64,000 nucleotides of DNA, taken from contig JACOYH010000003.1 in assembly GCA_016181965.1 (NCBI GenBank), forward strand, positions 65,013-129,012. The letters run 5' to 3'. Each line of letters starts with the position of its first letter. Positions within the stretch are counted from its first letter, which is position 1. Positions 1 to 64,000 of the stretch are shown here, in pieces. Origin of the DNA: Candidatus Nealsonbacteria bacterium (GTDB taxonomy: Bacteria; Patescibacteriota; Minisyncoccia; Minisyncoccales; MHMH01). Below the pieces are notes generated by a model. It was not told the origin of the DNA. It made no database searches and saw nothing but the letters and a program-made list of their open reading frames with translations. The translations under genes and the position numbers were made by a program.

Positions 1-279
1 ACCGAATTCGACAGCGAGGTCTACATTCTTACAAAAGAAGAGGGCGGACGCCACACTCCTTTCTTCAAGGGATACAAGCCGCAGTTCTATATCAGGACTA
101 CTGACGTGACCGGAGACGTTGCTTTGCCCGAAGGAACAGAGATGGTTATGCCGGGCGATACTGTTAACTTGCAGATTAAATTAATTGTTCCGGTCGCCTT
201 GGAAGAACAGCAAAGATTCGCCATTCGCGAGGGCGGGAAGACCGTGGGAGCTGGCGTAGTTACTAAGATCATTAAATAA
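1..279 (+). CDS. tuf: Elongation factor Tu, C-terminal fragment (5' end outside window)
   Basis: Frame 1 reads ...[25 protein letters not shown]...[21 protein letters not shown], the conserved EF-Tu domain 3. The TAA at 277-279 overlaps the rpsJ ATG. Confidence 0.9.
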
Positions 280-614
280 TGAAGAAAAAGGTTGCAACAG
301 CCGAGGAAGTAAAGCCCAAACTCCGCATTAAACTCCGGGCTTACGACCACAAAGTGATAGATAATAGCGCTCGACAGATTATCGAGACGGCTTTGCGCTA
401 CGGCGCGGAAGTTGCAGGCCCTGTGCCCCTACCAACCGAGACCCACAAGTATACGGTTAATCGTTCCACTTTTGTTCACAAAGACGCCAGAGAGCAGTAC
501 GAGATGCGCACTCACAAAAGGATAATCGATATTCTTAATCCCAATCCAAGAATCATCGATGCCCTAATGAATCTCACTCTGCCGGCTGGCGTAGACATCG
601 AAATCAAAATGTAG
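279..614 (+). CDS. rpsJ: 30S ribosomal protein S10
   Basis: 111-aa ORF with [14 protein letters not shown]...[19 protein letters not shown], typical of uS10. It follows tuf, as is usual in bacteria. Confidence 0.95.
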
Positions 615-624
615 AACATAGCAG

Positions 625-653
625 AGCCGCCCCGAAAGGGCGGTTTTGCTTTT
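625..653 (+). terminator. Intrinsic terminator after rpsJ
   Basis: Stem CCGCCC/GGGCGG with a CGAAA loop, followed by TTTTGCTTTT. It starts 11 nt after the rpsJ stop. Confidence 0.6.
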
Positions 654-671
654 GAGTCGGGGAAACTGATG

Positions 672-699
672 TTGACATTATTATTGGATCGAGTATACT
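672..699 (+). promoter_or_regulatory. Sigma70-like promoter for rplC operon
   Basis: TTGACA (672-677), 16-nt spacer, TATACT (694-699). Confidence 0.5.
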
Positions 700-765
700 C
701 TTATATATGAAGAACGTCGTCTAAATTGACGGCCGGAAAATCATAATAGCTAACCGAAGTTCAAT

Positions 766-791
766 ACGGGGTTAGTGCCCCGTCTTTTGTT
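766..791 (+). promoter_or_regulatory. Terminator-like leader hairpin just upstream of rplC (possible attenuator)
   Basis: Stem ACGGGG/CCCCGT with a 6-nt loop, followed by CTTTTGTT. It ends 13 nt before the rplC ATG. Confidence 0.4.
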
Positions 792-803
792 GAGTGCGGG
801 TGT

Positions 804-1388
804 ATGAAATTTATTTTGGGATTAAAATTAGGCATGACGCAAGTGTTCGATCAAACCGGAAAAACAACTCCGGTGACTTTGGTTGCGGCAGGTCCCTGTC
901 AGGTTTTGCAAATAAAGACCAAAGCAAAGGACGGCTACGAAGCATGCCAAGTTGGTTTTGTAAAAATTGAAAAGAGAATCCAAAAATCCCAAAAAACAAA
1001 GCCATTTAGGTTCCAAAGAGAAGCACCCGGCGATTATAAGATTAACGATATTATTGATGTTTCTGTTTTCCAAGAGGGTGACAAGGTTAAGATAACCGGG
1101 GTTTCCAAAGGAAAGGGTTTTCAGGGAGCGGTAAAGCTTTGGAATTTTTCAGGCAGAAATGCCAGCCACGGCGTTAAGCACGAACAGCGAACGTTGGGAT
1201 CAATCGGTTCAACCGATGCTGAAAGGGTTTTTAAGGGAAAGAAAATGCCGGGAAGAATGGGCGGCGAAAGAGTGACAGTGAAAAATCTTAAAGTAGTTAA
1301 GGTTGATAAAGAAAATAATATATTAGCAATAAAGGGAGCAGTACCGGGACCAAATGGTACCCTGCTTCAGATCAGGGGAAATAAATAA
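804..1388 (+). CDS. rplC: 50S ribosomal protein L3
   Basis: 194-aa ORF with GLKLGMTQVFD...GKGFQGAVKLWNF...MPGRMGGERVTVKNLKVV, uL3 signatures. Conserved operon position. Confidence 0.95.
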   Translation: MKFILGLKLGMTQVFDQTGKTTPVTLVAAGPCQVLQIKTKAKDGYEACQVGFVKIEKRIQKSQKTKPFRFQREAPGDYKINDIIDVSVFQEGDKVKITGVSKGKGFQGAVKLWNFSGRNASHGVKHEQRTLGSIGSTDAERVFKGKKMPGRMGGERVTVKNLKVVKVDKENNILAIKGAVPGPNGTLLQIRGNK

Positions 1389-1389
1389 T

Positions 1390-2022
1390 ATGAAAGCGCC
1401 CGTTTTCGACAAAACAGGAAAAGAAATCAAACAGGTCTTGTTGCCCAAGGAGATTTTTGGCGTAAAAATGAATACCGACCTTGTCCATCAAGTTGTTTTA
1501 GCGCAGACCGCCAATCGCCGGCGCGTTATTGCGCACACAAAAGACCGATCGGAAGTGCGCGGCGGAGGCAAAAAACCATGGCGGCAGAAGGGTACCGGCC
1601 GGGCGCGCCACGGCTCAACGCGCTCGCCAATATGGGTGGGCGGCGGCGTGACCTTCGGGCCGACCAAAAACAGGGTTTTCAAGCAGAAAATAAACAGCGC
1701 CATGAGAAAAAAGGCCTTGCTGATGGTTTTATCCGCAAAGGCGGAGGCCAATTCCGTGCTGGTGCTGGACGATTTCAAGCTTGAAGCAGTCAAGACAAAA
1801 ACATTGGCTAAGCTTATTGAAAAACTCCCCTTAGACGGAAAAAGCGCTTTGATTATATTGCCTGCCATGGATAAAAATATAATTCTGTCGGCTAGAAATT
1901 TGCCGAAAATAAGCACTATACAGGGCAGGGAACTGAATGTTTTGGACGTGATGACTTTTAAATATTTGATGTTGCCGCAGGAATCGATCAAAGTAATCAA
2001 GGAAACCCTATGGCATTCCTAA
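1390..2022 (+). CDS. rplD: 50S ribosomal protein L4
   Basis: The ATG at 1390 (MKAPVFDKTGKE...) sits right after the rplC stop. GGGKKPWRQKGTGRARHGS is the uL4 motif. Confidence 0.9.
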   Translation: MKAPVFDKTGKEIKQVLLPKEIFGVKMNTDLVHQVVLAQTANRRRVIAHTKDRSEVRGGGKKPWRQKGTGRARHGSTRSPIWVGGGVTFGPTKNRVFKQKINSAMRKKALLMVLSAKAEANSVLVLDDFKLEAVKTKTLAKLIEKLPLDGKSALIILPAMDKNIILSARNLPKISTIQGRELNVLDVMTFKYLMLPQESIKVIKETLWHS

Positions 2023-2429
2023 ACATTTTCAAAAGAAAAGAGAAAGAGCCGAAGCAGAGGCCGGGAAGGAAAGCAAGGGTAAAAGTAAAAGAGGCCAAGA
2101 TAGCCGCAGAAAAGCTTTCTGTTCCCCAAAAACCAAAGAAGGTTTCTGAATTCGGCTTTCGGCTATTAAAATCGCCGCACGTGACCGAAAAAGCCACTGA
2201 CCTGCTTGAAAAGAACCAGTATGTGTTCAGGGTTTTTCCCGGGGCTAATAAGACAGAAATCAAGAAGGCCGTCCAAGACAGTTATGGGGTAGAAGTAGAA
2301 GCCGTGCGCATAGTGAACATTCCGGCGAAAAAAAGGCGGTTGGGAAAAATTCAAGGAATGCAGTCCGGTTACAAAAAAGCCATTATTAAAATCAAGGAAG
2401 GGCAGAAGATAGAAATATTGCCGCGATAA
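2010..2429 (+). CDS. rplW: 50S ribosomal protein L23 with Lys-rich N-terminal extension
   Basis: The C-terminal ~95 aa (LKSPHVTEKATDL...YVFRV...KKAIIKI) matches uL23. It is preceded by ~45 basic residues. Confidence 0.9.
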   Translation: MAFLNIFKRKEKEPKQRPGRKARVKVKEAKIAAEKLSVPQKPKKVSEFGFRLLKSPHVTEKATDLLEKNQYVFRVFPGANKTEIKKAVQDSYGVEVEAVRIVNIPAKKRRLGKIQGMQSGYKKAIIKIKEGQKIEILPR

Positions 2430-2432
2430 AAT

Positions 2433-3233
2433 ATGTTAAAGAATCAAGCCACAAAAGAAAACTTCCGACTTTTGACTAAAAAAGAACCCGAAAAAGGGTT
2501 GCTCTTAAAATTGCAAAAACGCGCCGGCCGGGCGCACACCGGCAGGATTACCATGCGCCACCAGGGAGGCGGAGCCAAGCAGCTTTATCGCATAGTTGAT
2601 TTCGGGGAGCAGAAAATCAACCAAAATGGAAAGGTTGTGGCTTTGGAATATGACCCAAACAGAACATCTTTTATTATTCTGGTGCAGTATGACGACGGAG
2701 AAAAGAGATACCGGTTGGCCCCCCAAAATGTGAAGGTTGGCGATGCAATAATGTGCGCTGAAAAAACGGAAATAAAGCCGGGCAATACAATGAAACTCAA
2801 AAATATTCCCTCCGGCACTCAGGTTCACAATGTGGAAATCGAGCCGGGCAGAGGCGGCAAATTAATCAGGGGAGCAGGCGCCGCGGCTGAGGTTTTGTCT
2901 CACGAAGGCAAATATGCCCAGCTCCGCATGCCCTCAACCGAAATAAGAAAAATTCTAGAGGAATGTTTCGCGACAGTTGGCGCTGTTTCCAGACCCGAGC
3001 ATATGTATATGGTTGTGGGTAAGGCCGGTAAAATGAGGCACAAAGGAGTAAGACCGACGGTCAGGGGCTCGGCAATGATTCCGCCAGACCACCCGCACGG
3101 CGGAGGCGAAGGCAGGGCGCCTATTGGTTTATCTCACCCCAAGACACCCTGGGGAAAGATAGCCAAGGGCGTGAAAACGAGAAAGCGGATATGGACGGAT
3201 AAATATATTATTGAAAGGAGAAAGAAGAAGTAA
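2433..3233 (+). CDS. rplB: 50S ribosomal protein L2
   Basis: 266 aa with GRITMRHQGGGAKQLYRIVDF and PPDHPHGGGEGR, uL2 motifs. Confidence 0.95.
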   Translation: MLKNQATKENFRLLTKKEPEKGLLLKLQKRAGRAHTGRITMRHQGGGAKQLYRIVDFGEQKINQNGKVVALEYDPNRTSFIILVQYDDGEKRYRLAPQNVKVGDAIMCAEKTEIKPGNTMKLKNIPSGTQVHNVEIEPGRGGKLIRGAGAAAEVLSHEGKYAQLRMPSTEIRKILEECFATVGAVSRPEHMYMVVGKAGKMRHKGVRPTVRGSAMIPPDHPHGGGEGRAPIGLSHPKTPWGKIAKGVKTRKRIWTDKYIIERRKKK

Positions 3234-3242
3234 GCAAAAAAT

Positions 3243-3614
3243 ATGGCAAGAAGCATCAAAAAAGGTCCGTATATTTCAGAAAAGCTGTTGAAGAAGCTTC
3301 GCGGAAGGAAAGCCGGCGACAAAAGCATCATTAAGACATGGTGCAGGGCTTGCACGGTCACTCCGGAGATGGTTGGTTTTAACTTTGGCGTGCATAATGG
3401 AAAAGAACACGTACCGGTTTTTGTTTCAGAAGATATGGTTGGCCACAAATTAGGAGAATTCTCTCCGACAACCAGGTTTGGCAGGCACGGCGGAAAAATG
3501 CAGAGAGAATTGGAGGCCAAGGTAGCTGAAAAAACCGCAGTAACCCCGGAAGTTCCGAAGGCCCAAGGGGCAAAGACCCCAGGGGTTAAGACCTCAGGGG
3601 TAAAGGCAAAATAA
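3243..3614 (+). CDS. rpsS: 30S ribosomal protein S19 with C-terminal Lys/Gly/Pro-rich tail
   Basis: MARSIKKGPYI...VHNGKEHVPVFVSEDMVGHKLGEFSPTTRF is uS19. There are ~35 extra C-terminal residues (..GAKTPGVKTSGVKAK). Confidence 0.95.
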   Translation: MARSIKKGPYISEKLLKKLRGRKAGDKSIIKTWCRACTVTPEMVGFNFGVHNGKEHVPVFVSEDMVGHKLGEFSPTTRFGRHGGKMQRELEAKVAEKTAVTPEVPKAQGAKTPGVKTSGVKAK

Positions 3615-3618
3615 AAAT

Positions 3619-3960
3619 ATGAAAGTTAATTCCACATTGCGATATTTAAGAATAGCCCCCAGAAAAGTACGGCTGGTAGCCAACCTTATAAGAGGCAAAC
3701 GGGCCGAGCAAGCGCAGACGATTTTGCGTTTTACCACAAGGGCCGCCAGCCAGCCCATGCTCAAGCTTTTGAATTCGGCAATGGCCAACGCAAAAAATAA
3801 TTTCCATTTGGAAACAAGTGATTTATACGTTTCAAAAATCAGCGTCGACGAAGGGCCCAAGCTGAAAAGGTTTAGAGCCAGGGCCAGGGGACAAGCGGCC
3901 GAGATTCAGAAAAAAACCAGCCATATTAATATAACCTTGGAAGAGGTAAAGAAAAAATAA
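3619..3960 (+). CDS. rplV: 50S ribosomal protein L22
   Basis: LRIAPRKVRLVANLIRGKRAEQA...GPKLKRFRARARGQA, uL22 signature. Confidence 0.9.
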   Translation: MKVNSTLRYLRIAPRKVRLVANLIRGKRAEQAQTILRFTTRAASQPMLKLLNSAMANAKNNFHLETSDLYVSKISVDEGPKLKRFRARARGQAAEIQKKTSHINITLEEVKKK

Positions 3961-3966
3961 CGGCAT

Positions 3967-4614
3967 ATGTCACACAAAGTCCATCCAAAAGTATATAGAT
4001 TGAGGGACTCAAGCGATTGGGATTCAAGATGGCTGAATAAAAAGCGTCTGCCAGAATATCTGGAAGAGGATTTTAGAATTAGAGAATATTTGGGCAAGGT
4101 CTTGAAAGAGGGAGGAGTTGAAAAAATCGAAATTGAAAGATTTCCGGGCAAAGTAAATATTCTCATCAATACGGCGAGGCCCGGGCTCATTATCGGCAGA
4201 GGAGGCAAAGGAGCCGAAGATCTCAAGAAGGCCTTGGAGAAAATATTGCCGGCGCCAAAAATCGGCAAAAGGGACTTGAAGCTCGACATTAGGGAAGTGA
4301 AAAATCCCTGGACTTCCGCTTCGCTTGCCGCTCAATGGGCAGCCCAGCAGTTGGAAAAAAGAGTTGGCCATAAAAGGGTAATGAAGCAGGTCTTGGAAAA
4401 GATTATGGCTAATCGGGAAATGCAGGGCGCTAGAATTGAAATTTCGGGGCGCCTCGGCGGATCTGAAATTGCCAGAAGAGAGTGGCTTAAAAAAGGCCGC
4501 CTTCCCCGCCAAACGCTGAGGGCAATCATTGATTATCATTTGGCCGAGGCCTTTTGCAGCTACGGAGTGATAGGCGTGAAGGTTTGGATCTATAAAGGAG
4601 AAAAATTCGTCTAA
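3967..4614 (+). CDS. rpsC: 30S ribosomal protein S3
   Basis: MSHKVHPKVYRL...IERFPGKVNILINTARPGLIIGRGGK (KH domain) and GRLGGSEIARREW, as in uS3. Confidence 0.95.
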   Translation: MSHKVHPKVYRLRDSSDWDSRWLNKKRLPEYLEEDFRIREYLGKVLKEGGVEKIEIERFPGKVNILINTARPGLIIGRGGKGAEDLKKALEKILPAPKIGKRDLKLDIREVKNPWTSASLAAQWAAQQLEKRVGHKRVMKQVLEKIMANREMQGARIEISGRLGGSEIARREWLKKGRLPRQTLRAIIDYHLAEAFCSYGVIGVKVWIYKGEKFV

Positions 4615-4618
4615 AGAT

Positions 4619-5029
4619 ATGCTGTATCCCAAGAAAGTAAAACATAGAAAATGGCACAAGGGCAGAAGAAGGTTTAAGGGCGTGGAGACACGGGGCGCCG
4701 ATTTTGCTTTCGGCAGTTTCGGCCTGAAGGCGTTAGAGACGAAGTGGGTGACAGCCCGGCAAATTGAGGCGGCCAGAAGAGCGGTTATCAGGTATTTGAA
4801 AAAGGGAGGCAAGCTTTGGGTGAGGGTCTTTCCGGCAAAACCAGTAACTCAGAAAGGAACCGAAGTGCCAATGGGCGGCGGCAAGGGTTCGGTTGACCAT
4901 TATGTTGTTGCGATAAAACCCGGCCGCATCATTTTCGAGTTGGAAGGCGTGAGCGAAGATATCGCGAAAGAATCATTTAGAAAGGCCACGGATAAACTTC
5001 CCATTAAAGTCAAGTTTATTAAACGATAA
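4619..5029 (+). CDS. rplP: 50S ribosomal protein L16
   Basis: MLYPKKVKHRKWHKGR...RQIEAARRA...PMGGGKGS, as in uL16. Confidence 0.95.
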   Translation: MLYPKKVKHRKWHKGRRRFKGVETRGADFAFGSFGLKALETKWVTARQIEAARRAVIRYLKKGGKLWVRVFPAKPVTQKGTEVPMGGGKGSVDHYVVAIKPGRIIFELEGVSEDIAKESFRKATDKLPIKVKFIKR

Positions 5030-5037
5030 TCTTCATT

Positions 5038-5223
5038 ATGAAAGCAACGGAGATAAGACAAAACACAAAAGACGTCTTGACTAAGAGCATTAAGGACATG
5101 CGAGAAAAGCTGAGAAGCTTGAGGTTTGACTTGGCCGCCGGAAAGGTGAAAAATGTCAGGGAGATCAGGCAAATCAGAAAGGACATAGCCAGGACCTTAA
5201 CCATACTTAAAGAAAAAGTGTAA
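5038..5223 (+). CDS. rpmC: 50S ribosomal protein L29
   Basis: 61-aa helical protein (EIRQ...LRSLRFDLAAGKVKNVREIRQIRKDIARTLT) in the uL29 operon position. Confidence 0.85.
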   Translation: MKATEIRQNTKDVLTKSIKDMREKLRSLRFDLAAGKVKNVREIRQIRKDIARTLTILKEKV

Positions 5224-5234
5224 AGGATAAATAT

Positions 5235-5471
5235 ATGCCAAAAAAACAATTAACAGGCAATATTGTTTCTGCGAAAACACCCAAAACGGTGGTAGTTCAA
5301 GTTGAGAGCATTAAAATACACAAGAAGTATAAGAAAAGATTCAAAAGGCACAAGAAATATAAGGCGCATGTTGAGGGAGCCGACTACCAGTTAGGCGACA
5401 GAGTGGTTATTGAAGAAACACGGCCAATTTCAAAAGACAAGCATTGGATAGTTGTTGCCAAAAAGAATTAA
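5235..5471 (+). CDS. rpsQ: 30S ribosomal protein S17
   Basis: LTGNIVSAKTPKTVVVQVE...HKKYKKR...YKAH...GDRVVIEETRPISKDKHW, as in uS17. Confidence 0.9.
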   Translation: MPKKQLTGNIVSAKTPKTVVVQVESIKIHKKYKKRFKRHKKYKAHVEGADYQLGDRVVIEETRPISKDKHWIVVAKKN

Positions 5472-5475
5472 ATTT

Positions 5476-5847
5476 ATGATACAGAACAGAACACTATTAA
5501 ATGTAGCAGATAATACTGGAGCCAAGGCCCTGCAGTGTGTTCAGATTTTAAGGGGCACACGGCACAGATACGCCACCATTGGCGACATTATTGTCGGCGT
5601 TGTCAAAAAGGCAGAACCGCGGAAAATCGTTAAGAAGCACGAAGTGGTTAGGGCCGTGGTTGTCAGGCAGAAAAAAGAGTATGCGAGAGAAGACGGAACT
5701 TATGTGAGATTCGACGATAACGCCTGCGTAATTTTGGAAGCCAAGACCAAGGAGCCGAAAGGGGGAAGGATTTTTGGCCCCCTGCCCCGGGAAATCAAGG
5801 AAAAGGGATTTGATAAAATAGCGGCATTAGCGCCGGAAATTGTCTAA
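5476..5847 (+). CDS. rplN: 50S ribosomal protein L14
   Basis: The ATG at 5476 gives MIQNRTLLNVADNTGAK..., the canonical uL14 N-terminus. Confidence 0.95.
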   Translation: MIQNRTLLNVADNTGAKALQCVQILRGTRHRYATIGDIIVGVVKKAEPRKIVKKHEVVRAVVVRQKKEYAREDGTYVRFDDNACVILEAKTKEPKGGRIFGPLPREIKEKGFDKIAALAPEIV

Positions 5848-5851
5848 TCAT

Positions 5852-6157
5852 ATGAAAATCAAGAAAGGCGATACAGTTTTAATAATTTCAGGAAAAGACC
5901 GCGGCAAACGGGGAAAGGTTTTGGATGTGCTGAAAGGCGAGGGAAAAATAGTCGTTGAAGGCATAAACATCAGAAAAAAACATGTCAGGCCGAAAAAATC
6001 GGGAGAAAAGGGTCAAATAATTGAAAAGCCAGCCGCTTTTGACTTGTCTAATGCGAAATTGATTTGTCCGAAGTGCGGCAAGCCAACGAGGGTTGGCTAC
6101 AAGGTCAGCGGTGAAAAGAAGTTCCGCGCTTGTAAAAAATGCGAAGCTGAAATATAA
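5852..6157 (+). CDS. rplX: 50S ribosomal protein L24 (CxxC...CxxC variant)
   Basis: MKIKKGDTVLIISGKDRGKRGKV (KOW motif). The C-terminus carries CPKC...CKKC. Confidence 0.9.
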   Translation: MKIKKGDTVLIISGKDRGKRGKVLDVLKGEGKIVVEGINIRKKHVRPKKSGEKGQIIEKPAAFDLSNAKLICPKCGKPTRVGYKVSGEKKFRACKKCEAEI

Positions 6158-6174
6158 TCTTGAAGTGATATAAT

Positions 6175-6726
6175 ATGAATCTGAAAGAAAGATACCAAAA
6201 AGAAATAGTGCCGGCAATGATGGAGAAGTTGGCTTACGACAATCGTATGGCCGTGCCGAGGATTACCAAGGTGGTGGTGAACACTGGCTTTGGCAGGCAG
6301 GCGGTTGCAGCTACCTCCGAAGAGCAGAAAAAAATACAGGAAAGCATCGTGAGCGATCTTTCCTTGATTTGCGGTCAGAGGCCCGTTTTAACCCGAGCGA
6401 AAAAAGCTATCGCCAGCTTTAAATTGAGACAAGGAATGGTTGTGGGAGCCAAGGTAACCTTGCGCGGGGGAAGAATGTATGATTTTTTGGAGCGGCTGAT
6501 TAAGCTCGTTTTGCCCAGAACCCGCGACTTTCAGGGCATTACCGCCACATCGATCGATAAGGACGGCAACCTGACATTGGCCCTGAAGGAACACATTGCC
6601 TTTCCCGAAGTTTCTCCGGAGAAATCAAGGGTTAATTTCGGGCTGGAGATTACCGTGGCCACAAGCGCCCGCGTCAGGGAAAACGCCGAAAATCTTTTTT
6701 CAGCCATAGGTTTTCCAATAAGATAA
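6175..6726 (+). CDS. rplE: 50S ribosomal protein L5
   Basis: [16 protein letters not shown]...[11 protein letters not shown]...[13 protein letters not shown], as in uL5. Confidence 0.95.
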
Positions 6727-6728
6727 AT

Positions 6729-6914
6729 ATGCCGAAAAAATCACAAATTGCCAAATCAAAAAAGAAGCCAAAATTTAAAAGCCGGATTGTCCGGCGCTGT
6801 TTCAGGTGCGGCCGGAAGAGGGGATACATGAGAACTTTCGGACTTTGCAGAATTTGTTTTAGAGAATTGGCGAATAAGGGCCTTATACCCGGTATTAAAA
6901 AATCGTCTTGGTAA
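6729..6914 (+). CDS. rpsN: 30S ribosomal protein S14, zinc-binding type Z
   Basis: 61 aa with [25 protein letters not shown]...IPGIKKSSW, the short Cys-containing uS14 form. Confidence 0.9.
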
Positions 6915-6920
6915 AATTTT

Positions 6921-7313
6921 ATGATGACCGATCCTATCACAGACATGTTAAATAGAATCAAGAATGGGCAAGCGGCTGCCAAAGAGCAGGTGGCTATTCC
7001 TTATTCTAATTTTAAATATGAAATTGCTAAAATTCTTGAAAAAGAAAAGTTTGTGGAAAGCGTTGAGAGAAAGGGAAGAAAAATTAATAAGTTTTTTGAA
7101 GTTACGCTGAAATATGAAGATAAAGTCCCGGCTATTTCGGGAATCAAAAGAGTTTCCAAGCCCGGCCGCCGAATTTATCTTCCGGCAAAAGATCTGCGAA
7201 AGGTTAGGGACGGCTACGGTATGGCAGTTATTTCTACCCCCAAGGGGTTGATGAGCAATAGGCAAGCTAGAAAAGAAAAAGCCGGCGGAGAAGTATTATT
7301 TGAAATTTGGTAA
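6921..7313 (+). CDS. rpsH: 30S ribosomal protein S8
   Basis: DPITDMLNRIKNG...GMAVISTPKGLMSNRQARKEKAGGEVLFEIW, as in uS8. Confidence 0.95.
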   Translation: MMTDPITDMLNRIKNGQAAAKEQVAIPYSNFKYEIAKILEKEKFVESVERKGRKINKFFEVTLKYEDKVPAISGIKRVSKPGRRIYLPAKDLRKVRDGYGMAVISTPKGLMSNRQARKEKAGGEVLFEIW

Positions 7314-7320
7314 CGCTAAT

Positions 7321-7866
7321 ATGTCACGCATAGGAAAAAAACCAATCAAAATACCATCGGGCGTGGAAGTAAAAATTCAGGATCGCCTGATTGTTGTTAA
7401 GGGTCCGAAAGGCGAGCTGAAGAGAGAGGTCCGTTCGGAAATTAAGGTCGTTCAGGAAAACGACCGACTCTTAGTCGCCCCGCAAAAAGAAACCAAGGAA
7501 ACCGCGGCTTTATGGGGTTTAACAAGGGCTTTATTGGCAAACGATATCAAGGGAGTAACAGATGGTTTTGAGAAAAAATTAGAGCTCGAGGGAGTCGGGT
7601 ACCGGGCCAACTTAGAGGGGCAGGACCTTAACCTTCAGCTCGGGTTTTCTCACCCGGTGAAAGTTAAGGCCCCGGAGGGCATAAAATTTACAGTTGAAAA
7701 GAACGTTATTACGATCTCGGGAATCGACAAGGGCTTGGTTGGTCAAACAGCCGCCAAGATTCGCGACGAAAAACCGCCAGAGCCATACAAGGGCAAAGGC
7801 ATCAGGTATGCCGGAGAGCATATTCGGAGAAAATTAGGCAAGAAAGCTGTGGGAGCGGGCGGATAA
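7321..7866 (+). CDS. rplF: 50S ribosomal protein L6
   Basis: The ATG at 7321 gives MSRIGKKPIKIPSGVEV..., then YKGKGIRYAGE, as in uL6. Confidence 0.95.
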   Translation: MSRIGKKPIKIPSGVEVKIQDRLIVVKGPKGELKREVRSEIKVVQENDRLLVAPQKETKETAALWGLTRALLANDIKGVTDGFEKKLELEGVGYRANLEGQDLNLQLGFSHPVKVKAPEGIKFTVEKNVITISGIDKGLVGQTAAKIRDEKPPEPYKGKGIRYAGEHIRRKLGKKAVGAGG

Positions 7867-7880
7867 TGGCAAACTAATTT

Positions 7881-8222
7881 ATGGCAACAAAACAGGCAAA
7901 AAGAAAAATTAGGCATAAGCGGATTAGGGCTAAAATCACCGGCACTTCAAAAAGGCCGCGGCTTGCGGTTTTCAGATCGGCCGGGCACATATATGCCCAG
8001 CTGATTGACGATGAAAAAGGAAAAACACTGGCTTCAGCCAGCGATCTTGCGATAAAAAGAGGAAAGAAAAGCGAAAGAGCCAAGGAAGTTGGCAAGTTAA
8101 TCGCCAAGGTGTCCATAGAGAAGAAAATAAAAGGCGTTGTTTTTGACAGAGGCGGCTATCCTTACCACGGACGAATCAAGGCCTTGGCCGAAGGAGCCAG
8201 AGAAGGCGGATTAAATTTTTAA
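7881..8222 (+). CDS. rplR: 50S ribosomal protein L18
   Basis: [30 protein letters not shown]...[24 protein letters not shown], as in uL18. Confidence 0.9.
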
Positions 8223-8225
8223 ATT

Positions 8226-8708
8226 ATGGAAAAATCAAATCCCAAAAATAGATTTCATAGAGAAAGGCCCAGAGATGAATTTGATTCCAAGCTTTTGGAT
8301 TTGGCGAGGGTTTCGCATACCAGGGCTGGCGGAAAGAAGATGAGATTCCGCGCTTTGGTTATCAGCGGCGATAAAAAAGGCAGAGTGGGCTTTGGCCTCG
8401 GCAAGGGGGGCGACGCGGCTGCGGCCATAGAAAAAGCCACCCGGCTTTCAAAAAAGAATTTACTGACAGTGCCAATTGTTAATGAAACCATTCCGCACGA
8501 GGTCTATGCCAAGGTGGGAGCGGCCCAGGTCTTACTAAGGCCGCAAAGGAAGGGCAGGGGCTTGGTGGCTGGAGGAACAGTCAGGGTTGTCTGCACGCTG
8601 GCCGGAATTAAAAATATTTCTTCAAAGATTTTGGGCGTAACTACTAATAAATTAAACAATGCTAGAGCGACCATTGAGGCCTTAAAGCAACTTAAGGTCA
8701 AAAAATAA
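8226..8708 (+). CDS. rpsE: 30S ribosomal protein S5
   Basis: VSHTRAGGKKMRFRALVISGDKKGRVGFGLGKG...GTVRVVCTLAGIKNI, as in uS5. Confidence 0.95.
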   Translation: MEKSNPKNRFHRERPRDEFDSKLLDLARVSHTRAGGKKMRFRALVISGDKKGRVGFGLGKGGDAAAAIEKATRLSKKNLLTVPIVNETIPHEVYAKVGAAQVLLRPQRKGRGLVAGGTVRVVCTLAGIKNISSKILGVTTNKLNNARATIEALKQLKVKK

Positions 8709-8712
8709 ATTT

Positions 8713-9162
8713 ATGCAGCTTCACGAAATCGCGCCAAAACATAAAACACGAAGAAGGAAACGCGTTGGCCGGGGAGGTAAAAAGGGCACATATTCGGGCA
8801 GGGGAATGAAAGGCCAGAAGGCGAGAGCCGGCAGGCGGCTAAAACCCGCAATTCGTAGTATAATAAAGATGTACCCTAAATTGAGGGGCTACAGTTTTAA
8901 TCCGCTTACTAAAAAGCCCGTTATTGTTAATGTTGGTATTCTGGAGAAAGCATTTCAAGACGGCGAAACAGTCAGTCCGCAGACGCTGGTCGAAAAAAAT
9001 GCGGCGCGCAAAGCCGGCGGCCGTTTCCCTAAAATAAAAATTCTCGGAGACGGCAAGCTGACAAAGAAACTAATAATTGAAGGATGCGCTGTGTCAAAAG
9101 GGGCGAAGGAGATAATTGAGAAAGCAGGAGGTAAAGTGAAAATCAATGAAGTGGCTGAATAA
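8713..9162 (+). CDS. rplO: 50S ribosomal protein L15
   Basis: MQLHEI...RKRVGRGGKKGTYSGRGMKGQKARAG, as in uL15. It follows rpsE directly, with no rpmD between. Confidence 0.9.
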   Translation: MQLHEIAPKHKTRRRKRVGRGGKKGTYSGRGMKGQKARAGRRLKPAIRSIIKMYPKLRGYSFNPLTKKPVIVNVGILEKAFQDGETVSPQTLVEKNAARKAGGRFPKIKILGDGKLTKKLIIEGCAVSKGAKEIIEKAGGKVKINEVAE

Positions 9163-10426
9163 AATCATTCAAATATTTAAAATCAAAGAGCTGCGCAACA
9201 AAATCCTCTTTGTTTTTGGGGTTTTTGTTGTTTTCCGGCTAATGGCGGCTATCCCCATGCCCGGCATTGATACCGAAAATCTTCGGGCTTTCTTCGGTCA
9301 ATTCCAGGTTTTCGGCTTGCTAAACTTGTTTACCGGCGGCACTCTATCAAATCTCTCCATTGTCATGCTGGGTTTGGGGCCATATATCACGGCCGTAATT
9401 ATTATGCAGCTGTTGACCATGATTTTCCCCCCGCTAGAAAGGATGTATAAGGAAGAAGGCGAAGCGGGTAAGCAGAAATTCAACCAGTACGGCAGGATTT
9501 TAGCCGTTCCTTTGGCCATGCTCCAGGCATACGCCATGCTTAATCTTTTCCAAAGACAGGGTGCTATTGGCGAGCTCTCAGTCACTTTAATGCTCACCTC
9601 TTTGGTGACAGTGGCGGCCGGCTGTCTATTTTTAATGTGGCTTGGAGAATTGATTACCGAAAAAGGCATTGGCAACGGGGTCTCGCTTTTGATTTTTGCC
9701 GGCATCATTGCCCAAGTTCCCGCCAGCATAAGAGAAATAATCGTCAAATGGGATCCCTCGCAGATTCCAACATACTTATTATTCTTCGGCATGGCTGTGC
9801 TGATTGTTGCGGGAGTCGTTATGGTCAACGAGGCGAGGCGCAATATTCCCGTGTCGTATGCTAAAAGAGTCAGGGGAATGAAAATGTACGGCGGCGTTTC
9901 TACCTATTTGCCGCTCAATATTAATCCAGCCGGAGTGATTCCCATCATCTTTGCGCTTTCGCTGATGCTTTTTCCCGGCATGGTGGCAAACTTTTTGGCG
10001 GGAGCCGGCGGCACAGTCGGAAGCATCGCCCAAGCCGTGGGGGCTCTTTTTGAGAATCCATGGATTTACGGCGGCCTTTACTTCTTTTTAGTCGTTTTAT
10101 TTACTTATTTTTACACAGCCGTTACTTTTGATCCAAAAGCCATTGCCGAAAACTTGCAGAAAATGGGCGGCTTTGTGCCGGGTATTCGGCCCGGGGCCTC
10201 CACTGCCGGTTTCCTTTATTATATTTTAAATAGGGTCTTGCTTATCGGCGCTTTGTTCCTGGGGACGGTGGCAGTATTGCCGTCCGTCATATCGGGATTT
10301 ACCGGCGTCACTGGCTTTAGTTTCTTGATTGGCGGCACGGCCCTTTTGATTGTGGTATCTGTAACCCTGGAAACAATGCGGCAAATCAACGCCCAGCTGC
10401 AAATGAGAGAATACGAAAAATTTTAA
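9146..10426 (+). CDS. secY: Preprotein translocase subunit SecY
   Basis: 426-aa polytopic membrane protein with LRNKILFVFGVFVVFRL...GIGNGVSLLIFAGI in the canonical position after rplO. Confidence 0.95.
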   Translation: MKWLNKIIQIFKIKELRNKILFVFGVFVVFRLMAAIPMPGIDTENLRAFFGQFQVFGLLNLFTGGTLSNLSIVMLGLGPYITAVIIMQLLTMIFPPLERMYKEEGEAGKQKFNQYGRILAVPLAMLQAYAMLNLFQRQGAIGELSVTLMLTSLVTVAAGCLFLMWLGELITEKGIGNGVSLLIFAGIIAQVPASIREIIVKWDPSQIPTYLLFFGMAVLIVAGVVMVNEARRNIPVSYAKRVRGMKMYGGVSTYLPLNINPAGVIPIIFALSLMLFPGMVANFLAGAGGTVGSIAQAVGALFENPWIYGGLYFFLVVLFTYFYTAVTFDPKAIAENLQKMGGFVPGIRPGASTAGFLYYILNRVLLIGALFLGTVAVLPSVISGFTGVTGFSFLIGGTALLIVVSVTLETMRQINAQLQMREYEKF

Positions 10427-10430
10427 ACAC

Positions 10431-11123
10431 ATGGCGCAAAAAGTAATTATATTATTGGGACCTCCGGGAGCCGGCAAGGGAACGCAGGCCTCGCTTCTGT
10501 TTGATAAGCTCGGTTTTTATTATTTGGAAACCAGCAAGTTAATAGAAGCCAACGTTATGAGCGCCAAAGAGGGGGATTATGCGGAAGTGGGAGGAAAGAA
10601 GTATTATTTCTTAGATGAAAAAAAGCTTTGGGAGCAAGGAATTTTGTGCAGCCCTCCTTTTGTCAGTTTTTTGGTGAGGCAGAAAATAGAAGATTTAGCC
10701 AGCGACGGCAAGGGTATAATTATGGCCGGGTCGCCGCGTACCCTGCACGAGGGAGAAGACCAAGTACCGCTCCTAAAGAAGCTCTACGGCTCGGAAAATA
10801 TTAAAGTGGTTCTTATAGAAATCACTCCCGACCAGACCATTTGGCGCAATTCGCACCGCCGGATTTGCGAATTGATGCGCCACCCCATTCTTTTCTCTGA
10901 AGAAACAAGGGAATTAAGCCGTTGTCCATTAGACGGTTCGAAATTGGTGAGGAGAGAGGGTTTGGACGATCCTGAAACAATCAAAGTGCGGCTGAACGAA
11001 TATAAAGAAAGAACCCTGCCTTTGGTTGAATATTTCGAGAGAGAGGACTTGGCGGTGAAGAGGGTGGCGGGCAATCAAAGCGTAGAAGAAGTCCACAGGG
11101 ATATTTTACAAGTTATCCAATGA
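10431..11123 (+). CDS. adk: Adenylate kinase
   Basis: P-loop ILLGPPGAGKGTQA, in the position after secY. The protein is 230 aa. Confidence 0.85.
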   Translation: MAQKVIILLGPPGAGKGTQASLLFDKLGFYYLETSKLIEANVMSAKEGDYAEVGGKKYYFLDEKKLWEQGILCSPPFVSFLVRQKIEDLASDGKGIIMAGSPRTLHEGEDQVPLLKKLYGSENIKVVLIEITPDQTIWRNSHRRICELMRHPILFSEETRELSRCPLDGSKLVRREGLDDPETIKVRLNEYKERTLPLVEYFEREDLAVKRVAGNQSVEEVHRDILQVIQ

Positions 11124-11866
11124 TTACCCTTAAGACGCAGGAAGAAATTAAAATTATGGGCGAGGGGGGCAGGATATTGGCTGGCATTATACGCGATTTG
11201 GCTAAACGGGTGCGGCCGGGAATTGCCACCAATGAATTAAACAGGGCTGCTGAAGCCCTGATTTTTAATTCCGGAGGGAAGCCGTCATTTAAGGGTTACG
11301 ACGGATTTCCAGCTGTTTTGTGCGTTTCGGTCAACGACGAGATAGTTCACGGATTGCCCTCCGACAGGGTCTTACGGGCAGGAGACATTGTTTCCTTGGA
11401 CTTGGGCATGGAATATCGGGGCTATCATTCTGATATGGCGATTACCATTGCCGCGGGAAATATTTCTCCCCAAGCCCAAAAGCTTATTCAAGTAACTTAC
11501 GGGGCGTTGGAGGCGGGCCTGAAAGAGGTGAAGCCCGGAAATACTTTTGGAGATGTGGGCAGTGCCGTGCAGCAATTTATTGAGTCGCATGGTTTTGGCG
11601 TGGTGCAGGATTTGTGCGGCCACGGCATCGGAAAAAAACTCCACGAAGAACCCGAGGTTCTAAATTACGGAAAAAAAGGCGAGGGCCCGAAAATTCAAGA
11701 AGGTATGGTTTTTTGTCTGGAACCGATGGTGACAGCGGGCAGTTGGCAAATCAAACAAGCAAAAGACGGTTATGGCTTTAAGACCAAAGACGGTTCTTTG
11801 TCGGCCCACTTTGAGCATACAATAGCTGTAACTAAATCCGGCTTTCAGATTTTGACAAAAGAGTAG
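11120..11866 (+). CDS. map: Methionine aminopeptidase type I
   Basis: VCVSVNDEIVHGLP...DIVSLDLG...GHGIGKKLHEEP...FCLEPM...HFEHTI, the metal-ligand pattern of MetAP. Confidence 0.95.
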   Translation: MITLKTQEEIKIMGEGGRILAGIIRDLAKRVRPGIATNELNRAAEALIFNSGGKPSFKGYDGFPAVLCVSVNDEIVHGLPSDRVLRAGDIVSLDLGMEYRGYHSDMAITIAAGNISPQAQKLIQVTYGALEAGLKEVKPGNTFGDVGSAVQQFIESHGFGVVQDLCGHGIGKKLHEEPEVLNYGKKGEGPKIQEGMVFCLEPMVTAGSWQIKQAKDGYGFKTKDGSLSAHFEHTIAVTKSGFQILTKE

Positions 11867-11907
11867 AGATTTGTTAAAAAAAGTTATCAGACACTTGGGA
11901 GGAATAA

Positions 11908-12042
11908 ATGCTGGAGTCGGTGCTCGGTCTCATCCTTGTCCTCGCCGGTTTCGTCGGGATTGCGTTGGCCTGCAACTTCATTCTTTGGCACATTTACTGG
12001 CGTATTCTTAAACGCCGCAAAGATAACGGCGATGAGGACTAA
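11908..12042 (+). CDS. Candidate 44-aa single-pass membrane peptide (not in ORF track; below its length cut-off)
   Basis: GGGAGG lies 6 nt upstream of the ATG. It encodes MLESVLGLILVLAGFVGIALACNFILWHIYWRILKRRKDNGDED*. It is G+C-rich and followed by a terminator. Confidence 0.35.
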   Translation: MLESVLGLILVLAGFVGIALACNFILWHIYWRILKRRKDNGDED

Positions 12043-12052
12043 AAAGTTCCAA

Positions 12053-12085
12053 GGGACACATACCAAATAGTGTCCCTTTTGTTTT
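12053..12085 (+). terminator. Intrinsic terminator after the 44-aa ORF
   Basis: Stem GGGACA/TGTCCC with a 12-nt loop, then TTTTGTTTT. Confidence 0.55.
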
Positions 12086-12110
12086 ATTCGAGGTGTGCTA
12101 AAATAATTTA

Positions 12111-12845
12111 ATGTCAGAAATCTATCTTTCAGTAATTATTCCCGCTTATAACGAAGAGAAGCGTCTGCCTAAAACATTGGACGATATCAGCGCTTATTTG
12201 AAGCGACAAGATTATCAATCAGAAATTATTGTTGTTAACGGCGGTTCTACGGATAAAACGCCAGAAATCGTAAGAGATAAAATGCGGGGGATAGGCAATT
12301 TGCAATTGCTTGAGGCAAAAAACAGCGGCGGCAAGGGGGGAGCCGTGAAAGCCGGCATGCTTAAAGCGAGCGGAAAATTTCGACTTTTCACCGATGCGGA
12401 CAATTCTACCTCAGTTGAACAGATTGAAAAAATGTGGCCTGAATTTGAAAAGGGATATGGTGTCGTGATTGGCTCGCGAGATGTGAAGGGAGCGGTGCTT
12501 GACCCCCCCCAGCCGTGGCTGCGCAATGTATTCTTGGGCGAGGGCTTTAAAATTTATCGCAAGTTTGTGGTGGGTTTGTGGGATTTAGAGGACACCCAAT
12601 GCGGTTTCAAATGCTTCGGGGATGAAGTCGTGGAAAAGGTTTTTTCTAAAGCTATAATCAAGGGATTTGCTTTTGATCCAGAGATTTTGATTTTAGCCAA
12701 GAGAGCGGGCTATAAAATAAAAGAGGTGCCCGTGTATTGGAAAAACGATCCGGACAGTAAGGTGAGCCCGGCTAATGTTATTAAAATGGCCGTGGATTTA
12801 ATGAAAATAAGGTGGCATTTAATTTTAGGAAAATATGGCAGTTAA
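12111..12845 (+). CDS. Family 2 glycosyltransferase (dolichyl/polyprenyl-phosphate hexosyltransferase-like)
   Basis: LSVIIPAYNEEKRL...FTDADNS...DTQCGFK, typical GT2/DPM1-like motifs. Confidence 0.8.
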   Translation: MSEIYLSVIIPAYNEEKRLPKTLDDISAYLKRQDYQSEIIVVNGGSTDKTPEIVRDKMRGIGNLQLLEAKNSGGKGGAVKAGMLKASGKFRLFTDADNSTSVEQIEKMWPEFEKGYGVVIGSRDVKGAVLDPPQPWLRNVFLGEGFKIYRKFVVGLWDLEDTQCGFKCFGDEVVEKVFSKAIIKGFAFDPEILILAKRAGYKIKEVPVYWKNDPDSKVSPANVIKMAVDLMKIRWHLILGKYGS

Positions 12846-13869
12846 AAAGAAACATCATCATTTTCCGTCTGAATTAAGATCGGGCCCAATTTCCGAGGAT
12901 TGGGTAATTATAGCTACGGGCAGAGCCAAGAGACCGGAGACATTTAAGAAAGAAACAAAAACAGAATTTGTTGAAGATCCAAAAACTTGCCCCTTCTGCC
13001 ACATGGAGAAGGAGAAAGACAAGCTCATTTTGGTTTTCTCTAAGGGCAAGAAAACAGAGGTGTCGGACGACCTGGGTGGCTGGACGACTCTGGTTGCGCC
13101 CAACAAATATCCGGCTTTAATTTTTTCCCCCAGTTTGCATGCCGAAAAAGTCGGGCCGTACAAAAGAATGGATGGGGCCGGCTATCATGAAGTGGTAATT
13201 ACCAGAGACCACACGCGATCGATGGGCCAATTTTCAGTTGAGGAAGTCAAAGAAGTGATGGATGTTTATCACGAGAGATATTTGGATTTGATGAATGAGC
13301 CCTTTATCCAATATGTTTCAATTTTCCACAATCACGGCAAGGAAGCAGGCGCTTCTATTTATCATCCCCACTCCCAAATTATCGCGGCTCCGGTTATTGA
13401 CCCCGATTTAAACAGAGCTGTTTTGATTGCCCAAGAGCACTACAAAAAACATAAGCAAATTGTTTATAAAGAGATGAACGAATGGGAAATGAAGAATCCG
13501 GATAGAATTGTTTTTCAGAATAAAGAATTTTTAGTGCTCTGCCCCTTTGCATCCAAGGCCGCTTTTGAAATGATAATTTCGCCCAAAAGGCATTTGCCGT
13601 ATTTTGAAAGAACGACAAACGAGGAGCGAAAATATTTAGCGGAGGCCATGCAGGCCGCTCTTTCAAAACTCTATAAAGGGTTAAACAATCCGGCCTATAA
13701 TTTTTATTTGCATACTGCGCCTTGCGATGGAAAGGATTACTATTTTTATCAGTGGCATTTCACGATTATCCCCAAGACAGCTGCTATAGCCGGCTTTGAA
13801 CTGGCGACCGGCATAGAAATTTCCACCATTGAGCCGGAAGTGGCAGCCGAATTTTTAAGAAAACAATGA
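12835..13869 (+). CDS. galT: Galactose-1-phosphate uridylyltransferase-like (HIT superfamily) nucleotidyltransferase
   Basis: CPFCHME zinc motif and the active-site HPHSQ (His-Pro-His) motif. The protein is 344 aa. Confidence 0.7.
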   Translation: MAVKKKHHHFPSELRSGPISEDWVIIATGRAKRPETFKKETKTEFVEDPKTCPFCHMEKEKDKLILVFSKGKKTEVSDDLGGWTTLVAPNKYPALIFSPSLHAEKVGPYKRMDGAGYHEVVITRDHTRSMGQFSVEEVKEVMDVYHERYLDLMNEPFIQYVSIFHNHGKEAGASIYHPHSQIIAAPVIDPDLNRAVLIAQEHYKKHKQIVYKEMNEWEMKNPDRIVFQNKEFLVLCPFASKAAFEMIISPKRHLPYFERTTNEERKYLAEAMQAALSKLYKGLNNPAYNFYLHTAPCDGKDYYFYQWHFTIIPKTAAIAGFELATGIEISTIEPEVAAEFLRKQ

Positions 13870-14333
13870 TTTTAACCCCAGAAATAAAAACTATTCTTGT
13901 AGCCGCAACGCCTATTTTTGAGTTAAGGGGGGCCATTCCGTTGGCGCTCGGCGTGTATAAACTATCCTTTTGGTCGGCCTATGGACTTGCCGTAATGGGC
14001 AATGTTATTCCGGTTTTTTTTATTCTTTGGTTACTGGAAACGGTCAGTAATTTTCTTAGTAGGCATTTCTATTTTTTTAACAGATTTTTTGCCTGGCTTT
14101 TTGAGAGAACCAGGGACCACCACAAACATAGTTTCGAGAGATGGGAAACCCTTGCCTTGGTCATATTGGTGGCTATTCCTTTGCCGCTGACCGGAGCTTG
14201 GACAGGAGCATTGGCTGCTTTCGTATTCGGCATACCAGCTAAGAAGGCCTTCTTATTAATTACCGCCGGAGTGATGATTGCGGGCGCGATAGTGACGCTG
14301 GCAACTTTGGGAATTATTAATTTATTTATATGA
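13866..14333 (+). CDS. Small membrane protein (small multidrug export / COG2426-like)
   Basis: 155 aa with 4 hydrophobic helices. PIFELRGAIPLAL...PLPLTGAWTGAL resembles that family from memory. Confidence 0.5.
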   Translation: MILTPEIKTILVAATPIFELRGAIPLALGVYKLSFWSAYGLAVMGNVIPVFFILWLLETVSNFLSRHFYFFNRFFAWLFERTRDHHKHSFERWETLALVILVAIPLPLTGAWTGALAAFVFGIPAKKAFLLITAGVMIAGAIVTLATLGIINLFI

Positions 14334-14998
14334 AGCCATTAATTGTTGCCAATTGGAAGTGCAATCCGGCCTCTCTTAAAGAGGGAAGAGAAATTTTAAA
14401 TGTTATAGCAAAAGATATTGAAAGTCAGCAAAATGTCGAGGCAGTGATTTGCCCGCCTTTTGTGTATTTAGATATCTTAAAAATGGAATACGGGGGATTG
14501 GTTTTCGGGTCGCAGGATTGTTTTTGGGAAGATGGGGGACCATATACTGGCGAGATTTCCCCCTCGATGCTCAAAAAATTGGGGGTTGAGTATGTTATCG
14601 TTGGGCATTCAGAAAGAAGAAAATACCACAAGGAAACAGATGAAATAATCGCCAAGAAAGTCAAAGCGGCCCTTGATGTTGGCTTGAAGCCGATTTTGTG
14701 CGTTGATAGGATTTCGCAAATTCCAGAAGACAGCCAACATTTGATTATCGCTTTTGAGCCGCTTTCTGCCGTAGGCACGGGCCGGCCGTACGAAGTTCAC
14801 GAAGCGGCAAAGATGTATTCGAGTATTCGGCAAATTTCCGGAGAGGAAACCGTGATTTTATACGGCGGCAGTGTTAATCCAATAAATGCCAGCTCGTACA
14901 TTAAGGAGGCCGGTTTTCAGGGTTTGCTCGTCGGCGGCGCTTCTCTTCGACCGAAAGAGTTTATTGACATTGTGAAGGCGGCGTGTTATTCTGAATAG
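14330..14998 (+). CDS. tpiA: Triosephosphate isomerase
   Basis: VANWKCN, VIVGHSERR, AFEPLSAVGTG and YGGSV motifs. Confidence 0.9.
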   Translation: MKPLIVANWKCNPASLKEGREILNVIAKDIESQQNVEAVICPPFVYLDILKMEYGGLVFGSQDCFWEDGGPYTGEISPSMLKKLGVEYVIVGHSERRKYHKETDEIIAKKVKAALDVGLKPILCVDRISQIPEDSQHLIIAFEPLSAVGTGRPYEVHEAAKMYSSIRQISGEETVILYGGSVNPINASSYIKEAGFQGLLVGGASLRPKEFIDIVKAACYSE

Positions 14999-15005
14999 AA
15001 TTTTT

Positions 15006-15518
15006 ATGGCTGATATATTCAATAACGGGTATTTTTTTAATCCCACATGCGGGAATTTGACTTTGGAGGGCGTGCTGGAGGAGATCTTCCGCCATATGAG
15101 GCAAAAGCCCGATAGGACTTACGACATCATTGTCGGCTGCGACTCTTCTTCGTCCGAAGAGCCGAATTTTCCTGTGGCTATAGTTATTCTGCGCCAGAAT
15201 GAGGGCGGCAGATTTTTCTTAAAGAAAATAAAATATTCCAGCGACCGCAAGTTTTTTGGCTGGAGACAGAGAATCCAAAACGAAGTTCTCCTATCTATCG
15301 AGCTGGCTCTTCTCTTGAAAGAAAAACTGGCGGAGGCGTCAGCTAATAGCGAAGGCCTTCATTATCAGTTGAGGTACATTCACGCTGATGTGGGCGAAAA
15401 CGGCGTGACCAAAGATATGATAAAAGAGGTGGTGGGGTTGATTAAGGGCAACGGTTTTGAGCCAAAAATAAAACCCGAATCATTCGTTGCCTCCACCTTA
15501 GCCGATCGTTATGCGTAA
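15006..15518 (+). CDS. RNase H-fold protein of the YkuK/DUF458 type
   Basis: YDIIVGCDSS...IHADVGENG...PESFVASTLADR resembles DUF458 proteins. This is recognition only. Confidence 0.45.
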   Translation: MADIFNNGYFFNPTCGNLTLEGVLEEIFRHMRQKPDRTYDIIVGCDSSSSEEPNFPVAIVILRQNEGGRFFLKKIKYSSDRKFFGWRQRIQNEVLLSIELALLLKEKLAEASANSEGLHYQLRYIHADVGENGVTKDMIKEVVGLIKGNGFEPKIKPESFVASTLADRYA

Positions 15519-16560
15519 AAAGAGGGTTGTTGTTGCTATGTCTGGCGGAGTGGATAGTTCGGTTGCCGCGGCCCTGCTTAAAAAGCAGGGTTTTGATGTC
15601 ATAGGAGTTTTTATGCGTTTTTGGCTTGCCCGCCGAAGCCTTGGCGAAGGCGGGGATGGATACAACCGATGCTGTTCGCCGGAAGCAGAAGAGCGGGCGA
15701 GGCAGGTTGCCCGAATTTTGGGTATTCCATTTTATGTTTTTGACTTCAGAAAGGAATTTAAGAAAGAAGTCGTCGATTATTTTATAAGGGAATATAGAGC
15801 AGGCCGCACGCCAAATCCCTGCGTTGTTTGCAACAAAGAAATAAAGTTCGGACTTTTGCTGAGAAGGGCTCTTGCTATGGAAGCCGACTTTATTGCAACC
15901 GGTCATTACATCCGACTGAACAGAGGAAGAATTTTCGAAGCAAAAGATAGACAGAAAGATCAGTCGTATTTTTTGTGGCAGCTTTCTAAAAAAGAGTTGC
16001 GCCGATGCCTGTTTCCATTGGGCGGCTATACTAAGACAGAAGTTAGGCAATTAGCCAAAAGATTTAAGCTGCCGGTGGCTTCAACTCCCGATTCGCAAGA
16101 AGTTTGTTTTGTTCAAACAGATATCACTGATTTTTTCAAAAGATATATTAAGCAAAAATCCGGCAAAATCGTGGATGTTACGGGTAGGGTCTTGGGCCAG
16201 CATAGGGGATTGGCTGTTTATACTATTGGCCAGAGGAAGGGTATGGAATTGCCGCAAGGCCCATATTGGGTCGTTGGAAAGGATACCAAGAAAAATGTTT
16301 TGGTTGTCACCAATAACGAAGATGATTTACTGCAAAAAGAGCTTACCTTCGAAAATGCTAATTGGATTGCAGGACAGCCGCCGAAATTTCCGGCCAAGGT
16401 AAGGGCAAAAATCAGGTATCGTTCGCAGCCGGCTCCAGCCACGATTTATGAAAATCAGAGAATGGTTTTCCAAAAGCCGCAAAGAGCCGTAACCCCGGGT
16501 CAGTCCGCGGTCTGTTATAAAGGCCCCGAGCTTTTGGGAGGAGGTGTTATTTGCTCTTGA
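15511..16560 (+). CDS. mnmA: tRNA-specific 2-thiouridylase
   Basis: VVVAMSGGVDSSVAA PP-loop, TPNPCVVCNKEIKF and DQSYFL motifs. Confidence 0.9.
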   Translation: MRKKRVVVAMSGGVDSSVAAALLKKQGFDVIGVFMRFWLARRSLGEGGDGYNRCCSPEAEERARQVARILGIPFYVFDFRKEFKKEVVDYFIREYRAGRTPNPCVVCNKEIKFGLLLRRALAMEADFIATGHYIRLNRGRIFEAKDRQKDQSYFLWQLSKKELRRCLFPLGGYTKTEVRQLAKRFKLPVASTPDSQEVCFVQTDITDFFKRYIKQKSGKIVDVTGRVLGQHRGLAVYTIGQRKGMELPQGPYWVVGKDTKKNVLVVTNNEDDLLQKELTFENANWIAGQPPKFPAKVRAKIRYRSQPAPATIYENQRMVFQKPQRAVTPGQSAVCYKGPELLGGGVICS

Positions 16561-16584
16561 CAAATCCTATAAATATAGTATAAT
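16557..16584 (+). promoter_or_regulatory. Consensus sigma70-like promoter
   Basis: TTGACA (16557-16562, overlapping the mnmA stop), 16-nt spacer, TATAAT (16579-16584). Confidence 0.55.
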
Positions 16585-16590
16585 GTAGGT

Positions 16591-16859
16591 ATCAAGATTT
16601 GTTGGGAGGATCATTTCCAATGAACGCCGCGACATGCGCTCGTCTATCCACCGTAGTGCGGACGACGGAACGCCAGAGTCGAGCAATCGGCAATGGCGAC
16701 ATCAAGCAGGCCCTTGATCCCCGAGCAATCGGGGAAAGAGGGCAATACGACGGCCTGCCCCGGCCATCGTATGTAAAGGAAGGGGCGAGGGTCTGGCGTT
16801 TCTAACGCCAGCCCACCAACTAGAGCCCGTGCTTTTCAAAAGTGCGGGCTTTTCTTTTT
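16591..16859 (+). ncRNA. Unclassified G+C-rich structured transcript (candidate sRNA, or mRNA of a 61-aa ORF at 16620-16805)
   Basis: It lies between a consensus promoter and an intrinsic terminator. There are at least 5 hairpins, including two CGA-GCAA-UCG GNRA hairpins (16680-16690, 16722-16732). I counted 63% G+C over 16621-16680. Confidence 0.4.
16825..16859 (+). terminator. Intrinsic terminator of the 16.6-kb unit
   Basis: 8-bp stem GCCCGTGC/GTGCGGGC with a 9-nt loop, then CTTTTCTTTTT. Confidence 0.6.
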
Positions 16860-16880
16860 GGTAAAAATAAGCACAAGAGT

Positions 16881-16909
16881 AATGAGTCGAGAACCGTTCT
16901 CGACTCATT
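16881..16909. repeat. Perfect palindrome with 14-nt arms
   Basis: AATGAGTCGAGAAC-C-GTTCTCGACTCATT. Confidence 0.8.
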
Positions 16910-16922
16910 TTGATGATGAGGT

Positions 16923-16947
16923 GATCGTTTTTTACGATCCCGCTAAT
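16923..16947. repeat. Degenerate copy of palindromic repeat family B
   Basis: GATCGTTTTTTACGATCCCGCTAAT shares ACGATCCCGCTAAT with 29567-29589 and 62930-62983. Confidence 0.6.
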
Positions 16948-16988
16948 GCGCTTTTGATTTTAGAAAGTAATTTTGATAATATGCAGTA

Positions 16989-18635
16989 ATGGAGTCACAA
17001 AGAATTCGTGAGGAATTTTTAAAGTTTTTCGAGAAAAGGGGACACAAGATTGTGCCTTCGTCTTCGCTTTTGCCGACCGATCCCTCGGTGCTTTTTACCA
17101 CAGCCGGCATGCAGCAGTTTAAGCAGTATTTTTTGGGAGGCGAGTCGCCTCACGGACAGAATGTCGTTTCCTGCCAGAAATGTTTTAGGACTTCCGATAT
17201 TGATGAGGTGGGCGACGAAAGCCACCTGACTTTTTTTGAGATGCTGGGAAATTTCAGTTTTGGGGGCTATGGGAAGACAAGGGCCATAAAGTTGGCGAAA
17301 GAATTTTTGGACTCAATTAATATCCACATTGATTATGTGACCATCTTTGGGGGCGATGAAATCGTTCCAAGAGACGAGGAGTCGGTCGAGGTCTGGCAAG
17401 CGTTGGGATTTTCCCAAGAAAATGACAATCTAAAATTTTGCGGCAGGGAAGATAATTTTTGGGGACCCACAGGCGAAGAGGGCCCTTGCGGCCCGACAAC
17501 CGAGATTTATGCCAAGGGCATTGAGGTATGGAATTTGGTTTTTAATGAATACTACTGCGATAGAAACAAGAGATTGACTCCCTTGAGGCAAAGAGGCGTT
17601 GATACCGGCATGGGGTTGGAACGCTTGGCCATGATTTCGCAGAAAAAAAACAGCGTTTTTGAAACGAATCTGTTTTCGCCGATTCTCAAAGAAATATTCG
17701 GCAACGACGATAGGGCGAAAAGAATTATTGCCGACCATATAAAGGGCGCCGTTTTCCTTATTCTGGAAGGCGTATTGCCTTCCAATGTTGAACGCGGCTA
17801 TGTTTTACGGCGGGTTTTGAGAAGGGCGATAAGATTTGGGAAATTATTGAATCTCCCCCAAAATTTTCTTACGCCCATTGCCCAAAAAACAATTGAAATT
17901 TACGGGGATGTCTATCCGGAACTCAAATCGCAAGAAAACGATATACTGGCTGTGATTCAAAAAGAGGAGGAAAAGTTCGAGAAGACACTAGAGGCCGGCT
18001 TAAAGGAAATTAAAAAAGTTCCTAAGCTAACCGGAGAGATTGCGTTCCGCATTTACGAAACATATGGCTTTCCCTTGGAGTTAATAGAGGAAATTAGAAA
18101 GGTAGAGGATAGGGAGTCCTTCTTTTTCATGCAAAAAAAACATCAAGAAATTTCCCGAGCCGGCGCGGAGAAGAAATTCAAGGGCGGATTAGCCGATCAG
18201 TCCGAAAAAACCATCAAGTATCATACGGCCAGCCATTTGCTTTTAGCCGCTATGCGCGCAATTTTGGGCCCGGAGATTTATCAAAAAGGCAGCAACATCA
18301 CGGCCGAACGGTTAAGGTTTGATTTTAATTATTCGCAAAAACTAAGCGGAGAGCAGATTAAGAAGATTGAGGATTTGGTTAATCAAAAAATTAACGAAGA
18401 TATTGAGGTGGAAATGACCGAGATGCCGAAAGCAGAAGCCCTTAAAATCGCCAAGATTTCTTTTGAGCCCGCCAAATACGGCGATATCGTTAGAGTATAT
18501 AAGATTGGCGATTTTAGCATTGAGCTTTGCGGCGGTCCGCATGTTAAGCGCACGGGCGAGTTGGGGCATCTGAAGATAACCAAAGAAGAATCATCGGGAG
18601 CAGGCATCCGCCGCCTCCGCGCCATTTTAGAATAA
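16989..18635 (+). CDS. alaS: Alanyl-tRNA synthetase, short form (548 aa)
   Basis: FLKFFEKRGHKIVPSSSLLP...LFTTAGMQQFK catalytic core, and the HTASHLL...CGGPHV editing-domain metal motifs. Confidence 0.9.
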   Translation: MESQRIREEFLKFFEKRGHKIVPSSSLLPTDPSVLFTTAGMQQFKQYFLGGESPHGQNVVSCQKCFRTSDIDEVGDESHLTFFEMLGNFSFGGYGKTRAIKLAKEFLDSINIHIDYVTIFGGDEIVPRDEESVEVWQALGFSQENDNLKFCGREDNFWGPTGEEGPCGPTTEIYAKGIEVWNLVFNEYYCDRNKRLTPLRQRGVDTGMGLERLAMISQKKNSVFETNLFSPILKEIFGNDDRAKRIIADHIKGAVFLILEGVLPSNVERGYVLRRVLRRAIRFGKLLNLPQNFLTPIAQKTIEIYGDVYPELKSQENDILAVIQKEEEKFEKTLEAGLKEIKKVPKLTGEIAFRIYETYGFPLELIEEIRKVEDRESFFFMQKKHQEISRAGAEKKFKGGLADQSEKTIKYHTASHLLLAAMRAILGPEIYQKGSNITAERLRFDFNYSQKLSGEQIKKIEDLVNQKINEDIEVEMTEMPKAEALKIAKISFEPAKYGDIVRVYKIGDFSIELCGGPHVKRTGELGHLKITKEESSGAGIRRLRAILE

Positions 18636-18707
18636 ACCTGCCCGAGGTCGGGTCTCGGGCAACTTCAGATAGTGATGGGTGGCTTGATTTGTGGTAGAAT
18701 GAAAGAG

Positions 18708-19772
18708 ATGAGCCCTTTCTCCTTTTTCGGTAAAGCGAAAGAAGAGGTTTTTCTGGCAATGGATGTTGGCACCGAGGCGGTTAAGGCCTTGGCCATCGGG
18801 GGAGCCGCTTCTTTAAACTACTTTGATGCATTTGGCGTTTTTAACAATCATGATTTCGGGCAGAGCGTGCTTAAGAAAGCCATGAGAAATACGCTTTTGG
18901 AAGTTCAAAGAGAAGCTGGCCAGAATTTTAAAAAAATAATCATTAGCTTACCCCCCGACATTTTTAAGGCGAGAGTCGCCTCGCATTCTTTAGAACGCAA
19001 CAATCCAAAGAAACCGATTGGCCGCAAGGAAGAAAAAGAAATACATGCCGCAGTATTCGGAGCAGTGAGAGAAAAAGTTGCCCTCGCCCATGCCAAAGAA
19101 AGCGGCATATCGCCAAACCATTTTGATTTTCTTCGTTCAACTATTTTGCAAATAAAAATTGACGGATACGAGGTGGAAAACATTATCGGTTACGGAGGGA
19201 AAAATTTGGAGTTCAGGGTTTTATCTGTTTTTATGCCGGAAAACTATTATCGTGATTTCGAGGCGGTTGCCAAAGAGCTGAATTTGAGGATAATAAAATT
19301 AGCGCATCCATTTGAAAATTTAAGCCGGGTTTTCGGCAAAGAAAGCGGGGTCTTTGTGGATGTCGGAGGTGATATTACCCAGTTCTGCCTGATGGATAGG
19401 GGAATCCCCGCCATGATTGGCGAGTTTGAGTTCGGCGGCAAGAATTTTTCCGAAATATTGTCTCATTCCCTCGGGCTTAGCGAAGAAAACGGCCGCAATC
19501 TTAAGGAGCGATATTCTAGTCGTGATTTAACCGAAGACGCGCGAAAGCGAGTGGAAGATATTTGCGCGCCGGCAGTGGCAGAATGGACTTCCTTATTAAG
19601 GGAACAACTGGCTAAAAGCGGGAATATTATGCGTCTTAAATTATATCTTTGGGGAGGAGCAAGCCAATTTTTCGGCCTAACGGAATATTTTGACCGAGAG
19701 CAGTGGGAGATAGAGTATGTTTCCTCCCCGCAATTTTTTAATTCAATGCTTATTAGTCATGCCTCTAAATAA
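18708..19772 (+). CDS. Actin-like ATPase, FtsA/PilM-like
   Basis: FLAMDVGTEAVKA (phosphate 1), VFVDVGGDITQ (phosphate 2) and LWGGASQ. The start is uncertain (ORF opens at 18672). Confidence 0.5.
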   Translation: MSPFSFFGKAKEEVFLAMDVGTEAVKALAIGGAASLNYFDAFGVFNNHDFGQSVLKKAMRNTLLEVQREAGQNFKKIIISLPPDIFKARVASHSLERNNPKKPIGRKEEKEIHAAVFGAVREKVALAHAKESGISPNHFDFLRSTILQIKIDGYEVENIIGYGGKNLEFRVLSVFMPENYYRDFEAVAKELNLRIIKLAHPFENLSRVFGKESGVFVDVGGDITQFCLMDRGIPAMIGEFEFGGKNFSEILSHSLGLSEENGRNLKERYSSRDLTEDARKRVEDICAPAVAEWTSLLREQLAKSGNIMRLKLYLWGGASQFFGLTEYFDREQWEIEYVSSPQFFNSMLISHASK

Positions 19773-20988
19773 CAAGGTCTTCGATGTGGCTCCGCCCAAT
19801 CAGGCACCAAGCGGATCAACCAAGGAGCCAAAAAAAGAAGAAAAGAAAGCGCCGGAAAGAGAAAGCCGGCCCAGGGTCTCCGCTCCCTCAAAAATCCCAG
19901 TCATCATCGCCGGGGCAGCGGTTCTTATGATGGCTTTGGGTTGGTTTTTAATTGAGCCCAAGGCAGAAATAGAGATCTGGCCCAAAACAGAGCTCATCAA
20001 CCTGCGCGTTGAGACAGAAATCCCCGGCGAAGTGCTGGAAGTGACAAAATCGGTTTCGGGCAATTTTCCTTCTTCTACCACGAAACTTAAAACAGCCAAG
20101 GCCTCGGGCATGATCAGGGTGTACAACGCATATTCAACTAACTCACAGCCATTGATTCCCAATACGCGTTTTGTTTCTGGCGACGGCAAGCTGTTTAGAA
20201 TTACCGAATGGATCACTGTACCCGGGGCCCGCAATGAAGGAGGCAAACTCGTTCCGGGAACTGTCGACGTTGCGGTAACAGCTGACCAGCCCGGCGAGGA
20301 CTACAACATTGACGCCTCTACTTTTTCCTTGCCGGGATTGGTGGGAACCGCCGCCTATACTGCCATCTATGCAAAATCGTCCGAAGCGATGTCTGGGGGC
20401 ATGAGTCAAGAGATGTCCCAGATAACGCAGGCAGATATAGATAAAGCCGAAGTTGAATTAACAAATAAGTCCAGGGAAGAATCAAAGGCAGCTTTAGAAG
20501 AAATTCTGCCATCCGGCGGTTATATTATTTTAGACGAGGCCATCGATCAGAAAATAACCGGCTTTACCCCCCTAGCCAAAGCCGGAGATGAGGACTCAGA
20601 ATTTTTTGCGCAAGTTGAAAGTCAAACTAAGGCCATGGCGTTTCAAAAGTCAGGCGTTGAGGACTTTGCCAAGACCTATGTCCTCTCTCAAGTGCCCGAG
20701 GGCAAGATATTGAACGAAAGTTCTATTCGTGTAGAATATACACGTGAAGATATGGACATAGAGAAAGGCACAATCACTCTAACCCTGCAGATTACAGCCA
20801 ATGTTTATAGCGCCATAGACGAGCAAGCGCTTAAGGAGGCGGTCGTGAATAAGAGGCCCGAGGCAATTACCGGCATCCTAAGGGGCTATTCGCAGATTGC
20901 AAAAGCCAAGGTTGACTTGTGGCCATTTTGGGTCGAGGAATCGCCCAGCAAGCCAGAGAGGATAGGGATTAAGATAATGCTTGACTAA
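19759..20988 (+). CDS. Hypothetical membrane-anchored protein
   Basis: Long ORF. The ATG at 19759 (MPLNNKVFDV...) is preferred. It has a Lys/Pro-rich N-terminus and one TM helix (IPVIIAGAAVLMMALGWFLI). I recognise no family. Confidence 0.6.
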   Translation: MPLNNKVFDVAPPNQAPSGSTKEPKKEEKKAPERESRPRVSAPSKIPVIIAGAAVLMMALGWFLIEPKAEIEIWPKTELINLRVETEIPGEVLEVTKSVSGNFPSSTTKLKTAKASGMIRVYNAYSTNSQPLIPNTRFVSGDGKLFRITEWITVPGARNEGGKLVPGTVDVAVTADQPGEDYNIDASTFSLPGLVGTAAYTAIYAKSSEAMSGGMSQEMSQITQADIDKAEVELTNKSREESKAALEEILPSGGYIILDEAIDQKITGFTPLAKAGDEDSEFFAQVESQTKAMAFQKSGVEDFAKTYVLSQVPEGKILNESSIRVEYTREDMDIEKGTITLTLQITANVYSAIDEQALKEAVVNKRPEAITGILRGYSQIAKAKVDLWPFWVEESPSKPERIGIKIMLD

Positions 20989-21023
20989 TTTGGTTGTCTC
21001 TGCTAACATTCTAAATTGTATTA

Positions 21024-21245
21024 ATGGTAAAAGAGAATAAAAAAAACCTCCGGCAAGGAATTGTCATCGAGGCGCTTCCGAGCACTCATTTTAGGGTGCA
21101 GATGGAAGACGGAAGGATAATCAATGCCCATCTCGCCGGCAAAATGAGGATGTTCAGGATTAAGATTTTGCCCGGCGACAGGGTTACCGTTGAATTGAGT
21201 CCTTACGATGAAAATCGAGGAAGAATTGTCTACCGGGGCAAGTGA
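21024..21245 (+). CDS. infA: Translation initiation factor IF-1
   Basis: [51 protein letters not shown], the IF-1 S1 fold. Confidence 0.95.
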
Positions 21246-21249
21246 TGAT

Positions 21250-21363
21250 ATGAAGGTTCAGGCATCTGTTAAAAAAATCTGCAAAGATTGTAAAATAGTG
21301 CGCCGCAAGGGGCGCGTTTATGTCATTTGCAGTAATCCAAAACATAAACAAAGACAGGGATAA
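21250..21363 (+). CDS. rpmJ: 50S ribosomal protein L36 (not in ORF track; 37 aa)
   Basis: My translation: [37 protein letters not shown]. Confidence 0.9.
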
Positions 21364-21366
21364 AAT

Positions 21367-21756
21367 ATGCCAAGAATAGCGGGGGTAAATATTCCCGACA
21401 ACAAACAAATAGCGATCGCTTTAACCTATATATACGGCATAGGCAGGCCTTTGAGCAAGAAAATATTGGAGACGGTCGGCATTGAGCCCAATCTCAAGGC
21501 CTCTCAATTGAGTTCTGCCAAGATTAACGAATTAAGGGAGATAATTGAAAAAACATATAAAATAGAAGGGGATTTGAGAAGAGAAAGAATGATGGCCATA
21601 AAGCGGCTGAAGGACATCGGCGCTTGGAGGGGCTTGAGGCATATAAAGGGCCTGCCCGTAAGAGGCCAAAGAACCAAAACCAACACCCGAACCGTTCGAG
21701 GCAATGTTAGGAAAACAGTTGGATCGGGCAGGAAGCCGGCAGCAACGCCAACCTAA
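21367..21756 (+). CDS. rpsM: 30S ribosomal protein S13
   Basis: [26 protein letters not shown]...[19 protein letters not shown]. Confidence 0.95.
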
Positions 21757-21770
21757 AAAACATAAAATAA

Positions 21771-22223
21771 ATGGGTAAAAAGAAAATTATACAAAAAAGC
21801 GAAGAGGAGCTTATCAAGGAAAGAGAAGATGTCGAGGCGGCGATGAAAAAAGAGAATAAGGTGGCGCCTTCCGGCAAAATTAGAGAAGGCCGAATTTATA
21901 TTTCTTCTTCGTATAATAATACCATCATTACCTTGACCGACGCCCAAGGGAACGTTTTGACTTGGTCTTCGGCTGGAAGTATCGGTTTTAAGGGCAGTAA
22001 AAAGGCAACTCCCTTTGCCGCTTCCAAGGTGGCCGAGGCCATAGCTCAAACAATGCAGAAAGGGGGCATCGAAAAAATCGCTGTTTTTGTGAGAGGAATC
22101 GGCGGGGGCAGGGAGTCGGCAATTCGCTCGTTCGCCGCCAAGGGCTTTGAGATATCGTCTATTACTGATTTAACTCCCGTTCCACACGACGGGCCAAGAC
22201 AGCCAAAAGTAAGAAGGGTTTAA
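21771..22223 (+). CDS. rpsK: 30S ribosomal protein S11 with ~25-aa N-terminal extension
   Basis: GRIYISSSYNNTIITLTDAQGNVLTWSSAG...TPVPHDGPRQPKVRRV. Confidence 0.95.
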   Translation: MGKKKIIQKSEEELIKEREDVEAAMKKENKVAPSGKIREGRIYISSSYNNTIITLTDAQGNVLTWSSAGSIGFKGSKKATPFAASKVAEAIAQTMQKGGIEKIAVFVRGIGGGRESAIRSFAAKGFEISSITDLTPVPHDGPRQPKVRRV

Positions 22224-22227
22224 TTTT

Positions 22228-22833
22228 ATGGCTAAATCAACTTGCGCAAATTGCAGAAGAGCAGGGATAAAATTGTTTCTTAAAGGCGAAAAATGCATGT
22301 CGCCTAAATGCCCCGTGGTTCTGAAACCATATCCGCCTGGACAAAAAAGCAAAAGAAGAATTGCTCCTCTCTCTGAATACGGGAAAGAACTCAAAGAAAA
22401 GCAGAAAATAAAAAAATGGTACAATTTGGGGGAGCAGCAGTTTAGAAATTACGTCAAAGATATTCTCAAAAAAGGAGCAAAAGTGCAAGATGCCCCAGCT
22501 CTTTTAATTCAAAAACTGGAGACCCGCCTAGATAATGCGGTTTTGCGATTGGGGTTTGCCACTTCGCATGTGCAAGCCAGACAATTGGTAACCCATGGCC
22601 ATTTTCTGGTTAATAAAAAGATGGTGAACATACCATCTTACCAATTAAAAAAAGGGGATGTGGTTGGTCTTCATCCATCCTCATCGGTAAATACCCCCAA
22701 GGAGCATCAAGCGCCTTCTTGGTTGAAATTGCATATCGATAGAAAAGAGGGAGAAGTGGTAAGTTTGCCCACCGTGCAGGATGTTTCCCTGCCCGTTGAA
22801 ATATCATCTGTATTTGAGTTTTACTCTCGTTAA
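22228..22833 (+). CDS. rpsD: 30S ribosomal protein S4
   Basis: CANCRRAGIKLFLKGEKC...LETRLDNAVLRLGFATSHVQARQLVTHGHFLVN (S4 domain). Confidence 0.95.
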   Translation: MAKSTCANCRRAGIKLFLKGEKCMSPKCPVVLKPYPPGQKSKRRIAPLSEYGKELKEKQKIKKWYNLGEQQFRNYVKDILKKGAKVQDAPALLIQKLETRLDNAVLRLGFATSHVQARQLVTHGHFLVNKKMVNIPSYQLKKGDVVGLHPSSSVNTPKEHQAPSWLKLHIDRKEGEVVSLPTVQDVSLPVEISSVFEFYSR

Positions 22834-22864
22834 TTATAATTAATTTTTAATCATTATTTATATT

Positions 22865-23656
22865 ATGATCCCCCTACCCTCCACGCCAACAATAGCAGAA
22901 AAAAAGGATAATTTTGATGTCTTTAAAATAGAAGGCCTTTACCCCGGCTACGGGGCTACTGTTGGTAATTCACTGAGAAGGGTTTTGCTCTCTTCTCTAG
23001 AAGGAGCTGCCATTACGCAAGTAAAAATCAAGGGAGCCCCCCATGAATTTTCTACGCTTTCCGGCGTCTTGGAGGATGTTGTTACCATTCTAATCAACTT
23101 GAAGCAGTTAAGGTTTAAGCTGCACACGGATGAGCCCCAAAAAGCCAAACTTTTGGTTAGGGGAGAGAAGGAAGTGAGGGGTTCTGATTTTGAAATTCCC
23201 ACCCAGCTGGAGCTTGCCAACAAAGATATCCATATTGCCACTCTAACTGCAAAAAAGTCAGAGTTGGAAATCGAAATTCAAGTAGAAAAAGGCATGGGCT
23301 ATGAGCCGGTGGAAATGAGAAAGAAGGAGAAATTAGAAATAGGCACCATAGCTATCGATGCTATTTTTACGCCGGTGAGGAGGGTTAGCTATCGGGTAGA
23401 AAATATGAGAGTCGGCGATAGAACCGACTTCGACCGGCTTTTTATAGAGCTCGAAACAGACGGCACCATGGCACCCGAAGAGGCCATATCTACTGCCTCG
23501 GAAATTCTGGTTAAGCATTTTTCTTTAATGGAAGAAAGTTTTAGAGAAAAGGCGGAAGCCCTAAGGGCCGCTGACCTTGCCCCCGAAAAGAAAATAAAGA
23601 AGAAAGACGCAAAGAAAAAACATGAGAAAAAGAAAACAGGGAAGAAAATTCGGTAG
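22865..23656 (+). CDS. rpoA: DNA-directed RNA polymerase alpha subunit, N-terminal domain only (263 aa)
   Basis: GYGATVGNSLRRVLLSSLEGAAIT...RVENMRVGDRTDFDRLFIELETDG is the alpha-NTD. It ends in a Lys-rich tail. Confidence 0.9.
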   Translation: MIPLPSTPTIAEKKDNFDVFKIEGLYPGYGATVGNSLRRVLLSSLEGAAITQVKIKGAPHEFSTLSGVLEDVVTILINLKQLRFKLHTDEPQKAKLLVRGEKEVRGSDFEIPTQLELANKDIHIATLTAKKSELEIEIQVEKGMGYEPVEMRKKEKLEIGTIAIDAIFTPVRRVSYRVENMRVGDRTDFDRLFIELETDGTMAPEEAISTASEILVKHFSLMEESFREKAEALRAADLAPEKKIKKKDAKKKHEKKKTGKKIR

Positions 23657-23975
23657 GAAACGCGACCAGCGAAAAGCGTTTCTTAAATCGTTAATAAGCG
23701 CCTTATTGCTGAAAGAGAAAATTAAGACAACCGAGCCCCGAGCTAAGGAGATTTCTGGCATGACAGAAAAGTTTATCACCAGAGCCAAAAACGATACCTT
23801 GGCTAATCGAAGATTGCTCGTCCAGTTTTTTTCGGGTAGTACGATAGTTAAGAAGCTTTTCAGCGAAATAGGCCCGAGATATAAAGAGAGACACGGCGGC
23901 TATACCAGAATTATTAAACTTGGCCCCAGAAAAACCGATGGGGCAAAAATGGCCATAATCGAACTCGTAAAATAA
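23622..23975 (+). CDS. rplQ: 50S ribosomal protein L17
   Basis: MRKRKQGRKFGRKRDQRKAFLKSL...GGYTRIIKLGPRKTDGAKMAIIELV. It overlaps the rpoA 3' end by 35 nt. Confidence 0.9.
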   Translation: MRKRKQGRKFGRKRDQRKAFLKSLISALLLKEKIKTTEPRAKEISGMTEKFITRAKNDTLANRRLLVQFFSGSTIVKKLFSEIGPRYKERHGGYTRIIKLGPRKTDGAKMAIIELVK

Positions 23976-23979
23976 GACC

Positions 23980-24327
23980 ATGGAAAGACAAACGCATAAA
24001 ATTGACGCAAGCGACAAGGTTTTGGGACGACTGGCGAGCGAGGTCGCTGTTTTACTGCGCGGCAAAGGAAAGCCGGCATTTGTGCCGCACAAAGACGTGG
24101 GTGATTTTGTAGTGATTCAAAATATTGATAAACTGCGTGTGACCGGCAAAAAAATGGAGCAGAAAAAATATTATCGCCATTCGGGATATCCCGGAGGGCT
24201 AAAGTCGGTTACAATGGGTAAAATATTCGAACGCGATCCCAGAGAGCTTTTAAAGAAAACTGTTTCGGGTATGATGCCGCACAATAAGTTGAAAAAAGAG
24301 CAGATAAAACGACTAAAATTTGATTAA
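23980..24327 (+). CDS. rplM: 50S ribosomal protein L13 (short, 115 aa)
   Basis: IDASDKVLGRLASEVAVLLRGKGKP...KKYYRHSGYPGGLK, as in uL13. Confidence 0.9.
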   Translation: MERQTHKIDASDKVLGRLASEVAVLLRGKGKPAFVPHKDVGDFVVIQNIDKLRVTGKKMEQKKYYRHSGYPGGLKSVTMGKIFERDPRELLKKTVSGMMPHNKLKKEQIKRLKFD

Positions 24328-24328
24328 A

Positions 24329-24766
24329 ATGCCAAAAGCAAAACCAATAAAAAAAATTAAAGCCACTGAACAGAAATTATCTTTTTTCCAGGCCATTGGC
24401 AGGCGAAAAACAGCCGCGGCCAGAGTTCGGCTTTTTATAAACGGCGACAAGGAGATCGTCGTTAACGATCGCTCACTTGCTTCATATTTTCCAACTGCGG
24501 AGCTTCAGCAAATCGTTAAAGAGCCATTAGAAAAAATTGATGCCTTACCTAGCTATAAAGTCATTGCGCAAATTAAGGGCGGCGGAGTGCACGCGCAGGC
24601 GGAGGCCTTGAGGCATGGTTTAGCCAGAGCCCTTGTTTTGCTTGACGCGGAAGCCAGGGGAAAGTTTAAAAAAGCCGGCCTTTTGACCAGAGACGCCAGA
24701 ATGAGGGAACGAAAGAAACCCGGCCTTAAAAGAGCCCGCCGAGCTCCCCAGTGGAGAAAGAGATAA
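24329..24766 (+). CDS. rpsI: 30S ribosomal protein S9
   Basis: GRRKTAAARVRLF...GGGVHAQAEALRHGLARAL...RERKKPGLKRARRAPQWRKR. Confidence 0.9.
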   Translation: MPKAKPIKKIKATEQKLSFFQAIGRRKTAAARVRLFINGDKEIVVNDRSLASYFPTAELQQIVKEPLEKIDALPSYKVIAQIKGGGVHAQAEALRHGLARALVLLDAEARGKFKKAGLLTRDARMRERKKPGLKRARRAPQWRKR

Positions 24767-24787
24767 TATATTAAGCTAAGCCCCCGA

Positions 24788-24835
24788 GAATACACCGGTG
24801 CCACCGGTGTATCTACACCGGTGGCACCGGTGTAT
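24788..24835. repeat. Nested palindromic doublet (two inverted copies of hairpin ACACCGGTG-S-CACCGGTGT)
   Basis: AATACACCGGTGCCACCGGTGTA-TC-TACACCGGTGGCACCGGTGTATT, with 23-nt perfect arms, followed by ATTCTTTTGTTTT. It probably also terminates rpsI. Confidence 0.85.
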
Positions 24836-24852
24836 TATTCTTTTGTTTTATT

Positions 24853-24892
24853 AAGCGACTTCGGGAGTCGCGTACGCGACTCCCGAAGTCGC
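24853..24892. repeat. Nested palindromic doublet (19-nt arms)
   Basis: AGCGACTTCGGGAGTCGCG-TA-CGCGACTCCCGAAGTCGCT. Each arm is itself a hairpin. It ends 12 nt before the ATG at 24905. Confidence 0.85.
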
Positions 24893-24904
24893 TAAATTAT
24901 ATTT

Positions 24905-25594
24905 ATGCTTCGGGAGATTATTGATAAATACTATTTAGAAAGAGAAAAGCACAAGGAGCAGCAGCGTTTCTATGTTACCGATGCCGGTAAATGCGGACGC
25001 GCTGTTTTTTTTAAATTCAAAAATGCCCCTCGCAAGGAAATGGAGGCGCACATCTTGCGGCTTTTTGACCACGGCGATCAGATTCACCAGTTGATCATGA
25101 AGCCCCTGCTAAGCATGAGGGAGATACACGTTGTCGCTTCAGAGGTCAACATTCCTCCGCAAGAGCTTATTTCCGGCAGATCGGACGCCATTGTCAGCGA
25201 CGGCAGAGACTTATATGTGCTGGATATTAAAAGCATGAACAGCATGATTTTTGACAAGCTTTGCGAACCGAAAGAGGAAAATGTAGACCAGCTTCAGCTT
25301 TACCTTCACTATTTTAAAGTGCCCAAGGGCATTTTATTGTATGTCAATAAAAATACTCTGGCCCTAAAAGAGTTCACGGTAGAGAGAGACGAGGGTCGCG
25401 CGCTTTACCTGATAAATTCTTTGGAAGAAATAAAAAAAAGAATTGATTCTAGCACCATACCAAGCCGCCTTGGCGATTATCCGGGCAATTGGCAATGCAG
25501 GTATTGCCAGTTTAGGACAATTTGCGGCAAGTCGGGCGAGGGAGAAAAGAGCTGGGAGGGTTTCTTAAGGGAGCAGGGAGGAGGCCTTGTATAG
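24905..25594 (+). CDS. PD-(D/E)XK nuclease with Cas4/AddB-type Cys cluster (Cas4-like, orphan)
   Basis: N-terminal Cys (DAGKCGRA), SDAIV...LDIKS nuclease core, QLQLY, and C-terminal CRYCQFRTIC. Confidence 0.6.
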   Translation: MLREIIDKYYLEREKHKEQQRFYVTDAGKCGRAVFFKFKNAPRKEMEAHILRLFDHGDQIHQLIMKPLLSMREIHVVASEVNIPPQELISGRSDAIVSDGRDLYVLDIKSMNSMIFDKLCEPKEENVDQLQLYLHYFKVPKGILLYVNKNTLALKEFTVERDEGRALYLINSLEEIKKRIDSSTIPSRLGDYPGNWQCRYCQFRTICGKSGEGEKSWEGFLREQGGGLV

Positions 25595-26389
25595 ATTGCC
25601 TTCGCTTAGAAGATAAAGATTCTTTGCGTTTCTGTCCCAGTAAATCTCGGGGTTTTTGTATTCAAAAAGATCAATCATATTAAGGCGATCTCTATTGTCT
25701 ATTTCCGTAATCTTAAGACCGTTGCCGACATTGAATAAAATATAATAGTTATTCAGCCAGACGGCTTTGCCGATTTTTTCCGAAAAACGCGTTAAAAATA
25801 TTTTATTGCCCTGCGATTGCCCGAGGTCATACTGGGTTTCGAGGAAAAGCACTATAACTTCATGCTCGGTAAAATAAAGAGCTCTTTTTTTATCCGGGGA
25901 AATTTCGAAACCGCTAAAGTCAAAATCGATAAGGGTTTCGGGAATTTCTACCTGAGCATTATTATTCAATTGTGTCCCGGCAAGAATTGTTTTAATTTCT
26001 TCCTGGTCGCTAGCGATGAATTCCGCATTGATATTTTGCGGAAAAAGCGTGACATGCTTGGCCTCGCTCACTTCTCTTTCGCGGACGATAAGCGTTTTTT
26101 GCCAAGAGTGGTAGCCATCCTTTCTTATTTCAATTTCATATTTTCCGGGTAGGAGATTTTCCACTAAAAGCGAGCTATCGATGAAAGAAGTCGCGCCGCG
26201 CAATTTATTGTTGAGATAAATTTTCGCTCCCCGAGGCGATACTTTAGCATAGAAAGCGCCGGTCTGTGTTATTCTTTTTTGGTCAAAATCAAAACGATAT
26301 CCTTGGGAATAAAGGATAGCGGAAGGAGCTGCTAAGAAGAATAATAAAAGACAAGCGACGAATAAAATCGTCCTAGTTCTCTTTTGCAT
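25565..26389 (-). CDS. PEGA-domain membrane-anchored protein
   Basis: N-terminal TM helix (ILFVACLLLFFLAAP). GAKIYLNNKLRG...LLPGKYEIEIRKDGYHSWQKTLIV resembles a PEGA domain. Confidence 0.6.
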   Translation of the reverse strand: MQKRTRTILFVACLLLFFLAAPSAILYSQGYRFDFDQKRITQTGAFYAKVSPRGAKIYLNNKLRGATSFIDSSLLVENLLPGKYEIEIRKDGYHSWQKTLIVREREVSEAKHVTLFPQNINAEFIASDQEEIKTILAGTQLNNNAQVEIPETLIDFDFSGFEISPDKKRALYFTEHEVIVLFLETQYDLGQSQGNKIFLTRFSEKIGKAVWLNNYYILFNVGNGLKITEIDNRDRLNMIDLFEYKNPEIYWDRNAKNLYLLSEGNLYKASSLLP

Positions 26390-26457
26390 TTCAGTTGTAT
26401 TATGGCTTAAAAATAGATATTTGCCAAGCGATAGAATTTAGCATAGAATAAAAACGC

Positions 26458-27717
26458 ATGGCAGACCATTTTGTAATCCATGGGGGCAGACCCCTGGGGG
26501 GAGCAATTGAAGTGAGGGGAGCGAAGAATGCCGCTTTTCCAATTCTGGCCGCTTCTCTTCTCACCAAGAAAGAATGCGTCATCGACAATCTTCCTCTCAT
26601 TGAGGATGTTTTTCGTATCATTGAAATTTTAAAAAGCATGGGGGCCGAGATTTCATGGGAAGGAGAGCGGTGCATTAAGATTAAAAATTCCGATATACAT
26701 CCCGACCAAATGCGAGGCGATTTGATAAAATTATTAAGAGGTTCCATTTTGCTGTTCGGACCACTGCTGGCAAGGTTTGGCAAGGTGGCGTTTCCGCAGC
26801 CGGGCGGGTGTGTTATTGGGGCCAGGCCTATTGATGTTCATTTGGACGGATTTAGACAGCTTGGAGCGCAGATAGTCAAGGAAGGCAATAAGTATGCATT
26901 GAAAGCCAATGGCGCAGGCGGAACGGCCATACTGAATGAATTCAGCGTAACAGCTACAGAAAATTTAATGCTGTTTGCCAGTTTGACGCCCAAGAAGACG
27001 TTCATCAAGATCGCCGATCAGGATTATCAGGTGCAGGAGTTGGCCGCCTTTCTAAAAAAGATGGGAGTTAAAATTAAAGGAGCCGGCACTCACCATGTGA
27101 TTATTGAGGGCCGAGAGCAACTAAGGGGCGCAAGACATCGTTTAATGAGCGACCCCATTGAGGCGGGCACTTTTATTTTAACTGCCGCAGCTGCCAAGGG
27201 AGATGTGTTGGTGCAGAATGTCGCGGTTGATTTTTTAGAGCTTCCTCTAAAAAAACTTAAGGACTTTGGTGTTCCTTGCCAGGTACGCAAGCAGTCGGTC
27301 AGGGTTTTGCCTTGGAAAAGTTTGCAAATCGACAAAATCCAAAGTTTGCCTTACCCCGGCATTCCTTCCGACCTCCAGTCCGCTTTTGGTGTTTTGGCAA
27401 CTCAAGCCAAGGGCTCAACGTTGATTCATGATCCTCTATACGAAGGTCGGCTGAAGTATTTGGAGGAGTTAAATAAGATGGGCGCTGAAATATATTTTGC
27501 CGATCCGCACCGGGCTCTCATCAACGGGCCCACCCAGCTGTATGGACAGGAATTGGGATCATTCGATTTGCGGGGAGGAGCTGCCCTTATTATTGCCGGC
27601 CTTATTGCCAAAGGGCAGACGATAATCAATAATATCTATCAGATAGACCGCGGCTATGAAAAAATCGAAGAGCGCTTGAAAAAAATAGGCGCAGATATCC
27701 AAAGAGTAAAAAATTAA
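26458..27717 (+). CDS. murA: UDP-N-acetylglucosamine 1-carboxyvinyltransferase
   Basis: GAIEVRGAKNAAFPILAASLL...PGGCVIGARPIDVHL...GFPGIPSDLQ-like (YPGIPSDLQ). Confidence 0.9.
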   Translation: MADHFVIHGGRPLGGAIEVRGAKNAAFPILAASLLTKKECVIDNLPLIEDVFRIIEILKSMGAEISWEGERCIKIKNSDIHPDQMRGDLIKLLRGSILLFGPLLARFGKVAFPQPGGCVIGARPIDVHLDGFRQLGAQIVKEGNKYALKANGAGGTAILNEFSVTATENLMLFASLTPKKTFIKIADQDYQVQELAAFLKKMGVKIKGAGTHHVIIEGREQLRGARHRLMSDPIEAGTFILTAAAAKGDVLVQNVAVDFLELPLKKLKDFGVPCQVRKQSVRVLPWKSLQIDKIQSLPYPGIPSDLQSAFGVLATQAKGSTLIHDPLYEGRLKYLEELNKMGAEIYFADPHRALINGPTQLYGQELGSFDLRGGAALIIAGLIAKGQTIINNIYQIDRGYEKIEERLKKIGADIQRVKN

Positions 27718-27723
27718 ACAACT

Positions 27724-28731
27724 ATGTTTTCAAAAAAAATCGGCATTGACTTGGGGACTTGTAATTCGTTGGTCTTTATTCCCCAGAAAGGAGTGATTCT
27801 TAATGAGCCGTCGGTGGTAGCTGTTTCGCTCGACGAAAACAGAATTTTGGCAGTGGGGGAGGCGGCTAAAGAAATGACCGGCCGAACTCCCGACGCTATC
27901 CGCGTGTACCGCCCCATGAGAGACGGAGTAATCGCCGACTTCCGGGTGACCCAAGCCATGATTCGCTATTTCATAACCAAGACAGCGGGACGGCTTAGAT
28001 TCCTAAAGCCGGAATTGATGATTTCTGTGCCGGCCGGCATCACTTCAACAGAAAAAAGAGCTGTTATTGAGGCGGCCCTAAACGCCGGGGCAAAAGAGGC
28101 CTTTGTGGCCAAAGAGCCCATATTGGCGGCTATCGGGGCCGGTATTCCCATCAACGCTTGCTCCGGCCATCTAATTGTTGATATTGGCGGGGGTACCTCT
28201 GAAGTGGCGGTGATTTCTCTTGGCGGCATAGTCACGGCAAATTCGGTCAGAGTGGCTGGCGATAAAATGAATTTTGCCATTTCAGAGTTTATAAAAAAGA
28301 AATACAATCTCGCTGTTGGCGATCAGACAGCCGAGGAAATAAAAATTAAGATAGGCACTGCTCTTCCCGAAAAAGACGAGAGGACCATAGAAATACGGGG
28401 AAGGGATTTAATGCTCGGATTGCCCAGAACTATTAGGGTTTCCTCGAATGAGGTTTGCGGGGCCATTTCCGAATCATTGGGAGAAATTATTAAGACGATA
28501 AAGCAGGTTTTAAGAGATACCCCGCCAGAATTATCGGCCGATATAATGGATAAGGGCATGGTTATTTCTGGCGGAGGAGCTCTATTGAGCAACATTGACG
28601 AGCTGATAGCCCAAGCGACGGGCATTCCCTGTTTTATTGCCGAAGAGCCGCTATTATGCGTAGCCAAGGGAACAGGCGTTGCTTTGGAAAATTTGGACAT
28701 CTATAAAAGGAGCATTTTGAGCAAGCGATAA
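27724..28731 (+). CDS. mreB: Rod-shape determining protein MreB (paralog 1)
   Basis: IGIDLGTCNSLVF...PSVVAV...LIVDIGGGTSEVAVISLGGIV...VISGGGALL. Confidence 0.9.
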   Translation: MFSKKIGIDLGTCNSLVFIPQKGVILNEPSVVAVSLDENRILAVGEAAKEMTGRTPDAIRVYRPMRDGVIADFRVTQAMIRYFITKTAGRLRFLKPELMISVPAGITSTEKRAVIEAALNAGAKEAFVAKEPILAAIGAGIPINACSGHLIVDIGGGTSEVAVISLGGIVTANSVRVAGDKMNFAISEFIKKKYNLAVGDQTAEEIKIKIGTALPEKDERTIEIRGRDLMLGLPRTIRVSSNEVCGAISESLGEIIKTIKQVLRDTPPELSADIMDKGMVISGGGALLSNIDELIAQATGIPCFIAEEPLLCVAKGTGVALENLDIYKRSILSKR

Positions 28732-28733
28732 TT

Positions 28734-29537
28734 ATGGCATCTGCTTTCCAAAAGCAGAGGGATTTTTTGCAGAGATCAGCCCGACTTGGGAAAATAGCCC
28801 ACGCTTATTTATTTTACGGAAATGAGTCGTGCGGCAAAGAGAAGCTCGCGCTGGAATTCATTAAGCTGATTAATTGCCAAACAAAAAACGAAACAGCTTG
28901 CGGGAGCTGTCGAAGCTGTTTAGACATAGAGAAAAATGTTTCGCCCGATCTGTTTTTGATTGAGCCCGAAGAAGATGAAATCAAAATTGCCAAAATCCGA
29001 GAGCTTCACTCAAAGCTTGCCCTGCGCGCATATTCCGCGCCTTATAAAGCCGCAGTGATAAATCGGGCGCATACTCTCAACGCCGAAGCGCAATCGGCTT
29101 TTTTGAAATTACTTGAAGAGCCCAAGGGCCAGACGCTATTTGTGCTTTTAACCGAATATCCCGAGCGGCTTTTGCCCACCATTCTTTCCCGCGTTGAGCG
29201 CTTGCGATTTTATTCTGGTCCGACAGAAAGCGCAAACAAAGATGCGCTGGGAAAAATCGCCGCGGATCTATCGCAGCTCGCCAAAAATGATTTATCCCGG
29301 CGCTTCGCTTATGCTCAAAAATTAGCTGAAAAACAAGAAGAACTGCCTCGCATCTTAACTCTTTGGATGGCCTATTTTAGAGAGCAACTTTTAAAGTCCG
29401 TGGCAGGAGAAAAAGGCGAGTATTCTACGGCTAAACTCTTTAAAATTTTAAACTCCCTTCAGACGACCGCATTGTTGCTCTCCACCACCAATGCCAATCC
29501 GCGCCTAGCCCTGGAGATTCTAATGTTGGAATTATAA
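28734..29537 (+). CDS. holB: DNA polymerase III delta' subunit
   Basis: IAHAYLFYGNESCGKEKLALEFIKLINC...CGSCRSC...LLKLLEEP...TILSR, the clamp-loader pattern. Confidence 0.7.
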   Translation: MASAFQKQRDFLQRSARLGKIAHAYLFYGNESCGKEKLALEFIKLINCQTKNETACGSCRSCLDIEKNVSPDLFLIEPEEDEIKIAKIRELHSKLALRAYSAPYKAAVINRAHTLNAEAQSAFLKLLEEPKGQTLFVLLTEYPERLLPTILSRVERLRFYSGPTESANKDALGKIAADLSQLAKNDLSRRFAYAQKLAEKQEELPRILTLWMAYFREQLLKSVAGEKGEYSTAKLFKILNSLQTTALLLSTTNANPRLALEILMLEL

Positions 29538-29566
29538 TTTTATTTTTTATTGCACTACATCAATAT

Positions 29567-29589
29567 TAGCGAGAAACGATCCCGCTAAT
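29567..29589. repeat. Half copy of palindromic repeat family B
   Basis: TAGCGAGAAACGATCCCGCTAAT is identical to 62961-62983. With its flank it forms a 7-bp hairpin ATTAGCG/CGCTAAT. Confidence 0.75.
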
Positions 29590-29591
29590 GA

Positions 29592-29620
29592 TTGACAAAA
29601 GTTAATAATGATGCTATTAT
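29592..29620 (+). promoter_or_regulatory. Sigma70-like promoter
   Basis: TTGACA (29592-29597), 17-nt spacer, TATTAT (29615-29620). Confidence 0.5.
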
Positions 29621-29657
29621 TTCGGTAACGAAATAAGGAGAAGGAAAGGTGAAAGTG

Positions 29658-29798
29658 ATGGGAGTTATAGTCCGCGCCGCGTTAACGGCCATCATGGCCG
29701 CTGGCGCGGTATACTTTGCTATCGGTGGAGAGGCGTTGTACGCCGCCCTGTACGCCGGAGTCGCTGTTTTTAACTGGCTGCTCTTTGTTAAAAGTTAG
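29658..29798 (+). CDS. Candidate 46-aa hydrophobic peptide (not in ORF track)
   Basis: AAGGAG lies upstream. It encodes MGVIVRAALTAIMAAGAVYFAIGGEALYAALYAGVAVFNWLLFVKS*. It is G+C-rich, between a promoter and a terminator. Confidence 0.35.
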   Translation: MGVIVRAALTAIMAAGAVYFAIGGEALYAALYAGVAVFNWLLFVKS

Positions 29799-29808
29799 AG
29801 TAGCCCGG

Positions 29809-29845
29809 GCCCGAGAAATTAAAAATTCTTGGGCTTTTTCTTTTT
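29809..29845 (+). terminator. Intrinsic terminator
   Basis: 9-bp stem GCCCGAGAA/TTCTTGGGC (one G-T pair), then TTTTTCTTTTT. Confidence 0.6.
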
Positions 29846-29884
29846 AGTTGGCAAGTGTTTTTTATTTTGATATACTAAAACAAC

Positions 29885-30442
29885 ATGGAATACAAAGAAA
29901 TAATCAGTAAAATTAAACCGGAATTAGACAAGGTTGTTGCTTTTTTTGAAGGAGAGCTGGCAAAAATCAGGACCGGTCGGGCTACGCCGTCTTTAATTGA
30001 AGATGTAATAGTAGATATTTTCGGCCAGAAAATGCCGCTCAAGCAGCTTGGCGCGATTTCCAGCCCGGAGCCGCGGCAACTCGTTGTTCAGCCGTGGGAT
30101 AAGTCATATGTTGAGCCGATTGAAAGAGCGTTATCTGCGGCCAATATTGGCGCGTTTCCGGTGGTTGACCGCGACGTGATACGCATTAATCTGCCGTCCA
30201 TGACCGAAGAATACCGCATGACTCTTGTAAAAATTCTGTCAGAAAAAGAAGAAGAAGCCAGAAGGACTATCCGCAAGTGGCGCGAGGAGGCCTGGGGAGA
30301 TGTTCAGGAAAAGACGCGCGAGGGAAAAATCAGGGAAGACGACAAATTTAAGGCAAAGGACGAACTGCAGAAAATAGTGGACGAGTATGTCGGCAAAATT
30401 GAACAGCTGGGAGAAAAGAAGCGGAAAGAAGTAGAAAAGTAG
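29885..30442 (+). CDS. frr: Ribosome recycling factor
   Basis: FEGELAKIRTGRATPSLIEDV...INLPSMTEEYR...IRKWREEA, the RRF pattern. Confidence 0.95.
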   Translation: MEYKEIISKIKPELDKVVAFFEGELAKIRTGRATPSLIEDVIVDIFGQKMPLKQLGAISSPEPRQLVVQPWDKSYVEPIERALSAANIGAFPVVDRDVIRINLPSMTEEYRMTLVKILSEKEEEARRTIRKWREEAWGDVQEKTREGKIREDDKFKAKDELQKIVDEYVGKIEQLGEKKRKEVEK

Positions 30443-30450
30443 ACATTTTT

Positions 30451-31251
30451 ATGATTATTACCATATTAGTCGCTTTTATTAGTTTGATGGGCCTGATGAT
30501 AATTCATGAATTCGGGCATTTTATTTTAGCGAAGAAATTTGGCGCTGATGTCGAAGAGTTTGGCGTTGGCTATCCGCCGCGAATTTTTGCAAAAAAAATC
30601 GGCGCAGTCGTTTATTCGCTCAACCTAATTCCCTTTGGCGCTTTTGTGAATATTAAGGGAGAGAAGGGCGGCATAGAAGATCCCCATAGTTTTGCCGGCA
30701 AGCCCATGCTGCAAAGAGTGTTAATTGTTTTGGGAGGCGTAATTTCGTTTTGGCTGGTGGCAATTTTGCTTCTGAGTATTGTAGCCGGAGTATGGGGGCT
30801 GCCTTTCGTGCGGGGCTTTGAAACCCCGTCGCCTTGGTATCAAGCTCCTTTGGGGGGCATCATCGGCACGGCCAACCTGACTATTGGCGTTGTTCAGGGT
30901 TGGATAATGGGAGTAAAAAGTATGCTGGGGGTCGCCCAACTTCCCCCGGGGGTTGAGCTGGAAATGATGGGACCCTTGGGCATATTTGATTTAATGAGAA
31001 CCTATTTTGCAATGGGTATTAATTACTATTTGTTTTTGGTTTCTCTTATTTCGGTTGCCTTGGCGTTGGCCAATCTTTTGCCCATTCCGGCGCTGGATGG
31101 CGGCAAAATAGTTTTTTTAGCCATAGAGGCAATCAGAAAAAAACCGCTCAACCATAAATTAGAAGCTAGAATCACGGGGGTATTTTTCGCGCTTCTTATT
31201 ATTTTAATGATATTTGTTACCATTAATTTCGACATCCCGCGGCTATTTTAG
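30451..31251 (+). CDS. Site-2 (M50/RseP-like) membrane metalloprotease without PDZ domain
   Basis: HEFGHFILAKKFG (HExxH) and NLLPIPALDGG motifs. The protein is only 266 aa. Confidence 0.8.
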   Translation: MIITILVAFISLMGLMIIHEFGHFILAKKFGADVEEFGVGYPPRIFAKKIGAVVYSLNLIPFGAFVNIKGEKGGIEDPHSFAGKPMLQRVLIVLGGVISFWLVAILLLSIVAGVWGLPFVRGFETPSPWYQAPLGGIIGTANLTIGVVQGWIMGVKSMLGVAQLPPGVELEMMGPLGIFDLMRTYFAMGINYYLFLVSLISVALALANLLPIPALDGGKIVFLAIEAIRKKPLNHKLEARITGVFFALLIILMIFVTINFDIPRLF

Positions 31252-31255
31252 CGAT

Positions 31256-32509
31256 ATGAGGCAATCAGAACTTTTTGCCAAAATAAAAAAGGAAGCGCCA
31301 AAGGACGCAGAAAGCATTTCCCACAAGTATTTGGCGAGAGGTGATTTTATTGACCAGGCGGCCTCGGGCATTTACAGCTTTTTACCGTTGGGCTGGAGAG
31401 TGCACAAGAAAATCGAGAATATTATTCGTCAAGAGATGTTGTCTGTTGGCGGTCAAGAGATTTTTCTGCCTGTTTTAACCCCAAAAAAGTTTTGGCTGGA
31501 AACGGGCAGGTGGCAAACAATCGACCCGCCGCTTTTTAAATTCAAAGACCGCCATGGCTCCGAGCTTGCCCTGGGTCCAACGCACGAGGAAATTATTACC
31601 GACCTTGTCAGGCGAAGAGTAAAATCCTATCGCGACTTGCCGCTCTATCTTTTCCAAATTCAGGATAAGTTTAGAAATGAAATGCGGGCTACCGGTGGCT
31701 TGCTGCGCGTCAGGGAATTTATTATGAAGGATCTATATAGTTTCCATCAAAGCCCGAAAGATGCGAAAGAATTTTACGAAAAAGTTAAAAAGGCCTATCT
31801 GCGGATTTTCAAGCGTTGCGGCTTAAATCCGGTCGCCGTGGAAGCAGACCCGGGCACTATCGGCGGAGAAATGTCGCACGAATTCATGGTGCTTTCTGAA
31901 ACAGGCGAAGACAAGGTTCTGGTTTGCAAAAAGTGCGGATTTGCGGGGAACATTGAAAAATTCCAAGATATTAAAATCTGCCCCAAGTGCCAATCAAACC
32001 TTGAAAAGTTTTCTGCCATTGAGTCAGCCCACGCTTTTTATCTGGGAACAAAATACAGCAGCCCAATGGTTGCCAATTTTATTGACAAGAAAGGCGGGCA
32101 AAATCCCGTTATTATGGGCTGTTACGGCATTGGGCTGGGGCGGCTCATGGCAACGATTATTGAAGCCAACCACGATCAGCGTGGTATTGTGTGGCCGATT
32201 GAAGTGGCGCCGTTTGCCTTGCATCTGATTCCAGTTGGCGGATCGGCCAAAGTAACGGCCGCGACTGACAAAATTTACGATAGCTTGAAAAAAGCGGCGA
32301 TGGATGTATTATATGACGACAGAGTAGAGAAAACGCCCGGAGAAAAGTTTGCCGAGGCGGATCTGATTGGCATACCTACGCGGTTGGTGGTTAGCGAAAA
32401 AACCCTAGAAAAGAATTCAGTCGAAATCAAGAAACGCAACGAACAAAAAACAAGATTGGTTAGATTAGCTAAGCTAAGCAACCAGTTGCTTAGCTTAGCT
32501 AAGCAATAG
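31256..32509 (+). CDS. proS: Prolyl-tRNA synthetase
   Basis: The ATG at 31256 gives MRQSELFAKIKKEAPKDAE... It has class II motifs (FRNEMRATGGLLRVREF, GCYGIGLGRL). Confidence 0.9.
   Translation: MRQSELFAKIKKEAPKDAESISHKYLARGDFIDQAASGIYSFLPLGWRVHKKIENIIRQEMLSVGGQEIFLPVLTPKKFWLETGRWQTIDPPLFKFKDRHGSELALGPTHEEIITDLVRRRVKSYRDLPLYLFQIQDKFRNEMRATGGLLRVREFIMKDLYSFHQSPKDAKEFYEKVKKAYLRIFKRCGLNPVAVEADPGTIGGEMSHEFMVLSETGEDKVLVCKKCGFAGNIEKFQDIKICPKCQSNLEKFSAIESAHAFYLGTKYSSPMVANFIDKKGGQNPVIMGCYGIGLGRLMATIIEANHDQRGIVWPIEVAPFALHLIPVGGSAKVTAATDKIYDSLKKAAMDVLYDDRVEKTPGEKFAEADLIGIPTRLVVSEKTLEKNSVEIKKRNEQKTRLVRLAKLSNQLLSLAKQ
32465..32502. repeat. Palindromic repeat family C, inside the proS 3' end
   Basis: TTAGCTAAGCTAAGCAAC-CA-GTTGCTTAGCTTAGCTAA. 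It encodes the last residues ..LAKLSNQLLSLAKQ*. Confidence 0.8.
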
Positions 32510-32513
32510 CCCT

Positions 32514-33566
32514 ATGTTGAACAACCTTTTTTCATATTTTTCAGAGGACATTGCCATTGATTTGGGAACTGCCAATTCTTTGGTTTATGTGCGAGGCAAG
32601 GGGATAGTGATTTCCGAGCCGTCGGTCGTGGCGGTGAATCAAAAGACCGGCCAGATTTTAGCCATTGGCGACGAGGCGCGAAAGATGGTTGGCCGCACGC
32701 CCGCCCATATCGTAGCCATAAGGCCGCTGGTTAAGGGCGTGATTTCCGATTTTGAGGTAACGGAGCAGATGCTCAAGTATTTTATTGAGAAAGTTCACAA
32801 GCGCCGATTTATTTTGTCGCCTCGGCCCAGAGTTATTATCGGCATACCATGCGGCATTACCGAGGTTGAAAAAAAATCCGTGCAGGACGCGGCCAAGAAT
32901 GCCGGCGCCAGAGAAGTTTATTTAATCGAGCAACCCATGGCTGCCGCTATTGGCGCCCGTTTGCAGGTGCAGGAGGCGGGAGGTAATTTTATAGTTGACA
33001 TCGGCGGAGGCACCACGGGCGTGGCCGTTATTTCTCTTGGCGGGTTGGTGATTGCCAAAAACTTGAGAGTGGCCGGAGACAAACTCAACAGCGACATTAT
33101 TTACTTCAGTCAAGAAGAATATAAATTACTCGTGGGTGAGCGCACTGCCGAGGAAGTTAAAATAGGCATTGGTTCGGCTTATGTGCTCAAAGATAAAAAG
33201 GAAACGCCCATTCGCGGCAGGAATCTGATAACCGGACTGCCCGAAGAGATTATGGTGACAGATGCCGATGTGAGGAGGGCCATGGAGAAATCAGTCAGGC
33301 AAATTGTCAACACAATTAAAACAACCGTGGAAGAAACCCCGCCGGAGCTTTTGGCCGATATCATGTCCCGCGGGATTTATTTGGCCGGCGGGGGAGCTCT
33401 TTTGCGAGGACTCGACACGCTTGTCAGCAGGGAGACAAAAATTCCCACTAAAATCATAGACGATCCCTTAACGGCCGTTGTCAGGGGAGCCGGCGTGGTT
33501 TTAGAAAATCTTGATGAATTAAAAGATGTCCTCGTGGATACCAGCCAATTAGAACCCCCCAAATGA
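32514..33566 (+). CDS. mreB: Rod-shape determining protein MreB (paralog 2)
   Basis: IAIDLGTANSLVY...PSVVAV...FIVDIGGGTTGVAVISLGGLV...YLAGGGALLRGL. Confidence 0.9.
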   Translation: MLNNLFSYFSEDIAIDLGTANSLVYVRGKGIVISEPSVVAVNQKTGQILAIGDEARKMVGRTPAHIVAIRPLVKGVISDFEVTEQMLKYFIEKVHKRRFILSPRPRVIIGIPCGITEVEKKSVQDAAKNAGAREVYLIEQPMAAAIGARLQVQEAGGNFIVDIGGGTTGVAVISLGGLVIAKNLRVAGDKLNSDIIYFSQEEYKLLVGERTAEEVKIGIGSAYVLKDKKETPIRGRNLITGLPEEIMVTDADVRRAMEKSVRQIVNTIKTTVEETPPELLADIMSRGIYLAGGGALLRGLDTLVSRETKIPTKIIDDPLTAVVRGAGVVLENLDELKDVLVDTSQLEPPK

Positions 33567-33853
33567 TCCCAGAGAAAGACGTAAAACGTATTGCAAATTT
33601 GGCGCGACTGAGCTTGAGCCCGGCTGAAATCAAGCAGTATCAAAAAGAGCTTTCCCCGATTTTGGATTATATTGGAGTTCTCAAAAAAGCCGATATTACA
33701 AAAGCAGATGTTACCAGCCATCCGCGCGAGGCGCTCAACGTTTTCAGAAAAGACGAGGCCTTTAAAGAAACGGAAGAAGAGGTCGGCAAATTAGTTCAAG
33801 CAGCCCCGGATAAAAAAGAGGGCTATATAAAAGTAAAATCCGTCTTGAAGTAA
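33563..33853 (+). CDS. gatC: Asp/Glu-tRNA amidotransferase subunit C
   Basis: 96 aa with VKRIANLARLSLSPAEIKQYQKELSPILDYI. It lies directly upstream of gatA. Confidence 0.85.
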   Translation: MIPEKDVKRIANLARLSLSPAEIKQYQKELSPILDYIGVLKKADITKADVTSHPREALNVFRKDEAFKETEEEVGKLVQAAPDKKEGYIKVKSVLK

Positions 33854-35298
33854 TGCCAAAAATAGATATCCACGGCCTGACAATTGAAAAGTGCCGGCAG
33901 GGCTTGATGAATAAAGAGTTTTCGGCGCTTGAAGTGGCTAAAATTTTTCTCGAAAGAATTGCCAAAGACGACGAGCAAATATTTTCTTATCTTACGCTAA
34001 CTCCGGAATTGGCTCTGGGGCAGGCAAAAGCAGTTGATCGGCTGATTGCCCAGGGACGGCAAATTCCGCGTTTGGCTGGCGTACCCTGCGCGATTAAAGA
34101 CAATATTTTACTTAAAGACGCAAGATGTACGGCCGGCTCAAAAATTTTAGAGAATTATTCCGCTTCTTACGACGCGACAGTCGTTGAAAAATTGAAAAAA
34201 GAAGGGGCGGTAATCTTGGGCAAGACCAATCTGGATGAATTTGCCATGGGTTCCTCCACGGAAAATTCGTCATTCGGAGTCACCAGAAACCCTCGCGATC
34301 TGGAGAGGGTAGCCGGCGGCTCTTCGGGCGGCTCGGCCGCGGCTGTGGCCGGGGGAATGGCAATATATTCCTTGGGGTCCGACACCGGCGGCTCAATACG
34401 TTTACCCGCCGCTTTTTGCGGCGTGGCGGGGCTGAAGCCGACCTACGGCGCTGTTTCCCGATATGGTCTCATTGCTTTCGCTTCTTCGCTTGACCAAATC
34501 GGCCCAATGGCTAAAACAGTTGATGACGTGCAAACCGTGTTTGAGATTATAGCCGGACAGGATCGCATGGATTCAACCAGCGTAGAAACGCCAAAAATCG
34601 AAAATTCCCGCCTTGCCGGCGGGCAGGCAAAATTAAAAATTGAGAATTTACGCATAGGCGTTCCCAGTGAATATTTTGTTAAAGGCGGCGATCCTGAAGT
34701 TGCAAAACAAGTGAAGATTGCTCTCGAAAAATACGAAAAGCTCGGGGCTAAAATTGTCGAAGTTAGCTTGCCCAATACCGAATATGCCCTGGCCGCCTAT
34801 TACATCATTAGTCCGGCCGAGGCGTCAGCAAACTTAGCAAGGTTCGATGGCGTAAAATATGGCTATAGCCAAAAAGCCGAAAACTTGGCTGATGCCTATC
34901 TGAATACCCGAGGTCGGGGATTTGGCAAAGAAGTCCAGAGGAGGATAATGCTTGGGACTTATGTTTTGTCTGCCGGCTATTACGATGCCTATTATATTCG
35001 GGCGCAAAAAGTCAGGACTTTAATTAGGAACGATTTTAATAATGCCTTCAAAACAGCAGACGTTTTAATGTCTCCGGTTTCGCCATCTTTGCCGTTTAAA
35101 ATAGGGGAGAAAATAAAAGATCCGCTTTCAATGTATTTGGTCGACCTTTATACCGTTTCGGTAAACTTGGCCGGGTTCCCAGCGCTTTCCTTGCCCATAG
35201 GCGAAGCAAAGGGCCTGCCCGTTGGCCTTCAAATTATCGGCAAAGAATTTGAAGAAAATAAAATTTTTAAAATAGCAAAATTGTATGAATCTAATTAG
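33853..35298 (+). CDS. gatA: Asp/Glu-tRNA amidotransferase subunit A
   Basis: Amidase signature GGSSGGSAAAVA...GSDTGGSIRLPAAFCG. Confidence 0.95.
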   Translation: MPKIDIHGLTIEKCRQGLMNKEFSALEVAKIFLERIAKDDEQIFSYLTLTPELALGQAKAVDRLIAQGRQIPRLAGVPCAIKDNILLKDARCTAGSKILENYSASYDATVVEKLKKEGAVILGKTNLDEFAMGSSTENSSFGVTRNPRDLERVAGGSSGGSAAAVAGGMAIYSLGSDTGGSIRLPAAFCGVAGLKPTYGAVSRYGLIAFASSLDQIGPMAKTVDDVQTVFEIIAGQDRMDSTSVETPKIENSRLAGGQAKLKIENLRIGVPSEYFVKGGDPEVAKQVKIALEKYEKLGAKIVEVSLPNTEYALAAYYIISPAEASANLARFDGVKYGYSQKAENLADAYLNTRGRGFGKEVQRRIMLGTYVLSAGYYDAYYIRAQKVRTLIRNDFNNAFKTADVLMSPVSPSLPFKIGEKIKDPLSMYLVDLYTVSVNLAGFPALSLPIGEAKGLPVGLQIIGKEFEENKIFKIAKLYESN

Positions 35299-35830
35299 CA
35301 ATTTTAGGGATATAACCCCCGATCGCATCATGTATATTCTTACTTCTGCTGAAATTCAGCAAGAGCTTTTGATGGTTAAGCTCGGTTTCCTTGTTGTGAC
35401 AATAATCATGGGCGTTTTTACGATGTTTGCTATCTCGCGGACTCACTATATGCAATGGCTATTTACGCAATCTGCCGTTGAATTTTTAACGCAACGGCCC
35501 TACGGAGCCAAGAGAATAACCAAGGTTTGGAATAAAATTAAACAGCATCTGGAAAACGGTTCTGAAATCGAATACAAGCTGGCCATTATTGAAGCCGACA
35601 ACATGCTCGAGAGCACATTAAAAAGAATGGGTTATGGGGGAGTAACCCTGGAAGAGCGCTTGACTAAGCTCACTTCAGCCACTCTTCCCAATATCGAAGA
35701 GATCTATCAAGCCCATCAAGCGCGTAATAATATCGTTCGCGATCCCAGCTTTGTTTTAGGGTTAGACGACGCTAAAAAAACCATAGGCATTTACGAAAGG
35801 GCCTTCCGCGATTTGCAAATACTTGACTAA
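35285..35830 (+). CDS. Hypothetical membrane protein
   Basis: 181-aa ORF with one TM helix (LGFLVVTIIMGVFTMFAI). I recognise no family, and the start is uncertain. Confidence 0.5.
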   Translation: MNLISNFRDITPDRIMYILTSAEIQQELLMVKLGFLVVTIIMGVFTMFAISRTHYMQWLFTQSAVEFLTQRPYGAKRITKVWNKIKQHLENGSEIEYKLAIIEADNMLESTLKRMGYGGVTLEERLTKLTSATLPNIEEIYQAHQARNNIVRDPSFVLGLDDAKKTIGIYERAFRDLQILD

Positions 35831-35858
35831 GTCAAGTATAAGCGATAAAATACTACTC

Positions 35859-35929
35859 AGCGCCGTGGAGGAGTAGTACCTCGGCGGTCTCATAAGCCGC
35901 AGGCCCCCGTGCAATTCGGGGCGGCGCAA
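35859..35929 (+). tRNA. Atypical tRNA(CAT), possibly initiator-like
   Basis: Hand-folded cloverleaf. The acceptor stem is GCGCCG/CGGCGC with an A1xA72 mismatch, and U8 and A14 are present. The anticodon loop is CTCATAA and the T-stem is CCCCG/CGGGG. The T-loop is TGCAATT (G55) and the 7-nt D-loop lacks G19. Confidence 0.45.
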
Positions 35930-35945
35930 CATTTAAATAGCCCGT

Positions 35946-36018
35946 GCCGGCGTAGCTCAGTGGTTAGAGCGGGGTCTTCATAAGGCCAAGGTCGCAGGTT
36001 CGAATCCTGCCGTCGGCA
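35946..36018 (+). tRNA. tRNA-Met or tRNA-Ile2 (anticodon CAT)
   Basis: GCCGGCG-TA-GCTCAGTGGTTAGAGC...TTCATAA...GCAGGTTCGAATCCTGC-CGTCGGC-A, a canonical cloverleaf with a paired 1:72 and no encoded CCA. Confidence 0.85.
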
Positions 36019-36025
36019 CAAACAC

Positions 36026-36101
36026 GGACCCATGGTGTAGCCCGGTTTAACACGCCTCCCTGTCACGGAGGAGATCAGGGGTTCAAATCCCCTTGGGTCC
36101 G
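36026..36101 (+). tRNA. tRNA-Asp (anticodon GTC)
   Basis: GGACCCA...CCTCC-CTGTCAC-GGAGG...AGGGGTTCAAATCCCCT-TGGGTCC-G. All stems pair and the discriminator is G. Confidence 0.85.
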
Positions 36102-36223
36102 CCTTCGGTCGCCGAAGCTTTGAAAAAGCGAAGGAGACCTTCGTGAGTCAGTGCCAGTTATAAAGTTTTTAAGTAAAGTTACGGGCGACCTACGGCGGAC
36201 AAAGTCCGCCTAGGAAAAAGAAA

Positions 36224-36466
36224 ATGCAATACGTTTATATTTTAAGTTGTGCTGACAAAAGACCTTACGTAGGCTGCACTGATAACCTTAAAGAAAGAAT
36301 CGAAAGACACACAAAAGGTTATGTTCCTGCGACAAAAGAAAGAAGACCTATTGAACTCATAAATTACATTGCATTCAAAAATAAATATTTGGCTTTCAAC
36401 TTCGAAAAGTATTTAAAATCCGGTTCTGGCCGAGCATTTATAAATAAACATTTTGCTATAACGTAA
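36224..36466 (+). CDS. GIY-YIG nuclease superfamily protein (small stand-alone)
   Basis: 80 aa with YVYILSC..RPYVGCTDNLKERIERH, the GIY-YIG pattern. Confidence 0.75.
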   Translation: MQYVYILSCADKRPYVGCTDNLKERIERHTKGYVPATKERRPIELINYIAFKNKYLAFNFEKYLKSGSGRAFINKHFAIT

Positions 36467-36494
36467 GAGTACTAAAAGGATTCGAACCAATATT

Positions 36495-36890
36495 ATGAAA
36501 GTGGTAATAGCTGGAAGCGCAAAGCTTCAAAATGAAATACAAAAGTGGATAGAGCATTGGAATAATAGAGACGGCTATTCTGTTTTGGACTACCCCAAAG
36601 CTATCCCTCAAGATAATTTCGATGAACTTTATCCCGGTGTTCATAAAAACTTTTTCAAAAATATAACGGAAGCCGATGTACTTTTTATTGCTAACGACAG
36701 AAAGAACGGAATTGATGGATATATTGGAGTAGAAACTTTTGCCGAATTAGGATTCGGATTGGCCCAGAAATTGATTTACGGTAAAAATATAAAATTGATA
36801 CTTGCGAATATGCCAGCGAAAGAAGTGGCCTGTTACGAGGAAATAGTTTTGTGGAAAAAACTCGGTTGGGTAGATGAAATTATCGGATAA
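36495..36890 (+). CDS. Nucleoside 2-deoxyribosyltransferase-like protein (tentative)
   Basis: MKVVIAGS... N-terminus and DGYIGVETFAELGFGLA resemble the NDT-family D-x-G-T-x-x-E-x-G motif. This is a weak recognition. Confidence 0.35.
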   Translation: MKVVIAGSAKLQNEIQKWIEHWNNRDGYSVLDYPKAIPQDNFDELYPGVHKNFFKNITEADVLFIANDRKNGIDGYIGVETFAELGFGLAQKLIYGKNIKLILANMPAKEVACYEEIVLWKKLGWVDEIIG

Positions 36891-36981
36891 GAGATATATC
36901 TATTATTCTTATAATCAAGCCAAGATTTCTGATATTTAGCCATTTTATTGGTTCAAAGTTCCGGAAATCGCCTCCGCCAGT

Positions 36982-37016
36982 TAAGAGTGTTAGACATCGG
37001 ATGTCTAACACTCTTA
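36982..37016. repeat. REP family A copy
   Basis: TAAGAGTGTTAGACATCGGATGTCTAACACTCTTA, a 16-bp hairpin with a CGG loop. Confidence 0.85.
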
Positions 37017-37019
37017 CGC

Positions 37020-37047
37020 TTGACAAGATTTTTGGGTATGCTAAGAT
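37020..37047 (+). promoter_or_regulatory. Sigma70-like promoter with extended -10, upstream of pheS leader
   Basis: TTGACA (37020-37025), 16-nt spacer, TGC-TAAGAT (37039-37047). Confidence 0.45.
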
Positions 37048-37332
37048 GCGTACATAGTTAATACCACGCTGTTTTGAAGGAAAGAAAGGAGGTGATGATT
37101 TTGATTGCATCCAGTGGGCAGTTCTTGATTAATATGTGATCGCCGCGGCGCCGACAACCGCAAGAGGAGGCGCCAGTAGCGCCTCCTCCCCAAAAAAGCT
37201 ATGCGAGCATTGCTCGCTAGACGATATAGGGGCCTGACTTAGTCGGGCCCCTTTGTATTCCCTCCGGCAAATACGGGGGTTATCCCCAGTTGAGGCTTGA
37301 TTTTTGGCTAAAAATAGGATAAAATAGACGTA

Positions 37333-38346
37333 GTGACAGACCTCAAAAAAATCAAAAAAGAAGCCGAAAAGGAGATAGGGTCGGCAAAAGACCTTAAGGA
37401 ACTGCAAGATGTTTTCAATCAATATCTGGGGAAGCGAGGCGAGCTTACCCAGATTTTGCGTTCGCTCAAGGATATGCCAAAACGCGAGAGGATTATGTTT
37501 GGTAAGGACGCCAATGATGTTAAAAATGCCCTTACCATCGCCTTTGACGAGAAAAGCGCCGGACTCAAGGCAGGGGAAGCGAGAGCCGCCGAAGAAAAGG
37601 AATGGATTGATGTTACTGCGCCCGGAAAAAAGATTGCTGTCGGCCATTTGCACCCTTTGACTTTAGCTAAAAGAAAAACCATGGAGATTTTCCAGTCCAT
37701 GGGATTTGCCGTGGCCGAAGGCCCGGACATCGAAACAGAGTGGTACAATTTTGACGCTCTAAATATTCCCAAGGACCATCCAGCCAGAGACGTCTGGGAC
37801 ACTTTCTATCTGAAAGACGGCCCCCTTTTACGCACTCATACGAGTCCGGTACAGATTAGGTATATGGAAAAGAATAATCCGCCCCTAAGGATTATTGCTC
37901 CGGGCACGGTTTACAGGCATGAGTCCACTGACTCCTCCCATGAATTTCAGCTTTATCAGGTTGAAGGTCTAATGGTGGATAAAGACATTTCTGTCGCCAA
38001 CCTAAAAGCCGTGGTTGGTGAATTTTTCAGGAGATTTTTTGAAAAAGAAGTTGATTTTCGACTGAGGCCCGACTTTTTTCCTTTTGTTGAGCCGGGCTTT
38101 GACATTAGTATTACTTGCCTCGTTTGCGGCGGCAAGGGTTGCTCTGTTTGCAAGGAGACCGGCTGGCTGGAAGTGGCCGGCGCCGGTATGGTTCATCCGA
38201 ATGTCTTTAAGGCAGCCGGATTGTCGCCGGAATGGCAGGGCTGGGCATTTGGTTTTGGATTAGAAAGGTTGGCTATGCTCAAATACAGAATCAATGACAT
38301 TCGCCTTTTTCGCTCAAGCGATTTGCGATTTTTAAATCAATTTTAA
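37333..38346 (+). CDS. pheS: Phenylalanyl-tRNA synthetase alpha subunit
   Basis: GTG start per the ORF track. HPLTLAKRK...HPARDVWDTFY...LLRTHTSPVQIR...GFGLERLAML. Confidence 0.95.
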   Translation: MTDLKKIKKEAEKEIGSAKDLKELQDVFNQYLGKRGELTQILRSLKDMPKRERIMFGKDANDVKNALTIAFDEKSAGLKAGEARAAEEKEWIDVTAPGKKIAVGHLHPLTLAKRKTMEIFQSMGFAVAEGPDIETEWYNFDALNIPKDHPARDVWDTFYLKDGPLLRTHTSPVQIRYMEKNNPPLRIIAPGTVYRHESTDSSHEFQLYQVEGLMVDKDISVANLKAVVGEFFRRFFEKEVDFRLRPDFFPFVEPGFDISITCLVCGGKGCSVCKETGWLEVAGAGMVHPNVFKAAGLSPEWQGWAFGFGLERLAMLKYRINDIRLFRSSDLRFLNQF

Positions 38347-38360
38347 TCCATAGGACAAGC

Positions 38361-40343
38361 ATGTTATTTTCGTATAACTGGCTAAAGGATTACGTCAAAA
38401 GTTTACCCGCGCCCGACAAGCTGGCCGTGTCTTTAACTATGCATTTTGCCGAAGTGGAAGATATAAAGAAATTAGCGGGCGATTTTGTTTTTGATATCGA
38501 CATCAGACCAAACCGAGCCGCTGATTGTTTTTCGCATTTGGGCATTGCCAGAGAAATCGCTGCCATTGCCAATTTAACTCTTAAAATGCCCAGCGTCAAA
38601 GTACCATTTTTAGGCGCTGTTAAGACCACCGATTTAGTTGAGGTCATAGTGCAGGATAAGCCGGCCTGTTCAAGATACACTGCCAAGGCCGTGACTGATG
38701 TAAAAGTCGGTCCGTCTCCAAAATGGCTGCAAGATCGGCTCAAGGCCTGCGGCATGCGTCCTATTAACAATATCGTTGACGCGGCCAATTACGTCATGCT
38801 GGAAACAGGCCAGCCGCTTCATGCTTTTGATGCAGAAAAGTTGCAAGGTAAAAAAATAATTGTCAGGCCGGCTAAAAAAACGGAGGAAATTGTTACGCTG
38901 GATGGCGACAAATTTAGTTTAGATCCGACCATTTTGGTGATTGCCGACGAGAAAAAACCCGTGGCCATAGCCGGCATTAAAGGCGGCAAGGATACAGAGA
39001 TAGACAAGCAGACCAAAACGATCATTATTGAATCGGCCAATTTTAATCCGCTCGCCATTAGGAGGGCGTCAAAAAAAATCAACCTGCGAACCGATGCTTC
39101 TGTCAGATTTGAGCACGGCCTCGATCCAAATCTTGCTGAATTCGCCTTGAACAGAGCCGCCTCTTTGATGCAGAAAATTGCCAAGGGTAAGGCAGCCAAG
39201 GATATGATTGATATTTACAGCCAAAAAGTTTCTCCCGTGCAAATCAATCTGGACCTAAATTACTTGAATGGTTTGCTGGGTATAAATATAGCCAAAACCA
39301 GAGCCGCGCAGATATTGAAAAAGCTAGGTTTTAAAATTATAAAGCAAACAAAAAAATATTTGCTGGTTGAGGCGCCAACTTCCCGGTCCGATGTTAGTTT
39401 GCCCGAGGACTTAATTGAAGAAATCGGCAGGATAGTCGGCTACGAACAAATTCCCGCTGTTTTTCCGGCTGCTTCTTTGATTCCAGCCAAAAGAAACGAC
39501 GGCCTATTTTGGGAAGATATGGTCAAGGATATTTTGAAGGCAGTCGGTTTTACCGAGGTGTATAATTATTCCTTTATTGCCGACAAAGATGCCGGGGAAT
39601 TAGTTGAACTGCAAAATCCCCTGAGCGCCGAACAGAAATATTTGCGGCCCTCTCTTATTCCCGGCCTTTTAACTAACGCCAAAAAGAATGCCGCCAATTT
39701 TTCCTCTATAAAGATTTTTGAGATTGGAAAAATTTTCAAAAAAGATAAGGACATCAAAGAGCAAAAACAACTCACGGCCCTCATGACGGGAACTGATTTT
39801 TACCAATTGAAGGGAATTGTTGATTTGCTTTTAGAGAAGCTGGGCATTAGCAGCGTTTGGTATGACGATTATCAACCTACTCCGGAAGAAAGCAAGCTTG
39901 AGTTGTGGCATCCCCAGAAGCGCGCCGAAATCAAGACCGACGACGGCGAGATTGGCTTTTTGGGAGAAATTTTACCAATCAAGGCCGTGGTCTTTGATAT
40001 TAATTTCGACAAATTAGTTGAGTCGGTCTCCGGAGAGCATGAATATCGGCCTATTTCTAAATTTCCGGCAGTGGTGAGGGACTTGGCAATTCTGGTGCCG
40101 AGAAAAATTAAAGTGGAGGAAGTGCTGAATAAAATAAACACCGCTGGGGGAGCGATTATAAGAGACGTGGATCTTTTTGATATTTATGAAGGCGAAGAAG
40201 TGCCGGACGATAAAAAGAATCTTGCTTTTCACATTATTTATCAGTCAGAGGAGAAAACCCTGACTTCAGCAGAAGTGGATTTAGTGCAGCAAAAAGTCAT
40301 TAAGGCCTTGGAAAAAGATCCAAGCTGGGAGGTAAGAAAGTAA
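38361..40343 (+). CDS. pheT: Phenylalanyl-tRNA synthetase beta subunit (660 aa)
   Basis: MLFSYNWLKDYV...RPNRADCFSHLGIAREIAA...B3/4 and B5 regions...FPAVVRDLAILV. Confidence 0.9.
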   Translation: MLFSYNWLKDYVKSLPAPDKLAVSLTMHFAEVEDIKKLAGDFVFDIDIRPNRAADCFSHLGIAREIAAIANLTLKMPSVKVPFLGAVKTTDLVEVIVQDKPACSRYTAKAVTDVKVGPSPKWLQDRLKACGMRPINNIVDAANYVMLETGQPLHAFDAEKLQGKKIIVRPAKKTEEIVTLDGDKFSLDPTILVIADEKKPVAIAGIKGGKDTEIDKQTKTIIIESANFNPLAIRRASKKINLRTDASVRFEHGLDPNLAEFALNRAASLMQKIAKGKAAKDMIDIYSQKVSPVQINLDLNYLNGLLGINIAKTRAAQILKKLGFKIIKQTKKYLLVEAPTSRSDVSLPEDLIEEIGRIVGYEQIPAVFPAASLIPAKRNDGLFWEDMVKDILKAVGFTEVYNYSFIADKDAGELVELQNPLSAEQKYLRPSLIPGLLTNAKKNAANFSSIKIFEIGKIFKKDKDIKEQKQLTALMTGTDFYQLKGIVDLLLEKLGISSVWYDDYQPTPEESKLELWHPQKRAEIKTDDGEIGFLGEILPIKAVVFDINFDKLVESVSGEHEYRPISKFPAVVRDLAILVPRKIKVEEVLNKINTAGGAIIRDVDLFDIYEGEEVPDDKKNLAFHIIYQSEEKTLTSAEVDLVQQKVIKALEKDPSWEVRK

Positions 40344-40353
40344 TATAAAAAAA

Positions 40354-42276
40354 ATGGCTAAAGAAAACCTAAAAAAAACGGCCAGTTATGAAGCGAAAGA
40401 TATTTATGTGCTGGAGGGATTGGACCCCGTGCGAAAGAGGCCGGGAATGTATATCGGTTCTACCGGGCCGGAAGGGCTTCATCACTTAATTTGGGAGTGC
40501 GCCGACAACGCCATTGACGAGTTCATTGGGGGATATGGCAGTAAAATGGAAATTGCCCTACTGCCCAATAACAGGGTCAGTGTTACCGATGACGGCAGGG
40601 GCATACCCGTGGCAATGCATCCGCAGACAAAAAAGTCGGCCCTGGAAACGGTCATGACGACTCTGCACGCTGGCGGTAAATTTGGCGGAGAGGCCTATAA
40701 GGTTTCCGGCGGTTTGCATGGCGTGGGTGTTTCGGTTGTGTGCGCTTTGTCTGGCTGGATGAGAGCAGAGGTCTGCCGCGACGGCGCTAAATATGCCCAA
40801 GAATATTCAAAAGGCAAAGTGAAGACGCCGGTCAAGAAAGTCGGAACCTGCCGGCAAACCGGCACCACCGTGCTCTTTGAGCCAGATCAGGAGATTTTTA
40901 AAGAGATCAAGTTCGACCTTAAAAAAATCTTGAGTCATTTACGCCAGCAGGCCTACCTTACGAGAGGCATAAAAGTCACGATCAAAGACGAAAGGGCCAT
41001 TCCGCACGACAGTTACAGTTTTTATTTTGAGGGAGGAATACGTTCCTATGTGAATTATTTGGTCAGAGGCATCGAAACAACCCACGCCAATGTTTTTTAT
41101 ACGAACGGCGAAAAAGAAGGCGTAGTGGTTGAAACAGCTTTTCAATATACTAACGAAATGGAGGCCTATGAGGAGAGTTTTGCCAATAATATTCATACGG
41201 GCGAAGGAGGAACTCATCTAACCGGTTTTCGTTCGGCGTTGACGCGCTCGCTCAATGATTACGCAAAGAAAAATAATTTTCTAAAGGGAGAAGAGGGTAA
41301 TTTAACCGGCGAGGATGTGAGAGACGGATTGACTGCCGTGGTCTCTATTAAAATACGGGAGCCGCAATTTGAGGGTCAGACCAAAGCAAAGCTGGGCAAT
41401 CCCGAAGCGAAAGTGGCCGTAGAATCGGTTATCACCGACGGCTTAGATGATTTTCTGGAGAGAAATCCCCAAGATGCCCGGGCAATAATTGAAAAATGTC
41501 TGCTGTCATCTAAAGCCAGAAAAGCCGCCAAAGCCGCCCGACAAACCGTCTTAAGAAAGGGCGCGCTTGATGGACTGGCTTTGCCCGGTAAGTTAGCCGA
41601 CTGTTCTTCACGGCGGCCCGAAGACAGCGAATTATATATTGTAGAGGGAGAATCAGCCGGGGGCAGTTCCCGCCAAGCCAGAGATAGGCATTTTCAGGCC
41701 ATTTTGCCATTGAGGGGTAAAATTCTCAACGTAGAAAGAGCCCGACTCGATAAGATACTTTCTTCAAAAGAAATAAAGTCGCTGATTATTGCATTAGGCA
41801 CAGCTATTGCCGACGATTTTAGTTTGGAGAAATTGAGATATCATCGGGTTATTATTATGACCGATGCCGACGTTGATGGAGCTCACATCCGCACCTTGCT
41901 TTTGACATTCTTTTACCGCCATTTACAGCCGTTGATTGCCGGCGGGCATTTATATATAGCCCAGCCGCCGCTTTACCGCCTTCAGGCGGGCAAGCGGGTT
42001 GAATTCGCTTACACCGAAGCCGATAAGACAGAAATCTTAAACGATATGAAGGCAACGGGGGTCAATATTCAAAGATACAAGGGTCTCGGAGAAATGAACC
42101 CCGACCAGCTTTGGGAAACAACCATGAATCCTCAAAATAGAATTCTCTTGAAGGTGGATATAGAAGACGCCAAGGATGCCGACAGGATGTTTGATACTCT
42201 GATGGGCGACGAGGTCTTTCCCAGAAAAAAGTTCATTGAGGCCCACGCCAAGACAGTTAAGAATTTAGACGTGTAA
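40354..42276 (+). CDS. gyrB: DNA gyrase subunit B
   Basis: LEGLDPVRKRPGMYIGST...HLIWECADNAIDE...EGESAGGS...PLRGKILNVE...MTDADVDGAHI. Confidence 0.95.
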   Translation: MAKENLKKTASYEAKDIYVLEGLDPVRKRPGMYIGSTGPEGLHHLIWECADNAIDEFIGGYGSKMEIALLPNNRVSVTDDGRGIPVAMHPQTKKSALETVMTTLHAGGKFGGEAYKVSGGLHGVGVSVVCALSGWMRAEVCRDGAKYAQEYSKGKVKTPVKKVGTCRQTGTTVLFEPDQEIFKEIKFDLKKILSHLRQQAYLTRGIKVTIKDERAIPHDSYSFYFEGGIRSYVNYLVRGIETTHANVFYTNGEKEGVVVETAFQYTNEMEAYEESFANNIHTGEGGTHLTGFRSALTRSLNDYAKKNNFLKGEEGNLTGEDVRDGLTAVVSIKIREPQFEGQTKAKLGNPEAKVAVESVITDGLDDFLERNPQDARAIIEKCLLSSKARKAAKAARQTVLRKGALDGLALPGKLADCSSRRPEDSELYIVEGESAGGSSRQARDRHFQAILPLRGKILNVERARLDKILSSKEIKSLIIALGTAIADDFSLEKLRYHRVIIMTDADVDGAHIRTLLLTFFYRHLQPLIAGGHLYIAQPPLYRLQAGKRVEFAYTEADKTEILNDMKATGVNIQRYKGLGEMNPDQLWETTMNPQNRILLKVDIEDAKDADRMFDTLMGDEVFPRKKFIEAHAKTVKNLDV

Positions 42277-42277
42277 T

Positions 42278-42628
42278 ATGACCATTCGCGATCTAGATAA
42301 AAATGGCGTCTGGAGGGCAATGACCATAGCGCTTTTAGCAGCTACCGTTGGCTTGCTCCTTTTGGGCTGGCAATACCGCCAACTTGAAGAAAAACGATTA
42401 CCCGCCTTGGAAAAAGAAATGCAAAGGCAAAGCGAGGAAATTGAGAGAAGGTCGGCGCAAAATGCGCTGGAGCGTTTTATGTCGGCTCGACTCAATAAGC
42501 GGGAAGCGCAAGCCGCCCTTTACCTTACCGAAAACGCGGCCGAACAAGAACGACTGAAAGAGTTTACGCTTTTAGACGATTACGATAGTTTTAAAATATT
42601 AAGCAGTGAAAAGTTGGCTGAAGGCTGA
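42278..42628 (+). CDS. Hypothetical membrane-anchored protein, possibly frameshifted (continues in +1 frame to 42749)
   Basis: 116-aa ORF with a TM helix. A protein-like frame (EEEYRFVLEIRTKSVGTFVEIITVMKILGNYYINSIQLAG*) runs from 42627 to 42749. Confidence 0.5.
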   Translation: MTIRDLDKNGVWRAMTIALLAATVGLLLLGWQYRQLEEKRLPALEKEMQRQSEEIERRSAQNALERFMSARLNKREAQAALYLTENAAEQERLKEFTLLDDYDSFKILSSEKLAEG

Positions 42629-42760
42629 AGAGGAGTACCGTTTTGTTCTTGAAATTCGCACAAAATCAGTCGGGACTTTCGTAGAAATCATCACTGTAAT
42701 GAAAATTTTAGGCAACTACTATATAAACTCCATCCAACTCGCCGGCTAAAATGGGAGCGA

Positions 42761-42859
42761 CGAAAAGGGGTCAGGTCCCTTTTTTTGAATCGAGTCAAAA
42801 AAAAGGGACCTGACCCCTTTTCGGACCCGGACCTTTTCGGACCTGACCCCTTTTCGGAC
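42761..42859. repeat. 26-bp inverted repeat plus short direct repeats (family D)
   Basis: The arms are CGAAAAGGGGTCAGGTCCCTTTTTTT and AAAAAAAGGGACCTGACCCCTTTTCG, separated by an 11-nt spacer. ACCTGACCCCTTTTCGGAC then recurs at 42808-42826 and 42841-42859, and CCTTTTCGGAC occurs 3 times. Confidence 0.8.
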
Positions 42860-42868
42860 GCAGTACAT

Positions 42869-42896
42869 TTGACAAAGTCAGTAAATGTGCTATAAT
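42869..42896 (+). promoter_or_regulatory. Consensus promoter with extended -10
   Basis: TTGACA (42869-42874), 16-nt spacer, TGC-TATAAT (42888-42896). Confidence 0.55.
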
Positions 42897-42921
42897 AGGG
42901 GCATGGAAGAAGGAGGATTCG

Positions 42922-43260
42922 ATGGAAATTCTTGCTCCTTTGATGGCGATCGGCATCATGATCTATGGGCTAATGCTCATGGGTCGTGGGCCGACATTTG
43001 CCAACCGGATGGTGGGCAGGGCCATCCGTTGGATCAATCGTCAGATTTGGCGGCTGGTTCGACGGCTGTTGCGCCTTTCGTGGCGCTGGCAGTGGGCCCT
43101 CAACAGAGCCGTCGCTCGCGGTCTCTGGTGGCTTGTTCGGAGAACCGGACGAATTATCAGGGCTGCGTGGCGGCGTTATCCTCATGCCAGTGGTCTCTTC
43201 TGGGGAGCATTGGCCGGGACAATCGGGACGATTCTAGCGGTACGCGCCGGGATCGTCTAA
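42922..43260 (+). CDS. Arg/Trp-rich 112-aa protein with hydrophobic termini, unknown function
   Basis: AAGGAGG lies 5 nt upstream of the ATG. By my count it has 19 R, 9 W, 0 K, 0 D and 1 E. It sits between a consensus promoter and terminators, and 43021-43080 is 58% G+C. Confidence 0.5.
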   Translation: MEILAPLMAIGIMIYGLMLMGRGPTFANRMVGRAIRWINRQIWRLVRRLLRLSWRWQWALNRAVARGLWWLVRRTGRIIRAAWRRYPHASGLFWGALAGTIGTILAVRAGIV

Positions 43261-43266
43261 TGGCAG

Positions 43267-43300
43267 GGGCGACCATAAAATGGCCGCCCTCTTTCTTTTT
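43267..43300 (+). terminator. Intrinsic terminator after the R/W-rich ORF
   Basis: Stem GGGCG-A-CCA/TGG-C-CGCCC, then TCTTTCTTTTT. Confidence 0.5.
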
Positions 43301-43305
43301 GCCGT

Positions 43306-43350
43306 GCCGAGGACTGTCCTTGCCAGAATCTGGCAAGGACAGTCCTCGGC
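43306..43350. repeat. 45-nt perfect palindrome
   Basis: GCCGAGGACTGTCCTTGCCAGA-A-TCTGGCAAGGACAGTCCTCGGC. Confidence 0.85.
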
Positions 43351-43378
43351 AAACTCGGCAGAATATACCGATTTTGGT

Positions 43379-43407
43379 TTGACTTGGCGGGGGTTATTTG
43401 GTATTAT
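43379..43407 (+). promoter_or_regulatory. Sigma70-like promoter for secE-nusG
   Basis: TTGACT (43379-43384), 17-nt spacer, TATTAT (43402-43407). Confidence 0.5.
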
Positions 43408-43416
43408 GAAAAAATC

Positions 43417-43602
43417 ATGATTGCTAAAGGAGTTAATTTTTTAAAGGAAGTTAAAATGGAGATACAGAAAATCAATTGGCCCGGCCGAGAGCAGACCATC
43501 CGTTATACGACGGTGGTTTTGGGTATTTCGCTGACAGTGGCTCTGTTTTTGGGGGGCTTGGATTTTCTCTTCACCTTGCTTTTAGAAAAATTCGTCATAT
43601 AA
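43417..43602 (+). CDS. secE: Preprotein translocase subunit SecE
   Basis: The ATG at 43417 gives MIAKGVNFLKEVKMEIQKINWPGREQTIRYTTVVLGISLTVALFLGGLDFLF. It lies upstream of nusG. Confidence 0.8.
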   Translation: MIAKGVNFLKEVKMEIQKINWPGREQTIRYTTVVLGISLTVALFLGGLDFLFTLLLEKFVI

Positions 43603-43603
43603 T

Positions 43604-44149
43604 ATGCCAAAACAGCAAATTGAACAACAAAGGGACTGGTATGTCATTCACACTTATTCCGGCTACGAAGATTCGGTAGCGAAAAATCTCAAGCAAAGGA
43701 TTGAATCCTTAGGCATGGAGGATAAAATTTTCAACGTTATTGTTCCCAAGGAGAAAAAAATTAAAATCAAAGAAGGCAAGCGCAGGGTGGTGGAGGAAAA
43801 GATTTACCCCGGCTATGTTTTGGTGGAAATGATTGTGACCGATGATTCCTGGTATGTGGTGCGAAATACCCCAAACGTTACCGGTTTTGTGGGAGCAGGC
43901 ACGACGCCCGTGCCGGTTTCCAATGAAGAGATTCAGGTATTGCAGAAAAAAATGGGCGTTGACACACCGCAGTTTAAGATTGACGTGATGGTGGGCGATT
44001 CGGTAAAAATTACTGACGGACCATTTAAGGATTTTGACGGCAAGGTCTCGGAGATTGATGAGGCGAGGGGAAAGGTAAAAGTGTTGGTCAATATGTTTGG
44101 CAGAGACACGCCGGTGGAATTGGATTCATTACAAATTAAGAAAATTTAA
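43604..44149 (+). CDS. nusG: Transcription termination/antitermination factor NusG
   Basis: WYVIHTYSGYEDSV...FPGYVLVEM...VRNTPNVTGFVG...GDSVKITDGPFKDFDGKV (KOW). Confidence 0.95.
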   Translation: MPKQQIEQQRDWYVIHTYSGYEDSVAKNLKQRIESLGMEDKIFNVIVPKEKKIKIKEGKRRVVEEKIYPGYVLVEMIVTDDSWYVVRNTPNVTGFVGAGTTPVPVSNEEIQVLQKKMGVDTPQFKIDVMVGDSVKITDGPFKDFDGKVSEIDEARGKVKVLVNMFGRDTPVELDSLQIKKI

Positions 44150-44195
44150 TCTATATTAACTTATTATTGAAATAGCAACTGGTTGTTTAGTGGGC

Positions 44196-44243
44196 ATTGC
44201 TTAGCTTAGCTAAGCAACTAGTTGCTTAGCTAAGCTAAGCAAT
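44196..44243. repeat. Palindromic repeat family C, abutting the rplK start codon
   Basis: ATTGCTTAGCTTAGCTAAGCAAC-TA-GTTGCTTAGCTAAGCTAAGCAAT, with 23-nt arms. The rplK ATG is at 44244. Confidence 0.85.
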
Positions 44244-44669
44244 ATGGCAAAAAAAATTAAGGCAATCGTAAAACTTCAGATCAAGGCAGGACAGGCGACT
44301 CCGGCTCCTCCGGTGGGGCCGGCTCTGGCGCAACACGGAGTTAATATTTCCGAGTTTTGCCAGAAGTTTAATGAAGCCACTAAAGCGAAGATGGGTTTTA
44401 AAATACCAGCAGAAATAACTATTTTTGAAGATAGGACATATACTTTCAAGCTAAAACAGCCGCCCGCTTCCGAGCTTATTAAAAAAATTGTCGGCATTGA
44501 GACAGGTTCGGGCGAGCCAAACAAAAAGAAAGTGGGTAAAATTACCCGGGCACAGCTTCGCCAAGTTGCCGAACAGAAAATGGAGGACTTAAATGCTCAT
44601 GATATCGAAGCCGCAATGAAAATTATCGAAGGTACGGCAAAAAATATGGGCATTGAGGTAACTTCCTAA
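44244..44669 (+). CDS. rplK: 50S ribosomal protein L11
   Basis: [34 protein letters not shown], the uL11 N-terminal signature. Confidence 0.95.
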
Positions 44670-45235
44670 TGGAAAATCAAACGAACAATAATATAAGGCC
44701 AAGTTGGGATGAGTTCTGGTTTACCTTGGCTCTTTTTTATTCTACCCGGGGAACATGCAACCGCTTGAGGGCGGCCTGTTTGTTAATTGATAAAAATAAT
44801 CGGTTAGTCGGGGCGGGATACAACGGTTCTTTGCCGGGCCACCCGCACTGCGACGAAGTTGGGCATTTGATGGTTGATGGGCACTGTATCCGCACATTGC
44901 ACGCAGAGGTCAACGCTATTTTGCACAGCACCGGCGATTTAGAGGGAGCCACTGCCTATATTTTGGGGACGCCCTGTATTGACTGTGTAAGAAAACTGCT
45001 TGCCAAAAAAGTAAAGACAATTATTTTTACCCGCGACTACGACAACCAGGCGCGCGGCGGCGAGTATATTCTTGAATTAGTCAAAACCTCCGGCGCGGAA
45101 ATAAAGCGCATGGATATCGATTTTCATAAGACATTGGCTAAAGAGACAGCGATTTTGGCGGGTCCCGGTGGCGCTTTTTTTGATCCTGATATACAATTGG
45201 CAATGTATTGGCAAAGGAGGGAAGATGAAAAATAA
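44669..45235 (+). CDS. comEB: dCMP deaminase (ComEB-type)
   Basis: HAEVNAI and PCIDCVRKL zinc-ligand motifs, and a WDEFWFTLA N-terminus typical of dCMP deaminases. Confidence 0.85.
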   Translation: MENQTNNNIRPSWDEFWFTLALFYSTRGTCNRLRAACLLIDKNNRLVGAGYNGSLPGHPHCDEVGHLMVDGHCIRTLHAEVNAILHSTGDLEGATAYILGTPCIDCVRKLLAKKVKTIIFTRDYDNQARGGEYILELVKTSGAEIKRMDIDFHKTLAKETAILAGPGGAFFDPDIQLAMYWQRREDEK

Positions 45236-45851
45236 TCCGTACCAAGGCAAATTTATCGTCATAGAAGGATTGGACGGATCTGGCCAAACAACCCAAACAG
45301 CTCTTTTAAAAGATTTTTTGGAAAAAAACGGCTTTCCGGTTCTATCAACCAAGGAGCCAACAATGGATTCGGAAGCAGGAAAGAAAATTCGCGCCATATT
45401 AGATGAAAAGGTTAGCATTGAGTCCATGGAGCTGCAAAAGCTGTTCACGGAAGACAGACGACAGCATTTGGCAAACCGGATTGTTCCAGCCCTGCAAGCG
45501 GGACAAATGGTTATATCCGACCGCTATTATTTTTCCACTTTCGCTTTCGGCGCTTCAGACGGCCTTGGATTGGAAGAGCTCATTGCAATGAACGACGAAT
45601 TTCTGTTGCCCGATCTGACAATTGTTCTGCAGGTCTCTCCCGCTGTCTGTATTGCAAGAATACAAAAGAGAGGGACACCCGTAACCCTTTTTGAAAAAGA
45701 GCAGAAATTGGCCCGGGTTTGGCAGACCTACGCAATGATGCCAAAACGTTTTCCGAATGTGCACGTCGTTGACGGCGAGCGGCCGATTGAGGAAATAGCC
45801 GAAGAAATAAAACAATTGGCGCAATCAACATTAAACATATCCAAGGAGTAA
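45225..45851 (+). CDS. tmk: Thymidylate kinase
   Basis: AAAGGAGG precedes the ATG at 45225. GKFIVIEGLDGSGQTTQ P-loop and DRYYFST. Confidence 0.9.
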   Translation: MKNNPYQGKFIVIEGLDGSGQTTQTALLKDFLEKNGFPVLSTKEPTMDSEAGKKIRAILDEKVSIESMELQKLFTEDRRQHLANRIVPALQAGQMVISDRYYFSTFAFGASDGLGLEELIAMNDEFLLPDLTIVLQVSPAVCIARIQKRGTPVTLFEKEQKLARVWQTYAMMPKRFPNVHVVDGERPIEEIAEEIKQLAQSTLNISKE

Positions 45852-45853
45852 AT

Positions 45854-47149
45854 ATGGCCAAGATATTTGTCATTGACGAATTTAATCCTCAAGATGCCGC
45901 AATGCTGCAGGCCCTGTATTCAAGGAGTCCGCGCAGCGTTGAAGAGCATGTTGCAAAAGTAAGACAAAGCGGCTCCGGAAGATTCATGGAACAGTTCTAT
46001 GTTGGCTACGGGCACGCCAGTATTGCTGACTGCGGCAGCACGACACTTTTTGTTGAAGGCATAAGCATCTTAGCCGATAAGGCCATTCAGGACTGGCCTC
46101 TCTACAGCGGTCAGGAAACCAGTACGCGTTACGTGGATATGTCCAGACAGCCGATTATTGACCCACTCCAAACGCCGCAATCAAAGAGCATCTTGGATCA
46201 CTGGTTGAATTTCTATATTGCCAGCCAGCCGATAATGGAGAGCTTTTTAACGGCAAAATACCCCCGGCAAGCAGATGAGCAAGAGGGCGTCTATCAAAAG
46301 GCCATAAAAGCAAGGGTTTTTGACATCATGAGGGGTTTTTTACCGGCCGGCATCACCACGCAGTTGAGCTGGCATACCAATTTGCGCCAGGCCTACGATA
46401 AGCTCTCTTGGTTGAGGCATAATCCTGTTCCCGAAATTAGGGAGACAGCGGAAAATATCTTAGCCATGCTGAAAGAGAAATATCCTCAAAGTTTCAGCCA
46501 CCAGATAGTGGATGAACAAGAGGATTTCCGCGAGAATACATCTAGACGCTACGCTTACTATCTGCCGGAACAGCCGATTAGCGAATTTTCTCTCCGGACC
46601 AACATTAATTCTACCGAGCTGGCAAAGTATTTGGATATTATTGAAAGTCGTCCGGCTAAAACCGGTTTGCCGTATTTTCTGGCAGAGCTTGGCAATGTGA
46701 CTTTTGACTTTCTGTTGGATTTCGGCGCTTTCCGCGACATCCAAAGGCATCGCAACGGTGTTTGCCGTATGCCCCTGCTGACAACGGGGCTGGGGTTTAA
46801 CACTTGGTATTTAGGCGAATTGCCGGAAGATTTGAGGGAAGAGGCGCAGACACTCATTGCCCAACAGAAGACAGCTATTGAACAATTAGAGGGCCCGAGC
46901 GAGCTCAAGCAGTACTACGTTGCCCTGGGATTTAATGTGCCTTGCCGCGTTACGTACGGATTGCCAGCCACGGTTTATGTGACCGAATTGCGCTCGGGCA
47001 GAATGGTTCACCCGACTCTGCGAAAAATTGCCCTAAAAATGCGCGAGGCCTTGCTGAAAGAATTTCCCAATCTGGTTTTGCATTGCGACTTGACTCCAAG
47101 CCAATGGGACGTTTCGCGGGGACTACAGGATATCGTTGAAAAAAAATAG
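45854..47149 (+). CDS. ThyX-like (flavin-dependent thymidylate synthase family) protein, long divergent form
   Basis: SGQETSTRYV, FRDIQRHRNG and TELRSGRMVHPTLRKIA resemble the ThyX motifs (RHR, S-x-RY, LR..AQ.EIR). The gene sits among dTMP/folate genes. Confidence 0.5.
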   Translation: MAKIFVIDEFNPQDAAMLQALYSRSPRSVEEHVAKVRQSGSGRFMEQFYVGYGHASIADCGSTTLFVEGISILADKAIQDWPLYSGQETSTRYVDMSRQPIIDPLQTPQSKSILDHWLNFYIASQPIMESFLTAKYPRQADEQEGVYQKAIKARVFDIMRGFLPAGITTQLSWHTNLRQAYDKLSWLRHNPVPEIRETAENILAMLKEKYPQSFSHQIVDEQEDFRENTSRRYAYYLPEQPISEFSLRTNINSTELAKYLDIIESRPAKTGLPYFLAELGNVTFDFLLDFGAFRDIQRHRNGVCRMPLLTTGLGFNTWYLGELPEDLREEAQTLIAQQKTAIEQLEGPSELKQYYVALGFNVPCRVTYGLPATVYVTELRSGRMVHPTLRKIALKMREALLKEFPNLVLHCDLTPSQWDVSRGLQDIVEKK

Positions 47150-47164
47150 AAATCTAAAAGACAA

Positions 47165-47191
47165 GGGGGGTTTCCAAGAACCCCCTTTTTT
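47165..47191 (+). terminator. Intrinsic terminator
   Basis: Stem GGGGGTT/AACCCCC with a 6-nt loop, then TTTTTT. Confidence 0.6.
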
Positions 47192-47205
47192 ATTAGAATA
47201 AGAAT

Positions 47206-48438
47206 ATGAACTTACAGAAAACAGACCCTAAAATTTATAATTTACTCAAAAAGGAAATTAAGCGGCAGCAGGAAGGAATGGAGTTGATCGCCTCGGAAAA
47301 TTATGTTTCAAGGGCAGTGCTTGAGGCGCTTGGTTCTGTTTTTACCAATAAATATTCAGAGGGCTATCCGGGCAAAAGATACTATGGGGGTCAGGCCTAT
47401 ACCGATGAGGTTGAAAGTTTAGCGATTGAGCGGGCCAAGAAACTTTTTGAGGCCGAGCACGTAAATGTCCAGCCGCTTTCGGGCGCGCCAGCCAATATGA
47501 TTGTTTACAGCGCTGTTCTACAGCCGGGAGATAAGGTTTTGGGCATGGATTTGTCTCATGGGGGCCATTTAACGCACGGGCATCCCGTAACATTAGCTGC
47601 TAAAATCTATAATTTTGTAAGGTACAAGACAGCATCAGACGGCCTGCTTGATTACCAAGAACTCGAACGTCTCGCGCTTCAAGAAAAACCAAAGTTAATG
47701 CTGGCTGGATTTTCGGCCTATACAAGGCAGATTGACTATAAAAAATTCTGCGACATCGCTAAAAAAGTCGGCGCAATCACTATGTTTGATATGGCTCATA
47801 TCGCCGGGCTTATCGCCGGCAAGGTTCTTCCCAATCCTGTTCCATACTTTGACATTGTTACCACAACGACCCATAAGACCCTAAGGGGTCCGCGAGGCGG
47901 AATGATTCTGTGCAAACAAGAGTTTGCCAAAGCCATTGATAAGGCGTGTTTTCCCGGTTTTCAGGGCGGGCCTCATATGAACAATGTCGCGGCCAAAGCC
48001 GTGGCTTTCAAAGAGGCCTCAATGCCGTCTTTTCGCGGTTACGCCAAACAGGTTGTAAAGAATGCGAAGGTTTTAGAAGAAGAGATGAAAAATTACGGCT
48101 TCAAATTGCTCTTTGGCGGCACAGACAATCATATGGTTTTGGTTGATGTTTTTGGCTCAAAGGGCCTAAGCGGGAAAGAAGTTGAGGTGGTTTTGGATGA
48201 AATTGGCATTACCGTTAATAAGAATATGATTCCCGACGATTCGCGAAGTCCCATGGACCCAAGCGGAGTCCGAATCGGCGTACCGGCGGTGACTACCCGA
48301 GGAATGAAAGAAAAAGAAATAAAACAGATAGCCGCGTGGATTAATTCGGCCATTGAAAACAGGAAACAAAAGCAGGCCTTAAATAAGCTGCGCAGGGAAG
48401 TCACGCAAATGTGCAAAAGATTTCCTATTCCAATATGA
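47206..48438 (+). CDS. glyA: Serine hydroxymethyltransferase
   Basis: LIASENYVSRAVLEALGS...YPGKRYYGG...TTTTHKTLRGPRGG, the PLP-lysine motif. Confidence 0.95.
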   Translation: MNLQKTDPKIYNLLKKEIKRQQEGMELIASENYVSRAVLEALGSVFTNKYSEGYPGKRYYGGQAYTDEVESLAIERAKKLFEAEHVNVQPLSGAPANMIVYSAVLQPGDKVLGMDLSHGGHLTHGHPVTLAAKIYNFVRYKTASDGLLDYQELERLALQEKPKLMLAGFSAYTRQIDYKKFCDIAKKVGAITMFDMAHIAGLIAGKVLPNPVPYFDIVTTTTHKTLRGPRGGMILCKQEFAKAIDKACFPGFQGGPHMNNVAAKAVAFKEASMPSFRGYAKQVVKNAKVLEEEMKNYGFKLLFGGTDNHMVLVDVFGSKGLSGKEVEVVLDEIGITVNKNMIPDDSRSPMDPSGVRIGVPAVTTRGMKEKEIKQIAAWINSAIENRKQKQALNKLRREVTQMCKRFPIPI

Positions 48439-49238
48439 AAATTTTTAATGGGAAGAAAGAAGCCGAGAAAATTCTCGCGCAGTTGAAACAGAAAATTGGA
48501 AAGAACGCGCGGCCAAAGTTGGCCGTCATTGGTGTTAAGCCCGACCTTGCATCGCAGCTTTATATTAGAAATAAAAAGAAGGCGGCCAAGCAGATCGGCA
48601 TTAAAGTTGCCTATTATGAATTGAAGAACGAAAGCGATGTTATTAAAAAAATACAGCAGCTCAACGCAAACCCCTCGGTGCACGGCATCATTGTTCAGTT
48701 GCCGCTGCCAAAAAATTTCAATGTCGATCGCGTCATCGGATTCATCGACCCCTCAAAGGATGTCGACGGTTTCCAGCAAAACAGTCCCTTATCGCCAGTG
48801 CTTCCGACGGCTATATTGATAGCCCTCAAAAAAGCAAATAGAAAAATCAAAAAGGCGACAGCCCTTGTGAATTCAAAGACGCTGGGAGAAACCATAAAGA
48901 ATTTTTTAACAAAAGAGGGCATACGGGTAAATTATTTATTGAGCGAATCAATCGCTCAACTTCCCCCCGTCGATGTTCTGATTACGGTTTGCGGTTGTCC
49001 CGGGATTATTAAAGGTGATATGATAAAAGAAGGAGCTATTTTAATAGATGCAGGCATAAGCATGGTGGGGGGCAAAATACTGGGGGACGTAGGCCGGGAA
49101 AGTGTCGCGAAAAAAGCCGCTTTTCTGACGCCGGTGCCCGGCGGCATTGGACCACTCACCGTGGCCTTATTATTGAAAAACGTATATTCGGCATATGGAA
49201 ATAGCAAAAATCATAGACCATACAAACCTTCGCGCTGA
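48435..49238 (+). CDS. folD: Methylenetetrahydrofolate dehydrogenase/cyclohydrolase
   Basis: The ATG at 48435 overlaps the glyA stop (ATGA). VHGIIVQLPLP...DVDGF...TPVPGGIGPLTVALLL. Confidence 0.9.
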   Translation: MKIFNGKKEAEKILAQLKQKIGKNARPKLAVIGVKPDLASQLYIRNKKKAAKQIGIKVAYYELKNESDVIKKIQQLNANPSVHGIIVQLPLPKNFNVDRVIGFIDPSKDVDGFQQNSPLSPVLPTAILIALKKANRKIKKATALVNSKTLGETIKNFLTKEGIRVNYLLSESIAQLPPVDVLITVCGCPGIIKGDMIKEGAILIDAGISMVGGKILGDVGRESVAKKAAFLTPVPGGIGPLTVALLLKNVYSAYGNSKNHRPYKPSR

Positions 49239-49857
49239 CGCTACCGAGGAGGCAATTGTTAAGTTATGCAAGGAAGCTAAGCAATACGAATTTCGTTCGG
49301 TTTGCGTAAATCCGAGGTGGGCTAAGCTCGCCAAGGCGCAGTTAAAAGGAACAAATATCAAAGTGGTTGTCGTTGTTGACTGGCCCAATGGGGCATCGCC
49401 CAACGATGTTCGGCTATTTCAGGCAGAAAGAGCCAGAAAAGACGGCGCTGACGAAATTGATCCGGTCTTAGACATCGGCAATTTTAAAATGGGCAATTAT
49501 GATTTAGTCTTAAGCGAATTAAGAGAGTTGGCTAAGATTTTGCCCGTTAAATTGATTATTGAAACAGGATATTTAACCGATGAGGAAATTAAAAAAGCCG
49601 CTGTTTTGGTGAAAAATGCCGGCTGTTACTGCGTTAAGACGTCAACCGGGCAAGAACCGAAAGTGGATATTGATGCAAAAGTGGAACATATTAAATTAAT
49701 CAAAGAGGCCGTGGGTCCAGATTTTCCCATTAAGGCGGCCGGCGGAATCAAAACCATGGGTGACGCTAAGCGGGCGGTGGAGGCGGGAGCCAACATTATA
49801 GGCACCAGTTCCGGCTTAAAAATTATTGGAATATCCAACGAAGGAGGTGATTACTAA
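49195..49857 (+). CDS. deoC: Deoxyribose-phosphate aldolase
   Basis: IDHTNLRADATEE...VCVNP...VKTSTG (Schiff-base Lys region)...AGGIKT. Confidence 0.9.
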   Translation: MEIAKIIDHTNLRADATEEAIVKLCKEAKQYEFRSVCVNPRWAKLAKAQLKGTNIKVVVVVDWPNGASPNDVRLFQAERARKDGADEIDPVLDIGNFKMGNYDLVLSELRELAKILPVKLIIETGYLTDEEIKKAAVLVKNAGCYCVKTSTGQEPKVDIDAKVEHIKLIKEAVGPDFPIKAAGGIKTMGDAKRAVEAGANIIGTSSGLKIIGISNEGGDY

Positions 49858-49859
49858 TC

Positions 49860-51308
49860 ATGACTTACGAGCCCGTTATCGGCCTTGAAATACACGCTGA
49901 ACTGAAGACCAGGAGTAAAATGTTTTGCTCTTCGGCCAACGATCCAAATGAGCGGCATCCCAATGTTAATATTTGCCCTGTTTGCATGGGGCATCCGGGA
50001 ACTTTACCGGTTACCAATGGAGATGCAGTGGGAAAAGTGATCAAGACCGGACTTGCCCTCAATTGTCAAATTCGGGAAAGCTCAAAATTTGACAGAAAGA
50101 ACTATTTTTATCCCGACCTGCCCAAGGGCTATCAAATTTCTCAATACGATATGCCCCTTTGCGGTGAGGGGTTTCTTGAAGTTGGGGGCAAGAAAATAAG
50201 GATTACGCGGGTACACTTAGAAGAAGATACGGGCCGGCTGCTTCACCCCGAAGGCGCCGATTATACCTTAGTGGATTTTAATAGGGCGGGAGTGCCCTTA
50301 ATGGAGCTCGTCACAGAGCCCGATATATCATCGGGCGAAGAGGCGTGGAAATTTGCCCGAGAGCTGCAGCTGATTTTGAGATACCTCGGTGTTTCAGATG
50401 CCGATATGGAAAAGGGGCAAATGAGGGTTGAGGCAAATATCTCTATGTCAAAAAACTCAAAACTTGGCACTAAAGTTGAAATTAAGAACTTAAATTCTTT
50501 CAGGGCCGTTGAGAAGGGCATCGCTTATGAAATTGACAGACAGGAAAAAATTCTGAAAGCAGGTAAAAAAGTCATTCAGGAAACGAGAGGGTGGAATGAA
50601 GCCAAGGGAGAGACATTTTCCCAAAGGGCCAAAGAGGAGGCCCATGATTATAGGTATTTTCCCGAGCCCGACTTGCCTCCGCTTCGTCTGGATAACGAGA
50701 GGATAAGAGAAATTTTATCTGAAATTCCAGAAATTCCCTCGGTCCGGCGCAATCGCTTCAAAAGCGAATACCAAATTGGCGATCGGGAAATCGAGATATT
50801 TGTTTTCAATAAGGATTTAGGGGAGTATTTTGAAGAAGTAATGTCTGAACTTAAAGGATGGGATAAAGTAAGCCAAGGCGAATTTTTTGAGCTGGCTAAG
50901 ATATGCGCCAATTATCTGATTAGCGATCTGCGGGGCTTATTGAAGGGGTTGCCTTTTTCCCAAGACGATTTGCAGATTACGCCCGAAAATTTCGCGGAAT
51001 TGATGACCATGATCCACCGGGGGCAGGTCTCAAGCAAGATGGCAAAGCAGGTTTTAACTGAAATGTTTGCCTCGGGCGGCGATCCCTCGCAGATTATTGA
51101 AGAGAGGGGGCTGGTTCAAATTACCGACGAAACGGCAATAGAAAAAATAGTGAAAGAGGTCATTGCGCAAAATCCAAATCCGGTAGCTGATTTCAAAAAA
51201 GGCAAAGAAAATGCTTTGCAATTTCTTATGGGGCAGATAATGCAGAAAACGCAAGGCAGGGCAAATCCAGACGCTGTTCGCAAAGTTCTCAATCAAGAAA
51301 TGCTTTGA
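49860..51308 (+). CDS. gatB: Asp/Glu-tRNA amidotransferase subunit B
   Basis: YEPVIGLEIHAEL...CPVCMGHPGTLP...NRAGVPLMELVTEPD...LMGQIMQKTQGRANP. Confidence 0.95.
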   Translation: MTYEPVIGLEIHAELKTRSKMFCSSANDPNERHPNVNICPVCMGHPGTLPVTNGDAVGKVIKTGLALNCQIRESSKFDRKNYFYPDLPKGYQISQYDMPLCGEGFLEVGGKKIRITRVHLEEDTGRLLHPEGADYTLVDFNRAGVPLMELVTEPDISSGEEAWKFARELQLILRYLGVSDADMEKGQMRVEANISMSKNSKLGTKVEIKNLNSFRAVEKGIAYEIDRQEKILKAGKKVIQETRGWNEAKGETFSQRAKEEAHDYRYFPEPDLPPLRLDNERIREILSEIPEIPSVRRNRFKSEYQIGDREIEIFVFNKDLGEYFEEVMSELKGWDKVSQGEFFELAKICANYLISDLRGLLKGLPFSQDDLQITPENFAELMTMIHRGQVSSKMAKQVLTEMFASGGDPSQIIEERGLVQITDETAIEKIVKEVIAQNPNPVADFKKGKENALQFLMGQIMQKTQGRANPDAVRKVLNQEML

Positions 51309-51333
51309 TTGGCTTCATAGCCATCGATGCAAG

Positions 51334-52106
51334 ATGTTAGACATCCGATGTCTAACATTAGACTAACATTAAAATATTTATTCTAGGAGAAGGTTTTCTG
51401 TTATTTCTACGAGTGATTTTTTTGGTTTAGTTTTAGCAGTGCTTGTTTTAACAAATTCATCATAAGCATTGGCATTGGGGAATTGATCGAGAATAATGTT
51501 TGGTCTTAAAAGTTTGTCCCAGCGATTTTTTACAACAAGATCTTGATAGCTCGACCAGAAATATTTTAGTTCCTTATTTTCCCATTCTTTTATTTCTCGT
51601 GGATTGCGATGGATGTACGCAGAAAGATAAAGAAGCTGTTCGTCGGTTTCCACTGGAATAGCGCGGAAAGCGCCCTGGAAAAGATGCCCCCGTTTTTTAT
51701 ATTTTGTATTGAAATATTTCGCGTATCCATTTTGGAGACGTTGGAGATAAAGAGAGATGCCCTTGTTAGTTTTTTCCTGCACGAGAAGATGAAAATGGTT
51801 GGGCATTATCGTAAAGATGTTGAGCTCTACCCTTCTCATTGCTATTACTTTTTTGAGTGCATCTGTAGAGAGGTTAAACATTGAATGCTTAACAAAATAA
51901 GAGATTTGGCGGCTAATATTATAGAAGGGAATGGATGCTTGGTAAAAAAGGATAAAAAATAGGAATCGAGCATAATCCCTCTCGTCGAGAAATATGGGGC
52001 GCTCGTCATTACTCCTATTACAAATATGATAATACGAATCTTGAATGAATTTAGTTTTCCTTCGCATTACCTTAATATATCATGTTAGACATCGGATGTC
52101 TAACAT
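51334..52106 (-). mobile_element. REP - RAYT - REP unit
   Basis: The Y1/HUH transposase-like ORF is bracketed by ATGTTAGACATCCGATGTCTAACAT (51334-51358) and its inverted form ATGTTAGACATCGGATGTCTAACAT (52082-52106). Confidence 0.7.
51378..52067 (-). CDS. REP-associated tyrosine transposase (IS200-like Y1 HUH family)
   Basis: 229 aa with MPNHFHLLVQ (HUH), GHLFQGAF and LSAYIHRNP (Tyr motif). Confidence 0.75.
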   Translation of the reverse strand: MRRKTKFIQDSYYHICNRSNDERPIFLDERDYARFLFFILFYQASIPFYNISRQISYFVKHSMFNLSTDALKKVIAMRRVELNIFTIMPNHFHLLVQEKTNKGISLYLQRLQNGYAKYFNTKYKKRGHLFQGAFRAIPVETDEQLLYLSAYIHRNPREIKEWENKELKYFWSSYQDLVVKNRWDKLLRPNIILDQFPNANAYDEFVKTSTAKTKPKKSLVEITENLLLE

Positions 52107-52109
52107 ATT

Positions 52110-53003
52110 TTAAAGATATAAAAAATCATTTAGCAAGGTTTCTGCTTCTTTGTAGCTTTCAACCCAACGGATGCGCTTGTCTCGTTTAAACCATGTCATT
52201 TGGCGCTTGGCAAAATGTTCTATGGCTCTTTGAAGCTTTTCTTTCATCTCTTCGTAATTGAGGCATCCCTGCAGATATTCGGCAATATATCTGTATTCCA
52301 AACCGAAACTCTCTAGACGCTTCCACGACAAGTGGGATTTTTTTAGTCGCTTCACTTCAGCAACCATGCCTTGCCGAAGCCGTTTGTTCAGCCGCTTGTA
52401 AATTGCATCTTTTAATTCTGTGGTAGTTTTTCTGATGCCAATAATAAGTATGGGGTAGGGAAGCGGTTTTTGTTTCAGAGAGGGAACCGGCTTTTTAGTT
52501 TTTATGATAATCTCCAGCGCCCTGATTAGCCGCCGCCTATTTTTTGTTTCAATATTTTCAGCTCTCCTCGGGTCAAGTTTTTCAAGTCGTTTGAGCAATT
52601 GTTCGGTGTTTAGCCGCTCAAGTTTCTGCCGTAGCCGCCAATCGGGCTTTACTTTCGGTATAACAATGCCGTCGATCAGAGCGTATATATAAAAGGCGGT
52701 TCCGCCGCATATAATGGGCACTTTGCCCTTTTTGAAAATCCTATCGAGTTCTCTTTGGGCCAGATTTCTGTACTGAACGACCGTGAATTTTCTTTTTGGC
52801 GAGGCAACATCTAAAAGATAGTGGGGAATGCCTCGCATTTCTTTTTTGTTTATTTTACCGGTTCCAATATCCATGCCCCTATATACCTGCCTCGAATCGG
52901 CCGATATGATTTCGCCATTGAATTGCTCAGCGATTTGCACCGCCAAGTCCGACTTGCCGGAAGATGTTGGCCCCAAAATAACAATAATTTTCTTATTGGC
53001 CAT
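52110..53003 (-). CDS. miaA: tRNA dimethylallyltransferase
   Basis: IVILGPTSSGKSDLAVQIA...ISADSRQVYRGMDIGTGK...PHYLLD. Confidence 0.9.
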   Translation of the reverse strand: MANKKIIVILGPTSSGKSDLAVQIAEQFNGEIISADSRQVYRGMDIGTGKINKKEMRGIPHYLLDVASPKRKFTVVQYRNLAQRELDRIFKKGKVPIICGGTAFYIYALIDGIVIPKVKPDWRLRQKLERLNTEQLLKRLEKLDPRRAENIETKNRRRLIRALEIIIKTKKPVPSLKQKPLPYPILIIGIRKTTTELKDAIYKRLNKRLRQGMVAEVKRLKKSHLSWKRLESFGLEYRYIAEYLQGCLNYEEMKEKLQRAIEHFAKRQMTWFKRDKRIRWVESYKEAETLLNDFLYL

Positions 53004-53988
53004 TTTTGATAATGCCGTTTAAAATTTGCTCGCGGCGCTTTTTCTCCAGCCGCGGAACATCATCTTTTAGATTAGCTGCGGCTGTTCCGGGACGGGGAGA
53101 GTATTTAGCAACGTAGGCGATATTAAATTTTATTTTTCTGAAAAGTTTCGCCGTGTTGTTGAATCGACGCCTTGTTTCCCCGGGGAATCCCACGATAACA
53201 TCTGTCGAAAGATTGATGTCGGGAATATTTTTTCTTATTTTTTTGACTAATGCCTCGTATTGTTTGACCGTATAGTTGCGGCCCATCCTTTTCAAAATTT
53301 CATCATCGCCCGACTGCGCTGGCAGATTGAGCCGTTTGCTGAATTTTTGGCATTTTGCCAGGGCAACAATCAATTCATCAGAAAAGTTTTTGGGATGCGG
53401 GGAAGTGAAAAAAAATCTGAAATCACCGGGAATGGCGTTAATCATTGCCACTAATTTGGCGAAATTGACCGCCCCCGATTGGTAATCGTTGACATTCTGA
53501 CCCAGCAGCCAAATTTCCCTGGCTCCGGCTTTAACTGCTCTCTTAGCTGTTTTAAGAATCGCCCTGTGGTCGTGGCACACTAAATTTCCGCGTGTAAAAG
53601 GCACTACGCAGTAAGTGCAAAAATTATTGCAGCCATTGGAAATAGTAATATTGGATAGAGAATTATTTTTACCTCCGGACTTTACATAAAGACCCGGCTG
53701 CACATCGTCGAATATTTCCCGCAGTTTTTTCTGGTCTTTTTTAAGCACACAGCCGGTAAGGATGGTTTTTAATTTACGATTTTTTATTTTTAATTCCTCA
53801 AATTTATGGAATAAGCCGTGAACCCGGTCAACAGCCGACTGCCTGACCGAACACATATTTACCAAAATCAAATCAGCCGCTTTGATATCTTTTGTCGGCT
53901 TGTATCCTTTTTTCTCCAGCATGGCAGCCGCTCTGCCAGAATCCGCCTTGTTCATCTGGCAGCCGTAAGTGATAATGTGGTACTTCAT
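52993..53988 (-). CDS. miaB: MiaB-type radical-SAM methylthiotransferase without TRAM domain (331 aa)
   Basis: ITYGCQMNKADS (N-terminal cluster domain), GCNNFCTYCVVP (CxxxCxxC) and VAKYSPRPGT. The ORF ends right after the radical-SAM core. Confidence 0.8.
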   Translation of the reverse strand: MKYHIITYGCQMNKADSGRAAAMLEKKGYKPTKDIKAADLILVNMCSVRQSAVDRVHGLFHKFEELKIKNRKLKTILTGCVLKKDQKKLREIFDDVQPGLYVKSGGKNNSLSNITISNGCNNFCTYCVVPFTRGNLVCHDHRAILKTAKRAVKAGAREIWLLGQNVNDYQSGAVNFAKLVAMINAIPGDFRFFFTSPHPKNFSDELIVALAKCQKFSKRLNLPAQSGDDEILKRMGRNYTVKQYEALVKKIRKNIPDINLSTDVIVGFPGETRRRFNNTAKLFRKIKFNIAYVAKYSPRPGTAAANLKDDVPRLEKKRREQILNGIIKNGQ

Positions 53989-54047
53989 ATTTCAAATAAT
54001 TTTACAACATAAAAACGGCATTTTCAAGCCGTTTTTATGGGGCAATT

Positions 54048-55232
54048 CTATTGCTGGGTTTTCAATTGGTCTTGCAGCTGCTTGATCATTTGCTGGGTCG
54101 TTTCCATTTGCTTCCTAATAACCCCGGCTTCATCATTGCTCTCTGTTTCTATCGGCTCTTTTACGTTATCTTCTCCCTTAATGAGGCATGGGCGACCATG
54201 AGCCACTTCCGTTCCGGCTGACTTGGCGAAACATTTATTGCTGTATGTTTTACCGTCGTTTCCGCAAACCGGCGCCCATTCCATGGTACACACCGTTTCG
54301 CGTTCGGTAGATTTTTGTCGTTCAATCACATTGACCCTTTCCTTAACCTTGTCGACTGATTCCATGATTTTTTGCTGAATGGCCGGTCTGTCTTTCAGGC
54401 GGTCTTTTAAATTTTCCAGAATTTCTTCATGCCTTTCTTTTTCGCCGCTGATTGATTCGGTGTAGACCTTGAATTTCTCCAGTCCTTCCTCGGGGAGCTG
54501 TTCAAGTTTTATCTCAAGGCGCCTTAATGTGTTTTCTCTTGCCCGTTGAATTGCTTCTCTGGCTTGTTCGGGGACTTTTTCTTCCAAACGCTTGAGCACT
54601 TCCAGATTTTTGAATTCCTTAAAATCGCTACCCTTCACTTCATCCAGATTTTTTTCCAGTCGTTCCTGAAGTTGCTCTTTATTTTCTTCCAGCCGGTTCA
54701 TAACCTCGCCGAATTTTTCCAAATGCCGCTCGCGGGCTTCCTTTATTTTTTCGAATGCTTCGGGGGGAACCTGCTCTTCAAGTTTTTGCAGCAATCGCTG
54801 ATGCAATGTTTGCTGTTGGATATATTTGTCTAAAAAGCCGGAAACTCTTTCGTTTGTTTCCGCTTTTTCTTTGATGTTTTCGGTGACTGTTCCCACTGCC
54901 TCTATTTCTTTCTTATAATTCTCCACTGCTTTATTAACGACTTCTTCGGCCTTGTTTTGCTCAACCATTTTCTTAACCTCTATTAGCTTTTCATTCGCAA
55001 AACGTTGCTTTAATTCGGCCTTGGCAAGAGGATCAAAAGTAAAGAACTCCTGGATTCCCCGTCCCCATCCTTTGACAAAATAAAATGGGCTGTCGGGCAA
55101 CAGCGCGGGTTCTTGGACCTCAAGGTCTTGCGCCAGCACTTCTTCATCAATCGTCGCTTCTTCTTGGGCCATAACAGCGTTGGCTGAAATTAACAAGGTG
55201 AGGGAAAATAAGATTAAAGTTATTTTTTTCAT
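54048..55232 (-). CDS. Secreted coiled-coil protein with C-terminal Kazal-type domain
   Basis: Signal peptide, a PDSPFYFVKGWGRGIQEFFTF segment (DUF5667-like), long E/K-rich repeats, then CTMEWAPVCGNDGKTYSNKCFAKSAGTEVAHGRPC. Confidence 0.65.
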   Translation of the reverse strand: MKKITLILFSLTLLISANAVMAQEEATIDEEVLAQDLEVQEPALLPDSPFYFVKGWGRGIQEFFTFDPLAKAELKQRFANEKLIEVKKMVEQNKAEEVVNKAVENYKKEIEAVGTVTENIKEKAETNERVSGFLDKYIQQQTLHQRLLQKLEEQVPPEAFEKIKEARERHLEKFGEVMNRLEENKEQLQERLEKNLDEVKGSDFKEFKNLEVLKRLEEKVPEQAREAIQRARENTLRRLEIKLEQLPEEGLEKFKVYTESISGEKERHEEILENLKDRLKDRPAIQQKIMESVDKVKERVNVIERQKSTERETVCTMEWAPVCGNDGKTYSNKCFAKSAGTEVAHGRPCLIKGEDNVKEPIETESNDEAGVIRKQMETTQQMIKQLQDQLKTQQ

Positions 55233-55291
55233 ATTTATTTTTTTGGTTTCTTAGTTCGACCTTTACCTCGACGCCGCACTTGGTGTCGGGT

Positions 55292-56866
55292 TTAGCGTAT
55301 TTTTTCCTTTTTTTCCTTTAAGAATATTCGCCACTGCTCTAAAAATTCCACAAATATCTGAAAAGGCATATCCAGCAGAGAATTGAACAGCACTGTTAGC
55401 ACATTGTATCGTGCCCATTGGCCGGAAAGCCACCTGCCTACCTGAATAATTGGCAGAGAGAACAAGTCGAATAAGCTTTGCAAAAAACTTTCTTTTTCTT
55501 TCTCAACCACCAGTTCGTTGGCTCTCTTCCTTATTTTTACGCCTGCAAACGAAATTAAGGAAATAAAGACAATAAAAATTATAATAGAAATAAAGCTGAA
55601 TTGCAATCGCCCTAACCCCCAAATAATTAAGCCAAAAGTCGCGGCCGAACTTAGTAAATAAAGAAGGCCAATAACGATATTCGAAACGACGCCTCCCTTG
55701 GCCGCGGGCTTTACTTCATAAATATCTTTTCTTTCTTTTGCGTAGACAATATTCATCACCTCCAGCACCACCAAGTCCTCGTTTTTACTGGAAGGCGGCT
55801 TGATGCTTAATGCCAAGAAAAACATCAGCAAGGGAGGCAGAAATATGTTTACACTAAGAGCCAGATCGTTGAGCGCGTTAAGATATTTATCAATTGGCAC
55901 CTCGATCGCCAAGGCCAGCGTAATTTTGCTTATGAAAATAGATATGGTGCTGTAAGTTGCGGCGCGGCGCATCCTGGTCTTCACTTTTTGTAAACGCAGC
56001 CGATAGGCCTCCCGCATTTTACTTTCAAGCGTCGCGGGATTACTGAAAAGCGTTTGGTTGTCTGTCGGACTTTCAGCGAGAATGTCGTCGAGAATCAGGT
56101 AGGCCGTGTCTTTTCGTTCGCATATTTCATAGAATTTTTCAGACAAGGCGTGATTTAGATTCTCCTCGATTTTGTCTTTAAGAAAAAAAATATTGTTCGT
56201 TACTTCTTGAATTTGATTTTCTGGCAGATTTAGCCATTGCCGATACCATTGTTTCAGGAGGTTGTAGCTGATGCAGGGGTTGTCTAATTTGAAAAGAGCT
56301 TTTTGGACGGCAATGTATATTTGGGTTTCGATTTCCGGCTGCGGTATTTTGGCCGTGATTATTTCTTTCATTTGTTCAAACATGAATTCCATCATATATT
56401 CCTGCTTGAGCGGCGGGTAAAGTATTTCGTCTATTTCGCAGGCAGCAATGCCGAGCAGCCAATCGGAAAGATTTATTTTTGTCTTTTCGTCGGCATGCGC
56501 GGCATTTTCTATTATAAAGGCATACTTATTGATTGATTTTTGAACGAGCAGCACTTTTTCTTCGGGGATGGAGTCGTTGGCAAAATGTCCGGCGCGTATT
56601 AGTTCATGCACTAATGGCTTGGCGATTTCCTCATCAACTTTTTTCAAAAAGAATCTTCGCTTGAGCATCCGCTCTACGGCCGTTTTTTTCAGGAGGTGTT
56701 CTTCTCTCCAGTCCATAACGCCCCTTATTTTTTCATAAAAAGCCGCGACCCGGCTGGCGACTTCGTCAACATGAATTACCGGAATCCCTTCCTTTCTTTG
56801 AAGCGATTGATGCCATATCTGATAATTTTGCAAAAGACGTTGGGTGGATTGCAACAGTTCAGGCAT
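55292..56866 (-). CDS. Hypothetical membrane protein
   Basis: 524-aa ORF with a soluble N-terminal half and 4-5 C-terminal TM helices. I recognise no family. Confidence 0.6.
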   Translation of the reverse strand: MPELLQSTQRLLQNYQIWHQSLQRKEGIPVIHVDEVASRVAAFYEKIRGVMDWREEHLLKKTAVERMLKRRFFLKKVDEEIAKPLVHELIRAGHFANDSIPEEKVLLVQKSINKYAFIIENAAHADEKTKINLSDWLLGIAACEIDEILYPPLKQEYMMEFMFEQMKEIITAKIPQPEIETQIYIAVQKALFKLDNPCISYNLLKQWYRQWLNLPENQIQEVTNNIFFLKDKIEENLNHALSEKFYEICERKDTAYLILDDILAESPTDNQTLFSNPATLESKMREAYRLRLQKVKTRMRRAATYSTISIFISKITLALAIEVPIDKYLNALNDLALSVNIFLPPLLMFFLALSIKPPSSKNEDLVVLEVMNIVYAKERKDIYEVKPAAKGGVVSNIVIGLLYLLSSAATFGLIIWGLGRLQFSFISIIIFIVFISLISFAGVKIRKRANELVVEKEKESFLQSLFDLFSLPIIQVGRWLSGQWARYNVLTVLFNSLLDMPFQIFVEFLEQWRIFLKEKKEKIR

Positions 56867-56869
56867 GGA

Positions 56870-58597
56870 TTATTTTTTACTTGCCAATTCTTTGGCGGCC
56901 TTTTCTTTGAAAACAGATAATGCAATAGAGCCCGTATCGCCTTTGCCCCTTTCCCTTACCGCGACCGATTGGCTTTGAATTTCTTTGTCTCCGACTATTA
57001 AAAGATAGGGGATTTTCTGCAATTCGCCCTCCCTTATTTTCTTGCCCACGGTCTCATTTTCATCTTTGACGACCACTCTGAACGAACTCAATTCCCGTTG
57101 AATTTTTCGGGCATATTCTGTATGAGCGGCCCCAATGGGAACAATCCATACTTGCTCCGGAGAAAGCCACAAGGGCAGGGCTCCCGCGTAGTGTTCCAAA
57201 AGGAAGGCCATTGTTCTCTCGATTGCCCCAATTGAAGAGCGATGAATGATAACGGGCTCTTTGTCTTTGCCGTCTTTATCCGCGTAGTTAAGGTTGAAGC
57301 GTTTAGACATAACAAAATCATACTGAATAGTGAAGGCCGTGTCTTCTTTGCCCGCGAAATTTTTCATCTGAAAGTCAATTTTTGGCCCATAGAAAGCCGC
57401 CTCTCTTTTTGCCTCAAAGAAAGGTGATTTCATTTGAACTAAGGCCTTTCGCAGGACGTTTTCCGCAAAAGACCAAGCCGCATCGTTTTTGTAGTATTTT
57501 TTGGCGTCTTTTCTGTCTCCCAGAGAGAGACGATAACGATAGTTGACGCCCATTTCAAGACCCAATGTCTTAGCGACATATTCAATTAAGCCCAAAACAT
57601 TATTAATTTCATCTAACGCCTGATCTTTCTGGCAAATGATGTGAGCATCGGCAAGGCAAAAAGACCTGACCCTGATAAGTCCAGTTAGTTCGCCGGATTT
57701 TTCATATCTAAATTGCTTTGCCAGTTCGGCGATGCGGATGGGCAGGTCTTTATACGAGTGCGGCTGTGAGGCGTAAAGCTGGAAATGGTGGGGACAGGTC
57801 ATGGGCCTCAAAATTAACTCTTCTTCATCCACCATCATGACCGGATACATTGAGTCCTTGTAGTAGGGATAATGGCCGGATTTTTTATACAACTCAACCT
57901 TGGCAAGTTCGGGAGTATAAACGTGTTGATAACCCCTCTTAATTTCTTCGTCTACGACAAAGCGCTCCAGCTCCCTTCTAATAATCGAGCCCTTTGCGGT
58001 GAATAGGGGAAGGCCCTTGCCAACGAGGTCGGAAAATACAAAAAGACCCAGCTTTTTTCCCAGGATACGATGGTCTCTTTTTTCCGCTTCTTCCTGCATT
58101 TTTAGGTAGTTCTCCAGCTCGTCTTTGGAGCCGAAAGCTACGCCGTAGACGCGAGTCAGCATTTTGTTTTTCTCGTTGCCTTTCCAGTAGGCGCCGGCGA
58201 TCTTGGTGAGTTTGAAAGCGTCAGCGAGTATGTCTTTGGCAGATTTAACATGCGGCCCGGCGCAGAGGTCAACGAATTTTCCCGATTCGTAAACAGTCGG
58301 TTCTTTTAATTCTTTAAGCAGTTCTAATTTATATGGCTGATTTTTGAAGAGTTTTTTAGCTTGGGCTTTGGTAACAGCTTTTTTCTTAAAACCAATATTT
58401 TGCCCCAAAATGTCCCTCATCTTTTTTTCTATCTTGGTCAGATCTTGTTGCGAAAAGGGCGTCTTCAAATCAAAGTCGTAATAAAAGCCGTTTTCAATGG
58501 CCGGACCCATGCCCAACTTGGCTCCGGGATAAAGCTCGGAAACCGCGTAGGCCAGAACATGCGCCAAGGAATGGCGAACTGTTTCAATTTTCATCAA
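56870..58597 (-). CDS. thrS: Threonyl-tRNA synthetase lacking the N-terminal TGS domain (575 aa)
   Basis: It starts at the editing-domain motif VRHSLAHVLAYAV. Class II core (RVRSFCLADAHIIC, HRSSIGAIER). Confidence 0.95.
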   Translation of the reverse strand: MMKIETVRHSLAHVLAYAVSELYPGAKLGMGPAIENGFYYDFDLKTPFSQQDLTKIEKKMRDILGQNIGFKKKAVTKAQAKKLFKNQPYKLELLKELKEPTVYESGKFVDLCAGPHVKSAKDILADAFKLTKIAGAYWKGNEKNKMLTRVYGVAFGSKDELENYLKMQEEAEKRDHRILGKKLGLFVFSDLVGKGLPLFTAKGSIIRRELERFVVDEEIKRGYQHVYTPELAKVELYKKSGHYPYYKDSMYPVMMVDEEELILRPMTCPHHFQLYASQPHSYKDLPIRIAELAKQFRYEKSGELTGLIRVRSFCLADAHIICQKDQALDEINNVLGLIEYVAKTLGLEMGVNYRYRLSLGDRKDAKKYYKNDAAWSFAENVLRKALVQMKSPFFEAKREAAFYGPKIDFQMKNFAGKEDTAFTIQYDFVMSKRFNLNYADKDGKDKEPVIIHRSSIGAIERTMAFLLEHYAGALPLWLSPEQVWIVPIGAAHTEYARKIQRELSSFRVVVKDENETVGKKIREGELQKIPYLLIVGDKEIQSQSVAVRERGKGDTGSIALSVFKEKAAKELASKK

Positions 58598-58693
58598 TTT
58601 TCATTGTACTAAAAAAACAACAAAATGCCAAGCCGCTGGCCGGGCAGGGCATTTGCATTTCAGCGGGGTTTCTGCTAAATTATAAAAAACAAT

Positions 58694-58981
58694 ATGGGAG
58701 TTCCAAAACAGCGACATACTAAGTCAAGACGAGATAAAAGGCGAATGCATCTCTATTTGGAAGAGCCGACTTTGGCCGTTTGCAAGAAATGCGGCAAACC
58801 GGTTTTGCCCCATACCGCCTGCCAAAACTGCGGCTATTACAAAGGAGCCGAGGTGATTGATGTAATGAAGAAGCTGACCAAGAAAGAGCAAAAGCAGAAG
58901 GCGAAAGAGATGCAAGAGAGGGGAGAAGCCGGCGGTGGGGGTAAGGGCCAGATTAGTTTGGAAGAATTATCCAAAAAGTAA
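58694..58981 (+). CDS. rpmF: 50S ribosomal protein L32 with C-terminal extension
   Basis: MGVPKQRHTKSRRDKRR...CKKCGKPVLPHTACQNCGYY. There are ~35 extra Lys/Glu-rich residues. Confidence 0.85.
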   Translation: MGVPKQRHTKSRRDKRRMHLYLEEPTLAVCKKCGKPVLPHTACQNCGYYKGAEVIDVMKKLTKKEQKQKAKEMQERGEAGGGGKGQISLEELSKK

Positions 58982-58986
58982 ATTAA

Positions 58987-59415
58987 ATGGCATCGCGTCA
59001 CCTTTCTCGTTCTATAGTTATGCAGTCCCTTTACGAGTGGGACTTTTCTGGCAAGCAACCCGGCAAATTAGATGAAATAATAGAAAAGAATATCCTGGAA
59101 TATGGAGTAGGGCTGGAAAGCACCGACTTTATTTGGCAATTAGCCAAAGGAACAAACGAACATTTGCCGCAAATAGATAAGATTATAGAAAAAGCGGCCC
59201 CGGAATGGCCAATTAATCAGATTACCATTGTTGATCGTAATGTCTTGAGAATAGGCCTTTATGAGCTGCTTTTTGCCAATAAGGAAGAAGTGCCCCCCAA
59301 AGTTGCTATCAACGAGGCCATAGAGCTGGCTAAAACATTCGGGGGGGAGAGCTCTGGCAAATTTATCAACGGCGTGCTGGGCACGGTATACAAAGAAATT
59401 AATCCAGAGCAATAA
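58987..59415 (+). CDS. nusB: Transcription antitermination factor NusB
   Basis: [14 protein letters not shown]...[15 protein letters not shown]...[17 protein letters not shown]. Confidence 0.85.
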
Positions 59416-60116
59416 TGCACGATTTTTCAAAACTGGAAACACAGCTGAAAATTGACTTCAAAAATAAAGACCTTCTTTTACAGGCCTTTGTTCACAGGTC
59501 GTATCTTAACGAAAACCCCGATTTGCCCGTTGGCCACAACGAACGGCTTGAATTTTTAGGCGACGCTGTGCTGGAGTTGGTAGTCACCGAATACCTTTTT
59601 AGAAAATACCCCGAAAAGCCCGAGGGCGAACTAACTACTTGGCGAGCCGCTTTGGTTAACACTAAGATGCTTTCCGAGGTCTCTCAAAAGCTTGGTTTTG
59701 ATGATTTTCTTCTGCTTTCGCGCGGCGAGACAAAAGAAAAGGGCAAGGCGAGGCAGTTTATTTTAGCTAATACCATAGAGGCCTTTATCGGCAGTATATA
59801 CTTGGATCGGGGCATTTCTGCTTGTCAAAAGTTTATAATCAGCAACGTTCTCTCGGAACTTCCCAGGGTTATCGAAGAGCGATTATTTAGTGACGCAAAA
59901 TCGCTTTTTCAGGAAAAAGCGCAGGAGAAAACGGGTATCACGCCAACTTACAATGTTTTGAAAGAATGGGGCCCAGACCATGCCAAGCGTTTCGTGATCG
60001 GGGTTTTCCTGAAAGGTGCGATGGTAGCAGAAGGAGAGGGCTCTTCAAAGCAGGAGGCAGAAGAAGAAGCGGCCCGTAATGGCTTGGAAGCCAAGGGCTG
60101 GTTGACGAAGTCATAA
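59415..60116 (+). CDS. rnc: Ribonuclease III
   Basis: NERLEFLGDAVLELVVTEYLF signature plus a C-terminal dsRBD (GPDHAKRF...GSSKQEAEEEAA). Confidence 0.9.
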   Translation: MHDFSKLETQLKIDFKNKDLLLQAFVHRSYLNENPDLPVGHNERLEFLGDAVLELVVTEYLFRKYPEKPEGELTTWRAALVNTKMLSEVSQKLGFDDFLLLSRGETKEKGKARQFILANTIEAFIGSIYLDRGISACQKFIISNVLSELPRVIEERLFSDAKSLFQEKAQEKTGITPTYNVLKEWGPDHAKRFVIGVFLKGAMVAEGEGSSKQEAEEEAARNGLEAKGWLTKS

Positions 60117-60135
60117 TTTTAAGTAAAATGGTCTT

Positions 60136-60471
60136 ATGTTAGTAATTCGCCTATTAAGGACGGGAAAAAAGAATCAGCCGACTTTTAAGGTTGTGGTAAC
60201 CGACAAGAAGAATCCGCCTCGAGGTGGCCGTTTTGTGGAGGAGGTAGGTTTTTACAATCCCGTCAAAAAACAAAGGAAACTGAAGGGGGAGAGGATTCAA
60301 TATTGGATTTCTAAGGGGGCACAGCCGTCCGACACGGTATACAATATGCTGGTTTCAGATAAAATTGTTGAGGGCAAAAAGAGGCCTAGCCACACGAAAG
60401 TGGAAAAACCCGTAGAAGTGCCAAAGGAAACGTCAAAAGAAGAAAAACCGGCAGAAGCCGTCCAATCTTAA
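60136..60471 (+). CDS. rpsP: 30S ribosomal protein S16
   Basis: MLVIRLLRTGKKNQPTFKVVVTD...GFYNP...IQYWISKGAQPSDTV. Confidence 0.9.
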   Translation: MLVIRLLRTGKKNQPTFKVVVTDKKNPPRGGRFVEEVGFYNPVKKQRKLKGERIQYWISKGAQPSDTVYNMLVSDKIVEGKKRPSHTKVEKPVEVPKETSKEEKPAEAVQS

Positions 60472-60501
60472 AAGTGTTAGACATCGGATGTCTAACACTT
60501 T
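60471..60501. repeat. REP family A copy
   Basis: AAAGTGTTAGACATCGGATGTCTAACACTTT, a 14-bp hairpin. It overlaps the last base of the rpsP stop and ends 2 nt before tRNA-Ala. Confidence 0.85.
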
Positions 60502-60502
60502 A

Positions 60503-60578
60503 GGGCCCATAGCTCATTTGGTAGAGCGCCACATTTGCAATGTGGAGGTGGCCGGTTCGAGCCCGGCTGGGTCCACCA
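60503..60578 (+). tRNA. tRNA-Ala (anticodon TGC), CCA encoded
   Basis: GGGCCCA...CCACA-TTTGCAA-TGTGG...GCCGGTTCGAGCCCGGC-TGGGTCC-ACCA. The G3:U70 identity pair is present. Confidence 0.9.
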
Positions 60579-60713
60579 CTTCAATTTGAAACGAGGTCGG
60601 ACCTCGTTTCATTAAAAGTTTTCCACAGGGGTGGCTTTTTTGTTTACACTGGACTTGGTATAATAATTTAATCTGTAAAGGTCGACGAATTAACACTAAC
60701 AATAAAAAATTTT

Positions 60714-61391
60714 ATGGTTATAGATTGGGCTTCAGTTACAGTCGCGGCCTTACAAAATCTCTGGATGGGATTTTTTAATTTCATCCCCGCCCTAATCGGC
60801 GCAGTCGTCGTTTTCGTTATCGGCTGGTTTATTGCTGTGGGAGTCGGCAAGCTTGTGTCCGAGGCTCTCAAACGGTTAAACTTCAACCGCATGTTCGAGA
60901 AAGGCGCATGGAAAGAGGCCCTGGAGAAAGCCGAGTTTAAAGTTGATGCCGCTGGTTTTGTCGGCATGGTGGCGCAATGGGTTTTGGTAATCGTTTTCTT
61001 GCTGGCCTCGGTTGAAATCTTGGGATTAACGCAGTTCGCCGAGTTCTTAAACAGCGTTCTAGCGTATTTACCCAACGTGATAGTGGCCACTTTCATTTTT
61101 GTGGCAGCGGTCATTATTTCTGAATTGCTGGAAAAAGTCCTCCGCGCGGCCGTGGAATCCATCAAGGTTGGCTATGGACACTTGGTTGGCGTTATCGTTA
61201 AGTGGTCAATCTGGATTTTCGCTTTGCTGGCAATTTTGATTCAGCTTCAAGTAGCGCCTTCCCTGATTAATACCTTATTTACCGGATTGGTTGCTGTGAT
61301 CGTCGTTAGCGCCGGTTTGGCATTTGGTTTGGGTGGCAGAGAAATCGCCGCCGAGGTCTTGCGCGACCTATACAAAAAACTCAAGGGATAA
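60714..61391 (+). CDS. Polytopic membrane protein (conserved TM-helix repeat type, tentative)
   Basis: 225 aa with 4-5 hydrophobic helices and an internally repeated pattern. The family assignment is from weak recall only. Confidence 0.55.
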   Translation: MVIDWASVTVAALQNLWMGFFNFIPALIGAVVVFVIGWFIAVGVGKLVSEALKRLNFNRMFEKGAWKEALEKAEFKVDAAGFVGMVAQWVLVIVFLLASVEILGLTQFAEFLNSVLAYLPNVIVATFIFVAAVIISELLEKVLRAAVESIKVGYGHLVGVIVKWSIWIFALLAILIQLQVAPSLINTLFTGLVAVIVVSAGLAFGLGGREIAAEVLRDLYKKLKG

Positions 61392-61428
61392 TTTAACTCT
61401 TGCTAATTGATTTTTAGCGCGCAGTTCG

Positions 61429-61455
61429 CCCCCCACCATAATTTGGTGGGGGGTT
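61429..61455 (+). terminator. Hairpin/terminator after the membrane protein gene
   Basis: 10-bp stem CCCCCCACCA/TGGTGGGGGG with a TAATT loop, then TTGAATT. Confidence 0.45.
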
Positions 61456-61468
61456 GAATTCATATAAT

Positions 61469-62095
61469 ATGCCCAAAAAGAATTATTTTATATCTTTTAT
61501 CGGGGGTATTGGGGCCGGCAAAACAACGGCTATGGAGCTTGTTGCCAGCGCCTTGGGGTTTAAGTCGGTTCGCGAGCAGTATAGCCAAAATCCTTTTTTG
61601 CCCCTTTTTTATAAGAATATGAAAAGATGGGCGATGCATTCCCAGCTTTTTTTCCTTTCAGAAAAAATCTCCCAGCTTCTTGAAATTAAAGAGATGCTGG
61701 CAAAAGAATCGATTGCGCTTGATGTGGACATACGCCAAGATATGAATTATTTGGAGGCCCAAAAAGAGCGGGGGATTATCAGCGCAGATGAAAGGGCGCT
61801 TTATTACAAAATATATCGCGGCGTGGAGAAATTTCTGCCAAAACCCAATTTGATTGTTTATTTAAAGTCAAATCCCGTAATCTTACGGCAGAGAATTAAG
61901 GAGCGAGGCAGGTCCTTTGAGCGGGGCATGACGCTTGCGTACCTGCGTTCGCTTGTCGGGGCGCAGGAGCATTGGCTAAGGAGGAATAGGGGCAAGCTGC
62001 CGATTCTTATTATTGATTCTGATAAATTGAATTTTGCCAATCACGATCCTCACAAGCAAGAATTCATTGACGAGATAAAAAAACGCCTGTTATAA
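61469..62095 (+). CDS. Deoxynucleoside kinase
   Basis: The ATG at 61469 gives MPKKNYFISFIGGIGAGKTT (P-loop)...ERGRSFERGM..., dNK/dCK/dGK family layout. Confidence 0.75.
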   Translation: MPKKNYFISFIGGIGAGKTTAMELVASALGFKSVREQYSQNPFLPLFYKNMKRWAMHSQLFFLSEKISQLLEIKEMLAKESIALDVDIRQDMNYLEAQKERGIISADERALYYKIYRGVEKFLPKPNLIVYLKSNPVILRQRIKERGRSFERGMTLAYLRSLVGAQEHWLRRNRGKLPILIIDSDKLNFANHDPHKQEFIDEIKKRLL

Positions 62096-62130
62096 AAAGG
62101 ACCTCTCGCGAGGCCCCTTTTTGTATTTGT

Positions 62131-62865
62131 TTACAGCAGAAAATCATTTTCATTGCCGCCATTTCTGACAAAATCTGCGAGATAGCGATTTCTTTGCTCC
62201 CGAAATTCATTTACATATTCTATGGTTTCATCAATATAGGGCCCGTATAGTGTCCGAAGCGAAGGAAATTCTATGGCATATTTTTGCAGGGCGGGAATTT
62301 CGGTTTCGAGGCACTTGGGCGCAAAATGCGTGTTGCCCAATCGGCATTCATGCAGAGAGCGTTTTACTGCGCCAATCTTTTCAATAGCGTTAAAAAATCG
62401 CGATTCTGCGCTGTTGATGGATAAGGCGGTACCTAGGACCGCCTGACGAAACGCATAAAGAAAATATTTTCTGACCCCCCGGGGAAGAGGCGAAACGATG
62501 TGCTCAAACGCCAGCATTTCCATATTGCGTTCAGCGCTTCCTTTGATTGGGCCGAAGAGGTCGCCTTCAAAGATTTCGCTAATATCGTGAATCAGGGCCA
62601 TGGCGCATAATAGCCCCAGATCGAGTCGATCTTCCGCGGCGCGGTATTGGTTTTCTTCAATGGCGCAGATAAGCGTTAAAAGAGCTGTTTTGTAGGAATG
62701 CTGCAAGTCGTTCTCTCTGACCGATTGGCCGGCTATTTTTTCCCGATATTCCCAGCGCACAACCGACTCGAGTCCTTCGGCAATACCCTGAAGATATTCA
62801 AAAAGATTGCCTAGGCAAATTTTATCGCCGCTTTCCAGTACTTTTTCCAACCTTGCCGCGTCCAT
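62131..62865 (-). CDS. HD-domain phosphohydrolase (YfbR-like 5'-deoxynucleotidase, tentative)
   Basis: The ATG at 62865 (MDAARLEKVL) follows GGGGAGG. QHSYKTALL...ALIHDISEIFEGD, the H...HD...D pattern. Confidence 0.65.
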   Translation of the reverse strand: MDAARLEKVLESGDKICLGNLFEYLQGIAEGLESVVRWEYREKIAGQSVRENDLQHSYKTALLTLICAIEENQYRAAEDRLDLGLLCAMALIHDISEIFEGDLFGPIKGSAERNMEMLAFEHIVSPLPRGVRKYFLYAFRQAVLGTALSINSAESRFFNAIEKIGAVKRSLHECRLGNTHFAPKCLETEIPALQKYAIEFPSLRTLYGPYIDETIEYVNEFREQRNRYLADFVRNGGNENDFLL

Positions 62866-62929
62866 TTTTCCTCCCCGATGATAGGTGCTATTTATTCCAT
62901 AGCACGCTTTTCTATGCGCCACAACCGTT

Positions 62930-62983
62930 ATTAGCGGGATCGTTTCTCGCTAGTAATTACTAGCGAGAAACGATCCCGCTAAT
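62930..62983. repeat. 54-nt perfect palindrome, repeat family B full doublet
   Basis: ATTAGCGGGATCGTTTCTCGCTAGTAA|TTACTAGCGAGAAACGATCCCGCTAAT. All 27 pairs were checked by hand. Confidence 0.9.
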
Positions 62984-63029
62984 TATTCTTTGAGAATTGT
63001 TGTAGGTTATGTTAAAATATGATTGTTTC

Positions 63030-63101
63030 GGGCGGTTAGCTCAGCGGTAGAGCACTGCATTCACATTGCAGGGGTCATAGGTTCAAATCCTATACCGCCC
63101 A
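63030..63101 (+). tRNA. tRNA-Val (anticodon CAC)
   Basis: GGGCGGT-TA-GCTCAGCGGTAGAGC-A-CTGCA-TTCACAT-TGCAG...ATAGGTTCAAATCCTAT-ACCGCCC-A. Confidence 0.9.
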
Positions 63102-63115
63102 CTATTACTATAATT

Positions 63116-64000
63116 ATGCCGACCAAAAATCAATTTTTTAAGATTATCGTTTATATCGCCATAGCTTTGGGAATGCGTTTTCTGATTGTAGATCGAATTT
63201 TAGAGAGCACGGAGCTTTGGTGGCTGCAGGCCATAGTGATTATAACGGTTTTCAGCGTGGGCATAGGTTATATCTTTCGCGGCACGGCAAAGGTGATAGA
63301 AGAAACTACGGACGTGCTCAAAGACCGCACAAAATTGGCCGGCGGTTTTCTTCAATCATTCGGGACCGCCTTCCCAGATATGGTCATCGGCGTAGTGGCG
63401 GCCATGATCTCTCTGCAGGTTAGGGATACCGACTACGTGCGCGCTATTAATTTGGCTATTATTGCGGCCTCAACCACTTTCGGTTCCAATATTTATAATA
63501 TTTTGCATGCGGTCTGGTGTATTTATCGCCAGAACTTAGCAAACGCGAAACATAGGGCCGTGCTTATGTTCCCGCGCTTCAAAGCCGGAGGGAGTTTGAA
63601 GCCGTTTGAGGAACACGAAACCAAACCATCGGTTAGAGAAATGGACGCCGCAATTCGCATTTTGACGGCCTTAACCATGTTGACGGCTTTTGTGGCCGTG
63701 AGTATGGTTTTATTCGGTCAAGTTAAAGACGCGGATGGGAAAATCGCAGGCGACCTTTATCAATTAATTCTGCCCATAGGCATTATTTTATTTATTCTAT
63801 GCGCGGGCGTTCTTTATTATTTTCGCAAGAGTCATCGCCCAGAATCACCGGTGGAAGAAATTCGCGCTCAGGAACGATATTATGACAAACTTGGCTCATG
63901 GCGCATATGGCTGGATTTAGTTTTATCCGGCATAGCTATTTTATTTGTGGCGGAAAGCATGGTTAAGACCATGGAGGTTTTTTCTCAGTTAACGCATATT
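63116..64000 (+). CDS. Cation/Ca2+ exchanger (CaCA)-like membrane protein, 3' end outside window
   Basis: It is absent from the ORF track because it has no stop. My translation from the ATG at 63116 runs 295 codons open to the window end. AGGFLQSFGTAFPDMVIGVVAA resembles the alpha-repeat G-x-S-x-P-E region. Confidence 0.55.
   Translation, partial: MPTKNQFFKIIVYIAIALGMRFLIVDRILESTELWWLQAIVIITVFSVGIGYIFRGTAKVIEETTDVLKDRTKLAGGFLQSFGTAFPDMVIGVVAAMISLQVRDTDYVRAINLAIIAASTTFGSNIYNILHAVWCIYRQNLANAKHRAVLMFPRFKAGGSLKPFEEHETKPSVREMDAAIRILTALTMLTAFVAVSMVLFGQVKDADGKIAGDLYQLILPIGIILFILCAGVLYYFRKSHRPESPVEEIRAQERYYDKLGSWRIWLDLVLSGIAILFVAESMVKTMEVFSQLTHI

Follow-up and report, generated by a model that had tools for sequence, protein, structure and literature searches.

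A hendecad-repeat Arg/Trp-rich protein with two predicted membrane anchors and a structured mRNA, encoded between gyrB and secE in a Candidatus Nealsonbacteria genome

The stretch of DNA analyzed in this study (64 kb, referred to as the window) contains a gene for a small protein rich in arginine and tryptophan. Its family is very small, has no name, and is represented in Patescibacteria-like (CPR) contigs from metagenomes. The family members share one architecture, that is, a predicted transmembrane helix, a G-P-x-x-A-N hinge, four to six 11-residue repeats, a P-x-A-S-G hinge, and a second predicted transmembrane helix. We tentatively propose that this coding gene specifies an in-plane helix with an arginine stripe, anchored in the membrane at both ends, and that a layer of RNA structure is superimposed on its message; taken as a whole, we consider this explanation quite possible, though short of probable.

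The gene, its transcription unit, and its surroundings

The elements of the unit, all on the forward strand of the window, are as follows.

42869..42896, forward strand: sigma-70-type promoter (TTGACA, a 16-nt spacer with a TG-extended -10 region, TATAAT)
42910..42916, forward strand: Shine-Dalgarno sequence AAGGAGG, 5 nt ahead of the ATG, as read from the sequence
42922..43260, forward strand: coding sequence of the 112-aa protein, stop codon included (codon-position bias, six-frame counts, protein homologues)
43021..43065, forward strand: hypervariable segment, residues 34-48, covering the end of repeat 1 and repeat 2 (pairwise codon comparisons)
43266..43300, forward strand: intrinsic terminator, a GC-rich hairpin at 43266-43290 followed by CTTTCTTTTT (T-tract to 43300)

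The preliminary description of this DNA had proposed a self-contained unit of promoter, ribosome-binding site, ORF, and terminator. All four elements are present, and they are conserved in the two closest homologous loci, L001 and L002, whose products are 75-78% identical to the window protein (P0001, 78%, from L001; P0002, 75%, from L002, a short contig with a record name pointing to the Hainich site). The promoter hexamers, TTGACA at 42869-42874 and TATAAT at 42891-42896, match the consensus in 12 of 12 positions; the 64-kb window contains two such perfect matches, this one included, with 0.01 expected. L001 and L002 have the same two hexamers despite differing upstream DNA, and distant members of the family have consensus promoters of their own wherever upstream DNA could be inspected. 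The promoter is retained as first described except for its spacing, since the 16 nt between the hexamers include the TGC, giving N13-TGC in place of N16-TGC. The Shine-Dalgarno sequence lies where it had been reported; at this place L001 and L002 read AAGGAGG or AAGGGGG. The expected terminator was found as a hairpin (-20.2 kcal/mol, z -2.8) with its T-tract, and is common to both homologous loci; in L002 the stem is perfect and contains a C-G to T-A compensatory change. Judged by these conserved signals, the Arg/Trp-rich ORF is an independently transcribed gene, and the consensus promoter, combined with an open initiation region (see below), suggests that its expression may be high and constitutive.

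The translation and residue counts of the preliminary description proved exact: the product contains 19 Arg, 9 Trp, and 1 Glu, and has neither Lys nor Asp. The other long ORFs of the window are Lys-rich, as had been stated; their mean content is 8.65% Lys, 5.5% Arg, and 0.9% Trp, which makes the R/W protein a strong outlier in composition. The unit is also G+C-rich as claimed (0.59 for the ORF vs 0.45 for the window).

A different reading, raised in the preliminary description, is that the transcript functions mainly as a structured non-coding RNA, in which the ORF merely happens to occur. In its favor, all frames are open across the ORF in the window, and the transcript combines a folding z of about -7 with compensatory pairs and sense-strand specificity (see below). 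The homologous loci argue for a coding function. Over 100 gap-free codons, substitutions between the window and L002 are distributed 27/9/44 by codon position. Frame +1 has 35 silent vs 22 replacement differences with 0 stops in the homologues, and it is the sole frame where silent differences exceed replacements, the remaining five showing 22/34 silent/replacement differences or worse, with stops. Further, the strong Shine-Dalgarno sequence is correctly spaced, the protein architecture persists in distant members that are 33-50% identical, and the 97-aa clade and the L088 locus show it without excess RNA structure. Rfam gave no match for the whole window at the gathering score, nor for L001 and L002; at permissive E-values the locus produced only spurious miRNA-type matches, located on the flanking palindromes. 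Known RNAs within the ORF were sought with Rfam and ARAGORN (tRNA, tmRNA), and none was found. By codon-position bias and the six-frame counts, the interval 42922-43260 is thus a real protein-coding gene, as the preliminary description had it, and is under purifying selection; a purely non-coding transcript is largely refuted, with scarcely any probability left to it.

The protein evolves faster than its neighbors, as GyrB and NusG are 93% and 96% identical, respectively, between the window and L001, compared with 78% for P0001. Within the hypervariable segment, every pairwise comparison shows replacements in 10-12 of the 15 codons, third-position bias is absent, and each lineage folds a different local hairpin. 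Two candidate origins of this segment were rejected: a diversity-generating retroelement, as the window has no second copy of the ORF at the DNA or protein level, and a compensated frameshift, as the three aligned DNAs, inspected by eye, are too divergent for simple indels.

The gene order of L001, a locus on an NCBI MAG contig, is the same as in the window: gyrB, a 154-aa ORF, the arginine-stripe ORF, secE, nusG, and rplK. In the nearest other genomes found, a Candidatus Nealsonbacteria MAG (GyrB 69% identity) and a CPR MAG (GyrB 67%), gyrB directly adjoins secE. Thus about 1.2 kb containing the 154-aa gene and the arginine-stripe gene is a lineage-specific insertion. The suggested check for the cassette between gyrB and secE therefore finds it present in L001 and absent from these nearest genomes, and the earlier idea that it occupies a site of rpmG or tRNA genes ahead of secE is replaced by that of a lineage-specific insertion point. 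The 154-aa gene upstream carries a frameshift in the window, next to an intact R/W gene. This upstream gene has a weak Rz/LysB-like match (E 0.019), LysB scoring 15 bits against a cutoff of 92.75 bits.

The preliminary description had counted a 45-nt palindrome at 43306-43350 among the elements that frame the ORF. It does exist, with perfect 22-nt arms, a 1-nt center, and a z of -11. This palindrome, as well as an upstream hairpin with 26-bp arms and 17-nt direct repeats, is missing from both L001 and L002, which places all three outside the cassette. The neighbors also differ across the clades of the family. They include a pilin-like gene, prfB in L088, and tsaD in L091 (the latter two assigned by eye), and several have no assignment; no conserved operon partner is evident across the short contigs of the family members. 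The gene neighborhood, not being conserved across clades, is uninformative on function.

The protein and its family

The segments of the protein, given with the corresponding positions in the window, are as follows.

42928..42987, forward strand: predicted transmembrane helix 1 (TM1), residues 3-22 (Kyte-Doolittle, AlphaFold2, conservation)
42988..43005, forward strand: hinge G-P-x-x-A-N, residues 23-28, joining TM1 to the repeat helix (conservation and model)
43006..43179, forward strand: five tandem hendecads plus RRY, residues 29-86 (autocorrelation, spectrum, hydrophobic moment, AlphaFold2)
43180..43194, forward strand: hinge P-x-(A/S/T)-(S/T)-G, residues 87-91, ahead of the second transmembrane helix (conservation and model)
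43189..43257, forward strand: predicted transmembrane helix 2 (TM2), residues 90-112 (Kyte-Doolittle, AlphaFold2)

The hydrophobic segments noted earlier at both ends of the product correspond to two transmembrane helices predicted by Kyte-Doolittle hydropathy and AlphaFold2 alike. TM1 has a 17-residue mean of 2.28 and is modeled as a helix at residues 4-22; L7, Y15, G16, and M20 are invariant across the family, and there is no basic N-region, the predicted orientation being with the N-terminus outside. TM2 has a mean of 1.74, which rises up to 3.29 in relatives, and is modeled as a helix at residues 90-109; it is shortened in L001 through a 2-nt insertion and broken by a stop codon in P0005. 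In the first hinge, G23, P24, A27, and N28 are invariant in 11 sequences, and the model breaks the helix at residue 23. In the second, P87 is invariant and G91 nearly so, with the break at residues 86-89. AlphaFold2 thus gives the window protein helices at 4-22, 24-85, and 90-109 with a mean pLDDT of 80.7, the central one being continuous at a pLDDT of 75-90, in a model with a pTM of 0.38 built on an alignment of 11 sequences. The three-helix plan is retained in the 97-aa member P0006.

The central R/W stretch is amphipathic, as first described, and can now be defined as a tandem hendecad repeat. In the window protein the repeats read RMVGRAIRWIN / RQIWRLVRRLL / RLSWRWQWALN / RAVARGLWWLV / RRTGRIIRAAW / RRY, and the consensus is R-x-(L/I)-(G/W)-R-h-(L/I)-(R/K/W)-(W/R/A)-h-h. 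Basic residues in the window protein are autocorrelated most strongly at lag 11, with a value of +0.73; over the clades of the window and of P0003/P0008 this value ranges from +0.57 to +0.77. The power spectrum has its peak at 3.67 residues in all four members tested (p<0.0005 vs shuffles). The hydrophobic moment over the 58 residues is maximal at 98.18° (0.76, vs 0.58 at 100°). The central region is longer by exactly one 11-residue repeat in the P0003/P0008 clade (69 residues) than in the window clade (58). Ten proteins contributed 43 repeats, and in these the basic share is 79% at position 1, 79% at position 5, and 60% at position 8, where a further 21% of residues are Trp. Gly or Trp occupies position 4, and Trp, Arg, or Ala is found at position 9; positions 3, 7, and 10 are aliphatic or Phe in about 75% of cases. 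On an 11/3 helix, the basic positions 1, 5, and 8 fall into one straight stripe (about ±33°) with Trp and Gly alongside. The polar face is therefore a narrow arginine stripe lacking acidic residues, and the rest of the helix surface is a wide hydrophobic face of Leu, Ile, Val, and Phe. The placing of hydrophobic residues at positions 3, 6, 7, and 10 is also compatible with the core of a hendecad coiled coil, so that the helices might pack into an oligomeric rod.

To delineate the family, 1.84 billion cluster representatives were searched exhaustively with HMMER, and 5.8 billion clusters were covered by two profile searches. The homologues were detected at the protein level with E-values of 1e-20 to 1e-43, and the distant ones (P0003-P0011) are 33-50% identical to the window protein. 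Among the 5.8 billion clusters, the family comprises only about ten, of 94-135 aa, none of which is named or has a Pfam domain. A further profile search returned zero additional members, and no more loci emerged when GTDB genomes and JGI metagenomes were scanned for patterns with the profile of the family. All members have a net charge of +12 to +21. The relatives carry 3-8 Lys, so that the absence of lysine, although true of the window protein, is a trait of its clade and not of the family. The G+C excess of the gene over its contig is 14 points in the window, about 10 in the 97-aa clade, and 1-5 in L088, L089, and L090.

In agreement with the preliminary description, which recognized no family, nothing significant was found for the protein in Pfam, NCBIfam, PHROGs (no match below E 0.1), PADLOC (no match to the anti-phage defense models at E<=1), a PDB profile search, or Foldseek against PDB and BFVD. 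A mobile or phage origin was considered and rejected, as tblastn against phage genomes and plasmids and a scan of IMG/VR were all without a match.

Structure of the mRNA

Two hairpins inside the coding sequence serve as reference points.

42950..42994, forward strand: mRNA hairpin A, 20 pairs (minimum free energy (MFE) folds of the window, L001, and L002)
43114..43171, forward strand: mRNA hairpin D, 25 consensus pairs (MFE and consensus)

Long hairpins follow one another along the message, and this hyper-structure is robust and confined to the sense strand. The MFE of the coding sequence in the window is -176.9 kcal/mol, with a z of -7.2 vs dinucleotide shuffles and -6.6 vs synonymous-codon permutation, in which both protein and codon usage are kept; the latter test rules out the amino-acid sequence as the sole cause of the structure. 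The genes gyrB, nusG, and thyX and the upstream ORF have z values near 0. In a 300-nt tiling of the window (mean z -0.75, sd 1.78), the tile 42901-43200 has a z of -5.3, the strongest among the purely coding tiles. The sense strand folds at -177 kcal/mol (z -9.3) vs -105 kcal/mol (z -2.0) for the antisense strand, and G·U accounts for 30 of the 124 pairs (24%) of the sense fold. DNA-level palindromes were rejected as the basis of the structure in the window clade, given the far worse antisense folds and the share of G·U pairs. L001, L002, and L090 (the locus of the P0003 gene) are similarly hyper-structured. Excess structure was not found in the 97-aa clade or L088, and it is therefore not essential to the family.

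The consensus structure of the three close homologues contains 120 pairs, with 91% of cells paired. Both sides have changed in 16 pairs, vs 2-4 when the partners are slid by 1-3 columns; column shuffles yield 8.2±1.9 such pairs and reach 16 in 0 of 500 trials. These data are supportive of compensatory changes maintaining the mRNA structure, in a comparison of three sequences from which the structure itself was derived. For instance, hairpin A corresponds to consensus helix 3 (98% of cells paired, two compensatory pairs), and hairpin D, which the window clade shares with the P0003/P0008 clade, to consensus helix 7 (92% paired). The initiation region has no significant structure (z about 0). Sequestration of the Shine-Dalgarno sequence was considered and rejected: an AAGGAG-CUCCUU pairing with codons 5-7 appears in one MFE fold, at a low ensemble frequency.

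The structured RNA offered in the preliminary description as an alternative to a protein thus fails as a replacement for the coding sequence and holds as an overlay upon it. We suggest that the chain of hairpins may prolong the life of the mRNA or pace its translation during membrane insertion, the message being probably efficiently initiated and either long-lived or slowly translated.

Possible role and relation to known systems

TM1 lacks a basic N-region and is followed by a segment of charge +18, so that the positive-inside rule predicts a cytoplasmic location for the middle of the protein and an external one for the two short termini. The central helix, about 90 Å long, is modeled as uninterrupted and, with both ends predicted to sit in the bilayer, would lie roughly parallel to the membrane. 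We therefore favor, for the topology, orientation, and lipid binding, a model-based picture in which a cationic 3-11 amphipathic helix, anchored at both ends, lies in the plane of the membrane within its cytoplasmic leaflet. The anionic head groups of the lipids would be bound by the arginine stripe and its Trp collar, with the wide hydrophobic face serving as a wedge, and the protein could stabilize or shape the cell's own membrane, organize its lipids, or, at high dose, perturb or damage it.

The closest parallel is provided by apolipoproteins, synucleins, and perilipins, in which 3-11 helices formed by 11-mer repeats lie along lipid surfaces (PMC6164224). The arginine-stripe protein shares with this class the 3.67-residue periodicity, a long uninterrupted amphipathic helix, a varying number of repeats, and, by our reading, the expected orientation parallel to the lipid surface. 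It differs in having no sequence homology to the class, in abundant Trp, in a CPR-type host, and in being fixed by transmembrane helices at both ends, whereas the known proteins are soluble and exchangeable. Their polar face is wide and zwitterionic, with interface Lys and central acidic residues, unlike the arginine stripe seen here with no Asp and a single Glu. Amphipathic helices of 11-mer repeats also occur in LEA group 3 proteins and in bacterial YtxH-type proteins. The Pfam models Apolipoprotein, Synuclein, Perilipin, LEA_4, and YtxH matched no family member at E<=5. The narrow, acid-free polar face (about ±33°) speaks against the in-plane model, being unlike that of the exchangeable 11-mer proteins and nearer to lytic-type helices. 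The 3-11 hendecad principle is already known; the doubly transmembrane-anchored, all-arginine form was not known before.

Antimicrobial and cell-penetrating peptides rich in R and W include indolicidin, tritrpticin, and the lactoferricin type. The R/W composition is common to these peptides and the window protein, as is a cationic amphipathicity implying strong affinity for anionic bilayers. The peptides are short and secreted or processed, whereas the 112-aa protein is predicted to be integral to the membrane, has no signal-peptide n-region, and carries its cationic part, in ordered hendecads, on the predicted cytoplasmic side.

A membrane-damaging effector, similar to type I toxins or holins and permeabilizing the membrane once its translation is released, has several features to recommend it. 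A narrow cationic face set against a wide hydrophobic one is a lytic-type geometry, the composition is typical of membrane-active peptides, the upstream partner gene has the weak Rz/LysB-like match (E 0.019) noted above, and the strong promoter with a compact, very stable mRNA recalls the transcripts of type I toxins such as hok and tisB, themselves small cationic and hydrophobic membrane proteins. Those toxins, however, are under about 60 aa with a single transmembrane helix, compared with 112 aa and two predicted helices here, and the locus has neither an antisense RNA gene nor Shine-Dalgarno sequestration: the initiation region is open, and the sole antisense promoter-like site matches at 9 of 12 positions and is not conserved in L001 or L002. 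The gene is single-copy, chromosomal, syntenic, and under purifying selection. Phage holin and spanin cassettes occur in an endolysin context, whereas this gene lies between gyrB and secE and matches no phage family, and no endolysin and no phage or plasmid context was found with PHROGs, PADLOC, phage genomes, plasmids, and IMG/VR. The LysB match is far below its cutoff, in a gene that is frameshifted in the window next to an intact R/W gene. On balance, we consider an effector of this kind decidedly unlikely.

Two other membrane systems resemble the protein in outline. SecG, a small subunit of the Sec translocon, has a similar size, two transmembrane helices, and the same predicted N-out/C-out topology, and the gene adjoins secE in this lineage. 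The loop of SecG is Gly-rich, in contrast to the 58-residue arginine helix; the SecG models of Pfam and NCBIfam match neither the window protein nor any of the 11 members, and the secE neighborhood is not conserved in other family members. Get1, also known as WRB for tryptophan-rich basic protein, and YidC/Oxa1-type proteins likewise place a basic cytosolic helical region between two transmembrane helices. They have a three-TM core with an antiparallel coiled-coil hairpin, which differs from the single continuous helix modeled here, and no Pfam or Foldseek match supports the likeness.

The arginine stripe could also serve as a membrane-tethered binder of polyanions, facing the cytosol and holding RNA, ribosomes, or DNA at the membrane; the bound RNA could even be the hairpin-chain transcript of the gene itself. 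Such a role would suit the net charge of +18 and the use of 19 Arg, but not a single Lys, in a proteome otherwise rich in Lys. The stripe runs straight and would be accessible to solvent if the hydrophobic face is buried, and the mRNA is an exceptional chain of hairpins. The neighbors secE-nusG-rplK in the window, prfB in L088, and tsaD in L091 (both by eye) point in the same direction. Yet adjacency to translation genes is not conserved across the family and weighs little, because such genes form a large share of small genomes. Relatives exchange much of the Arg for Lys and are without the mRNA structure. Trp residues beside the stripe and so large a hydrophobic face point more to insertion at the membrane interface, and searches of the NCBIfam/Pfam type gave no RNA-binding family. 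We thus regard such a binder as unlikely; among the rivals it nevertheless weighs most, followed by the toxin- or holin-like effector and then by the non-coding transcript. More speculatively, and in our view improbably, the locus might combine two functional layers, the hairpin chain and a membrane-anchored arginine-rich motif that captures structured RNAs, its own or others. If so, it would constitute a self-contained protein-RNA pair for RNA localization or autoregulation in a minimal bacterium, and a prokaryotic overlap of strong selection on RNA structure and on protein across a whole coding sequence.

Returning to the in-plane helix that we favor, the 11-mer (3-11) amphipathic principle is known mainly from eukaryotic lipid-surface proteins. 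CPR bacteria are thought to scavenge lipids, and to our knowledge almost nothing is known about their membrane biology. The mRNA structure inside a coding sequence under selection offers a clean natural case of overlapping constraints on RNA structure and protein. The protein itself is small, follows a simple repeat code, and should be easy to synthesize, which makes the model directly testable. If the model is right, it would carry the 3-11 principle over to ultra-small CPR bacteria, in an all-arginine form fixed to the membrane at both ends.

Genes next to the R/W family

The gene on the 5' side of the R/W gene, which encodes the 112-aa Arg/Trp-rich membrane protein between gyrB and secE, differs in integrity between the window and its relative L001.

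window 42278-42749: gene 5' of the R/W cassette, with a duplication at about 42615-42628
L083 499-897, L085 2017-2415, L087 1633-2031: type IV pilin / pseudopilin-like gene, 132 aa

In L001, a contig with the same gene order as the window, the upstream gene is intact. Its 154-aa product has a TM helix at the N-terminus, followed by a coiled coil and a small domain at the C-terminus, and gave no Pfam match. The same gene precedes the R/W ORF in the short contig L002. The window copy is broken by a 7-nt tandem duplication (GGCTGAA|GGCTGAA), which reflects either a genuine frameshift or a mistake in the assembly.

In the more distant 97-aa clade, the next gene after the family member is the pilin-like one, which has its own promoter. 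The encoded protein carries a G|ASMIEML-type motif at its N-terminus, and its T2SSG match (E 0.002) is below the cutoff. The three loci, L083, L085, and L087, are closely related to one another, and the pilin-like neighbor is therefore counted as one observation.

Interrupted family members

Two members of the family are interrupted at or next to the C-terminal transmembrane helix, TM2.

L001 3436-3476: 2-nt insertion in the R/W gene
L091 556-948: family member P0005, with an in-frame TAG

The insertion in L001 cuts TM2 short, leaving a product of 106 aa. Since the former 3' end of the coding sequence, with its original stop codon, is still recognizable 3' of the insertion, this frameshift is either recent or a sequencing error. 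In P0005, the TAG lies immediately 5' of a TM2-like segment, and the gene call runs across this stop codon.

Palindromes and repeats in the window

The intergenic DNA of the window contains several long perfect palindromes with arms of 18-27 nt and a center of 0-2 nt, and these dominate the low extreme of its folding z-scores.

window 62930-62983, 44196-44243, 24789-24836, 24850-24897, 43305-43351, 32465-32502: long perfect palindromes, intergenic
window 42761-42859: hairpin and 17-nt repeats, 3' of the upstream gene

The palindrome at 44196-44243 ends directly at the rplK start codon and has a motif in common with the one at 32465-32502. The nusG-rplK spacer is 94 nt long in the window, versus 30 nt in the close relative L001. 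As L001 lacks the two comparable palindromes, in this spacer and 3' of the R/W gene, the long palindromes of the window look like recent insertions.

The hairpin between the upstream gene and the cassette has perfect 26-nt arms and is followed by a 17-nt unit, GGACCTGACCCCTTTTC, present 3.2 times. This unit repeats the hairpin's own 3' arm. Both elements are missing in L001 and L002, where a short terminator hairpin or nothing is found instead.

Other structured and promoter-driven stretches

window 16557-16865: second promoter-driven cassette, with a perfect TTGACA-N-TATAAT promoter
window 36900-37500: structured tiles between a tRNA cluster (5') and the ORF at 37474
L001 3575-3870, L002 545-635: second consensus promoter and GC-rich DNA between the R/W gene and secE

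Besides that of the R/W cassette itself, the window has a single perfect TTGACA-N-TATAAT promoter. It drives about 270 nt of GC-rich DNA, which ends with a hairpin plus T-tract and contains a possible 52-codon ORF. The 300-nt tile here has a folding z of -5.6, with no Rfam match. This is a second self-contained cassette. The tiles 3' of the tRNA cluster are also strongly structured (z -5.7 and -3.6), without a significant Rfam match.

In both relatives, the second consensus promoter is followed by GC-rich DNA without a convincing ORF. In L001 this DNA runs for about 270 nt; in L002 only the first 90 nt or so precede the end of the contig. Promoter and stretch are missing in the window, where the palindrome at 43305-43351 occupies their place. 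The GC-rich stretch of the relatives has a folding z of -2.95 and no Rfam match, and is a possible unannotated small RNA.

Follow-up and report, generated by a model that had tools for sequence, protein, structure and literature searches.

We read the locus at 51329 to 52156 of the window (the whole 64-kb stretch of DNA analysed here), with a probability of about 0.68, as a compact mobile RAYT-like Y1 element, bracketed by hairpins that its own enzyme would recognise and carrying a decayed third hairpin inside. Our verdict is that of a mobile, REPtron/TIRtron-like Y1 element, which is similar to the proteobacterial REP/RAYT systems and yet has the behaviour of a mobile element. A sequence-only reading had described the locus as a REP-RAYT system, an interpretation that is partly supported.

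The Y1 (HUH/Tyr) nuclease/transposase-like gene lies on the minus strand (51378 to 52067) and encodes 229 aa; the NCBI annotation gives it as 153 aa. It had been called Y1 transposase-like from the motifs MPNHFHLLVQ and SAYIHRNP. Both are present in the translation, and the assignment is confirmed by Pfam Y1_Tnp (PF01797), which matches residues 68-155 with 44.7 bits against a cut-off of 23 (E=1.7e-11). The HUH histidines are H91 and H93, the catalytic tyrosine is Y151 within YIHRNP, and the tail carries the motif WSSY. In a set of 30 homologues, H91, H93 and Y151 are invariant and conservation extends along the full length of the protein. The Y---NP signature marks class 2 TnpA-Y1 proteins (TnpA-REP/RAYT) and Y---Q marks TnpA-IS200 (PMC6006769); motif inspection places YIHRNP with class 2. 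The assignment of the ORF to the HUH/Tyr proteins of the RAYT-like class is supported. The NCBIfam model REP_Tyr_transpos (NF047646) scored 43.3 bits, below its 80-bit equivalog cut-off, and transpos_IS200 scored 13.9 bits, below its cut-off of 55, the tyrosine motif being Y..NP and not Y---Q. An AF2 model (pLDDT 79.8; one of five models confident) positioned Y151 at the end of helix 142-152. Foldseek returned 4er8_A, 2xm3 and 2a6m with probability 1.0 and target-normalised TM values of 0.47-0.57; the best relevant match was 4er8_A (TnpA-REP), followed by ISDra2 and IS608 TnpA. When solved structures were searched by sequence, a weak ISDra2 match alone was obtained (E=0.27). The 64-kb window contains one Y1 gene. 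The contrary case named by the sequence-only reading was a conventional IS200/IS605 element with tnpB; no tnpB lies beside the gene, whose neighbours are gatB and miaA. A PHROGs search with the protein gave no match, viral contigs gave one weak match (29%), and plasmids gave matches of at most 31% identity annotated as 'transposase'. Since these searches were empty or weak, the element is not a known phage or plasmid gene.

Both ends of the gene carry a cognate 25-nt hairpin of the form ATGTTAGACATC-S-GATGTCTAACAT. The downstream copy (51334 to 51358) reads ATGTTAGACATC-C-GATGTCTAACAT on the plus strand and lies 19 nt past the stop codon; the upstream copy (52082 to 52106) reads ATGTTAGACATC-G-GATGTCTAACAT and lies 14 nt before the ATG. 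The gene is therefore bracketed by the hairpin within 20 nt of each end, as had been claimed. The two copies had also been described as lying in opposite orientation. The central base is indeed C in one and G in the other, but the remainder is a perfect palindrome, so that the orientation hangs on this one base only; across the homologues compared, flank orientation is random (22 inverted, 25 direct, 3 ambiguous). The geometry is that of a perfect AT-rich stem of 10-11 bp with a 3-nt loop and no bulge; 3-4 of the 11 pairs are G:C and the foot reads (A)TGTT. No GTAG or GTGG, the GT[AG]G foot, adjoins any hairpin copy in the window. It is TGTTAGAC hairpins that the flanks of the gene carry. The 23-nt core occurs four times in the window (starts at 36988, 51335, 52083 and 60475) and was not found in 100 shuffles, even with 3 mismatches permitted. 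Folding of the four copies as single-stranded DNA gave -8.8 to -14.7 kcal/mol (z = -7.6 to -9.5). All four are singlets, not REPIN doublets; several unrelated palindromes in the window do occur as doublets, in agreement with the other doublet families reported before. The spacer between the gene and the downstream hairpin (51359 to 51377) contains a partial repeat of a hairpin arm, reading TAATGTTAG-TC-TAATGTTAGAC on the gene strand, and the same TAATGTTAG duplication is found in the homologue L106. Half-hairpin duplications suggest that cleavage may fall within the loop.

The other two copies are solo and extragenic, which bears out the dispersal of the hairpin beyond the gene flanks. At 60471 to 60501 a clean 31-nt palindrome without any gene trace, its stem extended to 15 bp (AAAG..CTTT), separates the rpsP stop from tRNA-Ala, and its position precisely at a gene end agrees with the sequence-only reading. 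The same had been said of the copy at 36982 to 37016, but this intergenic hairpin, with a stem lengthened to 17 bp (TAAGAG..CTCTTA), lies 92 nt past an unannotated ORF and directly 5' of a promoter-like site before pheS. A degenerate third hairpin, GTTAAGCATTCAATGTTTAAC, is found in frame inside the gene (51873 to 51893, minus strand; codons 59-65, VKHSMFN). It differs from the flank copy at 5 of 21 positions and by 2 changes from TGTTAAACATTCAATGTTTAACA, which is both the internal and the downstream hairpin of the closest homologue, L107; its folding energy is -3.6 kcal/mol (z = -4.3). An Rfam scan found tRNAs alone, and the hairpin is therefore not a known RNA family. The hairpins were also considered as intrinsic terminators and this was rejected, as the scan called none of the four copies and no T-run lies behind them.

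The whole inserted segment (51329 to 52156, minus strand) measures 828 bp and consists of hairpin, Y1 gene, hairpin and 50 nt that now end miaA. In the closest syntenic relative, L113, miaA is 83% and gatB 85% identical. Local alignment to L113 showed that homology stops at 51328 and restarts at 52157, the L113 sequence being continuous except for 4 nt. In L113 and L114 alike, miaA and gatB overlap tail to tail by 20 nt and the Y1 gene is absent. These alignments show the 828-bp unit as an insertion into the miaA/gatB junction, missing in the two closest syntenic relatives. Aligned with L113 and L114, positions 51289 to 51333 (minus strand) represent a stranded remnant of the original miaA tail, which ends in SMAMKPIKAFLD and a stop codon and has kept the 20-nt overlap with the gatB stop that is seen in the relatives. 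The new C-terminal tail of miaA, YKEAETLLNDFLYL followed by a stop, is encoded by the foreign 50 nt (52107 to 52156, minus strand); these have no DNA similarity to the miaA tail of the relatives and resemble the miaA tail beside the Y1 unit of L107 (KEAENLVKKFL). The right edge of the insertion thus lies 50 nt beyond the hairpin and not at the hairpin, so that acquisition by recombination fits better than clean Y1 transposition. A target duplication of 45 nt at the insertion was considered and rejected, the new and old miaA tails being about 33% identical in DNA (hand count). The L107 unit is flanked by a direct repeat of about 35 bp, 81% identical.

The neighbourhood of the gene in L107 is the same as in the window, though the genome is much more distant: the Y1 proteins are 79% identical, the flanking miaA and gatB 59% and 58%. 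Neighbourhoods differ for the homologues at 77%, 74% and 69-72% identity. Related genomes contain several Y1 paralogues, 30-72% identical to the query and provided with different hairpins, as well as decayed forms, of which L014 is frameshifted and L021 is a remnant. None of the genomes showed the gene in a second, near-identical copy, and recent self-transposition is for this reason no more than hypothetical. The solo hairpin between rpsP and tRNA-Ala is absent from the orthologous junction in L109-L112, whose S16 proteins are 84-90% identical. In L015 and L104 a pair of hairpins is separated by about 98 nt. L019 and L020 were compared for a rearrangement breakpoint at the hairpin, and homology was found to run about 240 bp beyond it.

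Pairing of hairpin and gene extends across the family, which comprises 5,314 clusters at 50% identity (E<=1e-10) or 16,935 (E<=1e-3); data on individual loci were drawn mainly from CPR and groundwater assemblies. The same palindrome was found on both flanks in 50 of 84 homologues with complete flanks, against none of 400 geometry-matched control window pairs. The palindromes are lineage-specific, each protein lineage having its own, and changes in the stem are compensatory and common to both flanks of a gene. In one locus, a paralogue of 31% identity has an unrelated hairpin on both sides. An internal hairpin departing from the flank copy by no more than 3 mismatches was detected in 24 of 51 genes and in none of 51 shuffled genes; 23 of these 24 lie 62-120 nt before the HUH codon, and the internal sequence tracks the flank sequence. 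The lineages with an internal copy at this conserved position are only 30-72% identical. The exact 23-mer was found in 13 species-representative CPR assemblies, at 1-4 copies per genome. Solo hairpins occur near homologues at about 0.3 per 10 kb; 18 of 20 lie outside genes, mostly right after stop codons, and their stems are extended by about 2.7 bp where 0.33 bp is expected (hand count on printed flanks). Ahead of the core, the flank frequently reads AAAAS. The 'active or recent dynamics' proposed earlier cannot be read from copy identity, because the same 23-mer is conserved in distant CPR lineages.

The top hit of a promoter scan on the minus strand consists of TAGACA (52102-52097), a 17-nt spacer and TG-TATATT (52079-52074). 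The upstream hairpin overlaps the -35 box and the spacer. The -10 box TATATT with its upstream TG (52074 to 52079, minus strand) ends 6 nt before the ATG, a distance that recurs exactly in 18 of 44 homologues. A -10 box 6 nt from the ATG implies a leaderless mRNA, and judged by this spacing the Y1 mRNA looks leaderless.

The locus could instead be a domesticated REPIN-RAYT system, in which a vertically inherited single-copy RAYT, immobile itself, maintains a genome-wide REP/REPIN population. The protein, of the class-2 RAYT-like type and with TnpA-REP as its best relevant fold match, would suit such a system, as would the cognate palindromes, which flank the gene and are dispersed extragenically, the other palindromic doublet families of the window and the single Y1 gene in 64 kb. 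However, the unit is inserted at a site that is empty in the nearest relatives, the Y1 gene is more conserved between distant genomes than the flanking housekeeping genes, most close homologues are non-syntenic, and related genomes contain several paralogues and decayed copies; the single-copy RAYT of the sequence-only reading is on these grounds not supported. Its REP/REPIN label fares no better, since the hairpins are singlets, with two solo copies in the 64 kb and with 13 assemblies containing 1-4 exact copies each, have no GT[AG]G foot, and accompany a protein that scores 43.3 of the 80 bits of NF047646. We regard domestication as decidedly improbable. The insertion polymorphism, the multiple contexts, the paralogues and the pseudogenes would all be expected of a plain IS200-type insertion sequence with tnpA only, whose ends are the hairpins and whose excision scars or decayed remnants, not trans-mobilised copies, are the solo hairpins. 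The unit has the size of an IS200 (about 0.75-0.8 kb) filled by the Y1 gene, and a deleted copy could have left the paired hairpins of L015 and L104 as its ends. Against this, the tyrosine motif is Y..NP instead of Y...Q, with 13.9 bits for the IS200 model where 55 are required, and the ends are identical perfect palindromes in random orientation, not distinct imperfect left and right hairpins on the same strand. Paralogues within a genome are 30-70% identical and not near-identical, the solo hairpin between rpsP and tRNA-Ala is clean and without gene trace, and an in-frame internal copy is not an IS200 feature, which makes a plain IS200 unlikely.

The hairpins could also be mainly host expression signals (terminator or insulator, operator), with Y1 as a regulator that binds them and selection as the cause of their dispersal. 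The upstream copy overlaps the promoter, the downstream copy and most solo copies come after stop codons, and the extended solo stems (about 2.7 against 0.33 bp) are what selection on stability predicts. The terminator scan called none of the four copies, though, and no variation is seen at the catalytic HUH and Tyr positions. Moreover, 13 genomes carry identical 23-mers at sites that are not homologous, and one orthologous site is empty, which points to copying and not to convergence. We hold a primary role in host expression to be very improbable.

For the preferred mobile RAYT-like element, a mechanism can be proposed by analogy with the TnpA proteins of IS608 and ISDra2 and with TnpA-REP. 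The Y1 protein would bind the hairpin in single-stranded DNA, for example on the lagging-strand template, cut beside it by means of Tyr151 and an HUH-bound metal, and rejoin the strands. Such cutting and rejoining would move the hairpin-bounded gene and, in trans, might deposit lone hairpins at the ends of genes. Expression of the gene may be throttled when the promoter hairpin, and perhaps the internal one too, is bound or extruded. The element would spread between CPR lineages, and it seemingly arrived in the Nealsonbacteria genome together with 50 nt of a donor miaA tail. It is just as conceivable that a dimer recognises the perfect palindromes as double-stranded sites. Trans-mobilisation of the hairpins, for which one orthologous empty site and the scattered solo copies speak, is weakly sampled because copy numbers are low.

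The locus shares features with several known systems. As in the REPtron of E. coli (TnpA-REP, Quentin 2.2/Bertels Group 2; PDB 4ER8; PMC3479197, PMC2817692), a Y1 HUH/Tyr protein with Y..NP is encoded by a gene bracketed by cognate palindromes, which are dispersed extragenically and differ from one protein lineage to the next. Unlike the REPtron enzyme, the 229-aa protein has an insertion of about 30 aa ahead of the HUH strand and ends in a tail of 70 aa. The hairpin of a canonical REP is imperfect and GC-rich and has GT[AG]G at its 5' foot (Bertels & Rainey), whereas the hairpins of the window are perfect and AT-rich, without this foot and without a bulge. In the 64 kb and the 13 assemblies counted their copies are few, where REPs number tens to hundreds per genome; in the window they are single instead of arranged in REPIN/BIME arrays, and here the unit is itself an insertion that moves between lineages. 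The TIRtron or TIRYT group (Quentin 2.1, Bertels Group 1; PMC3733652, PMC6006769, PMC5581495) has the motifs NH[YF]H, FQ, Y[IV]H.NP and an SS tail, to which NHFH, LFQG, YIHRNP and WSSY correspond in our protein (motif inspection against PMC6006769, Table 1), and its median length of 238 aa is close to the 229 aa found here. TIRYTs are the most IS-like RAYT group, with duplicates and plasmid copies, and their flanking repeats are sometimes self-complementary and form moderately abundant families (PMC3733652, PMC6006769, PMC5581495). In contrast, no GGGGWSAS repeat motif is present at the window gene, each flank is a complete hairpin and not one arm of a long terminal inverted repeat, and the family has the conserved in-frame internal copy. 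In the analysis of Quentin et al., subclass 2.1 yielded no REP-like structures (PMC6006769). A C-terminal HTH (Bac_DnaA_C, HTH_23, HTH_28) was searched for in the protein and gave no Pfam match at E<=1.

A cognate palindrome inside the gene, with the frame intact, is also known from the subclass 2.4 RAYTs of Cyanobacteria and Bacteroidetes (PMC6006769). There the in-gene REPs lie between the HUH and Tyr motifs and are variable and GTAG-type, whereas the internal copy of the window family occupies one conserved place, 62-120 nt before the HUH codon. With IS200, IS608 and ISDra2 the element has in common the fold, the catalytic residues, the hairpins that end a unit of about 0.7 kb, and mobility. 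In IS200, the end-proximal hairpins also control expression. The element differs from IS200/IS605 by the class of its tyrosine motif, the lack of tnpB, its identical perfect-palindrome ends and its solo hairpins, and no near-identical multi-copy set was found in the 64 kb or in the related genomes. Our literature search found no paper linking RAYT, REP or IS200 with CPR/Patescibacteria.

The function of RAYT-class Y1 proteins and the spread of their palindromes are unsettled outside a few Proteobacteria. The present family offers a clean pairing of protein and hairpin, with perfect hairpins of 23-25 nt, one per protein lineage and 2-3 per gene, and hence many ready cognate protein/DNA pairs for studies of specificity. 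It also offers natural empty sites and movement between lineages in otherwise streamlined genomes. The conserved in-frame internal site is not explained by current REP/RAYT models. A bolder proposal, which we put forward tentatively and consider somewhat doubtful, is that these genes form an undescribed CPR-wide subclass of RAYT-like Y1 elements with promoter, in-frame internal and terminal hairpins, the internal one being a functional target of the enzyme matched to the flanks. If this were true, the element would have a built-in means of self-regulation or self-inactivation, for instance as a roadblock or operator, or through a programmed cut that excises the 215 nt nearest the promoter. The hairpins would then seed promoter- and terminator-like signals at the ends of host genes, the genomes being otherwise almost repeat-free. 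In CPR metagenome-assembled genomes, the element probably gives rise to contig breaks and to wrongly annotated gene starts.

The 229-aa minus-strand ORF at 51378-52067 carries the motifs MPNHFHLLVQ and SAYIHRNP, and a profile search agreed with the Y1 transposase-like identity proposed in the sequence-only reading, as Pfam Y1_Tnp matched with E=1.7e-11 and 44.7 bits (threshold 23). Residues H91, H93 and Y151 were invariant in 30 homologues with 54-80% identity to the query. The Tyr motif has the form Y..NP, the signature of class 2 (TnpA-REP-like) proteins, whereas TnpA-IS200 has Y...Q (PMC6006769). The NCBIfam model REP_Tyr_transpos scored far higher (43.3 bits, cut-off 80) than IS200 (13.9 bits, cut-off 55), neither reaching its cut-off with this protein. 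AlphaFold prediction (pTM 0.81, pLDDT 79.8) was confident in only one of five models; the best relevant structural match was 4er8_A, E. coli TnpA-REP bound to a REP hairpin (probability 1.0; target-normalised TM 0.57), followed by ISDra2 TnpA and IS608 TnpA. Thg1, ranked top in the structure search, superposed with an rmsd of 15-19 Å and was regarded as spurious. The motifs NHFH, FQ, YIHRNP and WSSY and the length place the protein closest to subclass 2.1 of Quentin, equivalent to Bertels Group 1 and to De Nocera et al.'s 'TIRYT' (PMC6006769, PMC5581495, PMC3733652); unlike that subclass, it gave no C-terminal HTH match in the Pfam search. An additional segment of ~30 aa follows the first strand, ahead of the HUH strand. 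Non-CPR relatives were at most ~31% identical, and the family comprises 5,314 clusters at 50% identity with E<=1e-10, or 16,935 with E<=1e-3. NCBI annotates the gene (MBI2042334.1) as a 153-aa 'transposase' starting at Met77, a start that is mis-called since homologues conserve all 229 aa. A tblastn search with the protein found only this copy in the window. The gene is flanked by gatB (49860-51308, plus strand) and miaA (52110-53003, minus strand), and tnpB is absent.

Two copies of the 25-nt hairpin ATGTTAGACATC-S-GATGTCTAACAT bracket the gene, one at 51334-51358 (centre C), 19 nt past the stop codon, the other at 52082-52106 (centre G), 14 nt ahead of the ATG. This bracketing and the two dispersed copies noticed earlier were confirmed: the 23-nt core occurs four times in the window, including 36988 and 60475, against none in 100 shuffles with three mismatches tolerated. 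As single-stranded DNA the copies fold with z = -7.6 to -9.5 (-8.8 to -14.7 kcal/mol). From ~95 homologous loci gathered, 84 homologues had complete flanks; palindromes were present on both flanks in 53 and the same palindrome in 50, while 400 geometry-matched window pairs from the same loci gave 5 and 0, respectively. The description of the flanks as inverted copies holds for the window, on one central base, but not for the family (25 direct, 22 inverted, 3 ambiguous).

Hairpin sequence is specific to the lineage. Members of the window's clade retain the outer stem TGTTAGAC/GTCTAACA, and their apex varies by compensatory pairs that are identical on both flanks: ATC-S-GAT in the window, GTC-G-GAC in L018, GCT-NR-AGC in L019 and L021 (L-numbers denote loci of other genomes). 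More distant proteins have other palindromes (TGTTGGACAC.., TGTTCAACAC.., TGTGCAA.., TGTCAAA.., ..AAGGTTCAACCTT.. and others). In L021 two paralogues, 31% and 69% identical, lie 8 kb apart, and the 31%-identical one is flanked by the unrelated AAATACAGGGGTTGCACCCCTGTATTT; a second paralogue in L104 is flanked by CTTAGAAACGGGGTTTCGAAACCCCGTTTCTAAG. This pairing of protein and palindrome is the one that defines REPtrons.

The closest syntenic relatives were L113 (miaA 83%, gatB 85%, radical-SAM gene 87% identical) and L114 (miaA 73%, gatB 81%). The common gene order is radical-SAM gene, miaA, convergent gatB and DeoC, the last visible only in L114 as the L113 contig stops within gatB. In both relatives the Y1 gene is absent and miaA and gatB overlap tail to tail by 20 nt. 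Homology with L113 ends at 51328 and restarts at 52157, indicating that 51329-52156 (828 bp) were inserted. This insertion, which both relatives lack, does not support a single-copy, domesticated RAYT. In order, the inserted DNA holds 5 nt, one hairpin copy, the Y1 gene, the other hairpin copy and a 50-nt stretch providing a new miaA tail (YKEAETLLNDFLYL, then stop). The original tail (..SMAMKPIKAFLD, then stop) is stranded at 51289-51333, its overlap with the gatB stop being kept. The C-terminal tail of miaA was replaced by inserted DNA (52107-52160), and the old one persists as non-coding DNA on the strand opposite the gatB stop.

The closest Y1 homologue, in L107 (protein 79%, DNA ~80% identical), also adjoins miaA with gatB beyond, these genes being 59% and 58% identical to those of the window. 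A ~35-bp direct repeat of the miaA tail (81% identical) lies on either side of the L107 unit, and the window's new miaA tail is similar to the L107 tail and dissimilar to its own old one. The simplest reading is that the unit arrived horizontally with part of the donor's miaA tail; an alternative is independent site-specific insertion. Other homologues of 69-77% identity have unrelated gene neighbours. The Y1 genes of L039, L044 and L047, a distant lineage (42-45% identical), adjoin the gatB 3' end too, in the place of miaA in the window's relatives, with no ORF of 100 aa or more within 1.7 kb upstream. Their 3' ends overlap that of gatB (L047 4260-4928/4899-6293, L044 5998-6645/6638-8077, and L039). 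Related genomes contain several Y1 paralogues; a copy in L014 is frameshifted, and L021 holds a remnant.

A third hairpin copy lies inside the gene. Among 51 distinct homologous genes, 24 contained their own flank hairpin within the ORF (<=3 mismatches over ~21 nt), compared with 0 of 51 shuffled genes, and in 23 of those 24 its centre was 166-200 nt from the ATG and 62-120 nt ahead of the HUH codon. The copy is in frame and its heptapeptide varies with the hairpin (VQSSTLN, TKHSVSS, NQGGALM, REGLTFT and others), indicating that the DNA element dictates the peptide and not vice versa. The window's copy (51873-51893, VKHSMFN) is degenerate, with 5/21 mismatches to the flanks; it nearly matches the variant that L107 has as both its internal and its downstream hairpin, and it still folds (z = -4.3). 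In-frame REPs are known within tnpA-REP of subclass 2.4 (PMC6006769), at variable places between the HUH and Tyr motifs, whereas here a conserved pre-HUH site tracks the flanks; no report of such a site was found in the literature searched.

The upstream hairpin overlaps the best promoter-like site of the region on the gene strand (TAGACA, 17 nt, TG-n-TATATT): TAGACA lies within its left arm, and the -10 box ends 6 nt from the Y1 ATG. Homologues likewise have a -10-like box past the upstream hairpin; in 18 of 44 the distance from its end to the ATG is exactly 6 nt. These positions imply a putative leaderless Y1 mRNA, with the hairpin occupying the -35 and spacer region, and a probable leaderless start for the 229-aa protein. 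With this layout, binding or extrusion of the hairpin could autoregulate the gene. Tandem duplications of half a hairpin (arm plus loop), with breakpoints at the loop, accompany many of the hairpin copies, at L009 7738-7790, L107 450-485 and L003 7239-7285, in the downstream flanks of L024 and L053, and at 51359-51377 of the window. They hint at events (cleavage) at the apex, but could equally come from replication slippage.

Solo copies, without a Y1 gene, numbered 2 per 64 kb in the window and 11 in 369 kb around homologues. They were extragenic in 18 of 20 cases, typically directly past a stop codon, and their stems were lengthened by complementary bases of varying sequence (mean ~2.7 bp versus 0.33 expected; hand count on printed flanks), 'AAAG-core-CTTT' recurring in several genomes. 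The solo copy at 60471-60501 is polymorphic: in the contigs of four relatives (S16 84-90% identical) it is absent and rpsP directly adjoins tRNA-Ala. Two of these contigs (L109, L110) end 40-45 nt past rpsP, inside the tRNA-Ala gene, consistent with tRNA or hairpin repeats fragmenting CPR assemblies. In the others (L111, L112) rpsP is followed by a truncated tRNA-Ala 5' half, ~20 nt and a complete second tRNA-like gene, which suggests rearrangement or integration at the tRNA. Two solo hairpins located within ORFs of 100 aa or more, at L004 2358 (radical-SAM gene adjoining miaA) and L007 3614, could be in-frame copies or ORF-calling artefacts. Variant hairpins with an ATCGGAT/ATTGAAT apex lie 98 nt apart at L015 3908 and 4006 (in the same genome, L104 15486 and 15584), downstream of a Wzy_C/TPR gene, and may be the ends of a deleted Y1 unit.

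The analysis established which class the enzyme belongs to, its pairing with cognate hairpins, that both the unit and a solo hairpin are polymorphic insertions, the copy within the gene and the overlap of hairpin and promoter. We favour, at a probability of roughly two in three, a mobile REPtron/TIRtron-like Y1 element whose hairpins also spread in trans. On the model of IS608, ISDra2 and TnpA-REP in the literature, the Y1 protein would recognise the single-stranded hairpin, cleave and rejoin through Tyr151, and mobilise hairpins in trans. A plain IS200-like element is unlikely beside the Y..NP motif and the low IS200 score. Hairpins that are purely regulatory, as their place on the promoter might suggest, seem very improbable beside the polymorphic insertions.

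Somewhat more doubtful than the IS200-like element is a truly domesticated REPIN-RAYT system, to which the protein class would lend itself. The hairpin differs from REPs in being an AT-rich perfect stem of 10-11 bp with a 3-nt loop; the GT[AG]G foot is absent, and its copies are singlets, against the REPIN-type organisation proposed for it. The exact 23-mer occurred in only 13 assemblies among 185,579 species-representative genomes, with 1-4 copies each. These assemblies are labelled Saccharibacteria, Parcubacteria and others, and in L011 and L017 the same 23-mer flanks Y1 proteins that share only 53% identity with that of the window; the hairpin is therefore not species-specific, whereas REPs are. 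The exact CPR hairpin is also on L005 (CAZCKV010000022.1, 8.8 kb), a contig that was assigned to 'uncultured Gammaproteobacteria' and may be CPR DNA placed in the wrong bin.

Systems of this kind, in which cognate palindromes flank a Y1 gene, are known. Relative to the literature searched, the CPR host range, the family scale, perfect hairpins conserved between distant lineages, the layout of three sites, one of them a conserved in-frame copy, the hairpin/promoter overlap and the clear evidence of mobility appear to be new.

Several other palindromic doublet families are indeed present in the window. These perfect palindromes are REPIN-like inverted doublets of a shorter hairpin, at 24789-24836, 24850-24897, 44196-44243, 32465-32502, 43305-43351, 62930-62983 (listed with a single copy at 29567-29587) and 16881-16909; examples are TACACCGGTG-S-CACCGGTGTA twice, TTGCTTAGCT-W-AGCTAAGCAA twice at two sites, and GCGACTTCGGGAGTCGC twice. 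A check of ~110 loci of other genomes found none of them, and the window has no further Y1 gene. A 26-nt inverted repeat at 42761-42823, with a third partial copy near 42838, contains GGGGTCAG, which fits the GGGGWSAS motif of repeats flanking TIRYT genes (PMC3733652); flanked by A/T runs, it may be no more than a bidirectional terminator.
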